DNA from: a virus
Length of the DNA: 64,000 nucleotides
IMG/VR virus record: IMGVR_UViG_3300003702_000496
Coordinates: 19,253 to 83,252 of that record
Reading direction: 5' to 3' (one strand)
In this document: positions 1-64,000 of the stretch, piece by piece
How positions within the stretch are numbered: the stretch's first letter is position 1
Layout of the letters: every line of letters begins with the position of its first letter
Program-made: the position numbers and the translations under genes
The notes under the pieces: generated by a model
Seen by the model: the letters and a program-made list of their open reading frames with translations, nothing else
Told to the model about the DNA's origin: nothing
Databases searched by the model: none

Positions 1-1192
1 TACTTGGTGCTGTATGCGTCATAGCGCCTGCCGTTTCTGATAGATAAAGAGTAGACCCCGCAGTCCATGCCCAAGTATCGTCACGAATAAAACCGTGAAG
101 CAATATTGTTCCCGTCGCTGTATCGCTAATTGCGGCAGGCGCAATGCCTATTACTCTAGCAGTAGCATATGCACTCGCATCTGCCTCAACCACCTCTTGT
201 GTGACCGTGTGAACGCAAACCAAATCAAACGCTGATATTGCCCCACCAGCCAACATTTGCGCTGATAGTCCTGTATAGGTATGGTCTGCTCCTGCGAGCA
301 ACGGGGTTGACATGTCAATAGTGCTTGCATCTGAAAGACGCAAGATTGACGTTCCTGTAGGAATTTGAAAAACAGTTGTATCCGCATCGTTCTTAACGGT
401 TACATCATTTGTTGAACCCTGCCCTGTGAGGATAAGACCTTCAGCGGCAGTATAGCCCATCGTCGCATTGTCGCCAGCCGACGTATCCCCGTCTGCATTT
501 ACGGTAGAAGCTGTTACATCCCCAACAATATCAACATTGGTAGTTCCTGTCGCTACCGTTAAAACATCCGCATCTGCGTCGTTTTTAATAGTTACGTCAT
601 TGGTGGAGCCTTGACCAGTGAGGATCAGTCCTTCGGCAGCGGTATAGCCTATCGCAGAATTATCCCCCGCGGCCGTATCTCCAGCAGGCTCCACTGTACC
701 TGTAGCAGTAACATTCCCAGTTACAGCCATTGCTGTTGCTTCAATAAAAGTTTTAATACGAGATGCAGCAGTTTTTCTATTAGTACCGCCAGCTCCATCA
801 TCTACAATAAACAAGTCAGCGGCAACAACAGCAGCACCAATATCGGTTCCACCATCAATGTCTAAATCATCAATATCACCATCATATGTAGAAGCGGCAT
901 AAGTTTTAAGACGAGAAGCAGTAACCTTTCTATTAGTTCCACCAGCACCATCATCAATAATGAATAGATCAGCGTCAACAATAGCAGCACCTATATCTGT
1001 GCCACCATCAATATCTAATTCGGCAATAGCGACAGTTCCATCTGCTAAAGCTGTAGTTCCTGTAACATTTAATGCTCCAGCAACCGTTAATGTCACACCA
1101 CTTGGAACAGTAAAAGTATCACCAGAATCCCCAATGGTCGTCTCATTTCCGACGCCGGCCGGTGAGATTTTATCTACTTTTAATTCACTCAT
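1..1192 (-). CDS. Tail fibre / virion structural protein, runs off the left edge (missing from ORF track)
   Basis: Hand translation from ATG at 1192: MSELKVDKISPAGVGNETTIGDSGDTFTVPSG..., two LDIDGGTDIGAA..DDGAGGTNRK repeats and two GYTAAEGLILTGQGSTNDVT repeats; N-terminus nearly identical to ORF 6609-7517; open to base 1. Confidence 0.8.
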   Translation of the reverse strand, partial: MSELKVDKISPAGVGNETTIGDSGDTFTVPSGVTLTVAGALNVTGTTALADGTVAIAELDIDGGTDIGAAIVDADLFIIDDGAGGTNRKVTASRLKTYAASTYDGDIDDLDIDGGTDIGAAVVAADLFIVDDGAGGTNRKTAASRIKTFIEATAMAVTGNVTATGTVEPAGDTAAGDNSAIGYTAAEGLILTGQGSTNDVTIKNDADADVLTVATGTTNVDIVGDVTASTVNADGDTSAGDNATMGYTAAEGLILTGQGSTNDVTVKNDADTTVFQIPTGTSILRLSDASTIDMSTPLLAGADHTYTGLSAQMLAGGAISAFDLVCVHTVTQEVVEADASAYATARVIGIAPAAISDTATGTILLHGFIRDDTWAWTAGSTLYLSETAGAMTHTAPS

Positions 1193-1229
1193 GGTTTAAT
1201 ATCTCCTATTTACTATTTATTACCAACGA

Positions 1230-1649
1230 TTAGTCCCATAGGTCTTTTCCCGGAGGAGGTGCCGTTGGCCAAATTATGTCAGTGTCGTCTTCAGCGTTTC
1301 CGGCTGCATTTAAACAGTCTGGATAACCCGCCGGAATATCGCGCAGCGCTTGGCGGTAAACGGCCCACTCCGTTTTCTTTTCTTCGCTTAATTTAGCGTC
1401 TATATTCTGCGTCCAATCAGAACTGACCAATTTACGATTTCGCAGAATACGAACTTGGTCATTAGTGTATACGATGGGCGCTGGAGCGCTAAAGTTTGAC
1501 CCATCCCAATCAAAGCCAAAAGCGGCCGCGTTGCTTGGGTCTTGCACCATTGTTGCGACTAATTCAGCAGTGAACATCTCATTGATGTCTTGATCTCCAG
1601 CATCAATAACTTCCATTACCTTGTTATCTTCTATTCTAGCGTAGCGCAT
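1230..1649 (-). CDS. Tail fibre assembly chaperone
   Basis: RxxRNxxLxxSDWTQ...W..YRQALRDIP motif; directly downstream of a fibre gene. Confidence 0.8.
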   Translation of the reverse strand: MRYARIEDNKVMEVIDAGDQDINEMFTAELVATMVQDPSNAAAFGFDWDGSNFSAPAPIVYTNDQVRILRNRKLVSSDWTQNIDAKLSEEKKTEWAVYRQALRDIPAGYPDCLNAAGNAEDDTDIIWPTAPPPGKDLWD

Positions 1650-3061
1650 TATGCGTACTCCTCTACAACGACAACCCCGTAGCCACCGCCATACGGCGTG
1701 TTGGCGATGTAGCCGCCCTCGCCGCAGCCAACAACTCTATGATTTGCCGTGCTGTTAGTGGCGCCACTGCTTTCATGCTTGCCTTGCATTCCGCCGCCCC
1801 AATATGTTGAACCTCCTGTGCCGCCGTAATCGCCACCTGACAAGCCTTGTTGACCTGTTCCTCCACCTTGGCCAGGGACGTTGATATCCCCACTCGACCC
1901 CTGACCCCCAATCCCAGGATATGCGTCACCGACATGACCGTGGGGGCCGCCGCCAGTTCCGCCCGTCGCAGAACAGTGACTGCCGAAACTAGTGGTTCCG
2001 CCAGCACTAGCTTGGTTGCTAGTCACTTGGGTTCCGCCGTTTCCAATTGTGACGCTAACTGAAGAAATAGAAGTGACATCTATTTTCTTGATTGCGGTCC
2101 CGCCACCACCGCCGCCACCGCCCCAATAGTAGCCGCCGCCACCGCCGGCACCAGTGACGTACACTATAATTTTCGTGATGCCGGATGGCTTAGTCCAAGT
2201 CCCAGTTGAAGAGAGGTATTGACAGCTTTGAAATCCACCACCACCACCAGTCTCAAACGCTGGAGGACTACCAGCACCAGTACTGGTTAAAACTTGGCCG
2301 TCAGTGCCAGTAGCAATTGCTACTGGATTGCCAGAAGCATCATAACTAATTATATTTCCATCAGTTCCAGAGGCCATCTTAGCTAAAGTTACTGCATCAT
2401 CAGCTATATGCGCCGTGTCAATTGAACCATCTACATAATGTTCTGAATCTATTTGATCATCAACTATCTTAGCGCCTATAATCGCATTCGCTGCTATCTT
2501 GGCTGTTGTTACCTGTAAATCTCCAAGGTGTGCTGTATCAATTGAACCATCTACATACATATCACTATCAATAGAATTATCAGCTAAAATAAATGTTTTA
2601 AGTCTTGAAGCCGCTGTCTTTCTATTAGTTCCACCGGCACCATCATCTACAATGAATAGATCAACGTCAACAATGGCAGCACCAATATCTGTTCCGCCAT
2701 CAATATCTATAGAAGAAAGAGTAGTGCCGCCGCCGGCGTTGATATAAGTTTTAAGTCTTGCAGCTGTTGTTTTTCTATTAGTACCACCGGCGCCATCATC
2801 AACAATCAACAAATCTGCATCAACGATATCAGCACCTATGTCTGTACCACCATCTATGTCTAATGTTGTTAATGGCGTAGTTCCAGCAGTCAACCCTGTA
2901 CCAGCACCAGTAAAGCTGGTTGCAGTAAATACACCTGTAGAACTTAATGATGCAGTTTCAGTTGCCGCGGCACTTGTTACAGTTTTAAAACTTAATGAAG
3001 AATCTGAAACAGCAGATATACCTAGACCATTACCTAGGAAAGTGGTTATAAGTTTTGACAT
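1649..3061 (-). CDS. Tail fibre protein with glycine-rich C-terminal domain
   Basis: DGGTDIG repeats, YVDGSIDTAH repeats, C-terminal TWTKPSGITKIIVYVTGAGGGG glycine-rich domain. Confidence 0.75.
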   Translation of the reverse strand: MSKLITTFLGNGLGISAVSDSSLSFKTVTSAAATETASLSSTGVFTATSFTGAGTGLTAGTTPLTTLDIDGGTDIGADIVDADLLIVDDGAGGTNRKTTAARLKTYINAGGGTTLSSIDIDGGTDIGAAIVDVDLFIVDDGAGGTNRKTAASRLKTFILADNSIDSDMYVDGSIDTAHLGDLQVTTAKIAANAIIGAKIVDDQIDSEHYVDGSIDTAHIADDAVTLAKMASGTDGNIISYDASGNPVAIATGTDGQVLTSTGAGSPPAFETGGGGGFQSCQYLSSTGTWTKPSGITKIIVYVTGAGGGGGYYWGGGGGGGGTAIKKIDVTSISSVSVTIGNGGTQVTSNQASAGGTTSFGSHCSATGGTGGGPHGHVGDAYPGIGGQGSSGDINVPGQGGGTGQQGLSGGDYGGTGGSTYWGGGMQGKHESSGATNSTANHRVVGCGEGGYIANTPYGGGYGVVVVEEYA

Positions 3062-3105
3062 GTTACAAGCTCCTCTTGTCTATTTATGTTTAAAAAATTA
3101 GGCTT

Positions 3106-4296
3106 CTATAGCTCTAAAGCTGAATTAAATGGTTCCATACCAAAAACTTTTTCACAAGCATGACAGTCCCAACATCTATTTTTACAAGTCGAAAGTATCT
3201 TGCTTAAACCTCTACCCTTCGGAGTAGCCCAGATTAATTCTATATCTTCTTGGGCATGTTGGTTCTTCGTTATATTATTTATATAGGTCCACCCCATAGG
3301 AAGCCATCGGTCCACAATATAAGGAGCTAATTCCTTCTCATAAATTTCTTCAAAACAATCAGCAAACTCAAATTCTTTTGGACTCATATCATGGGCCCCC
3401 AATACTCCAACTTTCTTACTCGCCGCGCCTGACCAACACATACGAATATTCTTCATTTCTACTGAAGGAGAAATTCTTCCACTGAATTTCATAACATCTG
3501 TATTAGTCATAAATAAATCAACAAGTTCCTTTGTTGCCATTGACATATCAGTACCTAATCTTGGTAATCTCCCCCCAACACCTCTCCATTTCGTGCATGT
3601 CTGACTAAAGGTTTGCCAATAATTAGAGTCAGATTTCTGTAATTCCTCCTGCCAAGAATCATGTTCTCTTTTGAAAGGACAACTAGGCAAACAGCTCTCA
3701 CTGGCAAGCAGAGAAACTTCACAACCTATTTTCTTGGCTTCCCGATACATCTCCTTTAGTAGATCGGAGTCTCTATTCAAAGAACGATCAAAAAGAATCG
3801 TGTTGTATCCTAATGCTGCGTAATCATAAACTTCCTGCGTTGTCTTGACTTGGTGATTAACCGTATTCTTCCACAACATTTCTGGGAACTCTGATTGCAG
3901 AACACCTAACTTCATAAGATGAGTGTTACTAATCGTACAACTTCTCACCCCAAGGTCATAATACACTTTTATATAATCAACAAATTGCTGAGTGACATCA
4001 GGGTCAGAAGCAATTTCACGCGGAATGTTCAACGAATTAACAGTTAAAGAACATTCAATCCCACAGTCATCCTGTAATCTAAGTAATTGTTCAAACTGTT
4101 TTTGAGTGGCGGCGACGCCCATAATCTCTCCGTATCGTTTATCTTCTCCTTTATAGTTATATATAAATTCAGAACCAAAATAGATATCCCGTATTTCTTT
4201 TTTATATTCAGGCGCAGAAGACTTAAACGCATTATAAAAATCTTCATGATTGGGATGGTTATCCCAATGCGCCAAGGAAAATCTTTTTTCAAACAT
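3106..4296 (-). CDS. Peptidase U32-like (probable Fe-S) protein
   Basis: LFDRSLNRD, SESCLPSCPFKREH, KFSGR and C-terminal CKNRCWDCHAC resemble U32-family motifs. Confidence 0.6.
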   Translation of the reverse strand: MFEKRFSLAHWDNHPNHEDFYNAFKSSAPEYKKEIRDIYFGSEFIYNYKGEDKRYGEIMGVAATQKQFEQLLRLQDDCGIECSLTVNSLNIPREIASDPDVTQQFVDYIKVYYDLGVRSCTISNTHLMKLGVLQSEFPEMLWKNTVNHQVKTTQEVYDYAALGYNTILFDRSLNRDSDLLKEMYREAKKIGCEVSLLASESCLPSCPFKREHDSWQEELQKSDSNYWQTFSQTCTKWRGVGGRLPRLGTDMSMATKELVDLFMTNTDVMKFSGRISPSVEMKNIRMCWSGAASKKVGVLGAHDMSPKEFEFADCFEEIYEKELAPYIVDRWLPMGWTYINNITKNQHAQEDIELIWATPKGRGLSKILSTCKNRCWDCHACEKVFGMEPFNSALEL

Positions 4297-5341
4297 GAGC
4301 CAACTCCAATAACGGTTTCAAATGCGTCTTATATGGAAGCCATTCTGAAGTCTTACGTTTATAAATAGGAGTTTTTACTTGAGATTTAGACGCCGTATTT
4401 ACTTCACGATTATTTAGGTGAGGAGTAAAACACAAATCCTCAACGGGTATTTCCAGATACTCAAATAAACTGTTTATTGTAGATCGGGAATCTGACACAA
4501 GTTTTTTATGATGCATAATATAAATACTATCTGGATATATTTTTTCCCAGTATTTTATTAAGTCAATGTGTCTGTTATAAAAATTACCTATATCAACTAA
4601 ACTATAAGAAAACTCATTACCAGTTTCTTCCCAATCTTGTTTATAAATAGACCAACAAACATCCATAAAATTTCTTTTACAAAAAACAATCTTGGCCTCT
4701 GGTAAACATGATTTTATAAACCCAATCCACCGAAAGTTTAACGGCATTTTGTCGGTAATATAACGATTACCTTTTGTTAATAATTTTATCTTCAAAAGAT
4801 AATTACTTCGTATCGTCTTTAATACATCATGAATCTGTTCACGGCGGTTTATAATTATCGCCTCTTTATCAAACACTAGGGATGTAATTTTCAAAACTTC
4901 TTGTTCAAGAAAAGACAATTCACCACAACCTGTAACTTTAGAATGACCACAAATAATTTGTTCTGTTATAGAAGTACCAGAACGAGGCATACCTACTATA
5001 AAGATGGGAACTATTTGATTATTATCTTGGTAATCTGAAACATCTATCGGAAAAGAATTTTTTAGTTTTCTTACAACTTCAACATCTATTCTATCTATGA
5101 TTTCAAGAGGAAAAGTCGCTCGTCGTAATTTATTAGCTTTGTCCAGACAAGAGAAAGCCAGATCGAAGCTTCCATATTTGTCATAGTATTTAAATTTAGT
5201 ACGCCATTCATGGATATCCATCTCTAAATTGACGTTGACATCCATGATGTTGTCCCATACTTCGTCGGTGAAAGCCTTATCGAAGTTTCCATATTTGTCA
5301 TAGTATTTAAATTTAGTACGCCCTTCATGGATATTCATCAC
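4289..5341 (-). CDS. Sulfotransferase (Sulfotransfer_3-type)
   Basis: PIFIVGMPRSGTS PAPS-binding loop, TDKMPLNF, RNFMDVCWS, TASKSQVKTPIY. Confidence 0.9.
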   Translation of the reverse strand: MMNIHEGRTKFKYYDKYGNFDKAFTDEVWDNIMDVNVNLEMDIHEWRTKFKYYDKYGSFDLAFSCLDKANKLRRATFPLEIIDRIDVEVVRKLKNSFPIDVSDYQDNNQIVPIFIVGMPRSGTSITEQIICGHSKVTGCGELSFLEQEVLKITSLVFDKEAIIINRREQIHDVLKTIRSNYLLKIKLLTKGNRYITDKMPLNFRWIGFIKSCLPEAKIVFCKRNFMDVCWSIYKQDWEETGNEFSYSLVDIGNFYNRHIDLIKYWEKIYPDSIYIMHHKKLVSDSRSTINSLFEYLEIPVEDLCFTPHLNNREVNTASKSQVKTPIYKRKTSEWLPYKTHLKPLLELAHV

Positions 5342-5367
5342 TAAACCCTAAACCCCAATAGGTTTAT

Positions 5368-5754
5368 TCAAAGGCCTTCAACGGGAGGGTCAGGATCATT
5401 AACTTTAGGTACTTCATTTTTTACCGCTGTAATTTTATCCTTCCATTCTGTTGTTCCATTAATCTGATCCCAATACATCATATCCAACTGCGCCTGGATA
5501 CTACCATATTTACTCTCGCGACCTATCTCCATTGCTACTCGTAGGCCTTTAGGACTTTTGTTATATTCATATTCTTCACGATATATTTTGTAGTCATCAT
5601 CTTCTAAAATACGGTCGCCGTTTTGCACTACGGTGTCATCTGGTTTGCTAATCCATTTTAAATTGGGATGGACTTCAAATTCGCCATCGTCACCAACAAT
5701 ATCAACTATTATGCCAGGGTCATCACCTGTATCTGCCCAATATAAAATTTTCAT
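5368..5754 (-). CDS. Putative tail fibre chaperone
   Basis: R..KYGSI..QLDMMYWD...W...I.AVK..PK C-terminus; follows a fibre gene. Confidence 0.6.
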   Translation of the reverse strand: MKILYWADTGDDPGIIVDIVGDDGEFEVHPNLKWISKPDDTVVQNGDRILEDDDYKIYREEYEYNKSPKGLRVAMEIGRESKYGSIQAQLDMMYWDQINGTTEWKDKITAVKNEVPKVNDPDPPVEGL

Positions 5755-5766
5755 TTTTATTCTCCT

Positions 5767-6576
5767 TTACTTATACTCATACACAAGAACGCACCCACCG
5801 TGAATAAGGACCATCGCGCTATATCCGTTTGCAACTGCGCCGCCCGCAGCACCATAAGCACCTCCAGCATTGCGTACCGTGGTATTTGGTCCTGTTCTTG
5901 TTCCACCCATACCGCCACCAAAATAACTAGGAGCTCCTGCCGAGGAGTTATTGGATGTTCCTGTGTAATCACATTCACCAGCACCGCCGCGCATATTGAA
6001 ATGCCCGCCCGTGCCTATGCCTCCTATACCTCCATTCCCGGCCGATGACGCCTTCGATCCGCCTGTTGCAGAACAATGAGTACCAAAACTAGTAGTTTGA
6101 CCAACAGTATTAGCTGCTGGCGCGCCGGCCACAGTAACCGTCACACTGGATATATTAGTAACATCTATAAACCTTTCTGAATATCCACCTGCGCCGGGCC
6201 CTTCGCCGCCATTGCAATTACTAGCTCCTCCTCCAACTAATTTTACATGTACACTTTTTATTCCAGAAGGTTTTGTCCACGTTTGAGAAGATTGAGTTGT
6301 GCCGCTACTCACAAAAGTCTGCATAGACGCCATACCGCCGCCGGCCGCGGTGCTCATAGTTGGAGGCGCTCCAGCACCAGCCGAAGTTAATACTTGATCA
6401 GCGCTGCCAGTAGCAATTGCTACTGGATTGCCAGAAGCATCATAGCTAAGAATATTTCCATCAGTGCCAGAGGCCATCTTGGCTAAAGTTATTGCATTAT
6501 CAGCAATCGCTGCTGATGGTATCTCACCTGTTAATTGAGTGCCAAAATCATATTTTAATGAAGCATATGTTGCCAT
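5767..6576 (-). CDS. Short tail fibre-like protein, glycine-rich C-terminal domain
   Basis: TLAKMASGTDGNI.SYDASGNPVAIATG shared with 1649-3061; TWTKPSG glycine-rich domain. Confidence 0.7.
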   Translation of the reverse strand: MATYASLKYDFGTQLTGEIPSAAIADNAITLAKMASGTDGNILSYDASGNPVAIATGSADQVLTSAGAGAPPTMSTAAGGGMASMQTFVSSGTTQSSQTWTKPSGIKSVHVKLVGGGASNCNGGEGPGAGGYSERFIDVTNISSVTVTVAGAPAANTVGQTTSFGTHCSATGGSKASSAGNGGIGGIGTGGHFNMRGGAGECDYTGTSNNSSAGAPSYFGGGMGGTRTGPNTTVRNAGGAYGAAGGAVANGYSAMVLIHGGCVLVYEYK

Positions 6577-6608
6577 TTTCTTTACCCCTCCCTAGGGAGC
6601 CTCCCTAT

Positions 6609-7517
6609 TTATTTTTCTGTTAATAACCAGCCTTGAGTTGAATCTACATAAACTAATTCAAGTCCGGCTCGTTCTGTTGTAACTGTCATATCTGCACTTG
6701 CTCCAGCAATCTTTTCTGAATTTCTTCCAACTGTACAAGTATTGCTATCAAATGTTCCAGCATAATCAATTATACGAACATAATCTCCAATACTAGGAGA
6801 AGCTGGTAATGTCATTGTAAATGCTGAAGATGTTGTATTGACAAAATATCCATTTCCTGAAACCATTGTTGTTGCACCAGTTACGACTGCTTGCCATTGA
6901 ACACCGCCAGGATTATAAGTTTTTAATCTCGAAGCAGCAACTTTTCTATTGGTTCCCCCAGCACCATCATCTATAATAAACAAATCTGCATCTACAATAT
7001 CTGCACCAATATCTGTACCACCATCAATATTTAGATTGGCAATAGGAACTTCACCAGCAGCATCTTCGACATAAGTTTTAAGACGAGAAGCAGCTACCTT
7101 ACGGTTAGTTCCACCAGCACCATCATCAATAATCAACAAATCTGCATCAACGATAGCAGCACCAATATCAGTTCCACCATCAATATCTAGATTGACAAGA
7201 CTAAACGCACCAGCACTAGCACCAACATAAGTGGCAAATCTTCCTGCCGTTGTTTTCCTATTCGTTCCACCAGCACCATCATCAATGATCAATAAATCTG
7301 CATCAACAATTGCAGCACCAATATCAGTTCCACCGTCAATATCTAATTCGGCAATAGCGACAGTTCCATCTGCTAAAGCTGTAGTTCCTGTAACATTTAA
7401 TGCTCCAGCAACCGTTAATGTCGCACCACTTGGGACAGTAAAAGTATCACCAGAATCCCCAATGGTCGTCGCTGTTCCACTTGCGGGTGAGATTTTATTT
7501 ACTTTTAGTTCACTCAT
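6609..7517 (-). CDS. Tail fibre / virion structural protein
   Basis: Three DGGTDIG repeats; C-terminal GYFVNTTS..FTMTLPASPS.GD...DYAGTF..N..TVGRN domain common in phage fibres. Confidence 0.75.
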   Translation of the reverse strand: MSELKVNKISPASGTATTIGDSGDTFTVPSGATLTVAGALNVTGTTALADGTVAIAELDIDGGTDIGAAIVDADLLIIDDGAGGTNRKTTAGRFATYVGASAGAFSLVNLDIDGGTDIGAAIVDADLLIIDDGAGGTNRKVAASRLKTYVEDAAGEVPIANLNIDGGTDIGADIVDADLFIIDDGAGGTNRKVAASRLKTYNPGGVQWQAVVTGATTMVSGNGYFVNTTSSAFTMTLPASPSIGDYVRIIDYAGTFDSNTCTVGRNSEKIAGASADMTVTTERAGLELVYVDSTQGWLLTEK

Positions 7518-7538
7518 GGTTTACTATCTCCTATTTAC

Positions 7539-7546
7539 TATTTATA
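7539..7546 (-). promoter_or_regulatory. T4-type late promoter TATAAATA
   Basis: Exact TATAAATA about 20 nt upstream of ORF 6609-7517. Confidence 0.75.
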
Positions 7547-7560
7547 TAGCATAGTTATTT

Positions 7561-8154
7561 TTAAATTACTTCTAAATCGCCGGTCACATTAACGGTGCCG
7601 GTGACGGTCATACTATTTAGAACAGCTAAAAAGCCAGTCACAGTAACAGTAACTCCAGAACTAACAGTTAATGGGCCTGTTGCACTAGCGTTAGTTCCGC
7701 TTGCGATTGTGACATTGTTATCTAATGTTGCAGTATTTACCCTAAATACATCATCAAGTCCATCATCCGAATCGCCGCCGATTTCGCCAGCGCTCCTACC
7801 GAAAAAATAACCAGCACCACCACCGACATAAGTTTTAAGTCTTGCAACTGTTGTTTTTCTATTGGTGCCGCCAGCACCATCATCAATAATCAACAAATCT
7901 GCATCAACGATAGCAGCACCTATGTCTGTCCCACCATCTATGTCTAATGTTGTTAATGGCGTAGTTCCAGCAGTCAACCCTGTACCAGAACCACTGAAAG
8001 AAGTAGTTCCTGTAACAGTTAAATCACCTCCCACAGTTAAATCACCAGAAACAGTGTTTGGCGCAGTAATACCACTAACATCAGAAACCAAATTATTAAA
8101 TTGGATTCTAAATTCTTCTAAACTATTAGTTGGAAGGATTGAACTCGTTGCCAT
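7561..8154 (-). CDS. Virion structural / fibre-like protein
   Basis: TNSLEEFRIQFNNL N-terminus, one DGGTDIG repeat, beta-rich C-terminus. Confidence 0.65.
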   Translation of the reverse strand: MATSSILPTNSLEEFRIQFNNLVSDVSGITAPNTVSGDLTVGGDLTVTGTTSFSGSGTGLTAGTTPLTTLDIDGGTDIGAAIVDADLLIIDDGAGGTNRKTTVARLKTYVGGGAGYFFGRSAGEIGGDSDDGLDDVFRVNTATLDNNVTIASGTNASATGPLTVSSGVTVTVTGFLAVLNSMTVTGTVNVTGDLEVI

Positions 8155-8173
8155 TTTTAATTCCTTATTATTC

Positions 8174-8181
8174 TATTTATA
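8174..8181 (-). promoter_or_regulatory. T4-type late promoter TATAAATA
   Basis: Exact motif upstream of ORF 7561-8154. Confidence 0.75.
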
Positions 8182-8197
8182 ACGTATTATACATCAT

Positions 8198-11100
8198 TTA
8201 TGCTGCTACATTTGGATAATTAAAATTAATATTATCGTCTGTTGCGAGTTCAAACCTAAATCTTCCGCCCGCATCTGTGGAAGAACCATCTGTTCCGTTT
8301 AATAATATTGCACCATCCGATTCATCTTCCAAATCTATAGCTCCATACTCTGAAATCAGAATATCAGCTGACCTTGTAATTGGTTCCAGAGTAGAATTAA
8401 GATAATTCTGAAATGGTATTGTTCCTTCGTTAATCTTATCTTCAACTATTACTCTGTCACTCTCTAGTTCTAATTTATTGTTGGTTCCAAATCCAGTTTT
8501 GTTTTCAAGTAGTATGTTATCTCCGTGAGCACCAGAAGCCGTTGTTTCATTTTCTTGCATGAAGAAACCACTCTCGTTACTCTCTTCTAAAATTATTGCT
8601 GTTTGTTTTACTGGTGTTGAACCACCTATGCGACCAAAACCAGCATCTACATGAGAATTCAAAACAAGCAATGAAGGTCTAATAATATCTTCTAGTATGA
8701 AAGAATTGTATAGATATACACTTTCAGTAATTAAATATTCTCCAGCATTCGTAGATGAAGAATCTGTACCATTAAGAACTACATTATCTCCAGCATTCGT
8801 AGATGAAGAATCTGTACCATTAAGAACAATATTATCATTTGAATATTCTCCAATATTTTCAAATGTAAAACTAGAGTCATTATTGGCATCAGTAGCATTT
8901 TCAAAAATAAGATTTGCTCCAGCATCTACAGGAACTGCATCGAGCGCGGCGGCGCTGCTTGATCCTATAGGTGTTTGAAAGGAATCATAATTTACCAAAA
9001 GATATCCACTTGTTGCAGTTCCTTTTTCTAATTCAAATTTTGCTGCAGGATTGTGGAAAGGATTTCTTGCAAGTGTTACCAAACCAGTTGATAGATGTCT
9101 TGGAGTGGATTGTGGAATATGTATCTTTATCGTAATAAAAGAAACAAGGGAAACATCGTGATTAGGTCCACCACCCTTGAAAGAAGTTTCAAGTTGTTGC
9201 GAACCACCGGCCTCATTCAACAAAGTTGCAAGAGTATTGGTGGGTTGTAATCCAAATTTATTAAAGATAATTCCAGCAGAAGCATCTTCTAATTCCATAG
9301 AATCACCAGCATTTGTAAATGAAGAATCTGTACCATCCAGAAGAATATCACTGCCTGCATCTGTTCTTGTTACAACATCACTATTTCCAGCACTATCTCC
9401 AGTATTATTTAAAATTAAATTAGTTGTGACTGCTTCTGATTTCTCTGATATAATTTTATCTCCAGCATTTGTCGAAGATGAATCAGTTCCATTAAGAACA
9501 ATGACTCCATTTCCACCAGCACTGGTATCTGTTGCACCTTCAAGCTCTACTCCGACAAAATCAATATAGGCAAACAAAGGAGCTTCTTCTATAATATAAG
9601 ACCCAGCATTTGTCGAAGATGAATCAGTTCCATTAAGAATAATAGAGTCACCCGCAACATTTATATCTTCAGCTTCTTCTAATATGATTTGTTCTTCAAG
9701 TCCACCTAGGGCAATATCAGCAACACCAAGACGACGTTGCATTTTTTCGGAGAACAATACTTCAAGAGTAGAAGCAAGTATTGGAGAGAATTTATCTTCT
9801 GGTGCAGCTATGTCAAGATCGCTATACCATCCACCACCAAGACTTGAACCAGCATTTGTTATTGCAGCAGAAATCGAAGATGCAACTTTTACCTTACCAA
9901 ATACAGCCCAACCCGCTGGATGAACTGCCTTCTTTAATTTATCGAGATAAGTATTTATTCCAAATCCTGCTTGAATTTCATAGGAAAATTGCTGATAATA
10001 GTAAGAATCTTGAATACGATTTAAATCTTCACCAATAAGACTTTCTATGTTGGTTCCATAAGTTTTACTAGTTTCCATAGTAGTTGCTATTGTCGAAGAA
10101 CCTTTTGCAATATTGGCCTTTACAATTTTTGCTGTTGCACCACTCGAATCCGTGATAGTCGTAGGATGAGGATTAATACCAGTAGCTCCAGAAAAGAAAT
10201 CTATGGCATCTTGATTAATAATACTATCGTCAACATTTGTTAAACTTGAATCTGTACCATTAAGTGCTACCACACCATCTGCAGCTGCAACATTCTGTAA
10301 GAGTTTCGCTCCAACATTTGTAGAATCTGAATCTGTTCCCTCTAAAATAATTGTATTGTTATTACCATGCTCTTCATTTAACAAATCTCCACCAGCATTA
10401 CTTAATGAACTATCTGTACCATTAAGAATAATAGTACTAGGATTAATATCTTCAGACGCATTAGTTATAAGAAAAGTGCCAGCACCAGATGATCTTGAAG
10501 AAATTAATTGTGAGTCCTCATGTATAATTCTTCCCGCGGCAGGATTATTACCAAGAGACTCAGCCGTTTCCAATACAAAAATATCACCAGTTCCAGATTC
10601 ATTTGCAATACCATCACCAATAGAAGTTCCATCTCTTGAACTTGCTTCTAATTGTATAGGGGGAAAGAACTCATTATCTGGCACTTCTTGAATAATTGCA
10701 CTACCAGAAGTTTGACCTGTTCCAGATTCAAGAATCATATATCCATCAAGAGTATCCTCAGCATTTAAAGCAATTCTTATACCATCAGCATCTACTATAT
10801 TATCTTCTTCATCAAAAGAACGATTTATACCAATCGTGGTAACTTTAACATCATTACCATCTCTTAACGAATCTTCAAGAGCAATTTCTTCTTCATCACC
10901 AGTTTCCAATGTTACTCTTACAACATCTTCAAATGTTGTTTGTAGAATATTGGTCGATGAATCAAATGATGAAACAGTTCCTGTATGAGTGGTAAGAGTA
11001 TTTTTAGCAACAAAAGTTCCTGTTATATCTTTAAGAGTAAAATTTGCTTTGAATACTAATTCTGGCGCACTACTATAATTAAATCCCTGATTGATTATTA

Positions 11101-12853
11101 CTGTATCGCCAACAGAACCAATGTTATCTGTTGTTGCGAGAAGAGCTGTCCCTGTGCCTGTTGTTGATGTTACAGTAACAGTAGGAATAGTTAAATAACC
11201 TTGACCTCCGTTTCTTAAAAATATTCTTGAAATGCCGCCGCTGTAATCTGTTATTTCTTCTAATGCAAACCTATCTGAACCTGTACTATAGGTATCATTA
11301 CTTTCTTGTTGTATTGATACTTCCATAGAGAGAGTATGTCCAACATGTGAAGCAGCAACATCGTGATAAACCTCTAACTCTAATCTCTCATCGTAATCGG
11401 TTCTATCCGAATCAGTACCATCCAATACAATATATCCTTCAGAGTCGGTTCCCAATTCTACTTGAAGAACAGTTGTATCATAAGCATTATCCAAAAGAAT
11501 TTGATCAGCTGAATCCTCTAACTGAAATGTAAAGTAATCAATATGTGTAACTGTAGCATCTTCCGAAATTATAAAATCACCAACATTTGTAGAAAGTGCA
11601 TCTGTACCTTCCAATACAAGTGATCCATCAATAATAGAAACAAAACCACTAGCTGAGACTGTATCTGAATCTGAAGTTGTAAAAGTAAAAACATCACCAA
11701 CCTCATGAAGAGTTCCAGCATCATCTATTACAACTCCGCTTACTGAACCTCTCTCAATGCTCTCAATTTGACCTTCAGCTAAACCATTACCAATATTGGT
11801 ATTTGTATCTAAAACAAAAGCTTCATCAACTGCATATATAGCACCACCATCAGTAGTCGTAGTTGTAGCTACTATTTGTTTAACTGTAAATGTCATAGCA
11901 ACATCTTGTACCGTAGAGGTTGCAGTTACAATTTCACCATCTGTAAATGCAAATACAGTTTTTAATGAATCTGGATTGAGTTCAAATTCTACTATTAAAG
12001 TATTACCTTCTACAAATTCTTTTGCAGAAACAACAATAGCAACAGCGGCAGATGATTTTCCAGTTAAAGTTGCTCCAACAACTTCTGACCCTATCGCAGT
12101 AGTTGATGGCGAAACTCTCATAATTGTTTTATTAGACCAATTACCATCTGAAACACGCATCATATATTTGTTTGGATAATGGACTACTACTTCTTCACCA
12201 AGAAGCATTCGCATAAAAATTTTATGACCTTCAGAAGTTCCTTTGGCCCTATATAATTCACGAATATTTTTAACTAGTTTTCTTTTATCAATACCCTCAG
12301 TGAGTAAGAGTGGTATTGCGTTCATAAATTCATCACGGAAATTGTCAAGAAAATCATATATTGTATTATCAATATCAGCATATGCTAATAATTGTTGTAT
12401 AGTTTGTACAGGGTTCGCACGATATCTTGTAACCGCGCCACTAGCATTAGAACTTCCACCAGTTACAGTTTCACCCGTTTCAAATTTTTGTTGTGATGTA
12501 ATAAAGAGTCTTGGATTGGTGTTAGATAAATCATCTACAAGAACTTTAGCAGTTGCTTTAGAAGTATCCCCAGTAATTGTTTCACCTACAATAAATTTAC
12601 CACCAGAACTTTCTAAAACTATATCATTACCATCAACATCTAAAACTTTAGAATCAGTTTCTAATTCCAAAAGAAGATTATCAATTGCTACTGTAAGACG
12701 TAACTCTCCAGCTTCTAGATATTCATAATAATTTTTTAAAAATGAAGAAAATATAGGATGGTCTGCCTGAATAAAATCTGGCAATTGTCCATCAATAAGA
12801 GGACTAATTTTTGTAGTTAATTTTCCAGTAGGTGGAGGATCATATAAAGCCAT
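8198..12853 (-). CDS. Large baseplate wedge protein (gp7-like)
   Basis: Follows gp6; QLPDFI...YYEYLE, KNIRELYRAKGT, IQDSYYYQQFSY...VHPAG motifs; acidic internal repeats. Confidence 0.7.
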   Translation of the reverse strand: MALYDPPPTGKLTTKISPLIDGQLPDFIQADHPIFSSFLKNYYEYLEAGELRLTVAIDNLLLELETDSKVLDVDGNDIVLESSGGKFIVGETITGDTSKATAKVLVDDLSNTNPRLFITSQQKFETGETVTGGSSNASGAVTRYRANPVQTIQQLLAYADIDNTIYDFLDNFRDEFMNAIPLLLTEGIDKRKLVKNIRELYRAKGTSEGHKIFMRMLLGEEVVVHYPNKYMMRVSDGNWSNKTIMRVSPSTTAIGSEVVGATLTGKSSAAVAIVVSAKEFVEGNTLIVEFELNPDSLKTVFAFTDGEIVTATSTVQDVAMTFTVKQIVATTTTTDGGAIYAVDEAFVLDTNTNIGNGLAEGQIESIERGSVSGVVIDDAGTLHEVGDVFTFTTSDSDTVSASGFVSIIDGSLVLEGTDALSTNVGDFIISEDATVTHIDYFTFQLEDSADQILLDNAYDTTVLQVELGTDSEGYIVLDGTDSDRTDYDERLELEVYHDVAASHVGHTLSMEVSIQQESNDTYSTGSDRFALEEITDYSGGISRIFLRNGGQGYLTIPTVTVTSTTGTGTALLATTDNIGSVGDTVIINQGFNYSSAPELVFKANFTLKDITGTFVAKNTLTTHTGTVSSFDSSTNILQTTFEDVVRVTLETGDEEEIALEDSLRDGNDVKVTTIGINRSFDEEDNIVDADGIRIALNAEDTLDGYMILESGTGQTSGSAIIQEVPDNEFFPPIQLEASSRDGTSIGDGIANESGTGDIFVLETAESLGNNPAAGRIIHEDSQLISSRSSGAGTFLITNASEDINPSTIILNGTDSSLSNAGGDLLNEEHGNNNTIILEGTDSDSTNVGAKLLQNVAAADGVVALNGTDSSLTNVDDSIINQDAIDFFSGATGINPHPTTITDSSGATAKIVKANIAKGSSTIATTMETSKTYGTNIESLIGEDLNRIQDSYYYQQFSYEIQAGFGINTYLDKLKKAVHPAGWAVFGKVKVASSISAAITNAGSSLGGGWYSDLDIAAPEDKFSPILASTLEVLFSEKMQRRLGVADIALGGLEEQIILEEAEDINVAGDSIILNGTDSSSTNAGSYIIEEAPLFAYIDFVGVELEGATDTSAGGNGVIVLNGTDSSSTNAGDKIISEKSEAVTTNLILNNTGDSAGNSDVVTRTDAGSDILLDGTDSSFTNAGDSMELEDASAGIIFNKFGLQPTNTLATLLNEAGGSQQLETSFKGGGPNHDVSLVSFITIKIHIPQSTPRHLSTGLVTLARNPFHNPAAKFELEKGTATSGYLLVNYDSFQTPIGSSSAAALDAVPVDAGANLIFENATDANNDSSFTFENIGEYSNDNIVLNGTDSSSTNAGDNVVLNGTDSSSTNAGEYLITESVYLYNSFILEDIIRPSLLVLNSHVDAGFGRIGGSTPVKQTAIILEESNESGFFMQENETTASGAHGDNILLENKTGFGTNNKLELESDRVIVEDKINEGTIPFQNYLNSTLEPITRSADILISEYGAIDLEDESDGAILLNGTDGSSTDAGGRFRFELATDDNINFNYPNVAA

Positions 12854-12856
12854 TTT

Positions 12857-14761
12857 TTAAAAACTCGATGTTGGTGTAAAAGAAGATGTTGCTGTATAAG
12901 TTGACCCGGCACCACTATCGCCTACAGCAATGGTATCTACCTCTCCTGTTATAGTAGTGTTAACAAAATCAATCTCTAGTGTCTGATTACGAACTGGAAT
13001 AATATCTTTAGAATTAGGAATTGCAGTTACACGAATTTGCGAAGAAGATACACCATCAACATTTTCAACAGAAGCTATATAAATTCCATCCGTTACTATT
13101 TTTCCTGTTGAATATGTCACTGTACCAGCAGTTGAGTCCTGATAAACTCTAGCTCCACCAGAAATATAATATACTCTTAAATTGCCATCGCCATCGTCAT
13201 CAAAATACATTATATTTGTAGTATCACCACTAATTTTAAATCCCGTTGAAGCAATCACTCCACCTCCAGCTTTATTATGTTCAGAATGAGGATTATAAAA
13301 AACATTATTAAAATTAATTGTGTATGCAGTAGATGCAGTAGTAGTAGGTGTAAAAAATTTAGCCATAGATACATTTGTAACATTACTTGTAATTGATGAA
13401 TCTGTATTGTCAATAAGTCCTGTTACTTTTGAATGTCTAAACAATCCTTCAAATTGTTCAAGGTTAGAATCATTATAGGATGTTAAAGTATTTGATACAA
13501 GTGTTTTTAATTCATCAACAACATATGTTGTTGCACTAGAATTAAATTTAAATGTTGTATTTAAAATTAAATAAATTGTTTCTGGATCAACAATAACAGG
13601 AGTGGTTGACGCTACTGTGTATGGTGCAAGGTCTGTAACTAATTGTGTTTTTTCACTTGTCGTTAAATTAAGTCCTGTCGTTGATTTAATTGAAATAAAA
13701 ACTTTACCATATTCTGCTGTACTTACAACACCAAGACTTGTATCATACGATCCAGTGTCTCCACCAAATACCTGTACAGCTTGCGCGTTTGGAAATAGTT
13801 TTTTTGCATAAAGTTTATAATCTTCAGCAGTTACACATCTACCTTGAGATGCATAATCAAGAGGAGCATTATACTTAATTGATTTTAAAGACTCAGCTTC
13901 AGAACCAGCACTTGCTGGTGAAACTGTTGCAACAGCTACATCAGTGACCGCAGCAATTGCACCAGAGTTTTTAAATACTGATGCTCCATTCGCAGCAGCT
14001 TTATTACTAACAACATATGTTAAAATTACAATATTATCATCAGACAACGCGTTACCAATTATTCCATCCCCAAAGTATACTTCAAACTTTCCAGCTTCAA
14101 CTTCTTGAAGGAAATACACTTCACTTGTTGTACTAACTTTTGTTATATCTGTTGCAAGTGTGTATGTTGTAGTTACTGTATCACTGGATGAATTTTGAAC
14201 TTTAATAATTAAAGTATTTGTATCTGCTTTATTATCAGTAAGAAGAAATCTTTGGTCTGCATCAGAAGTGTCAACAGTATATCTTGTTGTTACAAAGGTT
14301 CCTTCATAAATTTTAACATTTAAAAAAGTAATTCCACTACCAATATTAGATGCAATATGAGAACTTGATGAAACAAATTGATAATCAGTTCCATCAACAC
14401 TTGTTGTAAAAACAGTTCCCGCCAGCATAGTTGCCGAGGAAATTAAAGTATTTAATGTAACATCAACTGTTGCAACAGCTGCTCTAGAAGAAATTGGAAG
14501 ATATCCTAAAGTTTTTGCATGAGAAACTATACTTGATCGTAGTGATGCACTATCTAAAAACATTTCATTTGCAAGCATATTTGCATTGAATCCAAGATAA
14601 TGAGTGTTATATGCAAGAACATCTAAAAGCGCACTCATACCAGACCCTTCAAAATCATAGTCTTTAAATTGTGTCTGACCTTTAAGAAAAATTTTAAGAT
14701 TATTTTTTACTTCATCAAAGTCAAATTCTGTTACCGTTAGTCTTCTAGGATTTAATGCCAT
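12857..14761 (-). CDS. gp6: Baseplate wedge subunit gp6
   Basis: FDFDEVK..L..FL..Q..FKDYDFEGS...LLDVLAYNTHY...ANEMFLDSA; QGRCVTAEDY. Confidence 0.93.
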   Translation of the reverse strand: MALNPRRLTVTEFDFDEVKNNLKIFLKGQTQFKDYDFEGSGMSALLDVLAYNTHYLGFNANMLANEMFLDSASLRSSIVSHAKTLGYLPISSRAAVATVDVTLNTLISSATMLAGTVFTTSVDGTDYQFVSSSSHIASNIGSGITFLNVKIYEGTFVTTRYTVDTSDADQRFLLTDNKADTNTLIIKVQNSSSDTVTTTYTLATDITKVSTTSEVYFLQEVEAGKFEVYFGDGIIGNALSDDNIVILTYVVSNKAAANGASVFKNSGAIAAVTDVAVATVSPASAGSEAESLKSIKYNAPLDYASQGRCVTAEDYKLYAKKLFPNAQAVQVFGGDTGSYDTSLGVVSTAEYGKVFISIKSTTGLNLTTSEKTQLVTDLAPYTVASTTPVIVDPETIYLILNTTFKFNSSATTYVVDELKTLVSNTLTSYNDSNLEQFEGLFRHSKVTGLIDNTDSSITSNVTNVSMAKFFTPTTTASTAYTINFNNVFYNPHSEHNKAGGGVIASTGFKISGDTTNIMYFDDDGDGNLRVYYISGGARVYQDSTAGTVTYSTGKIVTDGIYIASVENVDGVSSSQIRVTAIPNSKDIIPVRNQTLEIDFVNTTITGEVDTIAVGDSGAGSTYTATSSFTPTSSF

Positions 14762-15207
14762 TATCGTAATCTCTCTAAAAATATTGTTAAATCTACTAAT
14801 TCAGCTGGAAAGTTCTGAACATAAAATTCTATTGTCACTTCATATTCATTACGATCTAAATTAGGAAGAGCTCGAACACCAACCAATCTTGCTCTAGGTT
14901 CATAAGTTTCAATAATATTTTCTATCTTTTTTGTAAGAATAAACGCAGTCATTGGAGTCATTAATTCAAATAATATTGCTCTTACACCAGAACCAATCTC
15001 TGGATGAAAGGGTTTTTCATAATGATTTGTTAATATAAGATTACGAACAGAGCGTTTGACTGCTATAATATCTGTTAATATATTAATGTCATTTGATCCT
15101 GCCTTCTTAGAAAAAAAGAGGTCTAAATCTTTCCATTGCCGAGTATTACGCTCAATATCATTTTGGCCTTGAGCATCTGTATATGCATATGCAGTTGATG
15201 TTGCCAT
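14761..15207 (-). CDS. gp25: Baseplate wedge subunit gp25
   Basis: DLDL.F...AVKRSVRNLILTN.YEKPFHPEIGS...YEPR. Confidence 0.92.
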   Translation of the reverse strand: MATSTAYAYTDAQGQNDIERNTRQWKDLDLFFSKKAGSNDINILTDIIAVKRSVRNLILTNHYEKPFHPEIGSGVRAILFELMTPMTAFILTKKIENIIETYEPRARLVGVRALPNLDRNEYEVTIEFYVQNFPAELVDLTIFLERLR

Positions 15208-15225
15208 TATAGGTTCCTGTTTATA

Positions 15226-15438
15226 TTATTTATAAGATGTCAGATAATTATCTGCAATATTAACTTCTGATATTACTGCTTCAATATTATCGTGCCAATA
15301 ATTTAAAAATCTGTGTACTCTTGGATACTCTGGTCTTACATCTGCTGTCTGCCAAACGAACTGTTGAAGAATGTGAGTGTAATCTGGCATCCAATATAAA
15401 ATATTTAAAGTTACTATAGTATTTTTTATCAGTATCAT
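15226..15438 (-). CDS. usg: Usg-like protein
   Basis: ILYWMPDY..ILQQFVWQ..D..PEYPRVHRFLNYW...IEA matches the alphaproteobacterial Usg family pattern. Confidence 0.75.
   Translation of the reverse strand: MILIKNTIVTLNILYWMPDYTHILQQFVWQTADVRPEYPRVHRFLNYWHDNIEAVISEVNIADNYLTSYK
15227..15234 (-). promoter_or_regulatory. T4-type late promoter for gp25/gp6
   Basis: TATAAATA 20 nt upstream of gp25. Confidence 0.75.
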
Positions 15439-15446
15439 TATTCATA

Positions 15447-16712
15447 CTAACCAACGACGTTTGGATCATAGTTACTCAAGTATGAATATTTTATTTTAAA
15501 ATAGGGCCCATCTTCCTTAGATGGTCCATAACCTGCACCGCGAAGATCAGTTATTTCCATTCGTTTCGTTCCTCTCATACGCCAAAGGTCGCGTGCTCCC
15601 CCCTTTGCTGCAACATGCGTCCCTGCAATAAAATCTCCCCCCGTCGCAGCGAGCGCCTCGGCATTGATGTTTTCATATTCAACACCATGCTGATCATGGC
15701 CGACCGCTTTGGAAATTGGAATCCATGTTTCATCTTCGGCTTTCTCTTGGTACATCCAACCTAAAACCTCAACATTAATCGGCACATATTTTAAGTCTAT
15801 TAAATAATTGTAAAAACTAGTCCTTTCAGTATCAAAGGTGAAGAGCTCTTCAGTGATATCTTCAGTGATGTAACTCGGCCTTCTAGTAAATCCTTTCTTA
15901 GAAACATTTGCGCGTTTGTATACCTTTACTCCTCCTCCAGAAGTTGTAATTGTTTTAGTTTTTTTCGTACCTCCGCCAGTTGTTTCTGTAACAGTTGTTG
16001 TTGATGTAATTGAATCTTCTGGAGTTGCAGCTTCTACTGTTGTTACGCCACCTTTATTATCACTAACTACTATTTCTCTATGTTCTTCTGTTACCTTATA
16101 AGCACCAGTATCTTTTTCGGGAACAACTTTATCATCAGGATTTACCCATGTTGCAACTGTAGTTTCAACATTTGTTTTTGCAGTAGTAATATTAGTATTT
16201 TTATTAAGAACAGAAGGGTTTTCTATTTCGGGAGCAACATCTGCTTGTAAAACACCAGTAGCTTTTTCTACAGCTGTTCCACCAACAGCCGGTAATTCAA
16301 AATTAGGAATAGCTGCACATATATTTCCACCACCAACTGATGATATCCCAGCTTTAGAAATTATATCAGTTAAAGAATATCCAGCAACAGTTAATTCATC
16401 ATCAAAGGAAGTAGCAATAACAGCCGCTAAAGCTAAATACTTACCAACTCCTGCAACGGTTGATTTATCAATATCAAGAAGATCGCCAATTTGTGATTGT
16501 AAACTAATATTAGGAAGAGTTGGTGCAGCAGGAGTTAATTCTCTAACTTTTGTTAATAGGGTGGTAAGTTCTGGTGATAATAGTCCTGATAATGCAGAAG
16601 CATCCACATTCAAATTATCAGTAAGAATATTTTCAATATCTACAAACTTACTTATTAGAGAATTGAAATCGGTATTTGCTCCGCATAAATTTGGTGTTGT
16701 AAAATCTACCAT
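15447..16712 (-). CDS. Hypothetical (probable virion/baseplate) protein
   Basis: 421-aa ORF between PAAR and gp25; no recognised motif. Confidence 0.55.
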   Translation of the reverse strand: MVDFTTPNLCGANTDFNSLISKFVDIENILTDNLNVDASALSGLLSPELTTLLTKVRELTPAAPTLPNISLQSQIGDLLDIDKSTVAGVGKYLALAAVIATSFDDELTVAGYSLTDIISKAGISSVGGGNICAAIPNFELPAVGGTAVEKATGVLQADVAPEIENPSVLNKNTNITTAKTNVETTVATWVNPDDKVVPEKDTGAYKVTEEHREIVVSDNKGGVTTVEAATPEDSITSTTTVTETTGGGTKKTKTITTSGGGVKVYKRANVSKKGFTRRPSYITEDITEELFTFDTERTSFYNYLIDLKYVPINVEVLGWMYQEKAEDETWIPISKAVGHDQHGVEYENINAEALAATGGDFIAGTHVAAKGGARDLWRMRGTKRMEITDLRGAGYGPSKEDGPYFKIKYSYLSNYDPNVVG

Positions 16713-16716
16713 TTAA

Positions 16717-17007
16717 TTATCCCCCAGCAAATACATTAGAACTTCCGGCGGCGACAGAAGTACAACCAGAAATACCATCACCTATTCTGCCAGCACCTTT
16801 TGTATTAACTTTAACTGTAGATGATCCAGTTGCTATAGGTGCCGCATGAGAAGGACAGGGAGAGCCAGGAAGAAGATGGGTTGTATTATTATCTCCTTGT
16901 CTGCTCCATTTGATTGCATTCACATAAACATTAGGTGACCCTTCTGCTCTGGTCATCCCAGAACAATGGGTAACATCTGCATCTCCAATTCTAGTTGCTG
17001 CGGGCAC
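16717..17007 (-). CDS. PAAR spike-tip protein (gp5.4-like)
   Basis: MPAATRIGD, GS.NV.VN, His/Cys metal ligands, RIGD repeat. Confidence 0.92.
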   Translation of the reverse strand: MPAATRIGDADVTHCSGMTRAEGSPNVYVNAIKWSRQGDNNTTHLLPGSPCPSHAAPIATGSSTVKVNTKGAGRIGDGISGCTSVAAGSSNVFAGG

Positions 17008-17194
17008 GTTCTTTCTCCATTAATTCCTGTAACCTAGTATTCCACTTAGCCATTTCTTCATGTTCTTTTTCGGTATGTGGCTCAGATATAAAATCAGGTG
17101 AATATTTAATTACATGTTCAAACTCATCTGGTATATCTTCATACTTGTCAAATGTAACCAACTTTCCGTTTATGATAAATTGAAATTCTGCCAT
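16991..17194 (-). CDS. Small hypothetical protein between gp5 and PAAR
   Basis: Coupled ORF, YEDIP..F.HVIK..P...PHT..EH. Confidence 0.65.
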   Translation of the reverse strand: MAEFQFIINGKLVTFDKYEDIPDEFEHVIKYSPDFISEPHTEKEHEEMAKWNTRLQELMEKERARSN

Positions 17195-18717
17195 TAGTTC
17201 AAATTAATCAATGCAGAATCAATATCAACTTCTGCGCTGACATTCAAATCAAGTGTACCCGTGGTATTATTAGTATGACTTGCTTTAAATGTTTCTGTGA
17301 CTAATCCCTCTGAATAAATTGTAAGACCATCTGCTTCAGTTTTAACATCCATAGCCTTAGCAGACTTCACATTTAATTTATCACCAGCAGAAAATGTTAC
17401 AATACCAGAAACAGTAGATGCTGTTAAATTTGTTTCCGCACTTAATTTCATATTTGCAAGAGTTATAACACTAATGTCATTAACCACATTTAGTTTACTT
17501 CCTTCTATTCCATTAACAGTTCTTGTTTCACTTCCTTCAATAATAGTATCAACATCTTCACCAACTCTACCTTTTATATTTTGTTTAATGTTATACGCAT
17601 AATTTCCTAAAATCTCTTCTTCACGATTACCACCAGAACTCCCCGCACCAATCTTGACACGATGATTCTTATGAATTTTTTGAGTATAATTTCCTTCCAC
17701 CTCCAAATGATAGTCACCTTTAATAAGCTCTCGTACCGTTCCTTCAATTGTTATATTCACATTACCTGTTATAGAAACATTAGAACCACCCGCAATAATT
17801 TCATAATTGTCACCAATTACTTTGACAACTTTTGTGCCAGTAGGATGTATCTCTTCAAATGTTCCAGAAGTATGTTGAGTAAATAACCTTTCTGCGCCAG
17901 GCGAATCATCTATTTCATGTATATGACCTGACTCACTTTCATGGACATGGTTATATGGATATACGCCAGATATATAGAGCGCCGCAGTTTTTTTAATTGA
18001 CTTAGGATCGGGTTCATCCCACCAGCCACGAGTCTCTTCAACAGCTGCATCTGATACTGTGTTAAGATATGGTTGTGTTGCAGTAGGAACACCAGTTCCA
18101 AGTCCAACTATCTTAGCTCTACCTGTGGCATTATCATCAACACCAATAGTTTCATCAACTTTATCTGGATCGCCTCGTAATCGTTGTAATCGTCTATTGA
18201 TAAGAGAGTTATGTGTCTCTGATGTAGCTCCTTGAGCAAGTCTATTAGTATCTACTTCACCCTCTACATGTCCAGAGATCATAGAGGCCTCTTCACCATC
18301 TATAGGATATGGCCCATAGGTAGGAGTACCAGCATATTCTGTTTGGTCTGTATATGGACTTCGGGGATCATTAAACCCCGTTGAATAATCCGCTGGACCA
18401 GAAGGAACCCCTGGCAAAGAACCTATAATAACAGGTTGTTGTTTTTCTTGTGCATCACGAAAGAAACCAATAACCCAACTACCCTCAACAAGAAATGAAG
18501 GAGTGTTGCCCATGCCATGCATAGAAGGGTCTGTAACAGGATGCATAACATGAGCCCACGGCAAGTCAACAGTAGGAAGTGAGTTTAAATCTTTTGTATG
18601 AAATCCAAGACAACGAACCCTAACTCTACCCAAGAGTTTAGGATCGTTTCTATCTTCTACAACACCAACAAACCAAATAAACCCATCTTGGCCCATAAAA
18701 TAACTCTGTTCTGCCAT
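17194..18717 (-). CDS. gp5: Baseplate hub / central spike gp5 (no lysozyme domain)
   Basis: WFVGVVEDRNDP..LGRVRVRC.G.H OB-fold; YPYNHVHESESGH..EIDDSPG.ER; beta-helix repeats. Confidence 0.92.
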   Translation of the reverse strand: MAEQSYFMGQDGFIWFVGVVEDRNDPKLLGRVRVRCLGFHTKDLNSLPTVDLPWAHVMHPVTDPSMHGMGNTPSFLVEGSWVIGFFRDAQEKQQPVIIGSLPGVPSGPADYSTGFNDPRSPYTDQTEYAGTPTYGPYPIDGEEASMISGHVEGEVDTNRLAQGATSETHNSLINRRLQRLRGDPDKVDETIGVDDNATGRAKIVGLGTGVPTATQPYLNTVSDAAVEETRGWWDEPDPKSIKKTAALYISGVYPYNHVHESESGHIHEIDDSPGAERLFTQHTSGTFEEIHPTGTKVVKVIGDNYEIIAGGSNVSITGNVNITIEGTVRELIKGDYHLEVEGNYTQKIHKNHRVKIGAGSSGGNREEEILGNYAYNIKQNIKGRVGEDVDTIIEGSETRTVNGIEGSKLNVVNDISVITLANMKLSAETNLTASTVSGIVTFSAGDKLNVKSAKAMDVKTEADGLTIYSEGLVTETFKASHTNNTTGTLDLNVSAEVDIDSALINLN

Positions 18718-18743
18718 GATAATCCTTTAATAGTATTTGAAAC

Positions 18744-18751
18744 TATTTATA
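18744..18751 (-). promoter_or_regulatory. T4-type late promoter for gp5
   Basis: Exact TATAAATA upstream of gp5. Confidence 0.8.
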
Positions 18752-18755
18752 AGGA

Positions 18756-18932
18756 TTAGTGAAGATCAGGGTCGCGTCCTAAACCAGTTATAGGAATTTT
18801 TTCAATAGAAATATCATTTCTACCTTGAGCTTTATACATCTCATAAGCAGTTTGAGCATCTTTTTCACTCAAAGCATCTGCTAAAATTTTTATAGATATT
18901 ATTCTATATCTTTGAACTTCTTTACTAAACAT
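18756..18932 (-). CDS. Small hypothetical protein (58 aa, not in track)
   Basis: MFSKEVQRYRIISIKILADALSEKDAQ...GLGRDPDLH fills the intergenic gap. Confidence 0.55.
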   Translation of the reverse strand: MFSKEVQRYRIISIKILADALSEKDAQTAYEMYKAQGRNDISIEKIPITGLGRDPDLH

Positions 18933-18941
18933 AAAGGTTAT

Positions 18942-19655
18942 TTAGACGATCCACTCGGCCATATTTTTAAATTCTTCGCTTATACCCGAAGCATTTCTCT
19001 TTTCCATTCCCAAGATCAACTGCCACGGATTCATTCCAAGATTCCCTGCAAGAATAATTCTCTCATGGTCACATTGTTGTTCTGATACTTGATGTCTTAT
19101 CCAGCCAGGAAACAATACCATGTTTCCTTTTATCGGAGCAATCTGATATGATGCATCCTCAAAGATTAACGGCGCACAGTTTTCACAACATTCTACATTA
19201 TATACCCAACTCCATATTTGAGGCCAATGCTCATGTAACTTGGTATAATTTCCTTTGGTATATATCGCGCCCCAACAATCATATGGCATTAACGGAACTC
19301 CCTGTCTTGGAGAATTGTCATACGCCAATTCTATTGCCATACGACACACTTCCATAAAATCTGAATTAGTTTCATGCATATACCAGCCAGTCATACTTGC
19401 TTGCACATTAGTTGAAGATTTTTGAACATCACCAATATCCCTACATGTTTGTACAAGTCTTTTCTGAAGTTCTTCGTTTGAACAATCTTTTTGTACAACA
19501 GGATACTTTACACGAAAAGATTGAGAGTGTGGATTGGTTGTTAGTTGTCTAAGTTTCTTTTCCTCTAATATATTTTCTTTTTCTATATTAGATACAAGTG
19601 CTTTTAGATGGTTCCTACTCATGGTAATGATGGTTCCTCTGGATACCAATACCAT
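18942..19655 (-). CDS. 2OG-Fe(II) oxygenase-like protein
   Basis: HEHWP...LFPGWIRH.V...ERIILAGN; true start probably ATG near 19622. Confidence 0.8.
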   Translation of the reverse strand: MVLVSRGTIITMSRNHLKALVSNIEKENILEEKKLRQLTTNPHSQSFRVKYPVVQKDCSNEELQKRLVQTCRDIGDVQKSSTNVQASMTGWYMHETNSDFMEVCRMAIELAYDNSPRQGVPLMPYDCWGAIYTKGNYTKLHEHWPQIWSWVYNVECCENCAPLIFEDASYQIAPIKGNMVLFPGWIRHQVSEQQCDHERIILAGNLGMNPWQLILGMEKRNASGISEEFKNMAEWIV

Positions 19656-20182
19656 CCTGTAATAATATATTTTGGATGAGTGTGTATAGGATTACCTCTA
19701 TGTTGATACATCCATGCAGCAGGAAATATACAACCCATTCCTTCCTTTGGTTGTATGCGTATCTTCTCATATAGAAATTCTGTTTCACCTTCACCTTTCG
19801 GAATATCATTCAGATAGATAGTCCATACCAGAGCTCTGGCACAGTTTTCCCAATGAGTTATTTCCGCATGGAAATTGTGAAACCCCCCACCCATAGGATT
19901 TGTACGTTGTATCTTAATTTCGGGTGTAAGTAAAATTTTTGCTCCTCTATATGCACAAGGAAACTCTTCCAAGTATTCCCGTAACATGTCCATAGTAGCT
20001 TTGTGTACTGGTTCATATAATTCAGAATTTTCTGGAAGCCATATCTGCTTATCCTTACGACTGACACGATTGGGTTCTTCAATTCTTACATTCTTTGGAG
20101 AACTTTCAAACCAGTCTATAAGAGAGTCACATAGGTCAAAAGAAAGTGCATTATCAAATCCTCTTACAAAATCACGAATCAT
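19619..20182 (-). CDS. 2OG-Fe(II) oxygenase
   Basis: FHNFHAE...YLND...GETEFLY...FPA.W.Y.HRGNP...KYIITGW. Confidence 0.9.
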   Translation of the reverse strand: MIRDFVRGFDNALSFDLCDSLIDWFESSPKNVRIEEPNRVSRKDKQIWLPENSELYEPVHKATMDMLREYLEEFPCAYRGAKILLTPEIKIQRTNPMGGGFHNFHAEITHWENCARALVWTIYLNDIPKGEGETEFLYEKIRIQPKEGMGCIFPAAWMYQHRGNPIHTHPKYIITGWYWYPEEPSLP

Positions 20183-20789
20183 TATTCATATCAATATTTA
20201 AATTGCCCGCAACCATAATACGATCATGATCACAATCATGCGTAGGAACTTCATGCATAATCCATGCAGGGAAAACAATTAACTGAAAAGGTTTAGGCAT
20301 CACTTTGAGTTTCTTCTCGCTTGTAGGAAATATTAATGGAGAACAGAACTCACATGCGTATACACAATAGGTATACGACCAGAGAGATGGCCAATGATTA
20401 TGTACTTTTGCTTCTTGCCATTTCTGGTATATAAGACCCCAACTCTCTTTGATATATAATGGGACTTCTTTTTTTTCGCCGGTCGTATCGGTACGCGTAG
20501 CTACAGGACAAGCTTGTGCAATCTTAATTGCTTCATTTCCAACCACTTCAAAAGATTTATATAACTCATGCATATCCCATCGAGTCATAAGACACTTAGC
20601 CGCAGTACGAGTTTGTAAATGATCGCCTGCATCTCTTATGTCTCTTTCCAAATATTTGTTAAGAGACTTCAACAACGGCCGTTCTTTTTCGTTTATCGTT
20701 TTTATTTTTACTGGATACTTATCCGTAAAATTTGGCCAGGGCCCTCGTTCATTATTTTTTCCATATACTAAATCACTTAATGCACTCAT
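20172..20789 (-). CDS. 2OG-Fe(II) oxygenase-like protein
   Basis: HNHWPSLWS...FPAWIMHEV...RIMVAGN; paralog of 18942-19655. Confidence 0.8.
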   Translation of the reverse strand: MSALSDLVYGKNNERGPWPNFTDKYPVKIKTINEKERPLLKSLNKYLERDIRDAGDHLQTRTAAKCLMTRWDMHELYKSFEVVGNEAIKIAQACPVATRTDTTGEKKEVPLYIKESWGLIYQKWQEAKVHNHWPSLWSYTYCVYACEFCSPLIFPTSEKKLKVMPKPFQLIVFPAWIMHEVPTHDCDHDRIMVAGNLNIDMNNDS

Positions 20790-21487
20790 ATAACAATCTC
20801 TTGTATGTTGGTTTCATCTGGGTGATGACCATCAAATTTAGGTTCCTTTCCTTTAGGAAGAAAATAAAACCAGCCTGTTGCAATATATTTAAGGCCTTCG
20901 TTTGGTGTAACTCCTTTATGTGGATGTGTCCAACCTGCTGGCCAGATCACCGTTCTACCAGTTTTAGCCCTTACTAGTTTTTCTTGATAAGGAAACCATG
21001 TGCCACACCTCGCGTTATTCAAATAGATCATCCATGCAAGCATACGATAGGGATACGAACCAGAGTGCTCGTTATGCAATGCAAAGAATCCTTCCTTCTC
21101 GCCATCGTATCGTTGCACATTATAGAAAGGACATAATCTCCACTGACTTGCTTTGTTAATCGTATTCAGATAACCATATTTTTTTGTATAAGATTCCAGT
21201 GCAGAATGTATAAAGTAATAAATTGGATCGTTAATGGAATTGTCTGCGCCGAAGTCAAAAGTTTTAGTCGCACAAACCTTTTGACGATTCTTATTAAAAT
21301 ACGCAAGCCCAGAATCCTTGGAAGCATTATCGTCATAAACAGACTCAAAAAATTGAATTATTCTTTCGCAGTTCTTTCTGCCTGCCTCAACCCAATCTTT
21401 ACGAATTAATATCGGTTGAGAAGAACTTTCTTCAACAACACTTCGCGCAGAGTCAAGATCATATGTTTCAATAAAATCAAAAAACAT
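20786..21487 (-). CDS. 2OG-Fe(II) oxygenase
   Basis: HNE...WMIYLN...WPAGWTHPHKG...KYIATGW. Confidence 0.88.
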   Translation of the reverse strand: MFFDFIETYDLDSARSVVEESSSQPILIRKDWVEAGRKNCERIIQFFESVYDDNASKDSGLAYFNKNRQKVCATKTFDFGADNSINDPIYYFIHSALESYTKKYGYLNTINKASQWRLCPFYNVQRYDGEKEGFFALHNEHSGSYPYRMLAWMIYLNNARCGTWFPYQEKLVRAKTGRTVIWPAGWTHPHKGVTPNEGLKYIATGWFYFLPKGKEPKFDGHHPDETNIQEIVI

Positions 21488-21725
21488 TTTTCATAAATAT
21501 ATATTCGTTTTTTCCCACACTGTTTTCTACCGTGAGGAAAATAGAATTTATATTCTTTTTCTTTACAGGAACAAAGTTTGAAAGCTTCTTGGAATAATAA
21601 TGCGGTACGCCATTCGCCAATTTCATTTTATCATAAGAATCCATGTCAGAAGAGATTTCCGTAATCGTACCGTTCACAGTCTCCCCATACTCATTTTTAT
21701 ATTTTACTATATCACCAATATTCAT
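21477..21725 (-). CDS. Hypothetical protein
   Basis: Likely start MNIGDIVKY at 21725; the longer track start overlaps an RNA element. Confidence 0.6.
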   Translation of the reverse strand: MNIGDIVKYKNEYGETVNGTITEISSDMDSYDKMKLANGVPHYYSKKLSNFVPVKKKNINSIFLTVENSVGKNEYIFMKNVF

Positions 21726-21741
21726 ATTCTTTTCTTTCAAG

Positions 21742-21844
21742 ATGGCAGGGAAAGGAATCGAACCTTTCTGCACCGTAATCTGATATACGTCGTTGCTTAA
21801 TCAGAAATATCCACAACGTAAAACCCAGCGACCAGGCCTCCCAT
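21742..21844 (-). ncRNA. tRNA-like structured RNA with T-arm, CCA and internal pseudoknot
   Basis: GAAAGG-TTCGATT-CCTTTC T-arm then CCTGCCA; 5' ATGGGAGG pairs with CCTGCCAT; CGTTG/CAACG helix and TCTGAT/ATCAGA pseudoknot; no anticodon arm. Confidence 0.6.
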
Positions 21845-21862
21845 AAAAGTTAACAATAACAT

Positions 21863-21891
21863 ATACTAACACATAAAGAAATGTTTGTCAA
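21863..21891 (-). promoter_or_regulatory. sigma70-like early promoter
   Basis: TTGACA-17-TAGTAT. Confidence 0.75.
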
Positions 21892-21894
21892 GAG

Positions 21895-22431
21895 TTATTT
21901 TCTAAAATTTAATTCCACTTTAATTTGATTAGGGTCATATATGAATAGCTGATCAATGGCATTCGGAGGATCACTTTTTTCATTATTTCCTTCACTCAAA
22001 AGAACCCGATTATACTTATAAGAAATTTTATGATCGTCCAACAGATTTTGTGTTTCCTTCAAAAGCTTTACATTACAACGAAATGCGATATGATCAATTG
22101 TACCAGAAGAAAAAGTAAAAGTTCCTGCTGAGACTTCCACAAGATGTATATATGCAGTTTTAGGATATGGCATATATCCCATATAATCAGATAGATAGTG
22201 TATATTGAGATCGAGATACAACCAAGCTCCATTAAAAGGAAACTTCGGCCGGGGTCCATTAATAAATCCAAGTATCTCATAGAACTTTATCGTTTCTTTA
22301 AGATACTTCGTATTAATATTCACATGGTCAAAACTCATTATAACACTTGAATCTCCCCCTGGCGCATTTAGGTCATTCACTGGAATATCTTTCCATACCA
22401 TCGTCTTGCGAGAATTATTTAACATATTCAT
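21895..22431 (-). CDS. VOC / glyoxalase family protein
   Basis: FDHVNI...FY..LG..GPRPKFPFNGAWLY...IDHIAF...QLFIYDPNQIKVELNF. Confidence 0.85.
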   Translation of the reverse strand: MNMLNNSRKTMVWKDIPVNDLNAPGGDSSVIMSFDHVNINTKYLKETIKFYEILGFINGPRPKFPFNGAWLYLDLNIHYLSDYMGYMPYPKTAYIHLVEVSAGTFTFSSGTIDHIAFRCNVKLLKETQNLLDDHKISYKYNRVLLSEGNNEKSDPPNAIDQLFIYDPNQIKVELNFRK

Positions 22432-22433
22432 AA

Positions 22434-22784
22434 TTAATGCAAAGTCGGTGAATTATCATCTGGGAGTTTTATTTTGCTCATCTCCAAGAAAACTTTTCGC
22501 GCTTCGCCGGGGCCCAACAGCGTTTCATAAAGTTTAAATAAATTTGCACCAACACATCCGGCGACCATTAATGCTTCAGTCATACCATTTGTTTTTTCCA
22601 GTTGGTGCATCATAAAAGTGTTTATCCTAAAAGATATTTCTTCTAAAGCTTCAGGAGAGTTTTCATACTCAGGTCGTTTTGATTTCTTTTTCATGGGGAA
22701 GTTTCCATTAATTGTTGTCAGTTTTTGAGGTGGCGGCCTCTTCTTGGAGTTTAAACCAATCTCTGGTAAAAGGACATTCTGCAA
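22434..22784 (-). CDS. Hypothetical protein
   Basis: ORF in operon; true start probably MKKKSK. Confidence 0.5.
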   Translation of the reverse strand: MQNVLLPEIGLNSKKRPPPQKLTTINGNFPMKKKSKRPEYENSPEALEEISFRINTFMMHQLEKTNGMTEALMVAGCVGANLFKLYETLLGPGEARKVFLEMSKIKLPDDNSPTLH

Positions 22785-22893
22785 GAGTTTTTTTTAATTG
22801 TATAACATGTTCTTGCATATCTTTAATTTCTTTTTTCATAGAAGATAATTGTCGAGTTAATCTTTCATTCTTTATAAATTGATTATGTTTCAT
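22708..22893 (-). CDS. Small coiled-coil hypothetical protein
   Basis: ATGA-coupled ORF. Confidence 0.5.
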   Translation of the reverse strand: MKHNQFIKNERLTRQLSSMKKEIKDMQEHVIQLKKTLAECPFTRDWFKLQEEAATSKTDNN

Positions 22894-23114
22894 AATATTT
22901 CATCTTTACTATTTAAATACTTATCCCAGAACTCGTCCCACATATCTGTCTTATGAGTCTCAGTTTTATAGAAAATATCAGATTTACCAGCGGGCCAATC
23001 TTGGCCGCCTGGATGATCACCATGTTTATGTTTGAAATTCTTCAATGCTCTATCAAAGATCGTTTGTTCAAACTCAGTATACACTCCACTCCAACGTATG
23101 ACACTACGACTCAT
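22890..23114 (-). CDS. Hypothetical protein
   Basis: ATGA-coupled ORF with RBS. Confidence 0.55.
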   Translation of the reverse strand: MSRSVIRWSGVYTEFEQTIFDRALKNFKHKHGDHPGGQDWPAGKSDIFYKTETHKTDMWDEFWDKYLNSKDEIL

Positions 23115-23323
23115 AATAATTCCTCTTCAATTAGTCCCGAAAGTATTAAATGAAACTTTCCCCCCAGTTGATGACATCGTGCCCAACCTATATTATACCC
23201 CCAAGGTATATCTGATCTTGCAATTCTTAGATGTTCACAAACAAGTTTTTCTTCCATACTTCCATCGTTATTTTTTAATAGTGTTAGAATTTCATTTCGG
23301 AGACATATATCTTTTTTCAACAT
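23111..23323 (-). CDS. Hypothetical protein
   Basis: Coupled ORF in operon. Confidence 0.5.
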   Translation of the reverse strand: MLKKDICLRNEILTLLKNNDGSMEEKLVCEHLRIARSDIPWGYNIGWARCHQLGGKFHLILSGLIEEELL

Positions 23324-23326
23324 GTA

Positions 23327-24091
23327 TTAATTTCCATCAAAAAGAACTTGCATTTTATTAATATTTTGTTCAAATATTTTTGTATTTATATTCATACTAA
23401 ATGATCTTCGTTCACCAATACCCTTAAAAGGATATGCTGTATGTCTTAGATTAGCAGGGAACAAATACCAATTACCAACCTTTGGAACAAATCCTATTCC
23501 ATCATTTTCAAAGAACGCTTTCTCATTAGGACCGCTATTATTCAGAATTTCCAAAACTCCGTTTAAGTCAATATGTTTTTTGTAGTTAGATTTAATGCTT
23601 TTTTTATGTTCCTTTGATAAATCGGGAACTTTCAAAAATCCTACACAAGTTAATTCAGAATCTGGGTGGGTGTGGATGGGATTATAATCTCCAGCAAAAG
23701 ATTGTACATACCAAGCAGATATAACATCAACTTGGATTTCATTAATATTTTTCAATGCTTGTTCTTTAGGAATAATGATAAAATTTTGTTCTGGAATATA
23801 AAGTTCATTATAATATCCAGCTATATATCTTTGTACTTGTTTACCAAACCATTGACCCCATTTATTAATAACATCAATCGGAATTTTAAGTTCCTGTTTA
23901 ACTTGACCAACGAGGGTATGTGAAAAATCTTCTGATTTTAATAGTTCTTCATCTTTAATAATATCATCACAACCTTTATTAAGATCAATTACTAATTCTT
24001 TTGGTAATTCAGCATAACCGATTGGCGGACCAAATGGAAAGTATGTTTGTAAAGGATTTCCGAAATCGTGTGGGGGTAAAGGAGTTTTCAT
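23327..24091 (-). CDS. 2OG-Fe(II) oxygenase-like protein
   Basis: AW.V....DYNPIHTH...FPANLRHTAYPF...ERRSFSMN. Confidence 0.85.
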   Translation of the reverse strand: MKTPLPPHDFGNPLQTYFPFGPPIGYAELPKELVIDLNKGCDDIIKDEELLKSEDFSHTLVGQVKQELKIPIDVINKWGQWFGKQVQRYIAGYYNELYIPEQNFIIIPKEQALKNINEIQVDVISAWYVQSFAGDYNPIHTHPDSELTCVGFLKVPDLSKEHKKSIKSNYKKHIDLNGVLEILNNSGPNEKAFFENDGIGFVPKVGNWYLFPANLRHTAYPFKGIGERRSFSMNINTKIFEQNINKMQVLFDGN

Positions 24092-24099
24092 TTCTTTTC

Positions 24100-24255
24100 T
24101 CAGGGAAGTTTCAGCAAAGAGCGCTCAGTTTTTGGGGGTGGCGGCTCTTTTGATTTTTCATTCGACACCTCTTTAAGCTTATCCTTGACCCATTCTGCAT
24201 CATTGATATTATCACGCTCACAAATCTCTGAGATTACCTCAAATATATTTTTCAT
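24100..24255 (-). CDS. Small hypothetical protein (51 aa, not in track), paralog of next ORF
   Basis: MKNIFEVISEICERDNINDAEWVKDKLKEVSNEKS vs LISQICKSEPIYDAEWLKAELKKLPNEKS. Confidence 0.6.
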   Translation of the reverse strand: MKNIFEVISEICERDNINDAEWVKDKLKEVSNEKSKEPPPPKTERSLLKLP

Positions 24256-24256
24256 T

Positions 24257-24472
24257 CTATTTGTTCCCTTTAAAATTAACCCAATCCTCAGAGTGTGTTA
24301 CTGATTTTTCATTCGGTAATTTTTTAAGTTCGGCCTTGAGCCATTCTGCGTCATATATCGGTTCACTCTTACAAATCTGAGAGATCAACTTATGTACATT
24401 TAATTCATATACATCTTTTTCTTTATCCATAATATTTCCTTTAGACACCTTATTGCATTTATAGATTATCAA
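24257..24472 (-). CDS. Small hypothetical protein
   Basis: Likely start MDKEKD after AAGGA RBS. Confidence 0.55.
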   Translation of the reverse strand: MIIYKCNKVSKGNIMDKEKDVYELNVHKLISQICKSEPIYDAEWLKAELKKLPNEKSVTHSEDWVNFKGNK

Positions 24473-24503
24473 AGACGGCCCAGTTTTAAGGCCCCCTTTT
24501 TTT

Positions 24504-24561
24504 TAAAAAGTGGAGAGGGGTCAATTGATTTTTCATATTGACTACGAAGAAGACCCCTCTC
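24504..24561 (-). terminator. Probable intrinsic terminator
   Basis: GAGAGGGGTC/GACCCCTCTC inverted repeat followed by a T-run on the minus strand. Confidence 0.55.
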
Positions 24562-24571
24562 CTACTCTCAG

Positions 24572-24832
24572 CTAGGCAGAAGCAGCTAGTGCTTGATACC
24601 CTGCAGCCACAACAGAGCGAGGCGCCGTGCCAAGACGATACTTGCTATAAGTCTCGCCGAAGCTGTTAGTACGCTGATTGAGGAACACAGGATAACCCTG
24701 CATACGAAGAGAGCTAATAACAGCTCGCGGATTCGCCACACCATAACGTGCGGTAATCTGCTTAGCAGTTAGCTCAGCTCCACCCTCTAGAGCGGTAATG
24801 ACCTTCTCGGTCTTAGTTGTAATTGTCGTCAT
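24572..24832 (-). CDS. Winged helix-turn-helix DNA-binding protein
   Basis: LTAKQITARYGVANPRAVISSLRMQGY...YRLG; AAGGAG RBS before ATG 24832. Confidence 0.75.
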   Translation of the reverse strand: MTTITTKTEKVITALEGGAELTAKQITARYGVANPRAVISSLRMQGYPVFLNQRTNSFGETYSKYRLGTAPRSVVAAGYQALAASA

Positions 24833-24907
24833 AAAATACTCCTTACATGACATATCAAGAGCATGCTTATTCGCATACCCATTCAGTAGACCCTATGCCT
24901 ACATGAA

Positions 24908-25330
24908 TAAAAAGGAAGAGCGCCAGGACACATAGCAATTCAGCAATATTCGCAATCCCACTCGGGGCGCTCTTCAGTATAAGGACCGCTTCTCAGTCAA
25001 CACGACTTGACCTTACCTACCTACCATCCATTACAGTAAGCAGTCCTTTCTATATTTTCATTCTGGGCCTTGGCGTCCCTCCACCTATTGGCTTCATCGG
25101 GTTTCGAGCTGCGTCCCTCACGCCCATACCCCCAGACCAGAAATATAATTCTCTGGGAGCACCCAATATTCCTTCACCGTAGCTCCATTTCTTACCTTAC
25201 TGGGAAGGCGGAGCGGTTTAACAGTGTTACAGTGTCAACTTCATTGGTTCACAAAACCTTTCAGAGGAGAGACTAGCAGTGTCATGTGACCTAACAGGGG
25301 CGTCCCGTTCCAGAAGTCTCTCTCTCATTA
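24908..25330 (-). ncRNA. Candidate ~420-nt multi-domain structured RNA / leader
   Basis: GC-richer non-coding tract after a sigma70 promoter with several long stems and a final 10-bp stem plus U-tract. Confidence 0.5.
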
Positions 25331-25336
25331 TGTCTA

Positions 25337-25365
25337 ATCATAACACAAAACAGAAGCTTTGTCAA
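25337..25365 (-). promoter_or_regulatory. sigma70-like early promoter
   Basis: TTGACA-17-TATGAT, A/T UP tract upstream. Confidence 0.8.
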
Positions 25366-25390
25366 GTAAAAAATAAATCTTTTTTTCAGT

Positions 25391-25408
25391 TGTGATAAAA
25401 ATGTCACA
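25391..25408. promoter_or_regulatory. Palindromic operator TGTGA-N8-TCACA
   Basis: TGTGATAAAAATGTCACA; related copies at 25933-25950 and 34857-34874. Confidence 0.6.
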
Positions 25409-25411
25409 CTA

Positions 25412-25612
25412 TCACGGCCGGCCGAGCCTATCCGCTTCCCGCGCTTCGACAAGGTCTTTAAAGAGCCGGGAGGTAGGTGTCGGGCCATAGGTCCATAAGG
25501 ACCCTGTAAGGTACTTGCCTACATGAGCGCTGACATATTCAGCGTCTGAGGTAGGGCTATGAGCAGCTGCGGCTTTGATACCGAGTGCGATGGCCTTTTC
25601 AGTCGCGGTCAT
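25412..25612 (-). CDS. Hypothetical early protein
   Basis: Abuts upstream ORF. Confidence 0.55.
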   Translation of the reverse strand: MTATEKAIALGIKAAAAHSPTSDAEYVSAHVGKYLTGSLWTYGPTPTSRLFKDLVEAREADRLGRP

Positions 25613-25849
25613 TTAGATACCGGCCCGTTCTAGAGCATGTTTAAAGAGCAACATCGCGCCCTCATCCGTATCAAAACCATCCTCAGAAGCAAAGTCCATA
25701 GAGCTCGATCCATTTACTTCGGGAGCAATACCCTTATCCAAAAGAATATCGGCTACGCCATCAACAGTGTTCGCCCAAGCTGGGTCAGAAGAACCATCCT
25801 CGTACAAATACAAACCACCGTTTGATGCACCAATAAAATTAATCGCCAT
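25613..25849 (-). CDS. Hypothetical early protein
   Basis: AAGGAAAGAG RBS, directly after promoter; SSSMDFA.E.GF motif. Confidence 0.65.
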   Translation of the reverse strand: MAINFIGASNGGLYLYEDGSSDPAWANTVDGVADILLDKGIAPEVNGSSSMDFASEDGFDTDEGAMLLFKHALERAGI

Positions 25850-25878
25850 GAATCTCTTTCCTTTTTCGATTATGTCTT

Positions 25879-25907
25879 ATTCTACCATACAATACAGGTT
25901 TTGTCAA
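25879..25907 (-). promoter_or_regulatory. sigma70-like early promoter
   Basis: TTGACA-17-TAGAAT with extended -10 TG. Confidence 0.8.
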
Positions 25908-26015
25908 CCAAAAAATATATTTTCTTTTTGAGTGTGTCATATATATCACACTGCTCGGTTTGATGAAGACACTAAGGCATCCTTCCTTGACCTTTACACC
26001 AAAATTGATGCTGGT

Positions 26016-26186
26016 CTAGGCATGATATAACATAAGGTAATATATGGCCATAAATGCTGCGAGTCCTAGTCCCAACCAAAGGAACAATTTAAGAACAAAC
26101 TTAAAACTTGTCATGGGATTAAAAAATATCTTATAGAAGATATACCCCAAAAATATCAAACATAATATACTAATGAATGTTTCCAT
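26016..26186 (-). CDS. Small two-helix membrane protein (56 aa, not in track)
   Basis: METFISILCLIFLGYIFYKIFFNPMTSFKFVLKLFLWLGLGLAAFMAIYYLMLYHA. Confidence 0.55.
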   Translation of the reverse strand: METFISILCLIFLGYIFYKIFFNPMTSFKFVLKLFLWLGLGLAAFMAIYYLMLYHA

Positions 26187-26213
26187 ATCTCTCTATATCC
26201 ATTCTACATACAC

Positions 26214-26242
26214 AGTATACACCAAAGTCAAGGGATTGTCAA
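26214..26242 (-). promoter_or_regulatory. sigma70-like early promoter
   Basis: TTGACA-17-TATACT. Confidence 0.8.
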
Positions 26243-26513
26243 GTCTTTTTTTCAATTAATTTCAAAGAAGTGTCATATAATCAAATAATCAAGAGGGGAT
26301 TGTCTTTTCCGGCTTAGGTATCCCCTATGACCCCCTGAGATAGACGAGCTATGCAATTGTAGCGGCAGCTTGACACTCTATTTGCCCATATAAGTAAATG
26401 CGTGAATTTCAGGACAATTTCAGGAATATGTGAGAAAAACTGCCGAGGGGCCGCAGACTTTAATCCCCACAACTCTATGTTTTTTCAAGCCTTTTTTAAA
26501 TTCTTCCGCATTC

Positions 26514-27035
26514 CTAGTCCCACAGCGGTTTATCCACTGCACGTTTAAGATAGTCCACACCAGATGTTCCCCCAGTACCAGGCCTATTACCTATGATACG
26601 TTCAACGGCTTTCATATGAGAGAATTGCCACTTCTTAAATGCATTTTCTACATCAAGCAATTCTTGTTTTTCAATGCATCTCTCTGACCATTTCCAACCC
26701 AATTTTCTTCGTAAATCCTTTAGTAACCGTTCCATTTCCATATACTGTTCTGATTGTTTTCCTGATGCAGTTCCCAGTGTATCCCTAAAATTCTCATAAT
26801 CTTCATAGGACATCGTAGTGACAATATCCCATAATGAATTTAAGTGATTGAATATTCTTATAATGCGTTTTAAATTAACAGCATAACCATAATTGTTTAG
26901 TTCACCTATTAGTACCTTGAACCACAACTCAGAGGATTGGTGTGCGACTATGAACATGAGCTCTGTAGGCTCATCAGTATGCGGTTTCTGCAACGATAAT
27001 AATGTGTTCAAATTTAGATATTCATCGTATTTCAT
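26514..27035 (-). CDS. kynA: Tryptophan 2,3-dioxygenase, shortened
   Basis: Y..YL.L..LLSLQ, FIVAHQSSELWFK, Y..FRD.LG.ASG.QS.QY, HM..VERIIG..PGTGGTSGV.YL. Confidence 0.85.
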   Translation of the reverse strand: MKYDEYLNLNTLLSLQKPHTDEPTELMFIVAHQSSELWFKVLIGELNNYGYAVNLKRIIRIFNHLNSLWDIVTTMSYEDYENFRDTLGTASGKQSEQYMEMERLLKDLRRKLGWKWSERCIEKQELLDVENAFKKWQFSHMKAVERIIGNRPGTGGTSGVDYLKRAVDKPLWD

Positions 27036-27159
27036 TACTTCTTTCTCTTTTTTACACCGAGCTCATAAGAAATTCCAATTAAACATACGCTGTATATCCA
27101 AAAATAAAATAGATGTTCCAACGTGAAAAACAATGTATTATCCATTACCCACATGATGA

Positions 27160-27381
27160 TTATTCTTTAAGTATATACTTCATACCGCAATAGCCGCAAA
27201 CCGCGAAACCACTCTCTTCTATGGTGTAGTATACAACGGGATGATCATTGTCACACTTAATTTTTCTGTTATGTACTGTGGTGCTGTCAGAACTGAATAC
27301 ATATTTTTCATCTACTCTTACAATGCGTTCCTCTTCGGGAATAACATAGCTATTCTCTGCGTTTGCCTTTCTCAATGGCAT
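27160..27381 (-). CDS. zf-CHCC zinc-finger protein
   Basis: CD..HPVVY......AVCGYCG. Confidence 0.8.
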   Translation of the reverse strand: MPLRKANAENSYVIPEEERIVRVDEKYVFSSDSTTVHNRKIKCDNDHPVVYYTIEESGFAVCGYCGMKYILKE

Positions 27382-27794
27382 GATTTTCCGAACTTTCTTA
27401 AACGAATATAGTTATAGGGAAGCGGAGCGATATAACCAGCTATCAGCATCAGGGGGATTACAAACCAATTCAGTTCAGCACCGCCTGTCACAACGAAGTC
27501 TATTGCGTTCATCACTGCTTCCATAGTTATCATAGAGATAAGGGACATACCAGCTGCGGTTTTGAGCGCGAGTTTAAACGGTAATTGTTTGCTGAGAATT
27601 ATGGTTTCTAACAGAATTGAGGTGAGTATGCCATTTACGATGGCTAACGTCAAAATTGACCACACTGGCCAAGGAATTTCGGTTAACTGAAAGAACAGTA
27701 TAGTACCAAAATCACCTATTGAGCACCCTATCAGACACCATAGCGTGTTGATTAGAGTGCGTTTATATAGATCAATTAGAATGTTATTTTTCAT
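27372..27794 (-). CDS. DUF4396-like membrane protein
   Basis: TLWCLIGCSIGD, SMITME..MN, PLPYNY, ends K.CH. Confidence 0.75.
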   Translation of the reverse strand: MKNNILIDLYKRTLINTLWCLIGCSIGDFGTILFFQLTEIPWPVWSILTLAIVNGILTSILLETIILSKQLPFKLALKTAAGMSLISMITMEAVMNAIDFVVTGGAELNWFVIPLMLIAGYIAPLPYNYIRLRKFGKSCH

Positions 27795-27909
27795 TTAAAT
27801 TTCTTATACATCATTAAATAGTACATGAATGATCGCGGATAATGGTATGGGTTGGGTATGTCAACCGCAAAATATTCTTCGAGTTTCTCAACTATCTCAG
27901 ACATATCGG

Positions 27910-28638
27910 TTACTTTTTGTACAATATGCTGTTCATGCTGCATGTTGCATTTCTTCCAAAGTAGTCACAATAATATGTATCTACGAATAAAGTATTCGGT
28001 ATTTTCAATTTGGTTTGTGCTCTTCCTCTTGTATCTTCTATAATCATATAATCTTTCTCGTTCATATGCAAATCAAAATACGCTATTACTGCATTTACGT
28101 TCACATGAGCATCCTCTATTATAAGCCACGGATGAGGTGGGAAGTTTCGGTGGCCGACGAAGAAATAGTTCTCGATATCAAACGCCAAGGGCGTTGAGAA
28201 TGCATTCTCTAGTGTCTCTATTTTCTCACTGTCTCCTTTTACGAAAGTCACTCCCTCATAACTAGTAGTTGGTGGATTTATGTCTACGCTAATTATCTTT
28301 GTATTCACAAGTCCATACATCTTACATAAATCTGCCATCCATATTGCACTTCCGCCTTCGCTTCCGCTTCCTATTTCCAGTATCGTAGCGGGTTTTATAT
28401 CCCATATCATCATACTGTACAATGTGAAGTCAAATACGGTCTTGTAGAGGGGTATTCCTTTCCATGTCATGCAATTCTTTACACCCTGGCTCATAAGTAA
28501 TGTATCTATATGTACATGGCTAGTCTCAGGACGTTCCGAAAAAGAAACAAACTTCTCTTGTTTTCTTATTTCCGAAATGTCTTTTTGTTTATCTTTAGAA
28601 AGTATATTAATATTTCTTTTTAAATAGGTGTCTGTCAT
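27910..28638 (-). CDS. CmcI-family SAM-dependent methyltransferase
   Basis: WKGIPLYK...D...Y..MIWDIKP.TILEIGS...GGSAIW; IIEDAH; IIEDT. Confidence 0.8.
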   Translation of the reverse strand: MTDTYLKRNINILSKDKQKDISEIRKQEKFVSFSERPETSHVHIDTLLMSQGVKNCMTWKGIPLYKTVFDFTLYSMMIWDIKPATILEIGSGSEGGSAIWMADLCKMYGLVNTKIISVDINPPTTSYEGVTFVKGDSEKIETLENAFSTPLAFDIENYFFVGHRNFPPHPWLIIEDAHVNVNAVIAYFDLHMNEKDYMIIEDTRGRAQTKLKIPNTLFVDTYYCDYFGRNATCSMNSILYKK

Positions 28639-29132
28639 TTAGAAGGATCAATTTGTGGCCACTGTTCAGCATAATCCTCTCCTTTAAAATTAGGATTAAT
28701 TATATTAGGATCACCCATGAGTTCTAATTCTGTTCCTTCCGCTAAAATGCAAGATATACCAGTAGAAGAATGTTCAACAATACTAAATGCGCGTGTTCTG
28801 GGATGAACATATACCATGAATATGGTAGTGACAACAGCCATTTTGTTTTTAGCCACACCTATTGTAAATGGAATCTCTTTATATCCTTCTGTAATAAATT
28901 TTTCCACAACAGGAGTATCGTTGCATGTGACTTGTTTAGGCAGTTTAAATATAGCGCCGTAAGGTCGTTGACCACGGCGAACAACAGGGGGTACTTTTTC
29001 TGGTGGATTTTCCGCAACAACAGGCGCTTCAAGCGGAGTTTCAGTAATAGTTGGGGGAACAATTTCTTGAGCATGTGTTGATGCTGTAGCACTAAACAAC
29101 ATAATCGCAATAATTGCCATAATTATACTCAT
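28635..29132 (-). CDS. Secreted/periplasmic hypothetical protein
   Basis: Signal peptide; two-Cys domain similar to ORF 59787-60149. Confidence 0.6.
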   Translation of the reverse strand: MSIIMAIIAIMLFSATASTHAQEIVPPTITETPLEAPVVAENPPEKVPPVVRRGQRPYGAIFKLPKQVTCNDTPVVEKFITEGYKEIPFTIGVAKNKMAVVTTIFMVYVHPRTRAFSIVEHSSTGISCILAEGTELELMGDPNIINPNFKGEDYAEQWPQIDPSK

Positions 29133-29159
29133 CTTTTATTTAGTGTTTCTTTCTATTTA

Positions 29160-29627
29160 CTAGTCAGAAACACTATCCAATTTATTTTGTCTCTCTTGAT
29201 CTATAAAATTGTATAGTTGTAAATCTATAATCATATGATTATCACCTTGACTATTTGTTCCTCTCATCTCTGTGCCTTCGGGCATTTGTTTTGCTTTTTG
29301 CATCATTTTGCTGATAAGTCTATGCAATTCTTTGGAATAAGGCAATTCATATCCGATAGGTTCTTTTATGCCAGGAGTTAATAACCACAAATAAATTGCA
29401 TCTGGTTCATCAATAAAATGTTTTACTACCAAAAACTTTGAAGGCAGTTCTTTAGTAGTGGGATAACCCATTAATTGTGTATATGTGTACGCAACACTGC
29501 CCGTAAGAAAAAGAACAAGCGGAATGAACACAAAGAGAAATGATTTCCTCTTCACAAGTGTTATTAAAGTAAACAAGCATAACACCGCAAACATTATGAG
29601 TGAAAGGAAAAGTAAACTTACTTCCAT
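29160..29627 (-). CDS. Membrane protein of MotA-like cassette
   Basis: Two N-terminal TM helices; GYPT...IYLW...EP..Y.LPYS..LH. Confidence 0.65.
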   Translation of the reverse strand: MEVSLLFLSLIMFAVLCLFTLITLVKRKSFLFVFIPLVLFLTGSVAYTYTQLMGYPTTKELPSKFLVVKHFIDEPDAIYLWLLTPGIKEPIGYELPYSKELHRLISKMMQKAKQMPEGTEMRGTNSQGDNHMIIDLQLYNFIDQERQNKLDSVSD

Positions 29628-29630
29628 ATC

Positions 29631-30287
29631 CTACGGAGCTCCGGCCGGTGGTGGCGCACTCTGTGGTTCAACACGACTATCTGTAAATTCTGTTGGGTCA
29701 TTGATGATACTTATTGGGTCTTTATTTGTGTCAATAATACTTCCCAACTTATTCAGAGTTATTCTCCGAATTGTAATTTCCTCTCCTCTTTTGAGCATCA
29801 CCACCTTCTCTTCAAATAAAATTCTATATGGATTTATTTTTATCATTTGCACTGTTATATTTGTTAGGTCCGGCGATTTTTTATTAAACATATGAACATT
29901 GATAATATATTCGCCCGGGTGCCATCCGCGCAATGAGACTACTTCTCTGTTCAGAAGTATAATTTGTCGAGTGCCATCAGGAAGAATAAGTGTATCATTG
30001 ATGGAGCCAAGATCATCCTTATCCAGATGCATCAATCCTTCAACTTTATTCTTGAAAGAGACATGCTTTTTTAGTGGGTTTCGTACCCACAAATCCACAT
30101 CATCATGTGACTCCTTATCCCATTCAAGAACAATAATATATTCCGCTTTTCTCTCCACCTCAGATTGTTTTGTAACTGGATTTATCAACAACAATGCTAG
30201 AATTAACATACTGATAAACGCTAACAGTAGAATGAATAAAAAATCAACAAACGCTAGATTATTATGAAATCTACGAATTTGACGCAT
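29631..30287 (-). CDS. ExbD/MotB-like single-TM partner protein
   Basis: AFVDFLF TM helix with Asp, then periplasmic DVDLWV...LDKDDLG...NREVV...GEY.INVH. Confidence 0.6.
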   Translation of the reverse strand: MRQIRRFHNNLAFVDFLFILLLAFISMLILALLLINPVTKQSEVERKAEYIIVLEWDKESHDDVDLWVRNPLKKHVSFKNKVEGLMHLDKDDLGSINDTLILPDGTRQIILLNREVVSLRGWHPGEYIINVHMFNKKSPDLTNITVQMIKINPYRILFEEKVVMLKRGEEITIRRITLNKLGSIIDTNKDPISIINDPTEFTDSRVEPQSAPPPAGAP

Positions 30288-30711
30288 TATATGTTACTAA
30301 TTGTATTTTAAGAATGACAGAGGAAATTAGTCCCAATAAGGTTGTGCTTAGAGCTGTATATAGTCCTCTACTCATTGATGACAGAACTGCTCGTATGCTT
30401 TCAACATCAGTGAATTGTACTGAATCAAATGTTCCGATTAACATTATCATAAATCCGATAATGGTTCCTATCATACCGAGCGTAAGAACGGCATCAGAAA
30501 TAAACCATTCTACTTCATTATCAAATTGTTTCTTAAAAAATGATTTATAACCAAGTGATAATGTTGTAGCTCCAAATACCATAGTAATTAGATAAGTTAT
30601 CATTGTTGCATCTTTTTCATACAACGGCAATAACCAATCATTTGCATACGAGAAGTATATCAAAACTCCAAGTACACACATTGTTAACCACCAGCGTAGT
30701 GATTTTATCAT
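30271..30711 (-). CDS. MotA/TolQ/ExbB proton-channel family protein
   Basis: LGMIGTIIGF...G...AL.TTLLGL; GGAG RBS before ATG 30711. Confidence 0.8.
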   Translation of the reverse strand: MIKSLRWWLTMCVLGVLIYFSYANDWLLPLYEKDATMITYLITMVFGATTLSLGYKSFFKKQFDNEVEWFISDAVLTLGMIGTIIGFMIMLIGTFDSVQFTDVESIRAVLSSMSRGLYTALSTTLLGLISSVILKIQLVTYNASNS

Positions 30712-31415
30712 ATTACTCCCTTTTTCTGACTTAGTATACTTTTTTCTGTTAATTCCGGCCCGCTTTCCAAATTTTCTTTCTGCTCCCACGGCCTTTCATA
30801 TGACGTATTGATATCGGGATTTGTCTCACCGTATATAATTGGCAACGTGTTCCAAAAGATTACGCCTATAGATACGCGATTTCCTTCATATGGTTGTACT
30901 GCATGAGTTACATTCATTGGAAAGGATATCAGTCTATTTACAATTGGCGCTATCGAATCTGTTTCAATCTCCGCCCATGAGAATAATTCCTTCTCATTTA
31001 TTTTTACTCTGGTAACAGGCGGTTTAGTATAGATATTTAGATGTCCTCCAGCTGTAGGTGCTCTCAGATAATATATAAATGTCTTTTCTGGCGGATTGGG
31101 TGGCGTGTAATCTACTCCGCCACTGGTGCAATAAGATACTAAATCACTATGCGGTAAAGGGTCTTTTGGTCTAATGTTCCACCAAGCAGTTGCACCAGAT
31201 ATATCCTGATGCCACTGCACTGCTGTTGCACTAGATATAGAACTATGATCTAATTCATGGTAGAATTTATAGAAAATCTTATGAACCAGATCATGAAATG
31301 CGTTCTCAGGTTTAGCATTTCTTCCTATCCAGTGGACTTCCGAGAATTTCATAGAAGTCGTGCCCAATGCTAGATATAAGGATTCGTCTAAAAAATTGTC
31401 TGTTATTGTTATCAT
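30708..31415 (-). CDS. 2OG-Fe(II) oxygenase
   Basis: HSD...YYL....GG.L...NRLISFP..THAV.PYEG.RVS. Confidence 0.8.
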   Translation of the reverse strand: MITITDNFLDESLYLALGTTSMKFSEVHWIGRNAKPENAFHDLVHKIFYKFYHELDHSSISSATAVQWHQDISGATAWWNIRPKDPLPHSDLVSYCTSGGVDYTPPNPPEKTFIYYLRAPTAGGHLNIYTKPPVTRVKINEKELFSWAEIETDSIAPIVNRLISFPMNVTHAVQPYEGNRVSIGVIFWNTLPIIYGETNPDINTSYERPWEQKENLESGPELTEKSILSQKKGVI

Positions 31416-31711
31416 ACACCGAAGCTTTCCCCACAACCACAAGAACTGGTAGAAGTAGGATTTACTACCTTTAGAAAACTACCACCAAGCTCTGTTACAT
31501 AATCTATTTCGCTACCAATAACATACATCTCTGCCATTGGGTCTAGTATCAGTATATCATCAATTAAATAGGGAGTATTGTCTGTTTCTGATGTTGTTCC
31601 CCATATATATTGGAATCCAGCACAACCCCCGCCCTTTACACCAAGAGTTATGTATCCACCGTTGGACACAGTATGCATATATTCCTTTGCACGACTTGTA
31701 AGTTTAATCAT
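31412..31711 (-). CDS. iscA: IscA/HesB A-type Fe-S carrier
   Basis: GGGCAGFQY and C-terminal CGCGESF. Confidence 0.92.
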   Translation of the reverse strand: MIKLTSRAKEYMHTVSNGGYITLGVKGGGCAGFQYIWGTTSETDNTPYLIDDILILDPMAEMYVIGSEIDYVTELGGSFLKVVNPTSTSSCGCGESFGV

Positions 31712-31831
31712 ATACTTATTTAGGTTAAACGCTTTGCCTTGCGTAATAGATATGCTATAACCGTATCCCAATAGTTTTTAGCCCATTCGGTTTTAGATAC
31801 TTCCCTCGCAGAATATGCTCGATCTATTCTC

Positions 31832-32212
31832 TCAGTTATTAAGTCTAAGATCATCATTGACCTCCATTCGTTCCTTTAATTCATCAAGTAAATCCATGAA
31901 GGTACGATAAAACTTCTCAGTTCTGGCGTCAAACTCTTCACTAAACTCATTAAAGTATTCTTTGAATTTATTACCATCTTCATCAACTCTAGGTACACAG
32001 AGAGTCTTTATTGTAGAATCTTGTTTAGCAATAGATTTTTTTGCTTGAAGACAGGACTTCATAGAAGGCATATCTATTACGAGAGGCGGATTGCTCTCTA
32101 GTAAGATATGATCATCCATATCTTTAATATAATTACCATCACCACCTAATGCAGTAATAATTAATAATGCTTTTATCATATTATCATAGCCCAGGCTAAC
32201 AAACTGAAACAT
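31832..32212 (-). CDS. Hypothetical protein
   Basis: Likely start MIKALLII; SM.SC..A...C.P motif. Confidence 0.5.
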   Translation of the reverse strand: MFQFVSLGYDNMIKALLIITALGGDGNYIKDMDDHILLESNPPLVIDMPSMKSCLQAKKSIAKQDSTIKTLCVPRVDEDGNKFKEYFNEFSEEFDARTEKFYRTFMDLLDELKERMEVNDDLRLNN

Positions 32213-32277
32213 ATCCCAAGTATAAACCCAGTTGCCATTCCAGCGGCAAAAGCTCTACCTTCATAATCAATAAACAT

Positions 32278-32457
32278 TTAATATTTTTCCTTCTGCTTTT
32301 TATTTTCTTGTCCAATACCCATTAAAATTAAAAGAACATATGGTATTGTCCAAGCCCAATGTGTTAAGTATCCTGTGATATGCAATGTCATTAACACAAC
32401 ACCTGTTAAACCTGTTGTACTAAGTCCAGCAGGTTTGCTAATTTCTGGTAACTTCAT
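32278..32457 (-). CDS. Small membrane protein
   Basis: MKLPEISKP..GLTGVVLMTLHITGYL..WAW; upstream part of the track ORF overlaps another gene. Confidence 0.5.
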   Translation of the reverse strand: MKLPEISKPAGLSTTGLTGVVLMTLHITGYLTHWAWTIPYVLLILMGIGQENKKQKEKY

Positions 32458-32458
32458 A

Positions 32459-32674
32459 TTACATTTCTCCCCATCCAGCGTTGCGTAGCCACGCATTGTC
32501 CGCTGCGGTGTTATCGTCTTGGATTTTGAAATCCGCCATCTTGGATTTGTCACTAGCGCAGCTGTCACAGATCGTTCTGTCGCCCCAAGGATCGGTATTG
32601 CCGCATCGCACCTCAGTTGCTCGATAGTCGTAACCGTGCGGCACATAAAAGGTCACTTTGTTTTTACATGTCAT
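32459..32674 (-). CDS. Small Cys-containing hypothetical protein
   Basis: MTCKN...RCGNT.P.G....CDSC. Confidence 0.55.
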   Translation of the reverse strand: MTCKNKVTFYVPHGYDYRATEVRCGNTDPWGDRTICDSCASDKSKMADFKIQDDNTAADNAWLRNAGWGEM

Positions 32675-32675
32675 C

Positions 32676-32981
32676 TTATATTTTACTCCATCCAGTAGAT
32701 TCACATTTGAATGTATCTCTGCCAATTATCACCATATCGCCTGGACTTGTACTACGACAGGAAATACCCTTGAACAACTTGGTAACATCTTTATTCTTCC
32801 ACCAAGCGGTATCAATGGTGTTGGTCAATACATATGCTTTCTCTAGCTTCTCATCAGTAGTTAGATTTTTTTTCATATCAATTGACGCAACTTTGTGAGG
32901 GGCGCTGCCATATGCAGCATGTATCACTGTTACCTTCTCAGATAATAGTGTTTTTATTAGGGCATCTGCTATTTTACTCAT
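32676..32981 (-). CDS. Hypothetical phage protein
   Basis: LEKAY.LTN.I...W...RSTS.GD motif. Confidence 0.6.
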   Translation of the reverse strand: MSKIADALIKTLLSEKVTVIHAAYGSAPHKVASIDMKKNLTTDEKLEKAYVLTNTIDTAWWKNKDVTKLFKGISCRSTSPGDMVIIGRDTFKCESTGWSKI

Positions 32982-32987
32982 AAGGAT

Positions 32988-33542
32988 TTACCAGCTGGCG
33001 TAACCATCCCTTGCTTCCATTCGATATGAAGAACGATTATTATTGCGATTATTATTGACAATTTCCCAAGAACCATCAGGTTGTCTGCAAGCAGTTCCGT
33101 ATGCAGAATGACGTTCTCCAGCAATTGTCACCTCAGTCTGATATTCTCGACAATATCGGTTTCCATGCCTAAAAGTATTTACTGGAGTGATGTTTCCATA
33201 ATTTCCAGTGTCGGGGTTGTTCCAAGTGGTAGAAGTACCGCTTCTTGAATATTCAAGCGAATTTTGTGCATTTCTTGTGAGATACATTTGATCTACTTTA
33301 TCCATAGAACTTCCTACATCCCTACCTATTAGGCCTCCAAGAAAAACTCCTACACCAACTGCAACCAATTGTCCTCGGCCCTTTCCTATTTGTGACCCGC
33401 CTAGACCGCCTAGAGCAGCGCCAAGCAACAGTCCAATAGTCTCTTTAGGGCCACTTCCAGCAGTTGCTGAAGTGGTAGCAGCATTACAACCACCTAAAAT
33501 TAATGCAATTGCACATGTAGTTGTCAGTAAAAACTTTCTCAT
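32988..33542 (-). CDS. 17-kDa surface-antigen-like lipoprotein (glycine zipper)
   Basis: Lipobox LGGC, glycine zipper, W.NPDTGN.G, CREY...I.G....YGTACRQPDGSW. Confidence 0.88.
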   Translation of the reverse strand: MRKFLLTTTCAIALILGGCNAATTSATAGSGPKETIGLLLGAALGGLGGSQIGKGRGQLVAVGVGVFLGGLIGRDVGSSMDKVDQMYLTRNAQNSLEYSRSGTSTTWNNPDTGNYGNITPVNTFRHGNRYCREYQTEVTIAGERHSAYGTACRQPDGSWEIVNNNRNNNRSSYRMEARDGYASW

Positions 33543-33569
33543 AACTTTCCTCAGTTCAGTTTATGTTTA

Positions 33570-33598
33570 ATAGTATCATATAGAATATAATTTGTCAA
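33570..33598 (-). promoter_or_regulatory. sigma70-like promoter
   Basis: TTGACA-17-TACTAT, extended TG. Confidence 0.7.
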
Positions 33599-33650
33599 GT
33601 CTTTATATTTATTCATTATTCCAATGAATTATATAGGTAACGTATCCACT

Positions 33651-33947
33651 TTATAATGTACACAAATCATGATAACCTAGTTCGCGAAGAGTGTTATTCC
33701 ACTCTTCCTCTTTTCTCATAAAGGAAAGTTTTTCGTTTCGGTTTCTGCTATACTCACGAAGTTTCTCTTTGTTATTCTCGCGATATTTCTTTGCAGCTGC
33801 AAGAACTTTCTCTTTGTTATTCTCACGCCATTTCTTTGCAGATTCAAGAACTTTCTCTGGATACCTCTCACGGTATCTAATATTAGAAGCGCGCTTTTTC
33901 TCTGCTTTAGTCATAACAACTTCTTCATTTCTCATTACCATGTCCAA
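33651..33947 (-). CDS. Basic repeat protein (KKYRENNKEK repeats)
   Basis: 14-aa basic helical repeats; no nuclease motif. Confidence 0.55.
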   Translation of the reverse strand: MDMVMRNEEVVMTKAEKKRASNIRYRERYPEKVLESAKKWRENNKEKVLAAAKKYRENNKEKLREYSRNRNEKLSFMRKEEEWNNTLRELGYHDLCTL

Positions 33948-34684
33948 TCCCGATTACGCCGGCCGGAGCGCCAAGGCTTCTTCTTTAAAGCGTTAATGTT
34001 ACGAGTTAGTTTGTTCTTCTTATCAATGGTATTAGTGGAGGCCTGCAAACTCTCAGCGAAGTGGATAATGGCCATCTTGACTTCCCTATGCCGTTTGTGG
34101 TAGTTCTTTCCACCGACAATACGAAACTCAATCCATCCAGTACCCTTTTTGATATTCAATTTTGACATGTTGATCGAATCGTACTTGTACTTATTATTCA
34201 TCTTGTTCTTGAGTTTGGTAAACACCCTATCCTGAGAATCATTTTTTCTCAGGGTCAGGCCCTTCTTCATAGGTTCAACAAACTCGTTTTGAGTGCGCTT
34301 GAATGCCCTTAACCACTTCTGTTCATCCACAAGTAGAACTAGTTTTGCCTCATCAATCTTCTTGGTTTCACTTTTTCGGGAGAATCCCAGATTGATATGA
34401 AGACCACATGACGCATTTGTTTGAGCGTTCATGAGTTCCATCAAAGTGAACAATTTGTCTATCGCCTTCAAGCCCTTTTTCAAAGACCAAACAGGCGTGA
34501 CAATCTCCACATCTGAATTGTCCCTATTGGTTGTAACAGAAGGATCATCTGTTACAATGAATTTGTCCCGAGTCCTGAAACTGTTGCGGTCAACAATTTC
34601 GGGGAAGATCGCCTTCACTGCACCTCTGATTGTAGAACTAGGGGCATCTACACCCATCTCTAGTTCATAACCAACTTCGATCAT
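33935..34684 (-). CDS. Putative amidoligase (COOH-NH2 ligase, glutamine-synthetase-like fold)
   Basis: GYELE, DPS, EIVTP, N.SCGLHIN, KY.SIN, IEFR..GG. Confidence 0.8.
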   Translation of the reverse strand: MIEVGYELEMGVDAPSSTIRGAVKAIFPEIVDRNSFRTRDKFIVTDDPSVTTNRDNSDVEIVTPVWSLKKGLKAIDKLFTLMELMNAQTNASCGLHINLGFSRKSETKKIDEAKLVLLVDEQKWLRAFKRTQNEFVEPMKKGLTLRKNDSQDRVFTKLKNKMNNKYKYDSINMSKLNIKKGTGWIEFRIVGGKNYHKRHREVKMAIIHFAESLQASTNTIDKKNKLTRNINALKKKPWRSGRRNRDWTW

Positions 34685-34713
34685 TACAAAACCTTTTCTC
34701 TCACTTATACCCT

Positions 34714-34742
34714 ATGCTACCATATGGGATAGGGTTTGTCAA
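34714..34742 (-). promoter_or_regulatory. sigma70-like early promoter
   Basis: TTGACA-17-TAGCAT. Confidence 0.75.
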
Positions 34743-34966
34743 CTAAAATCGCCCGGGGCCCAGAACGCTCGTTCTGGAGTCCAAGAAAAATTTCTATCAT
34801 CGAGCCATCGCCATTCACCCGTTTTCAACGACTGAATAGGAGGCAGACGGCGAGGGTGTGACATTTTTATCACACCTGGCGGCAAGTCTAAGACTTCCCA
34901 CTGGTCGCCGTGTTCATGGACACGGTTTTTCCCGTGTCTGGTGATACCTTTAAGGGTAATAATCAT
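34739..34966 (-). CDS. Hypothetical early protein
   Basis: L.G.TRHGKNRV.EHG..W motif; near-leaderless start after promoter. Confidence 0.6.
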   Translation of the reverse strand: MIITLKGITRHGKNRVHEHGDQWEVLDLPPGVIKMSHPRRLPPIQSLKTGEWRWLDDRNFSWTPERAFWAPGDFS

Positions 34967-34974
34967 TATGTCTT

Positions 34975-35003
34975 ATTCTAACACATGGGACAGGGTTTGT
35001 CAA
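34975..35003 (-). promoter_or_regulatory. sigma70-like early promoter
   Basis: TTGACA-17-TAGAAT; spacer similar to that of the 34714-34742 promoter. Confidence 0.8.
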
Positions 35004-35017
35004 ATCAGCCCCCCTGT

Positions 35018-35175
35018 TAAGTCATTGAAATTAAAGACAGAATCGAGGTTTTTTTTCTACTTTTTTTGTGGTTAAGCCATTGATAATAAACAAAACTTTT
35101 TTTATGTCTAAGTCATTGATTCTAAACGATTTTGAAAAAAAAGTTCAAAAATCTTTTAAGTCATTGATATATAAA
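35018..35175 (-). repeat. Four direct repeats matching the IHF consensus WATCAANNNNTTR
   Basis: TAAG(T/C)CATTGA at 35018, 35073, 35109, 35157, separated by A/T tracts. Confidence 0.7.
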
Positions 35176-36045
35176 GATATTGTCTGTGAGGAAGTCATAG
35201 ACCTCAGAAAATGGGCCTGCGGAAATCATAATTATCGCATCTCTATCAAGGGCATTCAATTCTTCTAAAGTCTCAGCACAACAGATGTCCACATAGCATT
35301 CATCCGATTGTATGTGAGAAGTGATATATCTTTTGATATAGTCTATTGATTCAATCTTAGACCAAGTAGATACTTCCTGTAAGGTTTGATATATGGAGAC
35401 AGCCCTCTGACGGTCAGACTGCGTTAATAGTTTATTACGAGAACTACAAGCAAGACCATCAGAATCCCTTATGATAGGAGCTATGACTACCTTTATGGGA
35501 AGACCTAACTGTTTGATAAGAGATTTTAACCCAAAATTTTGATATGCGTCCTTTTGCCCGACCACAGTTATATCTGGCATTATAACATTAAATACTGGAA
35601 AATATGTTGAAAGAACATACGTCAATCTGGGAGAGATAGTCGCATCAAATGTATCACGATTTCTCCAGAAAGCATATGCTTTCTCACACATTTCTATGGG
35701 AATACTCAAATCATCTATATATAATTGATCCCCTACTCCACCAATATAAAAAAATACATCTACCCCATTTGATTTTGCTAATTCAATATCTCTTGAAAGT
35801 CCATTTGACATCTTTCTATATTGCAATAAACTTTTCGTATATTCTTCAGCGGATTGTTCTTTATAATCTACACTGTGACCAGCACTTAGTACCACTACAT
35901 CAGCATTTTCTTTGGCAATCTTTACCAAGGACATATGACCATCATGTAATTCTGCATCTGTATCTATAGATGCTATAGTTTTACCTTCACGTTTTAATCG
36001 TTGACAATAATCTTTTGTCACTTGAATTGATTCTATAAATTTCAT
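35161..36045 (-). CDS. panC: Divergent pantoate-beta-alanine ligase-like protein (paralog 3)
   Basis: LHDGH, GQKDAYQ, RDSDGLACSSRN, DN C-terminus; NPxQF and RPGHF absent. Confidence 0.8.
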   Translation of the reverse strand: MKFIESIQVTKDYCQRLKREGKTIASIDTDAELHDGHMSLVKIAKENADVVVLSAGHSVDYKEQSAEEYTKSLLQYRKMSNGLSRDIELAKSNGVDVFFYIGGVGDQLYIDDLSIPIEMCEKAYAFWRNRDTFDATISPRLTYVLSTYFPVFNVIMPDITVVGQKDAYQNFGLKSLIKQLGLPIKVVIAPIIRDSDGLACSSRNKLLTQSDRQRAVSIYQTLQEVSTWSKIESIDYIKRYITSHIQSDECYVDICCAETLEELNALDRDAIIMISAGPFSEVYDFLTDNIFIYQ

Positions 36046-36048
36046 TTC

Positions 36049-36915
36049 TTAATTACTTTGATATTTTAGTATTGGTAATTTCTCAATAGTTACATAACCA
36101 GGCGGCGCCTGTAGAATATGAGGTATTCTGTTTATCGTTTGAGCTGATGTTACCACAGGCGATCCTAATCCATCCACTTTTACGTTAAGGTTTGGTTCGC
36201 CCCTTATTTCCCACGCTTTAAACTCTTCCCCCACAATTAACTTATATTGACCAACCATTCTTATACCTTCTTTAGTCGTAATATCCAACTTTGTACCACT
36301 CGCATCTATAGTTTCTTCTACATCTATAATATTCAGATTTAAAGCTGAAGCTACATTATCCCAAAATGTTACATATATACTTGGACTTTTTGATAATGTA
36401 GCAAATGTTTCGGGCCCGAAATTAGTTGTATCAAAACAACTACGATAGATAATTTCATCTATTCGATGGCAAGCACCTGACATTAATACTCCTAGATGCA
36501 CAATACCAAAATCTTGAGCACCAGTTCCAGTGATTGTGACACCATATTCTTTTGCTATATTATCTAATTCAACAGTTAGTTCGGGGTATAGTCTCCATGA
36601 AAATGAAGAACTTTCTCCTATAGTAGCTACATTCTTTCTTGCTTCTAAACACTGTTTGTAAATTGGAAACATTATAGGCAATTCACTTGCTACTGCAACA
36701 ATAACGATATCTGCTGTCTTTGATAACACCTTTTCTGGGTCATCAGATATAGGTACATTCAAATAATCAATGCCGGACAATAAACCCAAATCTTTACCAA
36801 TTTTAGGGCCGGGTCTATTGATTGCTCCTACAATATCAATACCCCTTTCTTTTAATAATCTTGTAGCCAACATATTCATTTGGCCCACACCATATATTAT
36901 AACTTTTGTTGTCAT
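36049..36915 (-). CDS. DapB-like Rossmann oxidoreductase (2,4-diaminopentanoate / amine dehydrogenase-like)
   Basis: VIIYGVGQM, GKDLG.L.G, LD..AK..GVT.TGTG, I.GEP, T.A.TINRIP....APPGY.T. Confidence 0.75.
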   Translation of the reverse strand: MTTKVIIYGVGQMNMLATRLLKERGIDIVGAINRPGPKIGKDLGLLSGIDYLNVPISDDPEKVLSKTADIVIVAVASELPIMFPIYKQCLEARKNVATIGESSSFSWRLYPELTVELDNIAKEYGVTITGTGAQDFGIVHLGVLMSGACHRIDEIIYRSCFDTTNFGPETFATLSKSPSIYVTFWDNVASALNLNIIDVEETIDASGTKLDITTKEGIRMVGQYKLIVGEEFKAWEIRGEPNLNVKVDGLGSPVVTSAQTINRIPHILQAPPGYVTIEKLPILKYQSN

Positions 36916-36918
36916 ATC

Positions 36919-37782
36919 TTACCTCGGTTCTATTATAATGTTATCATAAAGTTCATCCACATCACCAAACCTTACATTAACAACAATCACAAATTTTCTA
37001 TCAATTGAATTCAATTCTTCTAGGGTTTCTGCACAACAGATATCTATGCAATTTACTGTTCCATTATTTCTAGTTATACATTCATTAATGTACATTTTGA
37101 TACGTTGTATTGAAGGATATGCAGGCCAAGCAGATACTTCCTGTAATGTTTCGTTAAGGGAAATAAGATTGTTATAATCATCTTTCGTTAAATCTCTATT
37201 ATGAGAACTAAAAGCCACACCATTAGAATCTCTAACGATAGGAGCTATAATTACCTTTATGGGAAGACTTGATTGTTTGATAAGATATTTAAGGACAACA
37301 ATTTGATGTACATCCTTTTGACCTAATATAGATACATCAGGCAGTATAATATTATACAATTCTTTAGCACCCAACATAAATTTCATATTTACAGGGGGAA
37401 AATAAGGTCTATCTATTATCAACTGATCAATTACAGGAATAGAAACATTTAAAGGAGGAATATCTAAATATAAATCATTCATCGGAGGAAGAAAAAGTAC
37501 ATCTACATTATTTAACTTACATATTTCAATTTCTTTTTCTTTAAAATCTTGTTCATATACTTTTAATTGTGCTTCATATTTTTCAATGGAAGAGTCAAAA
37601 TAATCAACTGTGTGACAAATGCTCAATACTACTGCGTCAACATTTTCTTTAGCAACCTTTACCAAGGACATATGGCCATCATGTAAATCTCCTTCAGTAT
37701 CTATTAATCCAATAGTCTTTCCTATTTGTTTTACTTGTCGAGAATATTCTCGCATTTCTTTAATTGACTCAATAATTTTCAT
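36919..37782 (-). CDS. panC: Divergent pantoate-beta-alanine ligase-like protein (paralog 2)
   Basis: LHDGH, GQKDVHQ, RDSNGVAFSSHN, ELYDN. Confidence 0.8.
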   Translation of the reverse strand: MKIIESIKEMREYSRQVKQIGKTIGLIDTEGDLHDGHMSLVKVAKENVDAVVLSICHTVDYFDSSIEKYEAQLKVYEQDFKEKEIEICKLNNVDVLFLPPMNDLYLDIPPLNVSIPVIDQLIIDRPYFPPVNMKFMLGAKELYNIILPDVSILGQKDVHQIVVLKYLIKQSSLPIKVIIAPIVRDSNGVAFSSHNRDLTKDDYNNLISLNETLQEVSAWPAYPSIQRIKMYINECITRNNGTVNCIDICCAETLEELNSIDRKFVIVVNVRFGDVDELYDNIIIEPR

Positions 37783-38693
37783 CTAGCATAACCAAGATGC
37801 TTTGGTTCTATTATAATGTTATCATAAAGTTCAATCACGTTACCAAATTGTGTAGAAACTAAAATTACTGCTTTTCTATCAATTGTCTTTAATTCTTCTA
37901 AGGTTTCTGCACAACAGATATCTATGTAATTTACTGTTCCGTCAGAAGCTTCTATGCGTTCATTAATATACATCTTAACACGTTGTATTGAGGGATATTC
38001 AGACCAAGTAGATACTTCCTGTAATGTTTTATAGACAGAAGAAACATTTATAAGTTCTTCTTTATTTAAAGCTGCGTTACGAGAACTTAAAGCTACACCA
38101 TTAGAATCTCTAATGGTAGGAGCAATAATTAATTTAATTGAATAATTCAAATCATCTATAAGAGATTTAAGATAAGAAGTTAATTCATAAACATCTTTTT
38201 CTCCAATTACACTCACATCGGGCGACACAATATTAAATATTTTTAAATTCATGAGCAGGTATAGAGATATAATATCTCCATATCCATTAGCTAAATTTGG
38301 ATTCCAAGCCCTCTTTTTGATAAATCTGTCAACAAGAAGACCAGATAAAGTTATTTTATTTGTCAAATTTGAATATACATCTAACATACTAGGTTGAAAC
38401 AATATATCTACATCATATTTTTCACATGTAGCAAGATCATCTTTTAAAAACTCTGCATGATATTCTGCTATATGTTTTTCGTATCTCTCAGGATGATTTA
38501 AATAATAAAAATAATAAAAAGTATGAAAATTACTCATCACTACTACGTCAACATTTTCTTTGGCAACCTTTACCAAAGACATATGACCATCATGTAAATA
38601 AGATTCTGTAGCAACAGATGCTATAGTTTTACCGTCACGTTTAAGTTGTTGAGAATACTCTCGCATCTCGTCAATTGATTCAATAATTTTCAT
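37779..38693 (-). CDS. panC: Divergent pantoate-beta-alanine ligase-like protein (paralog 1)
   Basis: LHDGH, GEKDVYE, RDSNGVALSSRN, ELYDN. Confidence 0.8.
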   Translation of the reverse strand: MKIIESIDEMREYSQQLKRDGKTIASVATESYLHDGHMSLVKVAKENVDVVVMSNFHTFYYFYYLNHPERYEKHIAEYHAEFLKDDLATCEKYDVDILFQPSMLDVYSNLTNKITLSGLLVDRFIKKRAWNPNLANGYGDIISLYLLMNLKIFNIVSPDVSVIGEKDVYELTSYLKSLIDDLNYSIKLIIAPTIRDSNGVALSSRNAALNKEELINVSSVYKTLQEVSTWSEYPSIQRVKMYINERIEASDGTVNYIDICCAETLEELKTIDRKAVILVSTQFGNVIELYDNIIIEPKHLGYAR

Positions 38694-38866
38694 TTTTTTA
38701 ATTCCACTTCTGCTTTATGTCCACAATGAGGACAAGTCATTTCTGGCCATTTTTTCCAAACAGCATCTGTAGTTGCCCAACTAGTTGCATAACTCCACCA
38801 ATTCATGCACTTAACACAATTGAAATGAAGTATCAACTCTTTTGTATATGTGTGATTTATACCCAC
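38690..38866 (-). CDS. Small Zn-ribbon protein (58 aa, not in track)
   Basis: GTG start; HFNCVKCMNWWS...TCPHCG; its TGA overlaps the ATG of the first panC-like gene. Confidence 0.65.
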   Translation of the reverse strand: MGINHTYTKELILHFNCVKCMNWWSYATSWATTDAVWKKWPEMTCPHCGHKAEVELKK

Positions 38867-38874
38867 TTTGAAAC

Positions 38875-38903
38875 ATTATATAACAATTCTTGATGAATGT
38901 CAA
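38875..38903 (-). promoter_or_regulatory. Consensus sigma70 promoter of the panC-like operon
   Basis: TTGACA-17-TATAAT. Confidence 0.85.
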
Positions 38904-38913
38904 GAACCTTTTG

Positions 38914-39576
38914 TTAACGTCTTTTCTTAGATAACTCCATTGCAATCCAATCCTTGGCTCGCGTATTCTGAACTTTTCTTTTAGCGAGTTTTTGTACACG
39001 TTTGAAAACTTGGGTAAAGATATCCTCTCCAGCATCATTGTTATCTATGATAATCATACCAGCGCCAAAGAAGTTATTAAATTTACCAAGATTTGCTTGT
39101 ACATCTTTCCACGATTTAATTACTTTAGATTCTGGAACACTACGAGGACGTTCTGCATTTCGTTGAAGGGCAACATCAAGAGAGGTGTTCACAAATATCA
39201 TATATGTGTCATATCCCAACTCTTGCAGTTGTCTTGCTTGCATTTGTATCTTATCAAAGTCTCTGCCTGTGCCATCTATGATAAGACCAAGACGCCCCTC
39301 AAGAAAATTTTCTTTTCTTTTTGCAGTAATTTCTTTTGCTCGCGCACGAACAATATCTCTAGGAGCTTCTTGTTCTGAGGGCATCTTGAGAGACAGACCA
39401 GCCTTTTTCAGAAGAGTTTCAAAAGCATCATCTGAATTAACTGATTTAAGTCCCATACCACCAGTGGTGCGTCTGGCAACGTATGATTTACCGCTGCCAG
39501 GCCCACCAGCTAAAAAGAACGCCTTAAATATATTAGGGTCGTAAACCCCCTCTTGCAACTCTCTGAATGTCTTCAT
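38914..39576 (-). CDS. P-loop kinase (AAA_33 / zeta-toxin-like)
   Basis: FLAGGPGSGKS, VNSD..FE, IIDGTG, ALQRNAER.R. Confidence 0.8.
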   Translation of the reverse strand: MKTFRELQEGVYDPNIFKAFFLAGGPGSGKSYVARRTTGGMGLKSVNSDDAFETLLKKAGLSLKMPSEQEAPRDIVRARAKEITAKRKENFLEGRLGLIIDGTGRDFDKIQMQARQLQELGYDTYMIFVNTSLDVALQRNAERPRSVPESKVIKSWKDVQANLGKFNNFFGAGMIIIDNNDAGEDIFTQVFKRVQKLAKRKVQNTRAKDWIAMELSKKRR

Positions 39577-39853
39577 TAGATATTCGTTCCTTCATCAACT
39601 CTCTTTTATATCCTGCTGTCTCTATAATGTATTTATCATTTTCTGATAGCGGTTCATATTTGCGATTCTGTTTTTGAAAAGTCATCTTCTTAATTCGGTT
39701 TTTGGTCCTAGCCATCCTAGCCATTTTTCTTTTCCTTTTCATTTGTGATTTATTGGATATATTATAAGAGGTGATATTATGATTCTCCTTTCGATTATGT
39801 ATTATAATATTTGTAAGATTCCGCGACAGCAACTGAGTCAGCTGAAGGTTCAA
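39533..39853 (-). CDS. Small basic hypothetical protein
   Basis: Likely start downstream (MKRKRK or MARMAR). Confidence 0.4.
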   Translation of the reverse strand: MNLQLTQLLSRNLTNIIIHNRKENHNITSYNISNKSQMKRKRKMARMARTKNRIKKMTFQKQNRKYEPLSENDKYIIETAGYKRELMKERISNEDIQRVARGGLRP

Positions 39854-41228
39854 AATTATCTGTTGGTGCTTCTAATCTTTCCTCTAAAGAATCTTTTACT
39901 AGATTCATATGCATTGTATGTTTTGCTGGTGATGAACTCGTATCAAAATCGTGTCTAAGTCTTTTGATTATAAATGGACCCTTATAAAATTTGTCAAATC
40001 TATCATTATCTACCCCTATAACAGCAGCTTTATATGGTAAATTAATTGTTACTTTATCTCCAGCATTTATTAATGTATTTCCATGAACTGATATGTTTAT
40101 GTTAAGTGCATTTTCCAATTGTATCATTTGTGAGGTTCTTCTTTGAATCCATTTATGAGGATCGTATGCCATATAAGGAGATGTGTTGTTGGATGTTACA
40201 TGTTGAGAATCAACACTTCCAGTAAGAGAAGTTGGCATCAGAAATGTTCTTGCAGGGAAATCAGATATCCTTGATCCATCTTCTTGTATATGTAATTCGC
40301 TTGCAAGGGGAAACTCTAATTTCCCTTCTGTAACACCACCAACAATATGTGATTCATTATTAAAATTATCATGATAATTATATATTTCAGTTCGATAACT
40401 TTTGTTAAGAATATCGTGAGTTATAAGTTTTGATGCATACATGCCTGTACGATAATTTATAAGACTGTCATTATTAGAAACTATTTGATAATCAAGAATA
40501 GTTCCTAAATCTCTTAATACATCAACCATACCATCTTTTGTTAAATTGGTGCCAGCAACTGATGTAGTATATTCTATAAGAGATGATTCATTATATAAAC
40601 TTGCTAAAGTTCTAAAATTAAATCCTTTAAGATTTTCGTAAAATAAATATGTCGGTTCTCCTTTATAGATAGCCACAGCCTGTTTCATTCCTAAAACAAT
40701 TATGTCTAATGGCCTCATATTTGGAGCAACAAATTTCTTTACGCCGGAACTTTCTTCTATAACTCTATTCTTTTTAGTACCCAAATAATCTACCAACATT
40801 CTATCAACAATATTTGACCAAGAATCAGTTAAACTTTGTGTAACTTTGATTCTCTGATTTTTAACTAATTCTTGACTAACAAAACTTAATACAAATCCTT
40901 GAACACCAGCAGGCGAAATTTCTTGTCTTTTGGATATAGAATGTACGAGAAATACATTTTCAGAAAAATCTATGACTGCACTTTCATTGATGAAAGTTGG
41001 AGTTGCAATTTTAAGATGTAAATATTCTTGACCTAAAAGTGGACCATAAGATGCCAAATTCACAGAATCCATTATTGCAACAGTACCAGAGATTGTCATT
41101 GAAAATATGTTTTCAAAAATAGTTATTCCCATTACCATTGTTGAAAGATCAACTTCTAATCCTGTGGTGGTGATAAGTCTTAATTCTTCTATTATAAAAT
41201 CACCAGGCCCAGTTAAACCTTCAGCCAT
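39795..41228 (-). CDS. Probable baseplate hub / tail protein (gp27-like position)
   Basis: I.ENIF...ISG...I.DS..L....P..GQE; YLFYE...GFNF..L; G...I..LRH; next to gp53. Confidence 0.65.
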   Translation of the reverse strand: MAEGLTGPGDFIIEELRLITTTGLEVDLSTMVMGITIFENIFSMTISGTVAIMDSVNLASYGPLLGQEYLHLKIATPTFINESAVIDFSENVFLVHSISKRQEISPAGVQGFVLSFVSQELVKNQRIKVTQSLTDSWSNIVDRMLVDYLGTKKNRVIEESSGVKKFVAPNMRPLDIIVLGMKQAVAIYKGEPTYLFYENLKGFNFRTLASLYNESSLIEYTTSVAGTNLTKDGMVDVLRDLGTILDYQIVSNNDSLINYRTGMYASKLITHDILNKSYRTEIYNYHDNFNNESHIVGGVTEGKLEFPLASELHIQEDGSRISDFPARTFLMPTSLTGSVDSQHVTSNNTSPYMAYDPHKWIQRRTSQMIQLENALNINISVHGNTLINAGDKVTINLPYKAAVIGVDNDRFDKFYKGPFIIKRLRHDFDTSSSPAKHTMHMNLVKDSLEERLEAPTDNFEPSADSVAVAESYKYYNT

Positions 41229-41764
41229 TATAAAATGCTCGCTTTCATTAATTTTTGATATTCAGCAACAAAATCTCCAAGATATGCTGGATTAAGTAAT
41301 TTAATTTTTCTTTTTATATCTTGTAATTTTTCCTCATATTCAAAATTAGTAACAGCTGTTGCATCAGAATGATCAGTGTTATCTAAACCAATATCAATCT
41401 TTATAGTAGTATCGCCAGATGTTTGTGATATTTCATAATGATGTGTTGCATCAACTTCTGTTTGCCCGCCATATTTTTCTAAAACATATGCTATAAATTG
41501 AGGATAACTCATAGGCCATTGATGATATCTATCGGTAATATCGTTTAACAAAAGAATAACCCAATGATATTCTGGGTCATCATACAATATATCAGCAACC
41601 ATCTCAGGAGTTTCCCCTTCTTTAACATCATATATATCATAAAATACTGTATTGGTTTTAACTTTTGCTCGAACTGCAACTCGTTTTAACAAATTAGTTA
41701 CAAGTTTAAAATTATAATTTCCAACGGAGTCATATGGAATAACAGGAAAATTTGCAAAATACAT
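41228..41764 (-). CDS. gp53: Baseplate wedge subunit gp53
   Basis: MYFANFP...Y.VKEGETPE.VA..LY.D..YHWVILL.N...WP; TNFEYE. Confidence 0.9.
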   Translation of the reverse strand: MYFANFPVIPYDSVGNYNFKLVTNLLKRVAVRAKVKTNTVFYDIYDVKEGETPEMVADILYDDPEYHWVILLLNDITDRYHQWPMSYPQFIAYVLEKYGGQTEVDATHHYEISQTSGDTTIKIDIGLDNTDHSDATAVTNFEYEEKLQDIKRKIKLLNPAYLGDFVAEYQKLMKASIL

Positions 41765-41766
41765 GA

Positions 41767-42945
41767 TTAATATCCTGCTTCAATATGTTTCTTAGTAATG
41801 ATATTCAACTCACTAAAATTTAAAGATATTTGGGTTGTTTGTGGCACACCGCCTGGGTATGTTTTAAATCTATCAGCACCGTATGTTACATTCATTCCCC
41901 TAAGAACGCAAGTTGATATTTTATTAATATGGTTGTTTTCTTTTCCTTTATACATATATGTTATATCAAAAAAACTAGGAATATCCATTTCTCTTACGCC
42001 GTCAGCACCAGCGCCGAGGCCGGCAACATCGACGCCAGCTATATTACCTGTTGAATAATCAGCAGCCATCGCATGTTTAAATCTAGTAACAATACCTTCA
42101 ATATGATCAGCTTCCTGAGAACTTTTTGGTATAAATGTAAAGTCATAAGTAAAGTCTCTCCGGGCGACACCTTCAAACATTAATTCCATTCTTGGAGTAA
42201 TAATTTTACCTCTAGCAATTGATATAAGTGCGGCCGCTCCTGGAGCTACACCTTCTAGTGCTTTTATTCCCGCTACTTTCAATCCTTGACCAGCGCCTTC
42301 AATACCCGCCGTGGCGCCAGAAATAAGTTGATCCATAATGCCGCCTTTAGTTTCCATAAATTTTTTAATTGCAGCGGCACCTGTTTCTGCCCGCAGACCA
42401 ATTTCTTGCTCGCCATATTTTGTTTGATAACTAACTTTAACAGATGCAGGCATATAGATTGAAATGAAACCTTTCAAATCAGTTGTCGCCTTTCTGGACA
42501 TTTGAATGGAATTATTTAATCCAACTGTTGTATTACCAATCTTTATGTCTGATTGATCAACGCCTTCTACTCCATTCGCAGCAACACGCCTGGCCACCTC
42601 TTTCTCCTGATCGGCCGCAGACAGGGCAGAGACACCTCCTCGGCCGCCAGTGGCGACATCCTTTTCAATCTGTGCTAAGGTTTTCGCTTCTCTTGGTTTC
42701 CATGCTTTTAATTTTGCTTTATTTTGTTCTTTAATCGTGAAAATAATATAATGACCTTCTTGTGGATTACCATCTACATTCAAGGGAAAAGACAAACTTT
42801 CTGTTACATATTTGGTATTAACAGTATTCGCGGAAGTAATGCCCAATGCGCCGCCGCTGCCGAGGAATTGCTTGGCGGTTGCGCCAAGTTGAGCTCGATT
42901 TCCTTTCATCTTAACAAATTGTAGTGGTCTTGCGTGATGTGCCAT
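41767..42945 (-). CDS. gp48: Baseplate tail-tube cap gp48-like
   Basis: IYMP, P..ELMFEGV..R.F.Y.F.F.PKS..EA..I, CVL....V.Y, L.FSE. Confidence 0.8.
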   Translation of the reverse strand: MAHHARPLQFVKMKGNRAQLGATAKQFLGSGGALGITSANTVNTKYVTESLSFPLNVDGNPQEGHYIIFTIKEQNKAKLKAWKPREAKTLAQIEKDVATGGRGGVSALSAADQEKEVARRVAANGVEGVDQSDIKIGNTTVGLNNSIQMSRKATTDLKGFISIYMPASVKVSYQTKYGEQEIGLRAETGAAAIKKFMETKGGIMDQLISGATAGIEGAGQGLKVAGIKALEGVAPGAAALISIARGKIITPRMELMFEGVARRDFTYDFTFIPKSSQEADHIEGIVTRFKHAMAADYSTGNIAGVDVAGLGAGADGVREMDIPSFFDITYMYKGKENNHINKISTCVLRGMNVTYGADRFKTYPGGVPQTTQISLNFSELNIITKKHIEAGY

Positions 42946-42984
42946 TGTTATTTCACCAAAGTAATTGTTTCTGTTGTAAACATA

Positions 42985-42992
42985 TATAAATA
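42985..42992 (+). promoter_or_regulatory. T4-type late promoter for gp4
   Basis: TATAAATA. Confidence 0.75.
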
Positions 42993-43005
42993 TCCTTGTA
43001 GAAAC

Positions 43006-43013
43006 TATTTATA
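43006..43013 (-). promoter_or_regulatory. T4-type late promoter for the gp48 operon
   Basis: TATAAATA on minus strand. Confidence 0.75.
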
Positions 43014-43017
43014 ACTC

Positions 43018-43464
43018 ATGTCTTATTCGGGTCGATACATACCAAAAAAACCAAACAAATATCGGGGTGATTCACGACGAATCATTTACCGTTCTCTTTG
43101 GGAACGTAAATTTATGGTGTATTGTGACACTAATAACTCCATAATTGAATGGGGAAGTGAAGAAGTCATTATACCCTATTTATCTCCTTGGGATGGTAGA
43201 GTTCATAGATATTTTCCAGATTTTTATATCAAGACAAAACAACATGATGGAACAATCAAGAAGTTTATTATAGAAGTTAAGCCCAAAAATCAATGCATTC
43301 CACCATCTTCAGAACCAAAGAAAAAAACTAGACGATGGTTTAATGAAGTCAAAACATGGGGTATTAATAAGGCTAAATGGAAATATGCAACAGAATGGTG
43401 TAATAATAATGATATGGAATTTAAAATTTTAACAGAGGAACATCTTAACATTCGGTATAAATAA
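43018..43464 (+). CDS. gp4: Head completion nuclease gp4
   Basis: KY.GD...IIYRSLWE..FM.YCD...W.SEE..IPY.SP.DG..HRYFPDF; IEVKP. Confidence 0.93.
   Translation: MSYSGRYIPKKPNKYRGDSRRIIYRSLWERKFMVYCDTNNSIIEWGSEEVIIPYLSPWDGRVHRYFPDFYIKTKQHDGTIKKFIIEVKPKNQCIPPSSEPKKKTRRWFNEVKTWGINKAKWKYATEWCNNNDMEFKILTEEHLNIRYK
43456..43463 (+). promoter_or_regulatory. T4-type late promoter for gp2
   Basis: TATAAATA just before gp2. Confidence 0.7.
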
Positions 43465-43471
43465 TAATGAT

Positions 43472-44029
43472 ATGGCAATAAGTAAATTCATACAAGCGGT
43501 TAAAGATGAAGCGAGAGGAAGACCTCGTTCTACTGCTTGGTATAAAGAAAAAATTAGAGAATTTGGTAAACCTAGTGCTCTAAATTTAATTCGAGATGGT
43601 AAAAGGAATAATAAACCATTTTATGGTAAATTGAATATGTTTTTCTATGATCCTAAATTTAAAAAAACTCTTCCATACTATGATGTATTTCCTCTTGTGC
43701 TTCCGTTAGAAACTTATTCAGATGGATTTCTTGGAATCAATCTTCACTATCTTCCAATTCCATTACGAATTAGACTTCTTGATAAATTAGTAGATTATTC
43801 TAACAACACTAAATTTGATGAATCTACAAAATTAATGGTTGATTATAAAAAATTAAAAAGAATTACTTTAATTAAACCAACCATACATAAATATTTAGCT
43901 GGACAAACTAAATCTCAATTTCGTAGAATTGATGCAGATGAATTTACAATTGCAACTTTACTTCCTGTGCAAAGATTTAAAAAAGCTACTGAGAGCGCGG
44001 TTTGGAAAGAATCTAGGAGTATGATTTAA
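43472..44029 (+). CDS. gp2: DNA end protector gp2
   Basis: F.YDPK.K.TLPYYD.FPLV...GF.GINLHYL; LP...F.K...VW.ES. Confidence 0.92.
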   Translation: MAISKFIQAVKDEARGRPRSTAWYKEKIREFGKPSALNLIRDGKRNNKPFYGKLNMFFYDPKFKKTLPYYDVFPLVLPLETYSDGFLGINLHYLPIPLRIRLLDKLVDYSNNTKFDESTKLMVDYKKLKRITLIKPTIHKYLAGQTKSQFRRIDADEFTIATLLPVQRFKKATESAVWKESRSMI

Positions 44030-44727
44030 TGTCACCATCCTTCGCACAATTTACGTCAGACCGTGCCGTTCATAAATTCAACGAATTTTTATCAACAATA
44101 AACACCAATGAAGGTTATGCAACAAAAAACCGATTTGAAGTATTAGTTTTGCCTCCGACGGCAATGGCATTTGAAGTTCAAAGCAAAGATATTTCTCTGA
44201 GATGTATAGATGTAACACTTCCTGGGCGTAACTTAGCTACTTTAACTGACTCAAATATTTATGGACCTACTAGAGAAATTGTTAATGGTGTAGTTTATGC
44301 AGAAGGTATATCTCTAACTTTTATTGCAAGTGCTGGTTTGAGGGAAAGAGTATTTTTTGAAGAGTGGCAACAATTAGCATTTAATGACTCAACTTGGGAT
44401 TTAGGATATTATGATGATTATGTAGGGGAAATTCATATATTCATATTAAATAAACAAAATGAAAGAAAATTTGGAATTAAACTTATAGAAGCATTTCCTA
44501 AAACAATTGGAGGGACAGAGTTAGCTATGGAAACTCAAAATGCAATTATAACTCTTCCAATAACTTTTGCTTTTCATTATTGGGAAACTTTAGATATAAC
44601 CAGAATCCCAGATCGTGCAACTATTAGCAACGATCTTGGTGGTACGAGAACATTTAAGATTAATGGTGTACCAGTTACAAAAGAAGAACACGCCGCCGCC
44701 CTTGCACGAGGCGGAAGGCTTGATTAA
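44029..44727 (+). CDS. Tail tube / baseplate-tube junction protein (gp54/gp19-like)
   Basis: NRFEV, C....LPGR, R.FFE.W, YYDDY, L.EAFP. Confidence 0.75.
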   Translation: MSPSFAQFTSDRAVHKFNEFLSTINTNEGYATKNRFEVLVLPPTAMAFEVQSKDISLRCIDVTLPGRNLATLTDSNIYGPTREIVNGVVYAEGISLTFIASAGLRERVFFEEWQQLAFNDSTWDLGYYDDYVGEIHIFILNKQNERKFGIKLIEAFPKTIGGTELAMETQNAIITLPITFAFHYWETLDITRIPDRATISNDLGGTRTFKINGVPVTKEEHAAALARGGRLD

Positions 44728-44802
44728 CGCAGTTCGGTGAAACCAAACTAACTCGCAATGCAGCGAAAATATATTAAATTCATGAATAAAGGATGAAAAA
44801 TT

Positions 44803-45507
44803 ATGGCACTACCTAAACTTAATACTTTAACTTACGAATTGGAGTTACCCTCTAATGGTGAAACAATAAAATATAGGCCCTTTCTTGTAAAGGAACAAAA
44901 ACTGCTAATGATTGCTCAAGAATCAGAAGAGGATAAACAAATTCAAAGTGCATTTGCTCAAATTATAACCGACTGTACTTTTGGGGAACTTGATCCTTAT
45001 GTTATGCCTATGTTTGATCTTGAATATGTTTTTTTACAATTAAGAAGTAGATCGGTTGGAGAAAAAGTTAAACTCAAGTTAATATGTCCTGATGATAATG
45101 AAACAGAAGTAGAAGTTGAAATTGATTTAAAAGATGTTGATGTTCAAATGACTGAAGATCATACTAATATTGTTAAACTAACAAAAAGTATTTCTATGAC
45201 TATGAAATATCCAAGTTTATCTGATATGGAAGGATTTGATCCACAAGGAAAAATTCTTTCTCTCTTTGAAATGGTTAAAAGATGTATTCTCGAAATTCGT
45301 GATGGTAAAACAATTCATAATAAAGTGGATATTTCAGATAAAGAATTGGATAAATTTATTGATAGCATGTCAACTGAAAATTTTAAAGAATTAAGTAATT
45401 TTTTTGAAACTATGCCGAAATTGAGACATATATTTAAAGTAACAAACCCAAAAACAAAAAAGAAAAGTGAAATTCCAGTTGAGGGACTTCAAAGTTTTTT
45501 CGACTAG
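44803..45507 (+). CDS. gp26: Baseplate hub assembly protein gp26
   Basis: MALPK...Y.L.LPS....YRPFLVKE.K.L; FD.EY.FL.LR..SVGE; FFETMPKL; GLQSFF. Confidence 0.9.
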   Translation: MALPKLNTLTYELELPSNGETIKYRPFLVKEQKLLMIAQESEEDKQIQSAFAQIITDCTFGELDPYVMPMFDLEYVFLQLRSRSVGEKVKLKLICPDDNETEVEVEIDLKDVDVQMTEDHTNIVKLTKSISMTMKYPSLSDMEGFDPQGKILSLFEMVKRCILEIRDGKTIHNKVDISDKELDKFIDSMSTENFKELSNFFETMPKLRHIFKVTNPKTKKKSEIPVEGLQSFFD

Positions 45508-45527
45508 CCCTTTCTCATGACACATTA

Positions 45528-45695
45528 ATGAATTATTATCAAGTTAATTTTGGAATGATGCAACATCATAATTATAGTTTAAGTGAATTAGAAGAAATGC
45601 TTCCTTGGGAAAGGGAAATATATGTTGGAATGTTAATGAATTTTTTAGAGGAAGAAAAAAGAAAGAGAGAAGAAGCAGAAAGACGACACAGGTAA
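45528..45695 (+). CDS. gp51: Baseplate hub assembly catalyst gp51-like (not in track)
   Basis: NYYQVNFGMMQHHNYSLSELEEMLPWEREIYV.ML. Confidence 0.85.
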   Translation: MNYYQVNFGMMQHHNYSLSELEEMLPWEREIYVGMLMNFLEEEKRKREEAERRHR

Positions 45696-45698
45696 AAT

Positions 45699-45989
45699 AT
45701 GTCTGATAACGATAAAGTAACAATAGTAGAAGTAGACAGAAGTACAGTTAATCCTGTAGAACAAAGTTGGTATAATAAGGTATCAGCTTCAACTGTCGAT
45801 AAGTGGCGTATTATTCCAAGACTACTTATGGTGTTATATGGCATGGCTTTTTATAAATGTATGGAATGGTTTATGAATTTACCAGACCCATCGATGGCTC
45901 AGGCAGGGTTTGTTTCTACTGTCGTGGGTGCTGGTGCTGCGTGGTTTGGTTTATATGTTGGTTCAGGCAACAAAAATAAGAAAGATTAA
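45699..45989 (+). CDS. Small two-TM membrane protein (holin-like)
   Basis: D.WRI.PR.L...Y...WFM.L.DP...QAGFVS.VVGA...WFGLY. Confidence 0.55.
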   Translation: MSDNDKVTIVEVDRSTVNPVEQSWYNKVSASTVDKWRIIPRLLMVLYGMAFYKCMEWFMNLPDPSMAQAGFVSTVVGAGAAWFGLYVGSGNKNKKD

Positions 45990-45992
45990 AAA

Positions 45993-48900
45993 ATGGCATC
46001 CTTAGAAGAAACCACAGAAAAGTTAGCAAAAGCCGCAGCTAAGAAAGAAGCGGCCGCAACTAAGAAAGAAGCTGCCGCAACTAAGAAAGAAGCTGCCGCA
46101 ACTAAGAAAGAAGCGGCCGCAACTAAGAAAGACCGCCTCGCCGACGACGTTGAAGGCGAACGCCGTGTCGAACAGGGTGCCGAAACCATTGAGCAACTCC
46201 GTGGTATTAACGAACAGACCGCTGAAAAAATAACTCAAGATTCTGACGCGACTGGGGCGGCCGCGGCTGAAGAAAAAAGAGAAGCGGGACAGTCAGATCA
46301 GGAGCGGAATAGTTATTTAAAACAAATTGCAGGCGCAATGGGTGGCGGCGCTCCTGGCGATGGCGGGGGCGCAGAAGCAAAGAAAAAGAAAGGTTTGTTT
46401 GCTGGAATAGCGGGCGCTATAGGAGGACTTGGTGGCCCTGTTGGTGCTGGTATCGGCGCATTTATGAAAGGTATAGGTAAGCTCGGCGGATCAGCCGTTG
46501 GATTTGTAAAGGCCATGACATTTCTTGCTGCTGGAATTGCCGCGTTTGCCGTGATCATCGGCGGCGCAACTTGGATTATTTCAAAAATGATGCCATCCAT
46601 CGCAGCAGGCCTAAAAGAATTTGATGGTGTAGATGGTAAAAACTTAATACAAGTTGGCCTGGGTATTGGCGCCCTTGGGGTTGGATTTGCTGCAATGGGT
46701 GGCGGCACTGCTCTTCTAGGTATAGGTGGTTTAATTGGTGGTATTGCAGACGGGATAGGAGGCCTATTTGGAATACAATCTGGCAAACAGCGACTTATTG
46801 ATGATTTAATAGCGTTTGGTGAGGTAGAACTTAATCTTAAAAATATAAAGAATAACTCTAAAGCTATGGCAGCTTATGGTGTAGCAATGACTGCCGGTGC
46901 TGCCGGTGATGCGTTGAACGCTATAGGTGGTCTTGTATCAGCAGTTTTTACTGGTCTTACAGACCTTATAGGTGGTGTACCACTATTAGATAAACTTATG
47001 GCTTTCGGTGAAGTAAAAGTTAATAAAGGAAATGTAATCAATAATGCTGAAGCGATGGAACACTATATGATCGCTATGGTACGCGGCGCTGGTGCTCAGG
47101 CGGCAATGGCGGCCGGGTCCGTACTTAATTTTGTCACCACCGCTGTTGATGGTCTTACAAAACTTATAGGTGGACAAGGTTTTCTAGATTCGACATTAAC
47201 CGGACTGAAAAAAATGTCCGAGGCATCTGGTAGTATTAATAAAGATAACGTAGAAAATGTTGCCGAGGCGATGAGTTCATACACAAAAGCAATGGTATTA
47301 GGTGCTGCGGCAGCTGGTGGTAGGGCATTAGGTGGCGTATTTAATTTTGTAGGAGCAGCAGTAGATGGTCTTACAAGACTTATAGGTGGGGAAGGTGTTT
47401 TAGATACTCAATTAGCAGGTTTGAGGAAAATGTCCGAGGCATCTGGTAATATTAATGCAGAGAATGTAGCGAATGTAGCTACCGCAATGGGAAGTTATGC
47501 TAAAGCCATGGCATTAGGTTCTGTTGGTGAAGGTGGAAAAGCTATCGGTGCCATTGCTAATTTTGTCGGAACCGCTGTTGATGGTCTTACAAGTTTTATA
47601 TTTGGTGGCGAAAAGAAATCTTCTATAGATGTTATGTTAGAGGGTCTAAGAAAATTATCAGACACAAAAGGTATTGATGCTGCCAACGTAGAAAATAACG
47701 CAACGGCAATGGCAAGTTATGCTAAAGCTATGGCATTAGGCGCTGGTGCTGAAGGTGCAAGTGCCCTAGGAAAGGTAGCTGGTTTTGTTGGTGGTATAGT
47801 TAGCAGTATTAGTTCATTCTTTGGTATTGAACAGAAAGACCCAATTACGGAGTTAAAGAGATTTGCTGCAATAGAAATTACAGCAGAAGAAGTAACTCAG
47901 ATAGAAATAAATACTAAAGCGATGGAATCTTACGCAAACGCAATGCTTGCCGTCGGCAAGGTTGAGGGTATTTCAGCTTGGGGTGAATTTGATAAGTTAT
48001 TTGGTGGTCTTGTAAAGAATATTAGTGGTTGGTTAGGTATTGATACTGAACCTGGCCCAATGGAAAAATTACAGGCCTTTGCTGCAATTATTATCACACC
48101 AAAAGAAGTAGATCAAATAAATGCAAATGCTTCAGCTCTAGAAGCTTACGCAAGCGCAATGCAGACGGCGGACTTAGGTAAGGAGACAGTGTGGAGCGCG
48201 CTTGGTGATTTAGCTACTGGCCTTATAGGTAGTATTGGTGGTTGGTTAGGTGCCACACCAAAAGAAAATCCAATAACTAAATTAAAGGAATTTGCTGCAA
48301 TCAGTGTCACAGAAGCAGAAGTAACTCAAATAAATTATAATGCTACAGCTCTAGAAGCTTACTCAAAAGCAATGACATCGATGAGTAAAGTTGAAGATAA
48401 CATGTGGGATGCTCTTGGTGATTTAGCTACTGGCATTGTAGATAATATTGGTGGTTGGTTAGGTGTTACAGAAAAGCCTGGTCCATTAACTAAATTAAAG
48501 GAATTTGCTGCAATCAAGGTTACAGCAGCAGAAGTAACTCAGATACAATCAAATGCATCAGCTCTAGAAGTTTACGCGGCAGCAATGAAGACGGCGAAAG
48601 CAGCTGCTCCGGGAAAAGACCTATGGGATTCTCTTGGGGGTTTAATTACTGGCGTTGTAGATAATATTGGTAAGTGGTTAGGTGTCACACCAAAAGAAGG
48701 TCCATTAACTAAATTAAAGGAATTTGCTGCAATCGAAGTTACAGCAGAAGAAGTACTTCAGATAAATGTAAATGCTGCAGCTCTAAAAGCTTACACAACA
48801 GCAATGACGTTAGCGGAAACAAATGCTCCGAAAAAAGACCTATGGGATTCTCTTGGGGGTTTGATTACTGGCGTTGTAGATAATATTGGTAAGTGGTTAG

Positions 48901-49829
48901 GTGTAACAGAAGCGCCTGGCCCAATGGACAAATTAAAGGAATTTGCTGCAAAAATTGTCACACCGCAAGAACTAGCACAAATAAGAATAAATGCAAACGC
49001 ATTATCTATTTACACGGCAGCAATGAAGGGCGCAGCTGAGGGTGGGCCCACCAAATCAGTATGGGATTCGATTGGTGGTTTGGTTTCTGGCATTATAGGA
49101 AGTGTTGGAGACTTGATTGGGCTCGGCGATGATAGTCCAATGACGAAATTAAAGGAATTTGCTTCTACAGGTCTGACTGATGCAGAATTGGATCAAATAT
49201 CGAGAAATTCAAATGCTTTTAAAATTTATTCACAAGCGATGTCCGTCATTGGTGAAGCTGGTGAAGCTTTTGAAGATAGTGACGTACCAGATTTAACAAA
49301 ATTTGCTAAACAACTGGAGGCCTCTTTTCCTTCTCTTAATAAGGCTATGAAACAGTTTGGTGATAAATCCCTGTTTGACAAATATGAACAATCAGGGAAA
49401 AATCTTAAAGCTATTTTTAGTGCGTTCAAAGATATAGAAGGTATGGGAAGTGAAGACTTTATGGGATCGAGTAATATTAAAGATTTTGCCAACGATTTAG
49501 TAAAATCCCTTCCCAAACTAGAGATAGCAATTGAAGGTAAGGACGATCAAAAAGGCCTTGCTGACCCAACTATAAGATGGAAAGAAGCAGCAGAAAATAT
49601 AAGTCTTTTATTGAATTCTATAGGTGGCGTCAGGACTATTGGAGATCAAATTACGTCAACGGCAGTAAACAAAGCTGCTCAAGCTGCAGCGAACCAAGGC
49701 GAAGCGCCCGGGAACACCGCAATCGACGCTCGCGCAATGTCAACGTCGAGCTCGACTAGTTTTACATTTACTGATACATCGCTGGTGAACTCGGGCATGC
49801 CCGGGCATCTGAGTAGCAACCAAAATTAA
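45993..49829 (+). CDS. Tape-measure-like / gp29-position tail protein
   Basis: 1278 aa, Ala/Gly-rich helical, ~70-aa repeats; follows gp26/gp51. Confidence 0.65.
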   Translation: MASLEETTEKLAKAAAKKEAAATKKEAAATKKEAAATKKEAAATKKDRLADDVEGERRVEQGAETIEQLRGINEQTAEKITQDSDATGAAAAEEKREAGQSDQERNSYLKQIAGAMGGGAPGDGGGAEAKKKKGLFAGIAGAIGGLGGPVGAGIGAFMKGIGKLGGSAVGFVKAMTFLAAGIAAFAVIIGGATWIISKMMPSIAAGLKEFDGVDGKNLIQVGLGIGALGVGFAAMGGGTALLGIGGLIGGIADGIGGLFGIQSGKQRLIDDLIAFGEVELNLKNIKNNSKAMAAYGVAMTAGAAGDALNAIGGLVSAVFTGLTDLIGGVPLLDKLMAFGEVKVNKGNVINNAEAMEHYMIAMVRGAGAQAAMAAGSVLNFVTTAVDGLTKLIGGQGFLDSTLTGLKKMSEASGSINKDNVENVAEAMSSYTKAMVLGAAAAGGRALGGVFNFVGAAVDGLTRLIGGEGVLDTQLAGLRKMSEASGNINAENVANVATAMGSYAKAMALGSVGEGGKAIGAIANFVGTAVDGLTSFIFGGEKKSSIDVMLEGLRKLSDTKGIDAANVENNATAMASYAKAMALGAGAEGASALGKVAGFVGGIVSSISSFFGIEQKDPITELKRFAAIEITAEEVTQIEINTKAMESYANAMLAVGKVEGISAWGEFDKLFGGLVKNISGWLGIDTEPGPMEKLQAFAAIIITPKEVDQINANASALEAYASAMQTADLGKETVWSALGDLATGLIGSIGGWLGATPKENPITKLKEFAAISVTEAEVTQINYNATALEAYSKAMTSMSKVEDNMWDALGDLATGIVDNIGGWLGVTEKPGPLTKLKEFAAIKVTAAEVTQIQSNASALEVYAAAMKTAKAAAPGKDLWDSLGGLITGVVDNIGKWLGVTPKEGPLTKLKEFAAIEVTAEEVLQINVNAAALKAYTTAMTLAETNAPKKDLWDSLGGLITGVVDNIGKWLGVTEAPGPMDKLKEFAAKIVTPQELAQIRINANALSIYTAAMKGAAEGGPTKSVWDSIGGLVSGIIGSVGDLIGLGDDSPMTKLKEFASTGLTDAELDQISRNSNAFKIYSQAMSVIGEAGEAFEDSDVPDLTKFAKQLEASFPSLNKAMKQFGDKSLFDKYEQSGKNLKAIFSAFKDIEGMGSEDFMGSSNIKDFANDLVKSLPKLEIAIEGKDDQKGLADPTIRWKEAAENISLLLNSIGGVRTIGDQITSTAVNKAAQAAANQGEAPGNTAIDARAMSTSSSTSFTFTDTSLVNSGMPGHLSSNQN
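46041..46132 (+). repeat. 21-bp tandem repeat x4.4 (KKEAAAT)
   Basis: AAGAAAGAAGC(G/T)GCCGCAACT units. Confidence 0.95.
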
Positions 49830-49834
49830 ATAAT

Positions 49835-49864
49835 AAACCCTCTCCAATTTCTCAGAGAGGGTTT
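49835..49864. terminator. Hairpin between convergent genes (bidirectional terminator)
   Basis: AAACCCTCTC/GAGAGGGTTT. Confidence 0.7.
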
Positions 49865-49882
49865 ACATGGACTAATTATTAA

Positions 49883-50827
49883 TTAGTCATCATTAGCAAG
49901 TTTTTGGAAGTAATCCATTGTATCTTCATCCTCATCAGAAGAAGATTGAGCATTACCAGCAGTAACAGTAATAGAAGGATTACCAGCAGTAACACTAATA
50001 GTAGGAGCAGGCTCCTCTTTAGTATCTACAAAAGTAGCTGTTGCAACAGGTTCATCTTCCATAAAAGTTACTGCACTTCCTACTGTAGTTGTTCCAGCAA
50101 GAACCATGCTAAGACGAGTCTTTAATTCATCATATGACTTAAAATTTGTCGGCGCATTAAACTCTTTTAGAGAATATTGTTTCTTCCAAACCTTTTCAAT
50201 AAGCTCATCTTCATCAAACAGGGCAGATGGGCCCTCAAACTCTGACTTATCATAATTCCAGTAACCATCTACTTTACGAATCTTCAATTTGAAGTTCGCA
50301 CCCGCCCAAAAATCAAAAGGATTAACAGCAACCTCATCATCAAATGCAGGCTGCATTGCTTCCATAATCTTATCAAAGATTTTCTTACCATACCGAAAGA
50401 GAAAAACTTTACCTTCCTTCTCAGGATGTTTGGAATCACTCACGACGTAAATATTAGAATAATACTGCAACTTACGTTTTTGACGACGAGCAATTTCTTT
50501 ATCAGATTCTAAACCAGAATTCCAATAAGAAGTATTCATTTCTGATACAGGGTCTTTTTGACCGATAGTGGTAAGAGAGTTCTCAATATACCACTGACCA
50601 GTAGGCCCTTGAAACGCATGATTCCAAAGCTTTGCCCAGGGCATATCTTCACCATCAACTGCTGGCAAAAAACGAATGACTGCATATCCATTGCCCGTCT
50701 TATCGAGCTCTGGTTTCCACAGACGTTCATCCACATAAGACTTTTTCTCTTGGGATTGATTTTCGGACTCTACTACACCAAGTAGTTTATCCAAAGAATT
50801 TTGTTTCTTTAATTGTGCTAACGACAT
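49883..50827 (-). CDS. gp32: Single-stranded DNA-binding protein gp32
   Basis: D.R.WKP..DK.GNGYAVIRFLP, HAFQGP.G.WYIENSLTT, GANFKLK, NYDKSEF, acidic tail. Confidence 0.96.
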   Translation of the reverse strand: MSLAQLKKQNSLDKLLGVVESENQSQEKKSYVDERLWKPELDKTGNGYAVIRFLPAVDGEDMPWAKLWNHAFQGPTGQWYIENSLTTIGQKDPVSEMNTSYWNSGLESDKEIARRQKRKLQYYSNIYVVSDSKHPEKEGKVFLFRYGKKIFDKIMEAMQPAFDDEVAVNPFDFWAGANFKLKIRKVDGYWNYDKSEFEGPSALFDEDELIEKVWKKQYSLKEFNAPTNFKSYDELKTRLSMVLAGTTTVGSAVTFMEDEPVATATFVDTKEEPAPTISVTAGNPSITVTAGNAQSSSDEDEDTMDYFQKLANDD

Positions 50828-50873
50828 TATATTTCTCCTTGTGTTAATGTATATTATCGTATGTTATAGTGTC

Positions 50874-50902
50874 AGTATATACAGATTTATACAATTTGTC
50901 AA
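50874..50902 (-). promoter_or_regulatory. sigma70-like promoter for gp32
   Basis: TTGACA-17-TATACT. Confidence 0.75.
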
Positions 50903-51528
50903 GTACCTTCTTGAACAAATTGTATTCTATATAGGTTCTTGTCCGCCTGACGAAAATTGACAAGACCATTCCATGAAAGACCAATCCGTTTTTCCTCAAG
51001 TTGATTTGGCGTATGCCCATGATATAATTGAGATTGAAAAACTAACATAGAATCTTGTGTGCAGGGAAAAGACAACTTTGAAGAAGTGTTTGGGTTTCCC
51101 TGCTGATAATGTTCAGTGAGTGAGATAAACGGTTCCATCTCATGTTTAACTTTATAAAAAGTAAGAGGTGGATGTTTTTCCTCTGATTTTAAATAATATG
51201 TTCCACTGATAATTGAATTAGAATGATTGTGAACTTTTTGTTCACCGCCCTTACCGTTGATATTAATCCAACTTTCTGAAAAGAAAAATTCTTCATAATC
51301 CATACAAAGTTCATTGTCAAGATACTCTTTAGCTTGAATTTCAATCCAGTTTTTTAAATCTTTTAATGATGGGTCAAGCAATATATTATTGAATTTTTCT
51401 GTTCTAAGTTTTGTTGAACCTTTGTATTGTTCATATACAAATTTTGATAAATCCATAGTTTCATAAAATGATGTTGAACTTACATATTGTTTTACGATTC
51501 CAGCAGGAAAAATTGGTACACCGCTCAT
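50899..51528 (-). CDS. 2OG-Fe(II) oxygenase-like protein
   Basis: SW.N...Q..HNHSNSIISG.YY...F.S.LYH...RIGLSWN. Confidence 0.85.
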   Translation of the reverse strand: MSGVPIFPAGIVKQYVSSTSFYETMDLSKFVYEQYKGSTKLRTEKFNNILLDPSLKDLKNWIEIQAKEYLDNELCMDYEEFFFSESWININGKGGEQKVHNHSNSIISGTYYLKSEEKHPPLTFYKVKHEMEPFISLTEHYQQGNPNTSSKLSFPCTQDSMLVFQSQLYHGHTPNQLEEKRIGLSWNGLVNFRQADKNLYRIQFVQEGT

Positions 51529-52349
51529 ACTATTTCCAATTCCTTACACAATTCACTTTTTGTTATATGCGTCACACTATCTTCTTCAAACTCTAGAGTA
51601 GAATCAACCAGATAATATTGAGTATCGCCATCTTCAACTCTAAACATCGTTCTCATTTGATTATACCAATTGTCAGGACTAAACCCTTTTGTGTCTGTTG
51701 GCAGATAATTTTTAGTACCTTTATATATGTTATTTAATGGAGCATCGTATGAACTAAGATCAAATCCTAATACATATACATCTTGTGTATTCTGACTTGC
51801 AAGATATAACGCTGTATTTCCTGCTGACCAGCCGGCCGGATAATCAATAGGAATTACATTATCCTCTTCACACACATATGTAATCCAGATTCCGACATCC
51901 TTTTCCATTTTTAATTTCAAATCTTTCATATCAAGATGCGGATTCATCTGAAGAGCAATATCAATTTTTTCTTGAAGTGTTGTAGGGTCTTTACCTGATA
52001 TTACACACTGATTCGTAACTCTCTTACTTTTGTGAATAAATTCTTCTGGAATATTATATCCCATTAACATCATATCTGCAGCTTCAGAAGGAACAACAGA
52101 CCAATTTGCAAAATGACAATTATTAACATCTGCAAACTCTGGATTATATAAACAATAATCAGAGTCATATATTTCTTGTTGCATACCATAATCTACAGCA
52201 ACTAAATTATGAACATAACCATCATCACGATAGATTGCATTACATCCCCAAGTCATAACATCATTTGCCATAATTTGATTTGGTTTAAACCATGTTCTGG
52301 ATTCACCATTGCCAATAACAAGAGCTCTCATGTTCTCAAAGCTTTCCAA
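51525..52349 (-). CDS. Conserved phage protein (GNGESR motif, transferase-like Rossmann fold)
   Basis: IGNGESR, GCNAIYRD, LVAVD, GWSAG, LGFDL, NIYKGT.NY. Confidence 0.6.
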   Translation of the reverse strand: MESFENMRALVIGNGESRTWFKPNQIMANDVMTWGCNAIYRDDGYVHNLVAVDYGMQQEIYDSDYCLYNPEFADVNNCHFANWSVVPSEAADMMLMGYNIPEEFIHKSKRVTNQCVISGKDPTTLQEKIDIALQMNPHLDMKDLKLKMEKDVGIWITYVCEEDNVIPIDYPAGWSAGNTALYLASQNTQDVYVLGFDLSSYDAPLNNIYKGTKNYLPTDTKGFSPDNWYNQMRTMFRVEDGDTQYYLVDSTLEFEEDSVTHITKSELCKELEIV

Positions 52350-52966
52350 CTTACAGGGAATAATTCTTCTGCAAGTTCATCAATTTGATTTGCAATAAAT
52401 TGGGTTTCAAGTTGTGCATCTGGTTTGCATCGCAAATTACATACGCGAGAAAATGCATACAAAGTTCCACTCCAATACCATTCTGTCATCATAGCCTGCG
52501 GTAATACCATACGAGCTTGTTCTGGACAAACACCTCGACGTAGTAAATATTCATATGTCCATTTTGCTCTTCGCAAAGTAGATTGATATTCATCTATCAA
52601 TCTACCGCGAGGATTTATGTTTATGGATTCGTCAGAAGAACCTTGTTTTTTATTCTCAGCAGAACCACGCCATGTATCAGGAATATAAAATTCTGGTTCA
52701 TTGTCAACATACCTACGACTAACTTCGTTCCAAGATAATCCTACCTGATGTTTTACAAGTTGACGAGCAACAAAAACAGGAGCCCGAACATGAAACTGCA
52801 TACTGCAATGAGCAAAAGGACTCCAATGGTCGTGTTTTGCCAAGTACCTGATGAGTTTTTCATCTTGTTCTTCCTTAAATTCTTCGTGTTTAGTTGCAAA
52901 TGAAACTCGAGCTGCATTTACCACCGACAAATCACTTCCCATGTGATCTATCAATTTTACTTTCAT
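52328..52966 (-). CDS. thyX: Flavin-dependent thymidylate synthase
   Basis: VNAARVSF, HWSPF, FVARQL.KH...NEVSRRY, EQARMVLP. Confidence 0.96.
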   Translation of the reverse strand: MKVKLIDHMGSDLSVVNAARVSFATKHEEFKEEQDEKLIRYLAKHDHWSPFAHCSMQFHVRAPVFVARQLVKHQVGLSWNEVSRRYVDNEPEFYIPDTWRGSAENKKQGSSDESININPRGRLIDEYQSTLRRAKWTYEYLLRRGVCPEQARMVLPQAMMTEWYWSGTLYAFSRVCNLRCKPDAQLETQFIANQIDELAEELFPVSWKALRT

Positions 52967-53298
52967 ATTAATCCTATTTCAAGCTGTGCAGTTTCAGACA
53001 TACTTTCTTGTGTCCACGGAGGATCAAAAGTAACATCTACTTCACACCCAACAATACCTTCAACATTTAATACAGCATCTCTTACCCATATGGGCAACTC
53101 TTCAGCGACAGGACACCACGCACTAGTCAGTGTCATAAGAATCTTGCAAGTTTTCCCCGTTGATTTTTTCAAAGGATTCCAAGTTGGAAATGCATCTTCA
53201 AATGATATATCATATATTAATCCCAACTCATAAATGTCCACAGGCATTTCTGGGTCATATACTGTTTTGAGTTGTTCTATAACTTTATTTTTTAACAT
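52963..53298 (-). CDS. sufT: SufT/MIP18 (DUF59) Fe-S assembly protein
   Basis: VYDPE.PVDIYELGLIY, MTLTS..CPVA, FDPPW...MS. Confidence 0.88.
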   Translation of the reverse strand: MLKNKVIEQLKTVYDPEMPVDIYELGLIYDISFEDAFPTWNPLKKSTGKTCKILMTLTSAWCPVAEELPIWVRDAVLNVEGIVGCEVDVTFDPPWTQESMSETAQLEIGLI

Positions 53299-53304
53299 AT
53301 TATT

Positions 53305-53380
53305 TGGTGCCGAAGGGAAGATTCAAACTCCCGACCTGTTGATTACAAATCAACTGTTCTATCAACTGAACTACTTCGGC
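53305..53380 (-). tRNA. tRNA-Thr(UGU)
   Basis: 76-nt cloverleaf, GCCGAAG/CTTCGGC acceptor, GTTGA-TTTGTAA-TCAAC anticodon arm, encoded CCA. Confidence 0.93.
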
Positions 53381-53594
53381 CATTATGTTTATTTATATTA
53401 TATTTTCGATTTTGTGGACGATAACCTTTTGGCCACATTGGTTGCCGAGTTGCGAGTTTTTTAACTCTATCAGTCAATTCTGAATTAGACTTTTCTAACT
53501 CAGCGCAATCATACTCAAGTTCTTTGACTCGAGCTTGTAGTTCTAAATTTTCCATTTTAGAAAATCCTTCTTCTCTTTGTTGTGTATTGTCCAT
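53343..53594 (-). CDS. Small coiled-coil protein
   Basis: AAGGAG RBS after promoter; 3' end runs into the tRNA. Confidence 0.5.
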   Translation of the reverse strand: MDNTQQREEGFSKMENLELQARVKELEYDCAELEKSNSELTDRVKKLATRQPMWPKGYRPQNRKYNINKHNGRSSSVDRTVDL

Positions 53595-53627
53595 TAAATG
53601 GACTCCTTTATCAAGTTCAATAATTGT

Positions 53628-53656
53628 ATTATATACATATTTTTATCAATTGTCAA
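53628..53656 (-). promoter_or_regulatory. Consensus sigma70 promoter
   Basis: TTGACA-17-TATAAT. Confidence 0.8.
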
Positions 53657-54105
53657 GTACCTTCTTCAAATTTACTATTAAATTCATGTGGATAGGGTTT
53701 AGCGCCAGATAGTTTTTTGATGTGGTCAATCATCGCCATCATTCCTACTTGACGGCGAGAGGTAAGACCTACTCCCAATCCCAAATTATGCACTGCCTGA
53801 TGTTTTATCTCTTTTATTTCTTTCTGAGTATGACCACTCATAGCTTCTGTAATAATAGTTACTAACCCCTTGACAATAGCCGCATTACTGTCTCCCGAAT
53901 AATAATAACGATTGTCTTCTTTATTTTGAAGTATCCAAACTTTAGCAAGACATCCAGACATTTCATTTTTTATTATTCTTTCGGATTCGTTAAATTCGGC
54001 CGCGTTTCTACCAATTTCAATTAAATATTGAAATTGTGCCATTTCTCCATCCAGATCAAGTAGAGCTGTTAAATTTTCTGCATAATCATTTAGTGCTATT
54101 ATCAT
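53653..54105 (-). CDS. sufE: SufE sulfur-acceptor protein
   Basis: YLIE.G, GC..KVW, GDSNA.IVKGL, LT..R..G. Confidence 0.88.
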   Translation of the reverse strand: MIIALNDYAENLTALLDLDGEMAQFQYLIEIGRNAAEFNESERIIKNEMSGCLAKVWILQNKEDNRYYYSGDSNAAIVKGLVTIITEAMSGHTQKEIKEIKHQAVHNLGLGVGLTSRRQVGMMAMIDHIKKLSGAKPYPHEFNSKFEEGT

Positions 54106-54255
54106 GTTCCTTAATCCATTTCTCCAACTCTTTAACGGAGAAATATAATCCTGCTGGCCATGTCATTGGCTTCATCTTTCTTACTGTTAAATCTGTTTGC
54201 CACGCATTCATTTTATCGTATAAAAATTGTGATAAACTCTCCTCATAATTATTGT

Positions 54256-54540
54256 TCATCTTTTAGGCACCATGAATGGGTAAATTTTTGAAAATATTTC
54301 TATACGTTCAAGAATTTCCGATATTTCCATATTTTTTAATGTAGAATATCCTCCAGACAGGAATAATTTACCATTATAATAAATTTGTGGAACGGTTTTA
54401 TGTCCTTCGGATTTCATAAAATATAAAGCAGAAGAATCATCATCAATATTGATTTCTTCATACTCTATGTTGTTATCTATAAGATAATTCTTAGCCATGT
54501 TACAATATCCACACCAATGTTTTGTATATATTATTAACAT
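54256..54540 (-). CDS. Glutaredoxin (dithiol, CGYC)
   Basis: CGYC, TVPQI, GGY. Confidence 0.9.
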   Translation of the reverse strand: MLIIYTKHWCGYCNMAKNYLIDNNIEYEEINIDDDSSALYFMKSEGHKTVPQIYYNGKLFLSGGYSTLKNMEISEILERIEIFSKIYPFMVPKR

Positions 54541-54741
54541 TATACTCTACTTTTCTAAAATCTTCTCATGAATTATCATCTTTACTGTTTAAGAAGTTCC
54601 TTTTGCCAAAAATATTGTCCCAACCTTTACGGTAAGCTGATGTACGGATACTAGAAAAATATCCGTAATGTACATCCTTTGAAGAAATCGTCTGTTTTTG
54701 TGATTTCCCCTCGTTGGATTTGTCTGATTTTTTTATTTTCA

Positions 54742-56179
54742 TTATCCTACAGCACCTTCCATTGAAACCTCTAACAATTTATTTGCTTCGACTGCAAATT
54801 CCATTGGTAGTTTTAAGAATACATCCTTACAAAATCCAGTTACAATAAGATTAATAGCATCTCGTTCACTTATACCTCGTTGGTTGCAATAAAATAACTG
54901 ATCTTCGCTTACTTTTGTTGTTGTCGCTTCATGTTCCACAGTCGCTGTATTATTTTTACACTCTATGTAAGGAATAGTATGAGCACCACACTTATCTCCT
55001 AACAACAATGAATCACATTGGGTATAATTTTTTGCATTATTAGCTCCTTTACCAATTTTTATCAATCCTCTATAAGTATTATTACCATGTCCTGCCGACA
55101 CACCTTTGGAAATAACAGTCGATTTAGTTTTCTTTCCTAAATGATACATTTTAGTACCCGTGTCTGCTTGTTGATAATTACCAGTAAATGCTACAGAATA
55201 AAATTCTCCCACGCTTTCATCTCCTTGCAATATACAAGATGGATATTTCCAAGTAATAGCACTTCCTGTTTCAACTTGTGTCCAAGTAATTTTACTTCGA
55301 TATCCCGCACATTTACCTCGTTTAGTGACAAAATTGTAAATACCGCCCTTACCTTCTTTATTGCCAGGATACCAATTTTGAACAGTAGAATATTTTATTT
55401 CAGCATTATCCAAGGCAACTAATTCAACAACAGCAGCGTGAAGTTGATTCTCATCTCTCATGGGAGCAGTACAACCTTCCAAATAAGAGACATACGAACC
55501 TTCATCTGCAATTATTAATGTTCTCTCAAACTGTCCTGTATTTTCACTATTAATTCTGAAATAAGTACTTAATTCCATAGGACATTTTGTATTTTTAGGT
55601 ATGTAAGCAAAACTACCGTCACTAAAAACAGCACTGTTTAAAGCTGCAAAATAATTATCTCTTTGAGGAACTACGCTACCAAGATACTTCTTCACTAATT
55701 CTGGATATTTAGTCACCGCATCGCTAAAGCTGCAAAACAGGATGCCCATTTCTTCTAACTTTGCAGCGAATGTAGTGCCTACGCTGACGCTATCAAATAC
55801 TGCATCTACGGCCACATTCAATAGCTTCTCTCGTTCTCGTAAAGGAACTCCTAATTTTTCAAAATCATCTAAAATTTCTTGTGGTACTTCATCAATATTA
55901 TTGTATTTCTTTTTGGGGCGAGAAAAATAAATAATATCCTGATAGTTTATTTCTGGATATGTTATTTTAGGCCAATGTTTAGGTTCTTCCATAACGAGCC
56001 ATTGTTGATAAGCTTTCAGTCGCCAATCTAACAACCAACTAGGTTCATTCTTTTCTTCACTTATTTTTATGATAACTTCTTCACTTAGACCCGCTTCAAA
56101 TTGTTCTGTTTCAACATCTGTCGTGAAACCATATTTATAGGACTTCTTCTGTTGCCTCTATTGTCTTAATGTTTATCAT
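54742..56179 (-). CDS. sufB: Fe-S cluster scaffold SufB (apparent frameshift near 56145)
   Basis: [51 protein letters not shown]; ATG 56179 is out of frame with the body. Confidence 0.92.
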
Positions 56180-56184
56180 AATTA

Positions 56185-57146
56185 CTAAAGCCTTCTCATA
56201 GCCATTTTTTCAGCAATATAACCAGTGGGTTCATCATTACTCTTAGAGATATTCAAACATTCCTCTAATCTATCTCTAATCATATCAATGAAATTAGCAA
56301 TATGGAAATCGGTAGACACTTTACTATTTTCTTTATAAAGTAATATCACACCACCAGCATTAACCAGATAATCAGGACAATATAGAAGGTTTTCGTCATG
56401 TAGAAGTTGATCACAATACTCATTCTCTAATTGATTATTAGCACTGCCACAAATAATTTTTGTTGATTTAATCAGTTTCTTGATTGTTGTTGGATTAAGA
56501 ATCCCACCCAATGCACAAGGAGAAAATATTTCACACTCAACATCAAAAATTTCATTTGATTTAACAACATTAATATTTGGAAATTTGTTTTTTGCTTTAT
56601 CTATAAGTTCTGGATTAAGATCAGTCACAATAACATTAACGCCTTTATAGTGTAGCATTTCCATAAGAGCGAAACCAACATTGCCCAGACCTTGAATAGC
56701 AACTGTTGACTTGGTTAAAACATTTCTTGGATTTAAAAGTTTTATGGGCCAAAATTTAAAACGAGCAGCAGTTTCCATTGCTTGAATCACGCCATATGCT
56801 GTCGCCGGGCCAGGATCAAGAAAATGAGATGGTATGTTCCGAAATGGAACATAATTTGTATTCTTATGCATCTCAGCAATATCTTCAGGTGTAACTCCAA
56901 CATCTTCCCCTGTAATATACGTTCCACCTAGATAATCAATTACCTTTCCAAACATCTGAAATATCTCAGACGTAAGGCATCCTGTAGGTGGTCTTCTGTA
57001 TTCTTATAAGACCATGCACGACACCCACCAACCGCTGGACCCAACTTTGTATTATGAACAGCTATAATACAATCTAATCCAGATAAATCATCAACTCCAT
57101 GAACCACTCTTTCATATCCATGTATGTTAATCTCTTTTATTTCCAT
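56185..57146 (-). pseudogene. ldh: Leu/Phe/Val dehydrogenase, internally deleted and frameshifted
   Basis: IAVHNT.LGPA.GGCR...DALRL then jumps to FG...LGG.YITGEDVG; GMTYK/GGGK segment missing; QGLGNVG, PCALGG, GSANNQL, PDYLVNAGG present. Confidence 0.8.
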
Positions 57147-57162
57147 CTGAGTTTTCCTATTT

Positions 57163-57208
57163 TATGCGTGAGAGCGCATATTGACATTTATGCGTGATCA
57201 CGCATAAA
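57163..57208. promoter_or_regulatory. Tandem palindromes (operator or terminator)
   Basis: TATGCGTGAGAGCGCATA and TTTATGCGTGATCACGCATAAA. Confidence 0.5.
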
Positions 57209-57211
57209 ATA

Positions 57212-57514
57212 TTACTTTAATAATTCAACTAACTCATCCGTTTTATACATTTCACAAACTATGTCGCAACCACCAACGAACTCACCCTTTATATACAATT
57301 GTGGAATTGTAGGCCAATCGCTGTACCGTTTAATTTCATCACGGATCAACGGTTCGTCTAACACATTAACGGTTTTAAATTTAACGTCAATATCGGTTAA
57401 TATTTGTATAACTGCTGCTGAGAAACCACATTGCGGAAAAGAAGGAGTGCCCTTCATAAATAACACTACTTGGTGATTATTTATTTCTTGTTTAATTTGT
57501 TCTGTTGGTGTCAT
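57212..57514 (-). CDS. grxD: Monothiol glutaredoxin Grx4
   Basis: [30 protein letters not shown]. Confidence 0.95.
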
Positions 57515-57660
57515 TTACCTTGACCTCTATATCTTTTCCAATTTCGTTTCTTACTTTTATTCTTTGGCGAACTTCTTACACTGTTTCCAATAGAAGTACG
57601 TTTCTTAACACGACCTATCTTAATCGCATCACCAGCACCCATTCCTACTCTCGCTACCAT
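57511..57660 (-). CDS. Small basic phage protein (49 aa, not in track)
   Basis: KKRTSIG...[17 protein letters not shown]; ATGA overlap with grxD. Confidence 0.65.
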
Positions 57661-57683
57661 ATTCTATCTCCCTATATTATTTA

Positions 57684-58712
57684 TTATCGTTCATATTTAA
57701 TAAGATTATCTTCAAACTCATGTAACCGTTTCCATATACTACGAAGTTCAGTTATTGTAGTCCAGTTATGGAGAAATAAAGCAAATCCCCCATGTACTTT
57801 TTGAAAAGCATTAGATACTTGTACAACTACTCCTAATAATACAACACCAGTAAATAAACTTGGCCCTACTATTAAATATGGTACAATAACCATAAATTGA
57901 TCATATCCGACCATCCATATATCAAAATATCCATAATGCATATACAATCTATGATAATTAAATCTTATTCCAATAAAAAGACTCCATAAGGTTTCTGGTT
58001 GTGCGTAGTTATCTTTATCATCTTCACCTAGTACCAAATCTTTTCTAAATGCAGCTTCAATTTTTTGATTATTATATTCAAGGCCAGGAAGTTTGTATCC
58101 AACAAACCATGAAATAATTATACCTCCAATAGAAACAGTCAATGCTGTCCATACCAACGATCCTGATATATCACTAAAGAAGGGAATAGTAACTGATTCA
58201 CTTAAATTCCATAATACTGGAATAAAAGCAATTAACGTCATTAGTGCTCGTACAACCTGTAATCCTAAAGTCTCAACAATTCTAGCAAATCTATTACAAT
58301 CTTCTTGTATACGTTGACTAGCTCCTTCTATCTCTTCTTTGACATTACGCCAACGAGGGATATAATTAAATGTAATTGCTTGACGCCAACGTAATCCATA
58401 TATGCGTGTGAACCATCCTGTAACTACTGCCAATAATACATATGGAAATGCTAATACAGTAAATGATGGATCACCTTCAAAATTGTTAATTACATAAGAT
58501 AAACTAACTAACTTATCATAAAATAATGTAACACCTTCAGTTGGATTATCTTTATAATCTCCTGCTCTTTGTAATAGATTATAGAAACCTCCATACCAAG
58601 AATTAATAGCAACTGTTAATTGAACTTGCAACCATAAAGATGAACAGAGTAAAGCACCTCCGCCCCAAGCCCATAGAGCCCATTGCTTACTTCTGTAAAA
58701 GGCCTTTATCAT
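57684..58712 (-). CDS. SbmA/BacA-like peptide transporter
   Basis: V.IN.WYG.FY.LLQ, WR.A, EGASQRIQED..RF, LPGLEYNNQK.EAAFRK.LV..ED, W.TI.EL.SI.KRL..FE. Confidence 0.88.
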   Translation of the reverse strand: MIKAFYRSKQWALWAWGGGALLCSSLWLQVQLTVAINSWYGGFYNLLQRAGDYKDNPTEGVTLFYDKLVSLSYVINNFEGDPSFTVLAFPYVLLAVVTGWFTRIYGLRWRQAITFNYIPRWRNVKEEIEGASQRIQEDCNRFARIVETLGLQVVRALMTLIAFIPVLWNLSESVTIPFFSDISGSLVWTALTVSIGGIIISWFVGYKLPGLEYNNQKIEAAFRKDLVLGEDDKDNYAQPETLWSLFIGIRFNYHRLYMHYGYFDIWMVGYDQFMVIVPYLIVGPSLFTGVVLLGVVVQVSNAFQKVHGGFALFLHNWTTITELRSIWKRLHEFEDNLIKYER

Positions 58713-59289
58713 TAGACTCTTCTATTAAGTTTAGTAATTGAATTCTATACTTATTCTTATCAATTGTTAAAAATCTTTTATAATCATTCATTATTTTTTT
58801 GAGATCAAGCCAAATAATATCATCCTTCAGTTTTTGATTCCACTTTTTGGTAAATTTAACAAGTTCATCCAAAACAATTAATGTCTCTAGAGATAACCTT
58901 CCCCCCAAAAATTCTTTCATTAATTTTGGATGTTCAGATTTCTTGACTTCAAATAAAGGATTAAACTCTTTTACAAAAGGTCTGATTTCTTCACTGAATA
59001 TGCCATAGAAACTATAACGTCTTATTTTCCAATTTTCATAGTTCTCATCATTAAAGCTAGATATATAACCGTTACGATCTTTGATGAAATTAGAAATAAA
59101 ATAATCTCTAATTTCATCATACTTTTTATATTTTCTAGAAAGTTTTACAAAGAAAAATCTGTCTTTGCGTTTATAGAACGAGTCTCTGGATACACGACTC
59201 TTGCCTTTATATGTAATAAAGTCATACTCGGTATTACCAAAATGTGCTTTCATAGCGCAATACATTAAATAAATATCAATTGGTTCCAT
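58687..59289 (-). CDS. gp59: Helicase loader gp59
   Basis: Y..Y.A.K.HF...YDF..Y.GK......F.KRKDR.FF.KL; SLETL. Confidence 0.85.
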   Translation of the reverse strand: MEPIDIYLMYCAMKAHFGNTEYDFITYKGKSRVSRDSFYKRKDRFFFVKLSRKYKKYDEIRDYFISNFIKDRNGYISSFNDENYENWKIRRYSFYGIFSEEIRPFVKEFNPLFEVKKSEHPKLMKEFLGGRLSLETLIVLDELVKFTKKWNQKLKDDIIWLDLKKIMNDYKRFLTIDKNKYRIQLLNLIEESNDKGLLQK

Positions 59290-59306
59290 TCTATAAAATA
59301 ATAAAT

Positions 59307-59546
59307 TTAGATGTGGGCACGGGAAATAAATCTATCAGCTTCACTTATTTTATCTTTATATATCCTCTGTAATTCACCATAAGACAACACCTTCAACATA
59401 TACATCTGATCCCACGTTGGAAGATATCTTCCAAATAATTTATGACACGCCTCAATCAACTCCTCCATAAGAAGTTGATCGTAGTGTGAGAGGCCTCTTG
59501 CATATTTTATACGTTCAAAATAATACGGTTTAAATTCCTTACTCAT
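59307..59546 (-). CDS. Hypothetical protein
   Basis: ORF with AAGG RBS. Confidence 0.5.
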   Translation of the reverse strand: MSKEFKPYYFERIKYARGLSHYDQLLMEELIEACHKLFGRYLPTWDQMYMLKVLSYGELQRIYKDKISEADRFISRAHI

Positions 59547-59560
59547 TTAAATTTACCTTT

Positions 59561-59779
59561 TTATATCGGCAATTGTGCTTGTTTTGGTAGAAAATTTAAA
59601 TCTCTTGCATTTGCTTCAATTTTTTCTTTAAGTCCCTTTGAAATAAGAGGACTAACGGTATCAGGTTCAAGACCTTCTTTATTGCAATACCATAAAACTG
59701 CTTCCATATGTGTAATTTGTTTTTCTTTTGCAATAATTTCAATTGCCGCAGTAAAACTTTTAGATGTTTTTAGTGTCAT
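59561..59779 (-). CDS. gp33: Late transcription coactivator gp33
   Basis: F...IE......HMEAVL.YC....EP.....LI.K.LKEKIE..A..LNFLP. Confidence 0.88.
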   Translation of the reverse strand: MTLKTSKSFTAAIEIIAKEKQITHMEAVLWYCNKEGLEPDTVSPLISKGLKEKIEANARDLNFLPKQAQLPI

Positions 59780-59786
59780 GTATATC

Positions 59787-60149
59787 CTACTTAAAATATG
59801 GATTCTTATCATAGGGAACACTCATTTCTCCCCCAACAAGCCCACATGTTATACTATCTGGAAAGGATAACATAAATAACCATCTTCCAGTATTTTGATT
59901 TAAAAATAATTCTAAAAGATTTTCATTTTGATCTAATCCCCACCAAACTTTAACTGTTTGTAATCTTTCTTTTAAATCTTGACGTACAAAATCACTTTCA
60001 GCACATGTCATATTCTTCTGATATAGACGAGGAAAAATATTTGGTTCTTGTCCTATAATTCCATCCTTCACTTGTGCATTTGTATTAGATGCAAAAGTAA
60101 AAACTATTCCTAAACAAATAATTAAAAATCTAACTATATTTTTTCCCAT
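59787..60149 (-). CDS. Secreted hypothetical protein
   Basis: Signal peptide; similar to 28635-29132. Confidence 0.6.
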   Translation of the reverse strand: MGKNIVRFLIICLGIVFTFASNTNAQVKDGIIGQEPNIFPRLYQKNMTCAESDFVRQDLKERLQTVKVWWGLDQNENLLELFLNQNTGRWLFMLSFPDSITCGLVGGEMSVPYDKNPYFK

Positions 60150-60181
60150 TAAATTATACTCCCATTTTCTTTTATATATAT

Positions 60182-60362
60182 TGTGGGGTTAACCATAGAC
60201 CCCACACGGATGTATTTCGGCATCACCCTAGATGTCACTAGGCTAAAGTGAATAATCTGTCTATCGTAAAATAGGCCTCCAACTTCAGCATCAACTCTTC
60301 CTTTCTGTATAACCAAGGGCTTCCCAAGGCTTAACTCAATACTCGCCTTAGTGCGTTAGTAT
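60182..60362 (-). other. Structured element with 17-codon ORF downstream of tmRNA
   Basis: Hairpins flanking AGAAAGGAAG-RBS and MLKLEAYFTIDRLFTLA (60238-60291). Confidence 0.4.
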
Positions 60363-60365
60363 TAA

Positions 60366-60655
60366 GTGGTAGGTATTCTGTTGCCAGGAACCTACCGAAC
60401 CCCGACAGACTATGCAGCTAGTGCATAATCCTCAAATGCCTCATTATCGTTGGCACTTATTATTTTGACCGATAAGGTGGTCAATCCACAGTTCTCCACG
60501 TTCCTATACATTGTCAGTCGATCCTAGTTCGCCCCCATCAAGAGTACACCTTGAAATATTACTTTCGTCAGTTACTCACCCGATGTACTCATGGTGGAGG
60601 CGACGGGTACTGCCCCCGTGTCCTGTACAATTTTCAGTTCGTATCATCAAACTGT
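60366..60655 (-). ncRNA. ssrA: Permuted two-piece tmRNA; tag (A)ANDNEAFEDYALAA
   Basis: Acceptor piece GGACACGGGGGCAGTACCCGTCGCCTCCACCA (60623-60592) precedes coding piece GGGGGCGAACTAGGATCGAC (from 60536); G3-U70; tag at 60454-60410; CCTGGCAACAGAA hairpin. Confidence 0.93.
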
Positions 60656-60660
60656 AACTA

Positions 60661-60691
60661 TATTTATACCATATTAAACCAGTTTTGTCAA
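60661..60691 (-). promoter_or_regulatory. Overlapping sigma70 and T4-late promoter for tmRNA
   Basis: TTGACA-17-TATAAA whose -10 is a full TATAAATA. Confidence 0.75.
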
Positions 60692-61387
60692 GTGTTTATT
60701 TTGTTCTTTCCATTCTGTAACGGAATCTTTTAATGCTTCCAAATAATCAAATTTTTTCTTCACAAACTCTTGTACTGTACCATCTTCTGTCACTACCAGA
60801 ATTACTATTTGTGAAACATCAATTCCAGTTAACTCAGTAAACATCTCTGCATATGCAGAACCTTGAATATAATAATTTTCGTTCCAAGCATCATCCCGTT
60901 CTCTGGTTGATGTCTTAAAATCTATAACAGACAATACATTATCATATTCTGCGATACAATCAGCTCTGCCTGCTACCTTATATTTGTCACTATATAATCC
61001 ACACTCTTGGGCATAGATATTATCAATGTTACATAATACTTTATTTTTTAATTGAGTGAATAAGCACCAAGGCAGAAAATCTTTTTCATGTTTTTTCCAT
61101 TTATCAGGATAATCTAGAGATACATTATTTAAATAATCCTCACACATATGATGAACTTTGGTGCCTCTAGCTGCAGCTTTACCAGCAACATAATTGGCAA
61201 CATCATTTCCCACACGTTTACGCCATTCCACCAATCCTTTCTTATTACGAATTGATAAAACGGTTGTAATAGAAGGATATTCATTTCCTTCTGGTGTCAC
61301 ATAAAAACGATTTTTATTGATTGTTTTAGTTTTTAGTTTCGGTATTAGTGACGGAACTGTTTTCTGGTGTTTGTATGTCATCTTCAC
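60674..61387 (-). CDS. PD-(D/E)XK exonuclease
   Basis: YPSITTVL, WR.RVG, RGT.VH..CE.YL, AGR.DCIAEY...IDFKTS, Y..Q..AYA.M. Confidence 0.88.
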   Translation of the reverse strand: MKMTYKHQKTVPSLIPKLKTKTINKNRFYVTPEGNEYPSITTVLSIRNKKGLVEWRKRVGNDVANYVAGKAAARGTKVHHMCEDYLNNVSLDYPDKWKKHEKDFLPWCLFTQLKNKVLCNIDNIYAQECGLYSDKYKVAGRADCIAEYDNVLSVIDFKTSTRERDDAWNENYYIQGSAYAEMFTELTGIDVSQIVILVVTEDGTVQEFVKKKFDYLEALKDSVTEWKEQNKHLTKLV

Positions 61388-61508
61388 TTTCTTTCATTTC
61401 AAAATTTACATCAATTGAATAAATTGAATATTCTGGGGGAACTTTACCCCAACCTACTGTTCTATCCCATTCTCTTTGGGTATATTTATTGGTATACTTA
61501 TTAAACAT
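61326..61508 (-). CDS. Small hypothetical protein
   Basis: YTQREWDR.VGWG.VP motif. Confidence 0.5.
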   Translation of the reverse strand: MFNKYTNKYTQREWDRTVGWGKVPPEYSIYSIDVNFEMKESEDDIQTPENSSVTNTETKN

Positions 61509-61941
61509 TTCTCATCCTTTCAACAAGCCGATTTGCTCTATTTGTTACTTGGCGATACCAAATGCTATCAACCATTTCATCAGCTGCATCATTCCAATCT
61601 CTTCTACTTACACCACTTTTCATTCCTTTAAATTTGCTTAATCTTGTACGTCCCATATTGAACATCATGTTAGCAATTATTCTTTGAACTTCTTCTGGTA
61701 AATTATGAAAGTCGTAATAAAGAACTTTACAATCCTCTACAACTGTTTCTACATCAGACTCGAAAGCTTCTATAACTCTATTTTCTGATATTTCTGTTCC
61801 TAAACTTTGGCCATGTTCTGGATCATCCTTAGTGATAAGATGACCGATACCAAAAGTAGCATATCCAAGAGGATCATTATATATTTTATATTCACATCCC
61901 TCATCTCGTTTCAATTCTTCTCTCAATTTTTCTAAGTTCAC
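61501..61941 (-). CDS. T4-type lysozyme (GH24) endolysin
   Basis: DEG....Y.D.LG..T.GIGHL, NM.FNMG, AA.EM.DS.W..Q..NRA.RL. Confidence 0.9.
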   Translation of the reverse strand: MNLEKLREELKRDEGCEYKIYNDPLGYATFGIGHLITKDDPEHGQSLGTEISENRVIEAFESDVETVVEDCKVLYYDFHNLPEEVQRIIANMMFNMGRTRLSKFKGMKSGVSRRDWNDAADEMVDSIWYRQVTNRANRLVERMRNV

Positions 61942-62654
61942 TATTCTATTCCTATACCTAATTTCATTTTATTAATAAGATAACTACGAACAAAACCAGA
62001 CCTTACAATATCACCAATAGTAAATTCTAAACAATGAAATTCTTCCATTTCCTCTAGAATTCTAAGAAAATCATGTAAACCATTTTTCTCATTCTGTTTG
62101 ATCAAATCCGTTTGATCAAAATCACCACAAAATATTATTTTAGAATCTTGTCCTACTCTTGTTATAATCGTATCTAATTCATGAAAGTTCATATTCTGAC
62201 ATTCATCTACTATAATGATTGCATTATCGAATGTCAATCCTCTTAGAAAAGAAGTTGATAAAAAGTATAGTGTGCCTTGTCCTTTTAATCTGTCATATAA
62301 ATTGTTAAACGATTGTTCATTAGGTTGTTCAAATATAAATTGAACCATATTTTGATACGGAACCTGATATAATGCAGCTTTATCTTCTTCATCGCCGGGC
62401 AAAAATCCAATTTCTCTTGTAGGAATTAAAGAACGAACCAAAATAATTTTTTCATAAGAAGTTTTTAAATTCATTACATCTTTCAATGCAAGATAAAGAG
62501 ATATAAAAGTTTTCCCTGTCCCAGCTGCACCAAACAAAAATTGGTTTTTTCCTTTTTTCCAAGAATCAAAAACCAACTTTTGATTATCAGTAATTGGTTT
62601 AACTGTAACTAAATTATTATAATTAACTTCTTTATTCTTTTTGCTGCTAGCCAT
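61941..62654 (-). CDS. phoH: PhoH-family ATPase
   Basis: GAAGTGKT, IGFLPG, SFLRGLT, DECQN, TRVG, GD..QTDL, DIVRSG. Confidence 0.95.
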   Translation of the reverse strand: MASSKKNKEVNYNNLVTVKPITDNQKLVFDSWKKGKNQFLFGAAGTGKTFISLYLALKDVMNLKTSYEKIILVRSLIPTREIGFLPGDEEDKAALYQVPYQNMVQFIFEQPNEQSFNNLYDRLKGQGTLYFLSTSFLRGLTFDNAIIIVDECQNMNFHELDTIITRVGQDSKIIFCGDFDQTDLIKQNEKNGLHDFLRILEEMEEFHCLEFTIGDIVRSGFVRSYLINKMKLGIGIE

Positions 62655-62674
62655 ATTAAGTCCTAATTAACAAA

Positions 62675-62797
62675 GACGGGAAGAAAGAGGGGGGCCCGAA
62701 GAATACCCCCCTCTCCCCCAATGCATCGGCGGAGGGACTTCCCAGCTTCCATCAACGCAGTGCGTCGGTGCTGAAGTTCGATTTCTCGCCTGCATCA
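62675..62797 (-). ncRNA. Candidate late sRNA / phoH leader: rod hairpin plus terminator
   Basis: Late promoter at 62802-62809, ~77-nt bulged hairpin (62720-62796), then 9-bp GC stem with pyrimidine tract. Confidence 0.55.
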
Positions 62798-62801
62798 TCT
62801 T

Positions 62802-62809
62802 TATTTATA
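62802..62809 (-). promoter_or_regulatory. T4-type late promoter
   Basis: TATAAATA. Confidence 0.7.
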
Positions 62810-63113
62810 CCACTTTATGTTTTCTTAATACTTCTCTTGTTTTTATTTCTTTGGTTGTTTTGGTGTGAGTTCCATATCTGTCTGCCAGTGGAGAGCCAGG
62901 GTTTGAGTTTGCTATTTGTTCCATCCGTTCATTAAACCCACCATCTATTTTAGGGCCCACGCCCATGATATGATCGCCAGCTAATGCAACTGCTACTGGA
63001 ACTTGTATAATATGAGAATTATTTTTTAGATATTCTTCTCTGTTATCCATAGACATAAATTCATCATATTCTTGTTTAGTTTTTTTATTATAGAAAGTAT
63101 AAGTTGGCATCAA
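62805..63113 (-). CDS. FmdB-like small conserved phage protein
   Basis: MPTY.F.N..T...Y...MS....E.YL..N. Confidence 0.65.
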   Translation of the reverse strand: MMPTYTFYNKKTKQEYDEFMSMDNREEYLKNNSHIIQVPVAVALAGDHIMGVGPKIDGGFNERMEQIANSNPGSPLADRYGTHTKTTKEIKTREVLRKHKVV

Positions 63114-63340
63114 AATCTCATTTCAAGTTGTTGAGGATCGCCTCCCAAAATTATAACTTTATAAGATAAATTATAAACCATTTCAGAAAGTTCTTTTTGT
63201 CTTTTCATCAAGTTTTGCATACATTCTTGCATCTCAAAAATTTCTTTTTTCATAATATCAGTAACATTCATTATATTATTCCCTGCTTCACGATTCTCAC
63301 GACGGGGCCCGATTCCATAGAATTTTATTCCCTGTTTCAT
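63110..63340 (-). CDS. Small coiled-coil hypothetical protein
   Basis: ATGA-coupled ORF. Confidence 0.5.
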   Translation of the reverse strand: MKQGIKFYGIGPRRENREAGNNIMNVTDIMKKEIFEMQECMQNLMKRQKELSEMVYNLSYKVIILGGDPQQLEMRF

Positions 63341-63558
63341 TATTACTTTTCTCTAATATATAGTAAGTTTGATAAACTAATATAGAAGATGTTAATCTAA
63401 TGCCTCTTTCACTTTCTCTACAAGATTCTCATAAGTTGCATAAGAACCCCCTGTCCATTCACCATCTTTAAACTCACGAATTTCTATATTTCCTGCCGGT
63501 TTGCTTTGACCGTCAATAGCTAATTCGTTTTCTTCCATTAACGATATTTCAACATGTT

Positions 63559-63879
63559 TCATCTATTATCACCATCACCTTTAATTTTATTATTCTTCAT
63601 TCGCCGTTGCAGTTTATCAACATTCCACTGTGCAACTTGTTCTAGAGATATACCAAGATCATCAGCAAGAGCAGAGATATACCAAAGTACATCACCTAGT
63701 TCCATGACGATACTGCTCGTGACATTATTCAGACGGTCATCACCACGAACAATCTTCTTTACTTTCTCTGCGACTTCACCAGCCTCTCCACACAAACCAA
63801 GTGCTGGATATATTACCTTGTATTCCTCTGGATATATCGCTGTTGAATGTGCAATTTTTTGGTATTCGTTAAAGTTCAT
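63559..63879 (-). CDS. mazG: MazG-like NTP pyrophosphohydrolase
   Basis: YP.LGL.GEAGEVAEKVKK, ELGDVLWY, N..KL..R.....I.G.GDNR. Confidence 0.9.
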   Translation of the reverse strand: MNFNEYQKIAHSTAIYPEEYKVIYPALGLCGEAGEVAEKVKKIVRGDDRLNNVTSSIVMELGDVLWYISALADDLGISLEQVAQWNVDKLQRRMKNNKIKGDGDNR

Positions 63880-64000
63880 GATGGGAAGCCCCCAAAAATA
63901 CTAACATGACGGAGAAAATCTTTTCCGGCAACATATTGGCGCTTATCAGGTTTTTCTTTTTTGATAGGTTTGCTTCTCAGTTCGCAACCTACTTCATCAT

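Follow-up and report, generated by a model that had tools for sequence, protein, structure and literature searches.

A probable gene for a non-decoding, tRNA-like RNA behind a predicted early promoter in an uncultured marine T4-like phage

Phage RNAs that resemble tRNA and the setting of the locus

Phage T4 has been known since the 1970s to make non-decoding look-alikes of tRNA. The one that bears most closely on the locus described here is species 1 RNA, or RNA C, encoded by rnaC (AF158101, 70908-71046), a molecule of 139 nt that combines an acceptor stem containing two U.U mismatches with a canonical T arm and a 100-nt body unlike that of tRNA. Beside the T arm stands a hairpin with the loop CGTCAA, complementary to an upstream TTGACG; in five Tevenvirinae versions of the gene the T stem and the acceptor stem co-vary, and TTGACG and CGTCAA are invariant though their surroundings diverge. 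The family as defined by blastn is confined to the Tevenvirinae, and rnaC is neither in Rfam nor called by ARAGORN. The RNA is made from the transcript of the tRNA cluster, in which it is the last gene, and is classed as late (PMC2330249, PMC9697503); it is a stable product (PMC9697503), and its function is unknown (PMC3014915, PMC9697503).

The locus that we compare with it lies on the minus strand of a 64-kb stretch of viral DNA (the window), which is part of an 83-kb IMG/VR virus record with an estimated completeness of 46%. The phage is T4-like, as a T4 gp5-type baseplate hub is encoded in the window, and this hub protein is at most 35% identical to its counterpart in any cultured phage. 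Nearly identical DNA is present in the metagenomes of 12 studies, which sampled hydrothermal vents, cold seeps and deep marine sites. The minus-strand genes are densely packed and several 2OG-Fe(II) oxygenases are encoded, with three paralogues around the RNA gene (Table 1). Immediate neighbors of the RNA are a gene for a 178-aa protein upstream, which had no match in Pfam or PHROGs and which, from its motifs alone, we take to be VOC/glyoxalase-like, and a gene for an 82-aa protein downstream. Elsewhere in the window ARAGORN and Rfam identified a tRNA-Thr and a complete two-piece tmRNA of the alpha type, a type that may indicate an alphaproteobacterial host. Genes for SmpB and for a CCA-adding enzyme were not found in the record, which says little at 46% completeness.

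The RNA encoded at this locus appears to be of the same kind as T4 rnaC without being a member of its family, the likeness being one of architecture. Both belong to T4-like phages and have a mismatch-tolerant acceptor-like stem, a canonical T arm and a non-decoding body unlike tRNA, and in both the loop of the hairpin on the T-arm side is complementary to an upstream segment. They differ in length (about 100 nt in the window, 139 nt in T4) and share sequence only in the T loop. The window RNA is located outside a tRNA cluster, with its own early-type promoter and at the head of a protein-coding operon. The complementary segment also differs, since in T4 it is the loop of a second hairpin, so that the two loops kiss, whereas in the window RNA it is a single strand.

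The tRNA-like domain of tmRNA likewise joins an acceptor stem to a T arm with no anticodon arm between them, has YCTGG after the acceptor stem and is accompanied by body pseudoknots, for which the window RNA has a candidate. The window RNA differs in that it has no conserved G3.U70 pair, tag frame or encoded CCA, that its T loop is canonical and not reduced, and that it does not match the tmRNA models of Rfam. YrlA RNAs (RF02553), which have also been reported from phages (PMC4201824), are non-coding RNAs with a tRNA-like T arm and an acceptor-like module; their tRNA-like domain is internal to a Ro-binding stem made by the ends of the RNA, whereas the ends of the window RNA form the acceptor stem itself. 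Comparative predictions of tRNAs and tRNA-like RNAs in uncultured phages have been made from IMG/VR (PMC10690425), and the examples described in the text of that paper overlap ARAGORN tRNA calls, whereas the window RNA receives none.

Promoter, anatomy and body of the RNA

The RNA is preceded by a conserved, predicted sigma-70-type early promoter, TTGACA-17-TAGTAT with a TG extension, which is the best promoter-like site within the surrounding 4 kb. It places the start of transcription about 12 nt before the RNA, in agreement with a first-pass annotation of this DNA. In contig L130 and in one X15 contig, a 2-nt insertion converts the -10 element to TATAGT and leaves the spacer unchanged. No terminator was found after the RNA and before the 82-aa gene, and this gene is therefore taken to be co-transcribed with the RNA, which would be the first element of an early polycistronic transcript.

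Table 1. Positions, in the 64-kb window, of the RNA, its promoter and other features discussed in the text
Feature	Position	Strand	Remarks
178-aa gene	21895-22431	minus	upstream of the RNA; used to fetch window-type relatives
-35 hexamer TTGACA	21886-21891	minus	invariant in L127, L128 and L130
Extended -10, TGT-TAGTAT	21863-21871	minus	hexamer TAGTAT at 21868-21863; 17-nt spacer
Predicted 5' leader	21845-21857	minus	about 11-14 nt; start site deduced from promoter geometry
Acceptor-like stem, 5' strand (A)TGGGAGG	21837-21844	minus	pairs with 21742-21749
D-like hairpin CCTGG-TCG-CTGGG	21824-21836	minus	loop variable among relatives
Upstream strand TACGTTGT	21813-21820	minus	contains stem 1 CGTTG (21818-21814); all 8 nt can pair with the loop of hairpin 2
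Hairpin stem 2, 5' strand TCTGAT	21800-21805	minus	invariant in all relatives
Hairpin 2 loop, 15 nt	21785-21799	minus	holds CAACG (21795-21791) and ACGACGTA, both complementary to the upstream strand
Hairpin stem 2, 3' strand ATCAGA	21779-21784	minus	invariant
Linker TTACGGTGCA, 10 nt	21769-21778	minus	variable-loop position; invariant in all relatives and four metagenome runs
T arm GAAAGG-TTCGATT-CCTTTC	21750-21768	minus	6-bp stem, canonical loop; invariant
Acceptor-like stem, 3' strand CCTGCCA(T)	21742-21749	minus	21746 is G in the window, T in L127-L132
82-aa gene	21477-21725	minus	downstream of the RNA, start 17 nt away; relatives via family alignment
Three 2OG-Fe(II) oxygenase paralogues	20172-24091	minus	20172-20789, 20786-21487 and 23327-24091
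tmRNA	60319-60695	minus	two-piece, permuted alpha-type, called by ARAGORN and Rfam at 60319-60687; own TTGACA promoter, G3.U70, encoded CCA, tag ANDNEAFEDYALAA

About 100 nt long, the RNA consists of an acceptor-like stem, a small hairpin, a non-tRNA body of about 55 nt, a T arm and a 3' acceptor strand. The same annotation had described a tRNA mimic devoid of an anticodon arm, and the T arm, the acceptor-like stem and the D-like hairpin of that description are all borne out by the sequence. Because the T arm abuts the 3' acceptor strand, the two would form a tRNA-like coaxial stack of 12-13 bp, and in this respect the RNA resembles tRNA (RF00005): its T arm has a TTCRANY loop and is stacked on an acceptor stem of 7 bp. 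A single copy of the T-loop motif GGTTCRANTCC is present in the 64-kb window, where 0.09 would be expected. Six of the seven acceptor pairs are formed (21843-21837 with 21749-21743), the exception being a G.G mismatch at 21840/21746. The helix had also been said to contain CCA; it does, but the CCA is base-paired within the stem, and a free 3' CCA is not encoded. The minimum free energy of the whole RNA is unremarkable (z = -0.87), and such folding was not relied on, as near-identical variants gave differing folds.

More complex is the body, in which an H-type pseudoknot had been proposed to take the place of the anticodon and variable arms. Both crossing helices exist in the window, CGTTG/CAACG (stem 1) and TCTGAT/ATCAGA (stem 2), and crossing perfect helices of at least 5 and at least 6 bp arose in 66 of 3000 dinucleotide shuffles of the body (2.2%). 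The upstream strand can also pair with the loop in an alternative register of 8 bp, UACGUUGU/ACGACGUA (RNA letters), which is more stable than stem 1. Within the window lineage stem 2 shows zero variation. Stem 1 has changed twice, C21818-to-U and C21792-to-U, leaving G.U pairs in both cases, and for C21818-to-U the wobble pair is kept in both registers; these changes are equally compatible with the 8-bp register and with a fully nested rod, which is the fold preferred by RNAalifold. No covariation for the pseudoknot was found in the window lineage, where four distinct window-type sequences give little power, and the complementarity of loop and upstream strand in the window is not unusual (shuffle test, P=0.37). 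A compensatory change in the D-like hairpin, whose closing G-C pair is replaced by A-U in L130 and an X8 contig, counts against the nested rod, albeit as a single event. The acceptor stem has a pair-preserving change too, G.U to A-U. We lean slightly against a pseudoknotted body while regarding it as a serious candidate. Kissing of the D-like hairpin loop with the large loop was ruled out, as the small loop varies freely.

Comparison with known families sets the RNA apart from tRNA. ARAGORN makes no tRNA call at the locus at default thresholds, with or without introns, as the first-pass annotation had anticipated, and Rfam 15 yields nothing relevant at E<=10, including tRNA (RF00005), tmRNA, YrlA and manA; the relatives gave no Rfam match either. 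Among 50,697 phage records, blastn with the locus as query yielded no match, to T4 rnaC or otherwise. When the ARAGORN threshold is relaxed to 80%, near-identical relatives are read as Arg(tct), Ile(gat) and Leu(aag), so the anticodon is not conserved, and with 'anticodons' this inconsistent the RNA is therefore not a decoding or intron-containing tRNA. There is no 5-bp stem with a 7-nt loop carrying U33, no intact anticodon arm flanked by a split D helix and no conserved anticodon arm. A decoy for anticodon nucleases, one of the functions suggested earlier, is unlikely for an RNA that has no anticodon loop, and the suggestion of a Y-RNA-like species found no YrlA match in Rfam at E<=10.

The canonical T arm and acceptor stem would also suit a working tRNA of unusual form, either one containing an intron or one with a rewired, pseudoknotted D arm, and ARAGORN does call the more distant element of L006 (see below) as a 91-nt tRNA-Arg. 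This explanation must nevertheless accommodate the lack of a default call even when introns are allowed, the shifting relaxed anticodons, the missing U33-bearing stem and loop, a 29-nt insertion in the middle of the body in L128, and the lack of an Rfam tRNA match at a threshold as permissive as E<=10. We find it scarcely credible.

Variation among relatives

Window-type relatives were found through an alignment of metagenome homologues of the 178-aa protein. The promoter and the RNA are in the same place in L127, in which this protein is 99% identical, in L128, L129 and L132 (74%), and in L130 and L131 (72%). Both are entirely absent from relatives at about 60% protein identity, and so the RNA would be either dispensable or recent. 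At the DNA level, the flanking genes of the window are 83-90% identical to those of L128 and L130, the 5' half of the RNA (88-92%) is about as variable as these flanks, and the 3' half (21742-21791) is 98% identical. Contigs of four metagenome runs contain no DNA variant in 21742-21791 and about 15 variant sites within 60 nt of the adjacent gene. This distribution points to strong selection on the 3' half of the RNA. The spacer between the RNA and the start codon of the 82-aa gene is also conserved among the relatives.

The sole difference in the 3' half is at 21746, where the acceptor pair 21840/21746 is G.G in the window, G.U in L127 and L130, and A-U in L128. The G.G mismatch is what one might see in a decaying, functionless tRNA pseudogene at a variable tRNA island, as is the loss of the element at about 60% identity of the upstream protein, and a bona fide tRNA-Lys does occupy a comparable region of L028. 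Decay is hard to reconcile, however, with a 3' half that is 98% identical between flanks of 83-90%, with 50 nt free of variants across four runs, with a conserved promoter, in which one change rebuilds the -10 element and keeps the spacer, and with compensatory and wobble-preserving changes in the RNA. A pseudogene is therefore very unlikely in our view, and the pattern of variation agrees with an RNA gene under selection rather than with a relic.

The same acceptor pair bears on the reading of the RNA as a miniature tmRNA, made in the first-pass annotation, or as an alanine-accepting minihelix. G1-C72, G2-C71, G3.U70 and A73 are the determinants recognized by AlaRS and constitute the identity of tRNA-Ala and tmRNA, and one register of L127:585-687 and L130:1830-1932 has all of them; in addition, the YCTGG just after the acceptor stem recalls the D-loop analogue of tmRNA. 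Yet at 3:70 the window has G.G and L128 has A-U, and G3.U70 is missing from the other relatives. For a miniature tmRNA there is moreover no tag frame, SmpB was not found in the partial genome, and the phage already possesses a two-piece tmRNA that is complete, has G3.U70 and has its CCA encoded. Both forms of this reading are most improbable.

Other candidates for the conserved segment were rejected. A 15-aa ORF from an ATG in the acceptor stem has no ribosome-binding site; four of the five L130 substitutions change a residue and its start becomes GTG, the frame differs in L128, and the ORF that L043 has in this position, of 19 aa, is unrelated. Nor is the segment the 3' end of a host tRNA or an attP-like fragment, as the 23-mer has no exact match in 185,579 genomes and a matching, co-varying 5' strand is present.

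One sublineage has a 29-nt palindromic hairpin inserted directly 5' of TCTGAT (L128:1290-1320, L129 and L132; also seen in run X8). The insertion site therefore tolerates a whole extra arm.

More distant relatives were reached through an alignment of the 82-aa family, which led to viral contigs with other tRNA-like elements upstream of this gene on the same strand. In L043 and L042 the element has a promoter of its own, TTGACA-17-TATAGT; its acceptor stem is perfectly paired over 7 bp and its T arm is canonical. Further tRNA-like elements lie upstream of the gene in L055, L005 and L006. The bodies of all these elements cannot be aligned with that of the window RNA. Each element has a hairpin immediately 5' of its T arm, and the loop of this hairpin is complementary to a segment further upstream, the pairing being AGCG/CGCT in L005 and AACG/CGTT in L006. 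Shuffle tests of this complementarity gave P values of 0.022 for L043, 0.135 for L055, 0.046 for L006, 0.045 for T4 rnaC and 0.37 for the window; the combined Fisher P, T4 rnaC included, is about 0.004, for a test devised after the pattern had been seen.

The placement of these elements is relevant to the possibility that the RNA is a cis-acting processing or stability module, in which the tRNA-like fold recruits RNase P or 3'-processing enzymes and sets the 5' end of the downstream mRNA, comparable to tRNA punctuation or mascRNA, with an excised RNA that has no function. In favor of this, the RNA has the promoter directly on one side and the 82-aa gene on the other, no terminator intervenes, and the spacer before the start codon is conserved; the order in L043 is likewise promoter, RNA and protein gene, the last with a good ribosome-binding site. 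In L005, L006 and L055, however, other genes separate the element from the 82-aa gene, over a distance of 2-3.5 kb. The invariant linker and hairpin strand (21769-21791), moreover, would be superfluous in a simple RNase P signal, and T4 rnaC is a stable product (PMC9697503). We regard a purely cis-acting module as unlikely, though deserving of some weight.

Viral contigs offered several further observations. L028, whose 82-aa gene is the most similar relative of that in the window, has a bona fide tRNA-Lys(UUU) at L028:386-460, about 1.9 kb upstream of this gene; this is the region that holds tRNA-like RNAs in the other relatives. L026:1250-1375 and L055:2520-2645, which precede the L005-type and the L055 element, respectively, are GC-richer, contain no ORF and have long complementary purine/pyrimidine runs (GGAGAGAGAGAG ... 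CTCTCTCTCT); they may represent further structured RNA. Still smaller tRNA top halves are present in L013, L016, L018 and L021 and also in L011; they consist solely of an acceptor stem of 6 bp, a canonical T arm and a D-loop-like strand of 10-14 nt, lack any further arm, and are not called as such by ARAGORN. In phage tRNA arrays, L010 (an array of nine tRNAs) and L017/L020 carry tRNA-framed elements with non-tRNA bodies, one of which is a 15-bp hairpin, while another contains a second T-arm-like hairpin.

Searches for additional members were otherwise unproductive. A pattern scan of the viral contigs with the T arm and 3' acceptor strand of the window returned only the unrelated, GC-rich L002 (L002:1-700, minus strand), which has an identical 23-nt T arm and 3' acceptor strand with no matching 5' strand nearby, adjoining tRNA-like pieces separated by long inserts. 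The L043-type T arm retrieved only L042 and L043's own contig, and a scan with the L005 5' motif gave chance matches only. No viral relatives of the 178-aa protein were found among the viral contigs with either the single sequence or the alignment, and tblastn of the 82-aa protein against cultured phages gave no match.

Predicted processing, possible function and a proposed wider class

We consider it probable that the locus genuinely encodes a non-decoding, tRNA-like RNA about 100 nt in length, which is driven by an early promoter, is of the same kind as T4 rnaC and most likely acts in trans on a protein that recognizes the top half of tRNA. A minihelix with a T loop is recognized by RNase P, by 3'-trimming enzymes, by the CCA-adding enzyme and by T-loop modification enzymes, and processing of the early transcript would therefore probably release the RNA from its 5' end, after which the RNA would be stabilized like a tRNA. 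The leader of about 12 nt would be cut off by host RNase P, of which the RNA is a plausible substrate. An endonuclease and exonucleases would trim the 3' side, after which CCA would be added, a step that we propose because no CCA is encoded.

The mature, stable RNA would display the acceptor end and elbow of a tRNA, with a body closed by a hairpin that perhaps pairs with the upstream strand. Its action would most likely be in trans, through occupation of a protein, from the host or the phage, that recognizes the tRNA top half, and candidate targets are a processing or modifying enzyme or a tRNA-directed defense factor acting at the acceptor end or elbow. A function as a decoy or sponge is speculative.

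A bolder proposal is that an ancient class of RNA is common to T4-like phages, from those of enterobacteria to those of the deep sea. In this class a tRNA top half would be joined to a body locked by pairing of the T-arm-side hairpin with an upstream strand or loop, and the window RNA, L043, L005/L006 and T4 rnaC would be members. Such RNAs would be decoys or inhibitors of a host factor that recognizes the acceptor end or elbow, for example a tRNA-directed defense enzyme. We think this rather improbable as it stands.

The comparison brings out an invariant 3' half, complementarity between a loop and an upstream strand, and a 3:70 pair that varies among G.U, A-U and G.G. Genes of this sort are missed entirely by standard tRNA and Rfam annotation. 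The design of T4 RNA C appears to recur in a very distant, uncultured marine T4-like phage, where it has its own predicted early promoter and is strongly conserved, which argues that the design is selected and not a relic. If the idea of a shared decoy class is true, T4 RNA C would at last have a function, 50 years on.

Follow-up and report, generated by a model that had tools for sequence, protein, structure and literature searches.

On the minus strand of the viral DNA analysed here, a strong promoter is followed by an ORF-free stretch of ~420 bases that ends in a long hairpin and a U run (~24909). The window, that is, the whole 64,000-nt stretch of DNA that was analysed, is part of an 83-kb IMG/VR viral record with a completeness estimate of 46%. 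T4-type baseplate genes, assigned to PHROGs for hub/lysozyme, wedge and tube cap, are present, and it also encodes a tRNA-Thr and a complete permuted, alpha-type tmRNA (60319-60687). We consider it reasonably probable that minus-strand segment 25330-24909, present in one copy, encodes a highly structured ncRNA of ~420 nt that stands alone, acts in trans and belongs to a previously undescribed family of marine T4-like myophages. The carriers of this family are marine, largely deep-sea, T4-like myophages that are abundant yet uncultured.

Direct reading of the sequence confirmed the ORF-poor minus-strand stretch behind a strong promoter with an upstream dyad, as described in the original prediction. 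Promoters of the same extended form occur four times in the window (three besides this one), versus 0.34 expected by chance, and a dyad similar to the candidate operator (consensus TGTGAC-ATATAT-GYMACA) lies upstream of 18 of the 49 distinct promoters of the RNA family. Transcription would start near 25330, and the 3' end of the RNA would lie near 24909. No ORF of more than 38 aa was found on the minus strand from 25336 to 24854, the two ORFs present in the stretch being 33 and 38 aa long, and no codon-position GC signal was found in ~25330-24909. The small proteins encoded upstream (66 and 78 aa) have no IMG/VR relatives by the pattern method and match no Pfam or PHROG family. The stretch lies in an island (24550-25850) with a GC content of 0.45-0.55, compared with ~0.35 in the surrounding phage genome; because the whole island, including its real ORFs, is GC-rich, GC content alone is no marker of an RNA or of RNA structure. 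The large structured RNA that had been predicted does not stand out from shuffled controls in its single-sequence minimum free energy either (436-nt stretch, z = -1.55, with 7 of 100 shuffles folding equally well). Single-sequence folding energy is thus not significant, and the significance of the structure rests on homologs.

The first lead to such homologs came from a blastn search of the RNA against 80 loci of the winged-helix (wHTH) gene that lies downstream, which gave one weak match, L062. In this locus, the 270 nt from the promoter to the wHTH gene are homologous to the centre of the window RNA, with a stem changed on both strands and a 15-nt loop that is identical. A first scan with a 15-mer (GAATTATATTTCTGG) returned mostly chance matches and three real ones. 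Relatives were sought by pattern scans on the 15-nt loop together with GGGACGC(AGC), which yielded five loci in IMG/VR, at least about 65 in metagenome contigs and a single contig in the genomes of 185,579 species. In total, the family comprises at least 71 loci with at least 55 distinct cores, nearly all of them marine. The only contig with the motif pair among the genomes of the 185,579 species, 19,724 bp in length, sits inside a 'Thaumarchaeota' MAG; an IMG/VR viral contig, also of 19,724 bp, carries an identical core, and the MAG contig is probably a mis-binned phage contig. Judging from the sequences collected, the RNA family is phage-specific. All other genome-contig matches, as well as human-gut contigs with a 44-nt match, proved to be unrelated sequences. 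Every listed member with enough upstream DNA carries TTGACA-N17-TGnTAnnAT. This promoter begins 130-275 nt ahead of the ATATTTCTGG segment in the loop of hairpin H4, the distance in the window being 219 nt.

These relatives share a universal core of ~190 nt, which from 5' to 3' consists of the H1/H2/H3 pseudoknot, hairpin H4 (9-10 bp), hairpin H6 (3-4 bp), a variable insert and AAGGCCCAGAAU. The H4 loop and GGGACGCAGC were required by the scans, so that the invariance of both is partly by construction. By contrast, AAGGCCCAGAAU was not demanded by the metagenome scan, yet it is carried by every true member listed, with one exception, GGCCUAGAAU in a relative 93% identical to the window (L391), which differs by one C-to-U change. 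The pseudoknot domain occurs in two types of identical topology, a major one (43 distinct cores) and a minor one (seven cores, including the window). Around the core there are optional modules, namely domain 1 on the 5' side, a pseudoknot module on the 3' side, a GAGGGAGUUCGUCGCCCCUC hairpin and a hairpin with a G-rich internal loop (module D), as well as long terminator domains of two kinds, whose interiors are conserved. The accessory set of the window consists of domain 1, module D and terminator type E. Variable modules between core and terminator take up from 0 to >250 nt, and the total size of the RNA is 250-550 nt.

Covariation among the homologs supports this structure. RNAalifold, run on 49 cores including the window, predicted H3, H4 and H6 de novo, with compensatory changes in 16 of 24 pairs. 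We further counted pairs with the structure written out on the 43 major-type cores. Standard pairs fill 96.1% of cells, compared with 86.6% when 3' partners are shuffled (none of 500 shuffles reached the observed value) and with 31-51% when partners are slid by 1-3 columns. Both-side changes were found in 18 pairs and 138 cells, affecting eight of the nine pairs of H4, six of the eight of H3 and two of the five of H1; H4 is paired in 99% of cells. The minor type and domain 1 were judged by per-sequence folds, the MAFFT alignments being one column off in some stems, and all seven minor-type members adopt the same fold with different sequences. A covariance model (R1) was built from the 43 major-type sequences with the window excluded. 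In the window it gave a single match, at 25055-25251(-), with 100.3 bits and an E-value of 3.9e-23, complete over model positions 1-193; among the other wHTH loci it matched L062 only. With this core match and its own promoter, the window RNA belongs to the family that R1 defines. Stems specific to the window, those of domain 1, module D, module E (three outer-stem variants) and H1-H3, are also backed by relatives. The proposal of a large phage ncRNA is accordingly borne out as one conserved promoter-to-terminator unit, whose stems covary across ~55 distinct relatives.

The elements of the window RNA and of its surroundings are given in Table 1, and many of the stems read from the single sequence turned out to be real. 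The predicted GAGACT/AGTCTC pairing around two hairpins is P1 of domain 1; in relatives it becomes GGGUCU/AGACCC or GGGACU/AGUCCC, so that the sequence varies with the pairing kept, and the enclosed hairpins are swapped for different sequences. Domain 1 also holds the conserved strands CUUCUGGA, UAGG and CACUGCUAG. In the second predicted domain, ACCG-CTCC/GGAG-CGGT, the inner CUCC/GGAG part stands as H2, but the outer ACCG/CGGU pairing does not, homology giving CACUG/CGGUG (H1) instead. H1 is preserved in L391 through two changes (U-G to C-G and G-C to G-U). The hairpin loop pairs through H3 with the strand just before H4 and so crosses H1 and H2, forming an H-type pseudoknot. The next predicted stem, UGCUCCCAGA/UCUGGGGGUA, corresponds to H4. 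It is followed by H6, whose stem alternates among relatives between GAG/CUC, GGG/CCC, GGAG/CUCC and UGG/CCA and whose loop is the sole conserved copy of 'GAGGGACGC'. Between the end of the GGGACGCAG motif and GCCCAGA, the stretch that contains the insert, relatives have 12 to 146 nt of unrelated sequence. The UGGGC/GCCCA junction proposed for this part was not conserved, since its 5' partner varies (GGC, AGC, AUC), while its 3' strand lies within the invariant AAGGCCCAGAAU.

Table 1. Elements of the RNA gene and its flanks in the window
Element	Position	Strand	Sequence	Remarks
Dyad, candidate operator	25408-25391	minus	TGTGACATTTTTATCACA	begins 43 nt before the -35 hexamer, counted to its first base
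Sigma-70-type promoter	25365-25337	minus		11/12 to consensus
-35 element	25365-25360	minus	TTGACA	followed by a 17-nt spacer
TG-extended -10 element	25342-25337	minus	TATGAT	read from sequence
Domain 1 (optional)	25264..25326	minus		three-way junction; present in at least 15 relatives
P1 of domain 1	25320-25315 with 25274-25269	minus	GAGAGAGACU/AGUCUCUC, GAGACU/AGUCUC	encloses two hairpins
Pseudoknot domain	25162..25226	minus		H1 + H2 + H3
H1	25226-25222 with 25179-25175	minus	CACUG/CGGUG	by homology
H2	25214-25210 with 25186-25182	minus	GCUCC/GGAGC	
H3	25204-25198 with 25168-25162	minus	CCCAGUA/UAUUGGG	CCCAGUA is the apical loop
H4 hairpin	25127..25161 (25161-25152 with 25136-25127)	minus	UGCUCCCAGA/UCUGGGGGUA	10-bp stem
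H4 loop	25151-25137	minus	GAAUUAUAUUUCUGG	15 nt, near-invariant
H6 hairpin	25106..25119	minus	GAG/CUC stem, loop GGACGCAG	invariant 8-nt loop
Variable insert (H7 position)	25072..25105	minus		contains the window's second GGGACGC copy
3' motif	25060..25071	minus	AAGGCCCAGAAU	invariant apart from L391
Module D (optional)	24981..25048 (25048-25038 with 24991-24981)	minus	AAGGACUGCUU/AAGCGGUCCUU	11-bp stem
Terminator domain (module E)	24909..24975 (24975-24966 with 24924-24915)	minus	GAAGAGCGCC/GGCGCUCUUC	10-bp stem, then C-U5
Leader of the wHTH cassette	24833..24908	minus	GUCAUGUAAGGAG after two hairpins	76 nt, conserved
Winged-helix gene	24572..24832	minus		86 aa; PF14090 HTH_39, E 1.8e-5; phrog_4973

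Within the 3' motif, CCAGAA (25066-25061) is complementary to UUCUGG of the H4 loop (25142-25137), and a second pseudoknot between the H4 loop and the 3' strand is possible. Since both strands are invariant, this putative pairing comes without covariation; the GGCCUAGAAU variant of L391 would retain it as G-U. The two 3' domains that had been predicted, an 11-bp stem and a 10-bp stem followed by C-U5, are real, and the outer stems of both covary. The interior of module D combines ACUGUAAUGGAUGGUAGGUAGGUAAGG, which is G-rich and conserved, with a small hairpin and CUGAG, and in three relatives the same interior is found inside wholly different outer stems (CCCCUCUCU/AGAGAGGGG, CCAGACCUAAC/GUUAGGUCUGG). 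Module D is exactly absent from L391, whose insert also differs from that of the window, which indicates that modules are gained and lost as units. The stem of module E is GC-rich and encloses a conserved interior of 41 nt, and its outer stem covaries in L314, L344 and L383. An automated terminator scan made no call on this domain because its loop exceeds 8 nt.

The main rival to the stand-alone reading is a role in cis, in which the RNA would be an element heading an early operon, either a riboswitch-like sensor or a put/EAR-type processive antitermination RNA. Such an element would alter the polymerase or the terminator domain and thereby set the read-through to the promoter-less tRNA-like RNA, wHTH gene and small ORFs. 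The gene that follows in the window is indeed the predicted wHTH gene, matching PF14090 HTH_39. No promoter was recognised in the leader between the terminator domain and this gene (24833..24908), and the wHTH gene, while outside the RNA itself, would be part of the same early transcription unit via read-through; a strong terminator lies 3' of it. The same leader precedes the wHTH genes that follow other members of the RNA family. Moreover, among listed members the RNA always begins directly at a strong promoter, and in many of them the hairpin and U run are followed by promoter-less genes, a tRNA-like RNA at 17 loci and the wHTH gene at 13. Some members have an arrangement that brings the core even closer to a gene. 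L062 and L394 have no terminator, and their core runs straight into the ribosome-binding site of the wHTH gene; four others (L333, L342, L411 and L367) have a small ORF nested ahead of the terminator domain, that is, between it and the core. These arrangements are compatible with a cis role.

However, the downstream context as a whole argues against it. We tallied the first downstream feature at 53 distinct loci among the matches listed. At 22 of them it is a T4-type late-promoter-like element (CTATAAATG) with nothing else in the unit, so that a cis element would have no gene to act on there; a tRNA-like RNA without its own promoter comes first at 17 loci, the wHTH gene at nine (and at four more after a tRNA-like RNA) and another sigma-70 promoter at three. 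An attenuator of the HTH regulator, as originally suggested, is difficult to reconcile with a wHTH gene that is the next feature at only nine of the 53 loci and with the 22 loci that hold no gene in the unit. There is no constant gene class downstream, as a riboswitch or attenuator would have, and the terminator does not overlap the conserved core; on the contrary, variable modules part the two, unlike in an expression platform, and the interior of the terminator domain is conserved in its own right. No riboswitch or antitermination family of Rfam matches the RNA. In addition, this wHTH cassette relies in other phages on the promoters of tmRNA or tRNA genes. The wHTH protein has 254 IMG/VR relatives, whose flanks are not conserved, and at 17 of 55 distinct loci its gene lies directly behind a permuted tmRNA or tRNA gene (identified by ARAGORN) with the same kind of promoter; the part in common with these loci is GUCAUGAUAAGGAG, the segment directly ahead of the start codon. 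This arrangement agrees with that in the OM43 phage Melnitz, whose two-piece tmRNA directly follows an early promoter and precedes a regulator gene (PMC9004378). Clustering of the genes neighbouring the family loci revealed no recurrent protein partner other than wHTH. Overall, we regard a cis-acting element as rather unlikely. The variable downstream feature points instead to a stand-alone RNA gene in a phage stable-RNA cluster rather than a dedicated wHTH attenuator.

As a stand-alone RNA, the transcript would probably be made by the host RNA polymerase early in infection and would accumulate as a stable molecule beside the phage's tRNA-like RNAs, tmRNA and tRNAs. The invariant loops of H4 and H6 and the 3' strand would then act in trans as the functional centre. 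The loop-to-3'-strand pseudoknot would probably unite these invariant parts into a binding surface or active centre for a protein, an RNA or copies of the RNA itself, and the accessory modules may serve as peripheral stabilisers, as in other large RNAs. A search of the window for a trans target complementary to the H4 loop gave eight matches with up to three mismatches versus 5.5 expected, which is not above chance. Read-through of the terminator domain would give low-level expression of promoter-less downstream genes, here the wHTH gene. At other loci, promoter-less tRNA-like genes lie ~20 nt past the U run, which suggests a leaky terminator domain or processing of the primary transcript; in both cases, wHTH expression in the window would be explained as well. 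Contigs assembled from RNA libraries give a weak hint of expression. Those of four library runs contain fragments of relatives, with ends, strand and level unreadable from contigs and uncovered parts carrying no information, and those from RNA libraries of two studies hold family members, including major-type cores, with DNA carry-over possible.

We compared the RNA with known families. The Rfam search suggested with the original prediction (Rfam 15, gathering and E-value thresholds, window region and 11 relatives) gave no family match to this RNA, and none of 50,697 GenBank phage records matched the RNA or the wHTH protein in blastn and tblastn searches. RNase P, SRP, 6S RNA and group I/II introns, as well as HDV-like and other small ribozymes and the c-di-GMP-I, ZTP and glutamine riboswitches, were set aside, as their known conserved motifs do not fit and there was no Rfam call. 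The family motifs were not found in the literature searched. This is apparently an undescribed RNA family; the novelty is at the family level, and the genomic role has precedents.

By analogy of genomic context, the closest known RNAs would be ROOL and GOLLD and the next the permuted tmRNA, with no homology to either detectable. ROOL and GOLLD are phage-borne, lie near tRNA-type genes and have no known function or partner protein gene; GOLLD combines a universally conserved part with a variable one and sometimes has linked tRNAs (PMC12286853). Like ROOL (RF03087) and GOLLD (RF01998), the window RNA is encoded by a phage or prophage, large and pseudoknotted, and members often adjoin tRNA-type genes. 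It might therefore be asked whether, as a special case of the trans reading, it forms a ROOL/GOLLD-like RNA-only assembly that shields or holds molecules such as the neighbouring tRNA-like RNAs. The genomic setting is as for ROOL and GOLLD (PMC12286853), and no conserved protein partner gene adjoins the RNA. However, the covariance models of ROOL, GOLLD and OLE found no sequence or structure match in the window and 11 relatives, the RNA, with its 190-nt core and a full length of 250-550 nt, is smaller and has other invariant motifs, and no palindromic kissing loop is evident. It is carried by marine T4-like myophages rather than phages of Lactobacillales, rumen or mycobacterial phages. We therefore see an RNA-only assembly of this kind as a distinctly unlikely outcome.

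The permuted tmRNA of marine myophages (e.g. Melnitz ssrA; PMC9004378) occupies the same slot, in which an early sigma-70 promoter leads to a structured RNA and then to a small regulator gene. It also resembles the window RNA in its pseudoknots and in a conserved CAGAAU-containing strand near the 3' end. Nevertheless, the window RNA has no acceptor/T-arm domain, CCA end or tag frame. The one tmRNA that ARAGORN called is that at 60319-60687, and even at E-values up to 10 the RNA region matched no tmRNA model of Rfam. T4 species 1 and 2 (rnaC, rnaD) are stable RNAs of unassigned function in the T4-type RNA-gene cluster, 120-140 nt long and tRNA-like; the window RNA is three times larger, pseudoknotted and not tRNA-like, and species 1 is better matched by the tRNA-like elements that follow many family members. 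HK022 put and Bacillus EAR, 70-120 nt long, sit between an early or operon promoter, which they follow immediately, and the terminators to be read through; in all known cases the genes served come next. The window RNA shares their promoter-proximal position, but 22 loci of its family have no downstream gene in the unit, and no homology was detected. Structured RNAs are also formed by the manA and glnA motifs, which have been found almost exclusively in marine metagenomes and in T4-like cyanophages or pelagiphages (PMC2864571, PMC9004378). Those motifs (RF01745 and RF01739) measure 60-190 nt and lie in the 5' UTRs of particular gene classes, whereas the window RNA comes with a promoter and a terminator of its own, is not tied to a particular downstream gene and gave no match to their models. 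A manA RNA was detected just downstream of one family member (L383), as a separate element.

Large, intricate RNAs with strong covariation are rare, and RNase P, tmRNA, OLE, GOLLD and ROOL each revealed unusual biochemistry or assemblies. It may be, and we propose it only tentatively, that with the window RNA a new class of ornate phage RNAs comes to light, which has a biochemical activity of its own, as a ribozyme, as an RNA-only assembly or as a specific decoy or scaffold for a host factor of translation or RNA metabolism, expressed early beside tRNAs and tmRNA. With its double-pseudoknot-type core, three invariant elements and swappable modules, it offers a target of 190-420 nt that can be synthesised and used in structure probing, cryo-EM and pull-downs. 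More generally, these phages appear to maintain an early-expressed 'stable RNA operon' of tRNA-like RNAs, tmRNA, tRNAs and in one case a manA RNA, whose last gene is often a small winged-helix regulator.

Two further proposals concerned the RNA as such. It may be processed into a cluster of sRNAs, but the modules are inherited as one unit. A protein sponge of the CsrB/RsmZ kind, with repeated GAGGGACGC loops as its binding sites, was suggested by three GGGACGC copies within 230 nt, the whole 64-kb window holding four versus 1.2 expected. We find this very improbable. Only the loop of H6, GGACGCAG, is conserved, most members have a single copy, and the other two GGGACGC are absent or mutated even in L391, in which the domain-1 copy reads GGGAUGC and the third is gone. 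In place of the many conserved loop motifs of CsrB/RsmZ, the window thus has two extra copies that are lineage-specific. The CsrA site motif, moreover, is ANGGA, from which GGGACGC differs. Finally, it is scarcely credible that the stretch is coding sequence, decayed or unrecognised (a pseudogene or small ORFs in a GC-rich imported cassette): although the GC-rich island 24550-25850 includes real ORFs and ORFs of 33 and 38 aa exist, the codon-position GC signal is absent, ORFs across the core lie in differing frames in relatives with no frame conserved, the insert lengths and the spacings between conserved motifs (12, 13, 18, 31, 32, 33, 47, 50, 52, 53 and 146) fall in all three classes modulo 3, and the substitutions in the stems are compensatory.

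The winged-helix gene wHTH (HTH_39), which in the window follows the ~420-nt family RNA, is preceded by a leader conserved between the window and the loci L028, L038, L042, L311, L313, L318, L331 and L395. wHTH and its own leader move together as a cassette, placed 3' of whatever stable RNA gene the locus has. A tmRNA or tRNA was found at most 130 nt upstream of wHTH in 17 of 55 distinct loci. The window itself encodes a tRNA and a tmRNA elsewhere, the latter with the tag ANDNEAFEDYALAA.

Features of the window and of related loci (L-numbers, loci on IMG/VR, metagenome or genome-collection contigs).
Feature	Locus	Position	Strand	Details
Permuted tmRNA gene (two-piece, alpha-type), complete	window	60319-60687	-	Rfam RF01849 at 138 bits; ARAGORN
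tRNA-Thr(UGU)	window	53305-53380	-	
Dyad	window	25391-25408 and 25916-25933	-	consensus TGTGAC-ATATAT-GYMACA
78-aa acidic protein	window	25613-25849	-	upstream of family RNA
Homologue of 78-aa protein	L141	2950-3078		
Module D invariant strand	window	25011-25037	-	ACUGUAAUGGAUGGUAGGUAGGUAAGG; also in L338, L377, L381
wHTH cassette leader	window	24833-24908	-	two hairpins, then GUCAUGAUAAGGAG; no promoter
Closing hairpin and late-promoter core	window	24400-24500	-	GGGGGCCUUAAAACUGG...GCC
tRNA-like element	L141	3570-3660		
tRNA-like element	L181	8691-8778	-	also at ~15 further loci
manA RNA motif	L383	979-1150	-	RF01745, 57.1 bits vs threshold 55.2

Many relatives carry a tRNA-like element without a promoter ~20 nt past the U run of the family RNA. 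Its T arm is GGUUCGACUCC, and its top Rfam match is tRNA-Sec at 20 bits, far under threshold. On the metagenome contig L383, a manA RNA motif and a tRNA both lie downstream of the family member, implying that several structured RNAs are combined in such phage RNA islands. At L333, L342, L367 and L411, a small ORF that has a ribosome-binding site separates the terminator domain from the RNA's 3' pseudoknot module. This ORF lies 100-400 nt past the invariant strand that closes the RNA core (the 3' motif); its predicted product (...LQIEQLSSDVRELT...) looks like a coiled coil. Within the optional 3' module D, the invariant strand contains five GG tracts with 2-3 nt between neighbours, and could form a two-tier G-quadruplex or serve as a protein-binding site.

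On the upstream side, the dyad precedes 18 of 49 family RNA promoters, with 43-65 nt separating it from the -35 hexamer in many relatives, and is a perfect palindrome in L420. It is a plausible candidate operator, perhaps bound by the co-transcribed wHTH protein. The 78-aa acidic protein had no family match in Pfam or PHROG. Its L141 homologue, with the same C-terminus (...DEGAMLL.K.A.E..*), adjoins the RNA promoter on its upstream side; the 66-aa ORF present between the 78-aa gene and the promoter in the window is absent in L141.

The early RNA unit is closed, in the window and after most family members, by a conserved hairpin, followed by AAUCUAUAAAUGCAAUAAGGUGUCU, which contains TATAAAT, the T4-type late-promoter core. 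One family member lies on a contig of the 'Thaumarchaeota archaeon SAT137' MAG (L435, PAWD01000051.1). This contig and L062 (IMGVR_UViG_2786546487_000005) are each 19,724 bp with an identical RNA core, and L435 is probably a mis-binned phage contig.

Follow-up and report, generated by a model that had tools for sequence, protein, structure and literature searches.

An operon in IMG/VR virus record IMGVR_UViG_3300003702_000496, from a deep-sea phage, encodes three proteins related to the pantothenate synthetase PanC and, among them, a short enzyme of the amine-dehydrogenase type. Which reaction three such ligases could perform for a phage, and whether the dehydrogenase belongs to the same pathway, are the questions raised by this locus. 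The window analysed here is a 64,000-nucleotide stretch of that record. A first-pass annotation of the window had proposed that the dehydrogenase supplies an amine that the ligases couple to carboxylates, and had treated the three ligases around the dehydrogenase as one unit.

Organization of the Operon

The operon lies on the minus strand in the order Zn-ribbon open reading frame (ORF), ligase A, ligase B, dehydrogenase, and ligase C (Table 1). The gene order and tight junctions of the first-pass annotation were recovered: 4-nt overlaps join the Zn-ribbon ORF to A and A to B, and 3-nt gaps separate B from the dehydrogenase and the dehydrogenase from C. The perfect TTGACA-17-TATAAT promoter was likewise confirmed. 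Three such sites occur in the window, compared with 0.07 expected from shuffles. Independent perfect sites were also found upstream of related arrays at loci L007, L008, L047, and L048. Such perfect sigma-70 sites thereby stand in front of the arrays of two phage lineages that are only distantly related.

Table 1. Features of the operon and of its downstream neighbour in the window.
Feature	Positions	Strand	Remarks
Promoter TTGACA-17-TATAAT	38875..38903	minus	Consensus sigma-70-type, 12/12 match, upstream of the operon
Zn-ribbon ORF	38690..38866	minus	58 aa as listed; CxxC...CxxC; stop overlaps the start of ligase A (ATGA)
PanC-like ligase A	37779..38693	minus	304 aa; type T3; ATESYLHDGH / FHTFYY / GEKDVYE / SSRN
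PanC-like ligase B	36919..37782	minus	287 aa; type T4; DTEGDLHDGH / CHTVDY / GQKDVHQ / SSHN
Short amine-dehydrogenase-type NAD(P) enzyme	36049..36915	minus	288 aa; DapB_N + DAP_DH_C
PanC-like ligase C	35161..36045	minus	294 aa; type T5; DTDAELHDGH / GHSVDY / GQKDAYQ / SSRN
Amidoligase_2 (PF12224) gene	33935..34684		About 500 bp downstream of the operon

As listed, the Zn-ribbon ORF begins with a GTG only about 9 nt past the -10 box, so that an internal TTG or ATG is probably the true start, and the product is then probably about 48 aa long. Its matches to Zn-binding families in Pfam and NCBIfam are all sub-threshold. The group-1 arrays also have a CxxC...CxxC ORF upstream, which is not homologous to that of the window and is placed before the array promoter. 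Both the lack of homology between groups and this position led to the small ORFs being dropped as candidates for a carrier protein or a RiPP precursor.

Fold and Active Site of the Ligases

The three ligases match the PanC family PF02569 over essentially all of its 268 profile positions (A, E = 4e-46, positions 1-268; B, 9e-44, 1-267; C, 5e-38, 2-256). Full-length matches were also obtained between ligase A and PanC structures in the PDB (2EJC, E = 4e-34; 1IHO, E = 1e-30), and its Atlas model compares with bacterial PanC at a TM of 0.84-0.90. Ligase A is 54% identical to B and 44% identical to C. At the DNA level, the N- and C-terminal parts of the three genes, previously described as near-identical, proved to be 70-84% identical.

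PanC (EC 6.3.2.1; PF02569, TIGR00018; 2EJC, 1IHO, 1MOP) and the phage ligases have in common the full-length two-domain fold and the HxGH, GxKD lysine, and SSRN-type motifs, and presumably also acyl-adenylate chemistry. As had been noted from the window, A, B, and C retain the ATP motifs LHDGH, G[QE]KD, and R..DG.A.SS[RH]N (SSRN in A and C, SSHN in B), and none of them has the canonical PTMG, FVNPxQF, or RPGHF segments.

In Mycobacterium tuberculosis PanC, His44, His47, and Lys160 are key residues, and Asn69, Gln72, and Gln164 are substrate residues (PMC5772511). Residue conservation was counted over 153 phage-type PanC-like sequences. The ATP residues of the family correspond to the Mycobacterium His44, His47, and Lys160, and H34, H37, G164, K166, D167, R195, and S204 are present in every sequence, HxGH and GxKD included. 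R205 occurs in 144 and N206 in 126, some members having SSRL or SSRH instead of SSRN. The substrate positions are different. The Asn69 equivalent is T, T, and S in A, B, and C, and S, T, I, P, or V across the 153 sequences, Asn not being among the commonest residues. At the Gln72 position, all three ligases have Tyr, as do 131 members of the family, with Phe in a further 13. Gln164 is mostly kept (129/153), being retained in B and C and replaced by Glu in A. The Pro and Met positions of PTMG are occupied by D/S/N and D/E/T, respectively, and a new His57 is found in 141 sequences. With their catalytic residues intact and their substrate sites remodelled, the phage ligases differ from PanC in the replaced Asn69, Gln72, PTMG, and RPGHF and in the new, conserved His57, Tyr61, Trp230, and Cys261.

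These differences bear on the most conventional explanation, according to which the ligases are genuine pantothenate synthetases, a duplicated auxiliary metabolic gene raising the supply of CoA. The top database matches are all PanC, the relatives are annotated at source as pantoate--beta-alanine ligase, and some phages carry a single canonical-looking panC. However, Asn69 and Gln72 are replaced throughout the family, and TIGR00018 scores (159.7, 140.5, and 122 bits for A, B, and C) all fall under the panC equivalog cut-off of 212.75 bits. A long branch separates the ligases from canonical PanC, and three to seven divergent copies would be unexpected for one reaction. The lack of panB, panD, and panE, first noted for the window, extends to the full 83-kb record, whose completeness is about 46%. 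Pantothenate synthesis is hence considered highly improbable, in line with the earlier judgement.

A Phage-Centred PanC Subfamily in Tandem Arrays

The operon is one example of a large phage-centred PanC subfamily. In the tree, its members form one monophyletic group, separated from canonical PanC by a branch of 1.1 substitutions per site and divided into at least six clades or types. The central region is conserved within each type and particular to it, with an identity of 48-91% inside types versus 15% between them. Ligases A, B, and C fall in separate clades, C belonging to the largest one, which reaches up to three copies in L008. A profile search returned more than 4,500 matches; the best 120 all had E < 1e-112 and were mostly metagenomic, Tara included. 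A further divergent phage PanC type, in single copy, was observed at L019 and L020.

Members of the family almost always occur in tandem arrays of 2-7 genes, and about 20 independent contigs, viral or metagenomic, carry such arrays. Array make-up varies even between near-identical phages: the flanks of L047, whose array has no dehydrogenase, are about 100% identical to those of L009 and L018, where the sequence stops inside the first PanC-like gene. In contigs of other samples, single gene units are deleted and chimeric genes occur. Two-paralog fusions exist naturally, joining a T3/T6-like to a T4 ligase in proteins of 594 and 602 aa, the 602-aa form being a cluster of 17 members. Whereas canonical PanC is found fused to CMP-kinase, PanB, or HPPK, the phage ligases are fused to each other, which suggests that neighbouring paralogs may act together.

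No DNA match to the operon and no dehydrogenase match were detected among INPHARED phages, and the PanC matches there were only canonical-type genes, about 25-35% identical. None of the five proteins of the operon has a family in PHROGs, and a literature search found nothing on phage PanC-like ligase arrays or on viral native amine dehydrogenases. The ligases constitute an undescribed, widespread phage enzyme family organized in shuffling tandem arrays.

The unlike composition of arrays in near-identical phages, with gene-unit deletions and chimeras in other samples, could reflect an arms race. The ligases would then only adenylylate a small molecule of the host (e.g., a toxin, a signal, or a defence metabolite), leading to inactivation or mimicry. 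The PanC fold lies within the HIGH nucleotidyltransferase superfamily, for which a weak match to TIGR00125 was obtained. Nevertheless, the central region of each type is conserved and not hypervariable. The ligases retain the lid domain at the C-terminus and the Arg, Ser, and Asn residues that serve the two-step PanC reaction, and among the genes seen beside the arrays none is known from defence or anti-defence. Adenylylation as the sole activity appears quite unlikely.

The genomic surroundings point to another alternative, in which the ligases do not make a free metabolite but modify a macromolecule, be it a nucleic acid, a glycan, or a virion protein, e.g., of the tail fibres. This could proceed by adenylating a protein carboxylate or by acyl transfer to a protein amine, as in lipoate and biotin protein ligases. 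The arrays of L013, L014, L016, and L017 stand directly behind genes for tail-fibre-like, collagen-like, and DUF6065-like proteins and for a 2OG-Fe(II) oxygenase, those of L010-L012 precede the gene for a 763-aa virion structural protein, and the window operon adjoins tail and baseplate genes. In two phage groups other than that of the window, tail-fibre, collagen-like, or virion-structural genes flank the arrays on one side and 2OG-Fe(II) oxygenases on the other. In view of these neighbours, protein or other macromolecular acceptors are possible. In T4-like marine phages, however, tail-fibre regions are general hot spots for accessory genes. Furthermore, the window and group-1 arrays have consensus promoters of the host (early) type, and the TATAAATA late promoter is absent within 2.5 kb upstream of them. 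The group-1 arrays are located between lysis genes and ThyX, not among structural genes, and neither a carrier protein nor a conserved protein partner was identified. Modification of a macromolecule is therefore regarded as unlikely. The 2OG oxygenases of the window itself were ruled out as adjacent partners of the operon, being 14-16 kb distant.

The Short Amine Dehydrogenase

The dehydrogenase exceeds the cut-offs of DapB_N (33.7 bits; cut-off 25.6) and DAP_DH_C (25.5 bits; cut-off 23.3), and reaches 118.5 bits against the Ord equivalog NF040740, whose cut-off is 400. Its nearest relatives are the native amine dehydrogenases and 2,4-diaminopentanoate dehydrogenase (MsmeAmDH 6IAQ, CfusAmDH 6IAU; PF01113 + PF19328; NF040740), with which it shares the N-terminal Rossmann domain, GxQD, the C-terminal NRIP...PGY.T, and a Glu aligned with the catalytic one. 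It matches 6IAQ with an E of 3e-45 in two stretches, about 45 residues being absent between them. Unlike the cellular homologues, with a full-length architecture of about 335-350 aa, the phage form is about 45-50 residues shorter, has two internal deletions in the C-terminal domain, and belongs to a separate phage-centred short-form clade. In native amine dehydrogenases, the catalytic glutamate occupies position P3 (PMC11164908). In the alignment, E101 of the phage enzyme (in TIGES) falls on the Glu of TLSEE (6IAQ) and of TIGEE (6IAU). We take this aligned Glu to be P3, assuming a tag offset of four residues in the residue numbering.

Is this enzyme a partner of the ligases? The first-pass annotation had suggested a search for multi-panC plus DapB-like neighbourhoods, and these do exist in other phages. 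All five short dehydrogenases found in a phage context are inside or directly beside PanC-like arrays, tightly packed, and at varying positions (after T1, T2, or T4). Nonetheless, about three quarters of the arrays have no dehydrogenase. An 85%-identical copy is present in a Dehalococcoidia MAG, where it adjoins glutamate synthase on its contig; PanC-like genes are absent from its vicinity, and the only PanC of that genome is canonical. Cellular long-form homologues are located among amine and amino-acid catabolic genes, and PanC-like neighbours are missing from all 16 cellular homologues.

These data might mean that the dehydrogenase is an independent auxiliary gene that landed in the island and works uncoupled from the ligases, e.g., by freeing ammonia from amines as a nitrogen source. 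The array-free bacterial copy, the many arrays without the enzyme, and the catabolic setting of the long forms favour such independence, whereas the constant association of the phage copies with arrays, in differing positions, argues against it, and the bacterial copy, nested in the phage-centred short-form clade, may be a secondary acquisition. Independence has a substantial probability, although it stays below an even chance. Since most arrays lack the dehydrogenase and the bacterial copy stands alone, coupling to the ligases is not obligatory, and what is conserved is a tandem array of PanC-like types, variable in composition, instead of the three ligases around a dehydrogenase originally envisaged. 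The proposed coupling is supported in part, by the association in phages. The dehydrogenase is an accessory, optional module of the arrays.

Proposed Function of the Arrays

There is about an even chance that the ligases are type-specific acyl-adenylate-forming amide ligases acting on carboxylates other than pantoate, with tailoring enzymes supplying substrates. Each of them would follow the PanC scheme, ATP and a carboxylate giving an acyl-adenylate and PPi, and attack by an amine giving the amide and AMP, with substrates other than pantoate and beta-alanine. We infer this chemistry and a small-molecule product. Acidic or polar residues replace the hydrophobic Pro/Met and the Asn/Gln of canonical PanC, and we guess on this basis that the acid (an amino or hydroxy acid) or the amine partner is polar or cationic. 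The charge argument is drawn from the alignment and presumes structural roles of Pro38 and Met40 in the PanC pocket.

As an optional tailoring module, the dehydrogenase could interconvert a ketone or aldehyde and an amine for the ligases, and in other phage groups the 2OG-Fe(II) oxygenases neighbouring the arrays might take its place. The genes form a recombining, combinatorial tandem array in an accessory-enzyme island of about 20 kb beside the tail module, transcribed from a consensus host-type promoter. A broader proposal is offered tentatively, and is rather doubtful: the ligases might be a toolkit of deep-sea phages with at least six types, sometimes working as paired fusions, which builds one or more new amide compounds or tags independently of ribosomes, NRPS, and ATP-grasp enzymes. 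Amine dehydrogenase and 2OG oxygenases would feed this toolkit, and recombination at the conserved gene ends would change its product.

Phage-encoded ATP-dependent amide formation in accessory islands has a parallel in phage Amidoligase_2 proteins (PF12224, glutamine-synthetase-like COOH-NH2 ligases), one of which is encoded next to the operon, and in other stand-alone amide-bond synthetases. Amidoligase_2-type enzymes have an unrelated fold and an acyl-phosphate mechanism, and in contrast to the PanC-like ligases they do not occur in multi-type tandem arrays.

PanC has so far been treated as a single-function family, and the phage sequences point to a large, conserved, phage-centred radiation within it, with new substrate pockets and arrays of up to seven genes. 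Marine metagenomes contain this radiation in abundance, whereas neither cultured phages nor the literature searched contain it. Should its members prove to be amide ligases, each with a specificity of its own, phages would have a new way of producing or altering metabolites during infection. The enzymes would also provide a ready panel of small, single-domain, ATP-dependent amide-bond catalysts, together with a naturally miniaturised amine dehydrogenase.

Organization of the operon and its surroundings

The five ORFs of the operon are tightly packed: neighbours overlap by 4 nt at two junctions and lie 3 nt apart at the other two. The perfect TTGACA-17-TATAAT promoter before them is one of three such sites observed in the window, where 0.07 would be expected from shuffles. 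The same perfect promoter closely precedes the arrays of PanC-like genes in the group-1 loci (L007, L008, L047, and L048). Because the listed GTG of the Zn-ribbon ORF lies too near the -10 box, translation more probably begins inside the ORF. The operon anatomy, promoter, and motifs described in the first-pass annotation were borne out by the ORF list, the promoter scan, and the alignments. A P-loop kinase gene is located directly upstream of the promoter. Downstream of the operon, separate units begin at further host-type promoters, with a 75-aa ORF and then an Amidoligase_2 gene. The island thus carries a second family of ATP-dependent amide ligases, one unrelated to the PanC-like enzymes.

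Features of the operon and its genomic neighbourhood (window coordinates)
Feature	Position	Strand	Remarks
Zn-ribbon ORF (CxxC...CxxC)	38690-38866	minus	58 aa as listed
PanC-like A	37779-38693	minus	304 aa
PanC-like B	36919-37782	minus	287 aa
Dehydrogenase	36049-36915	minus	288 aa
PanC-like C	35161-36045	minus	294 aa
Promoter TTGACA-17-TATAAT	38903-38875	minus	12/12 match
Zeta-toxin/AAA_33-type P-loop kinase	38914-39576		phrog_12810, E 1e-44
Amidoligase_2 (PF12224) gene	33935-34684		just downstream of operon, own host-type promoters
Four consecutive 2OG-Fe(II) oxygenase-like genes	18942-21487		PF13759/PF13640
Fifth 2OG oxygenase	23327-24091
Tryptophan 2,3-dioxygenase-like protein	26514-27035		173 aa; PF03301, E 5e-38, two stretches
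DUF4396 membrane protein and CmcI/rhamnosyl O-methyltransferase-like gene	27372-28638
tRNA-Thr	53305-53380
Permuted tmRNA	60365-60695		Rfam alpha_tmRNA, 138 bits

The 83-kb IMG/VR record containing the window is estimated to be about 46% complete. Its tail and baseplate proteins are distantly related (24-29% identity) to those of marine T4-like myophages of Methylophilales, Pelagibacter, and cyanobacteria, and the match of the tmRNA to Rfam alpha_tmRNA points to a putative alphaproteobacterial host. Given the 2OG oxygenases, dioxygenase, and CmcI-like methyltransferase, the operon ends a roughly 20-kb accessory-enzyme island bordering the tail module. The dioxygenase-like protein is far shorter than the 346-position PF03301 profile. 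In two other phage groups, the genes bordering the arrays encode 2OG-Fe(II) oxygenases (PF13640), the class present in the window cluster, and a DUF6065-like protein (phrog_7084).

A PanC fold with altered substrate residues

PanC-like A, B, and C match PF02569 over its full length (E 4e-46 to 5e-38), and their panC equivalog scores of 122-160 bits are well under the cut-off of 212.75. The closest solved structures are the PanCs of T. maritima (E 4e-34) and E. coli (E 1e-30), and superposition of an Atlas model of A with bacterial PanC gives TM 0.84-0.90. Key residues of the M. tuberculosis enzyme are His44, His47, Asn69, Gln72, Lys160, and Gln164 (PMC5772511). When 153 phage-type sequences were aligned to four canonical PanCs from bacterial genomes, none of the 153 deviated at the His-x-Gly-His pair, the G-x-K-D lysine, Arg195, or Ser204, and Arg205 and Asn206 proved almost as constant. 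Asn69 gives way to S/T/I/P/V and Gln72 to Tyr (131 sequences) or Phe (13), and in the PTMG motif Pro becomes D/S/N and Met D/E/T. Val57 has become an almost invariant His (141/153). Gln164, mostly kept (129/153), is the sole substrate contact so retained. With the catalytic residues invariant and Asn69 and Gln72 replaced, the adenylation machinery is under strong purifying selection and the pantoate and beta-alanine contacts are lost. The first-pass reading of three re-purposed PanC ligases holds in this respect: they are PanC-fold enzymes with these contacts replaced, and no panB, panD, or panE was found in the record.

Subfamily size and types

A profile built from 13 paralogs retrieved more than 4,500 matches, the best 120 of which all had E < 1e-112 and came mostly from metagenomes, including Tara. 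A FastTree phylogeny grouped 151 phage-type sequences in a single clade, with a branch some 1.1 substitutions per site long between it and canonical PanC; those of two compared loci, L019 and L020, branched outside. The clade comprises at least six well-supported types (T1-T6), with A, B, and C of the window falling in three different ones (T3, T4, and T5, respectively).

Identity in the variable central region is 48-91% inside a type versus 15% across types, and the N-terminal and catalytic core regions retain 48-63% across types. This pattern is as expected of paralogous enzymes with presumably different but fixed specificities. With the central region conserved inside types and divergent across them, it fits neither decaying copies nor hypervariable binding surfaces.

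Tandem arrays and their variation

Viral and metagenome scans, with loci scored by purpose-built HMMs, revealed that phage-type PanC-like genes almost always occur in head-to-tail arrays. The window and L007 carry three copies, L008 seven, L047 at least six, L048 at least five, and L046 at least four; two or three are present in L010-L017, L045, L049-L051, and L055. Typed arrays follow a loose order, T1-[dehydrogenase]-T4-T5(n)-T2-T6/T3, the window being T3-T4-dehydrogenase-T5. In L008 (8293-15257; same contig as L006), seven paralogs, three of them recent T5 duplicates, and a 272-aa short dehydrogenase are uninterrupted.

Array composition changes quickly. The upstream genes of L047 are about 100% identical to those of L009 and L018, whose sequence ends inside the first PanC-like gene, but that gene is just 87.5% identical to its counterpart in L047. 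Unlike L008, L047 has no dehydrogenase after this gene. The DNA ends of paralogs are 70-84% identical. Two other marine samples yielded contigs in which 37634 runs directly into 38546 (911 nt skipped, exactly one gene unit), giving a would-be A/B chimera, and 36948 into 37835 (886 nt skipped, one PanC-like unit), giving a would-be B-less array. These junctions fit unequal recombination between conserved gene ends, although only as a hint because of their low depth (3.6-4.9). Natural fusions of a T3/T6-like and a T4 copy by a short linker, KPNHN[RK]TK, are found in the homologous proteins P0161 and P0162 (594 and 602 aa), the latter from a cluster of 17 sequences, and hint that neighbouring paralogs may act together.

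The dehydrogenase

The dehydrogenase has DapB_N and DAP_DH_C domains. Among solved structures it is closest to 6IAQ, the native amine dehydrogenase of Mycobacterium smegmatis (E 3e-45); the alignment falls into two stretches, and about 45 residues that would lie between these are missing. A glutamate is critical for catalysis in this family (PMC11164908), and the Glu aligned to it is retained. Homologues fall into two sets: a short-form clade whose members have 272-304 aa and 71-98% identity, and cellular long forms of 334-354 aa with about 45% identity. Neighbours of the latter, which include sarcosine/dimethylglycine-dehydrogenase-like, FAD amine-oxidase-like, and ornithine-cyclodeaminase genes, point to amine and amino-acid metabolism.

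The first-pass annotation coupled this enzyme to the ligases. All five phage-context copies (window, L007, L008, L048, and L052) do lie inside or beside PanC-like arrays, but about three quarters of arrays lack a dehydrogenase. No PanC-like neighbour was found for any of 16 cellular homologues examined, and a 295-aa copy, 85% identical, stands alone on a Dehalococcoidia MAG contig (DPHC01000001.1; L021:8001-8888). This copy has a RibD_C-like gene on one side and glutamate synthase on the other, is also flanked by pyruvate kinase and a luciferase-like monooxygenase, and belongs to a genome whose single PanC is canonical. Because it nests inside the phage-centred short-form clade, a phage-to-cell transfer or a host link is suggested. 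The dehydrogenase-less arrays, the cellular neighbourhoods, and this solitary copy weigh against obligatory coupling. The dehydrogenase would rather be an optional tailoring module, and its functional coupling to the arrays is somewhat more likely than not.

Distribution and possible function

Near-identical operon DNA was detected in runs of 14 studies of hydrothermal-vent, cold-seep, marine, and seawater metagenomes, which may include the source sample; only five runs contain at least half of the operon's sampled words. A small run not labelled as a metagenome (X2, about 1 Mb of contigs) contains 35211-38531 at essentially 100% identity. The operon flanks (34000-35200 and 38620-40000) were not found in it, and the cassette may occupy a different context there. 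The subfamily was not found in cultured phages (INPHARED), has no PHROGs family, and no published description was found in full-text literature searches.

Judged from the conserved catalytic residues, the ligases would perform acyl-adenylate amide ligation on non-pantoate substrates, a mechanism to which we give an even chance. Virion proteins are possible acceptors in view of the tail module that the island borders and of the tail-fibre-like, collagen-like, and virion structural proteins that also flank the arrays of the two oxygenase-bearing phage groups. A metabolic role is favoured by the early-type promoters and by the non-structural context of the group-1 arrays, which have spanin-like lysis genes on one side and DUF3310, ThyX, and a radical-SAM gene on the other. 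A more fitting description of the operon is as a single example of a phage-centred radiation of PanC-fold ligases, widespread but undescribed, whose genes form combinatorial arrays.
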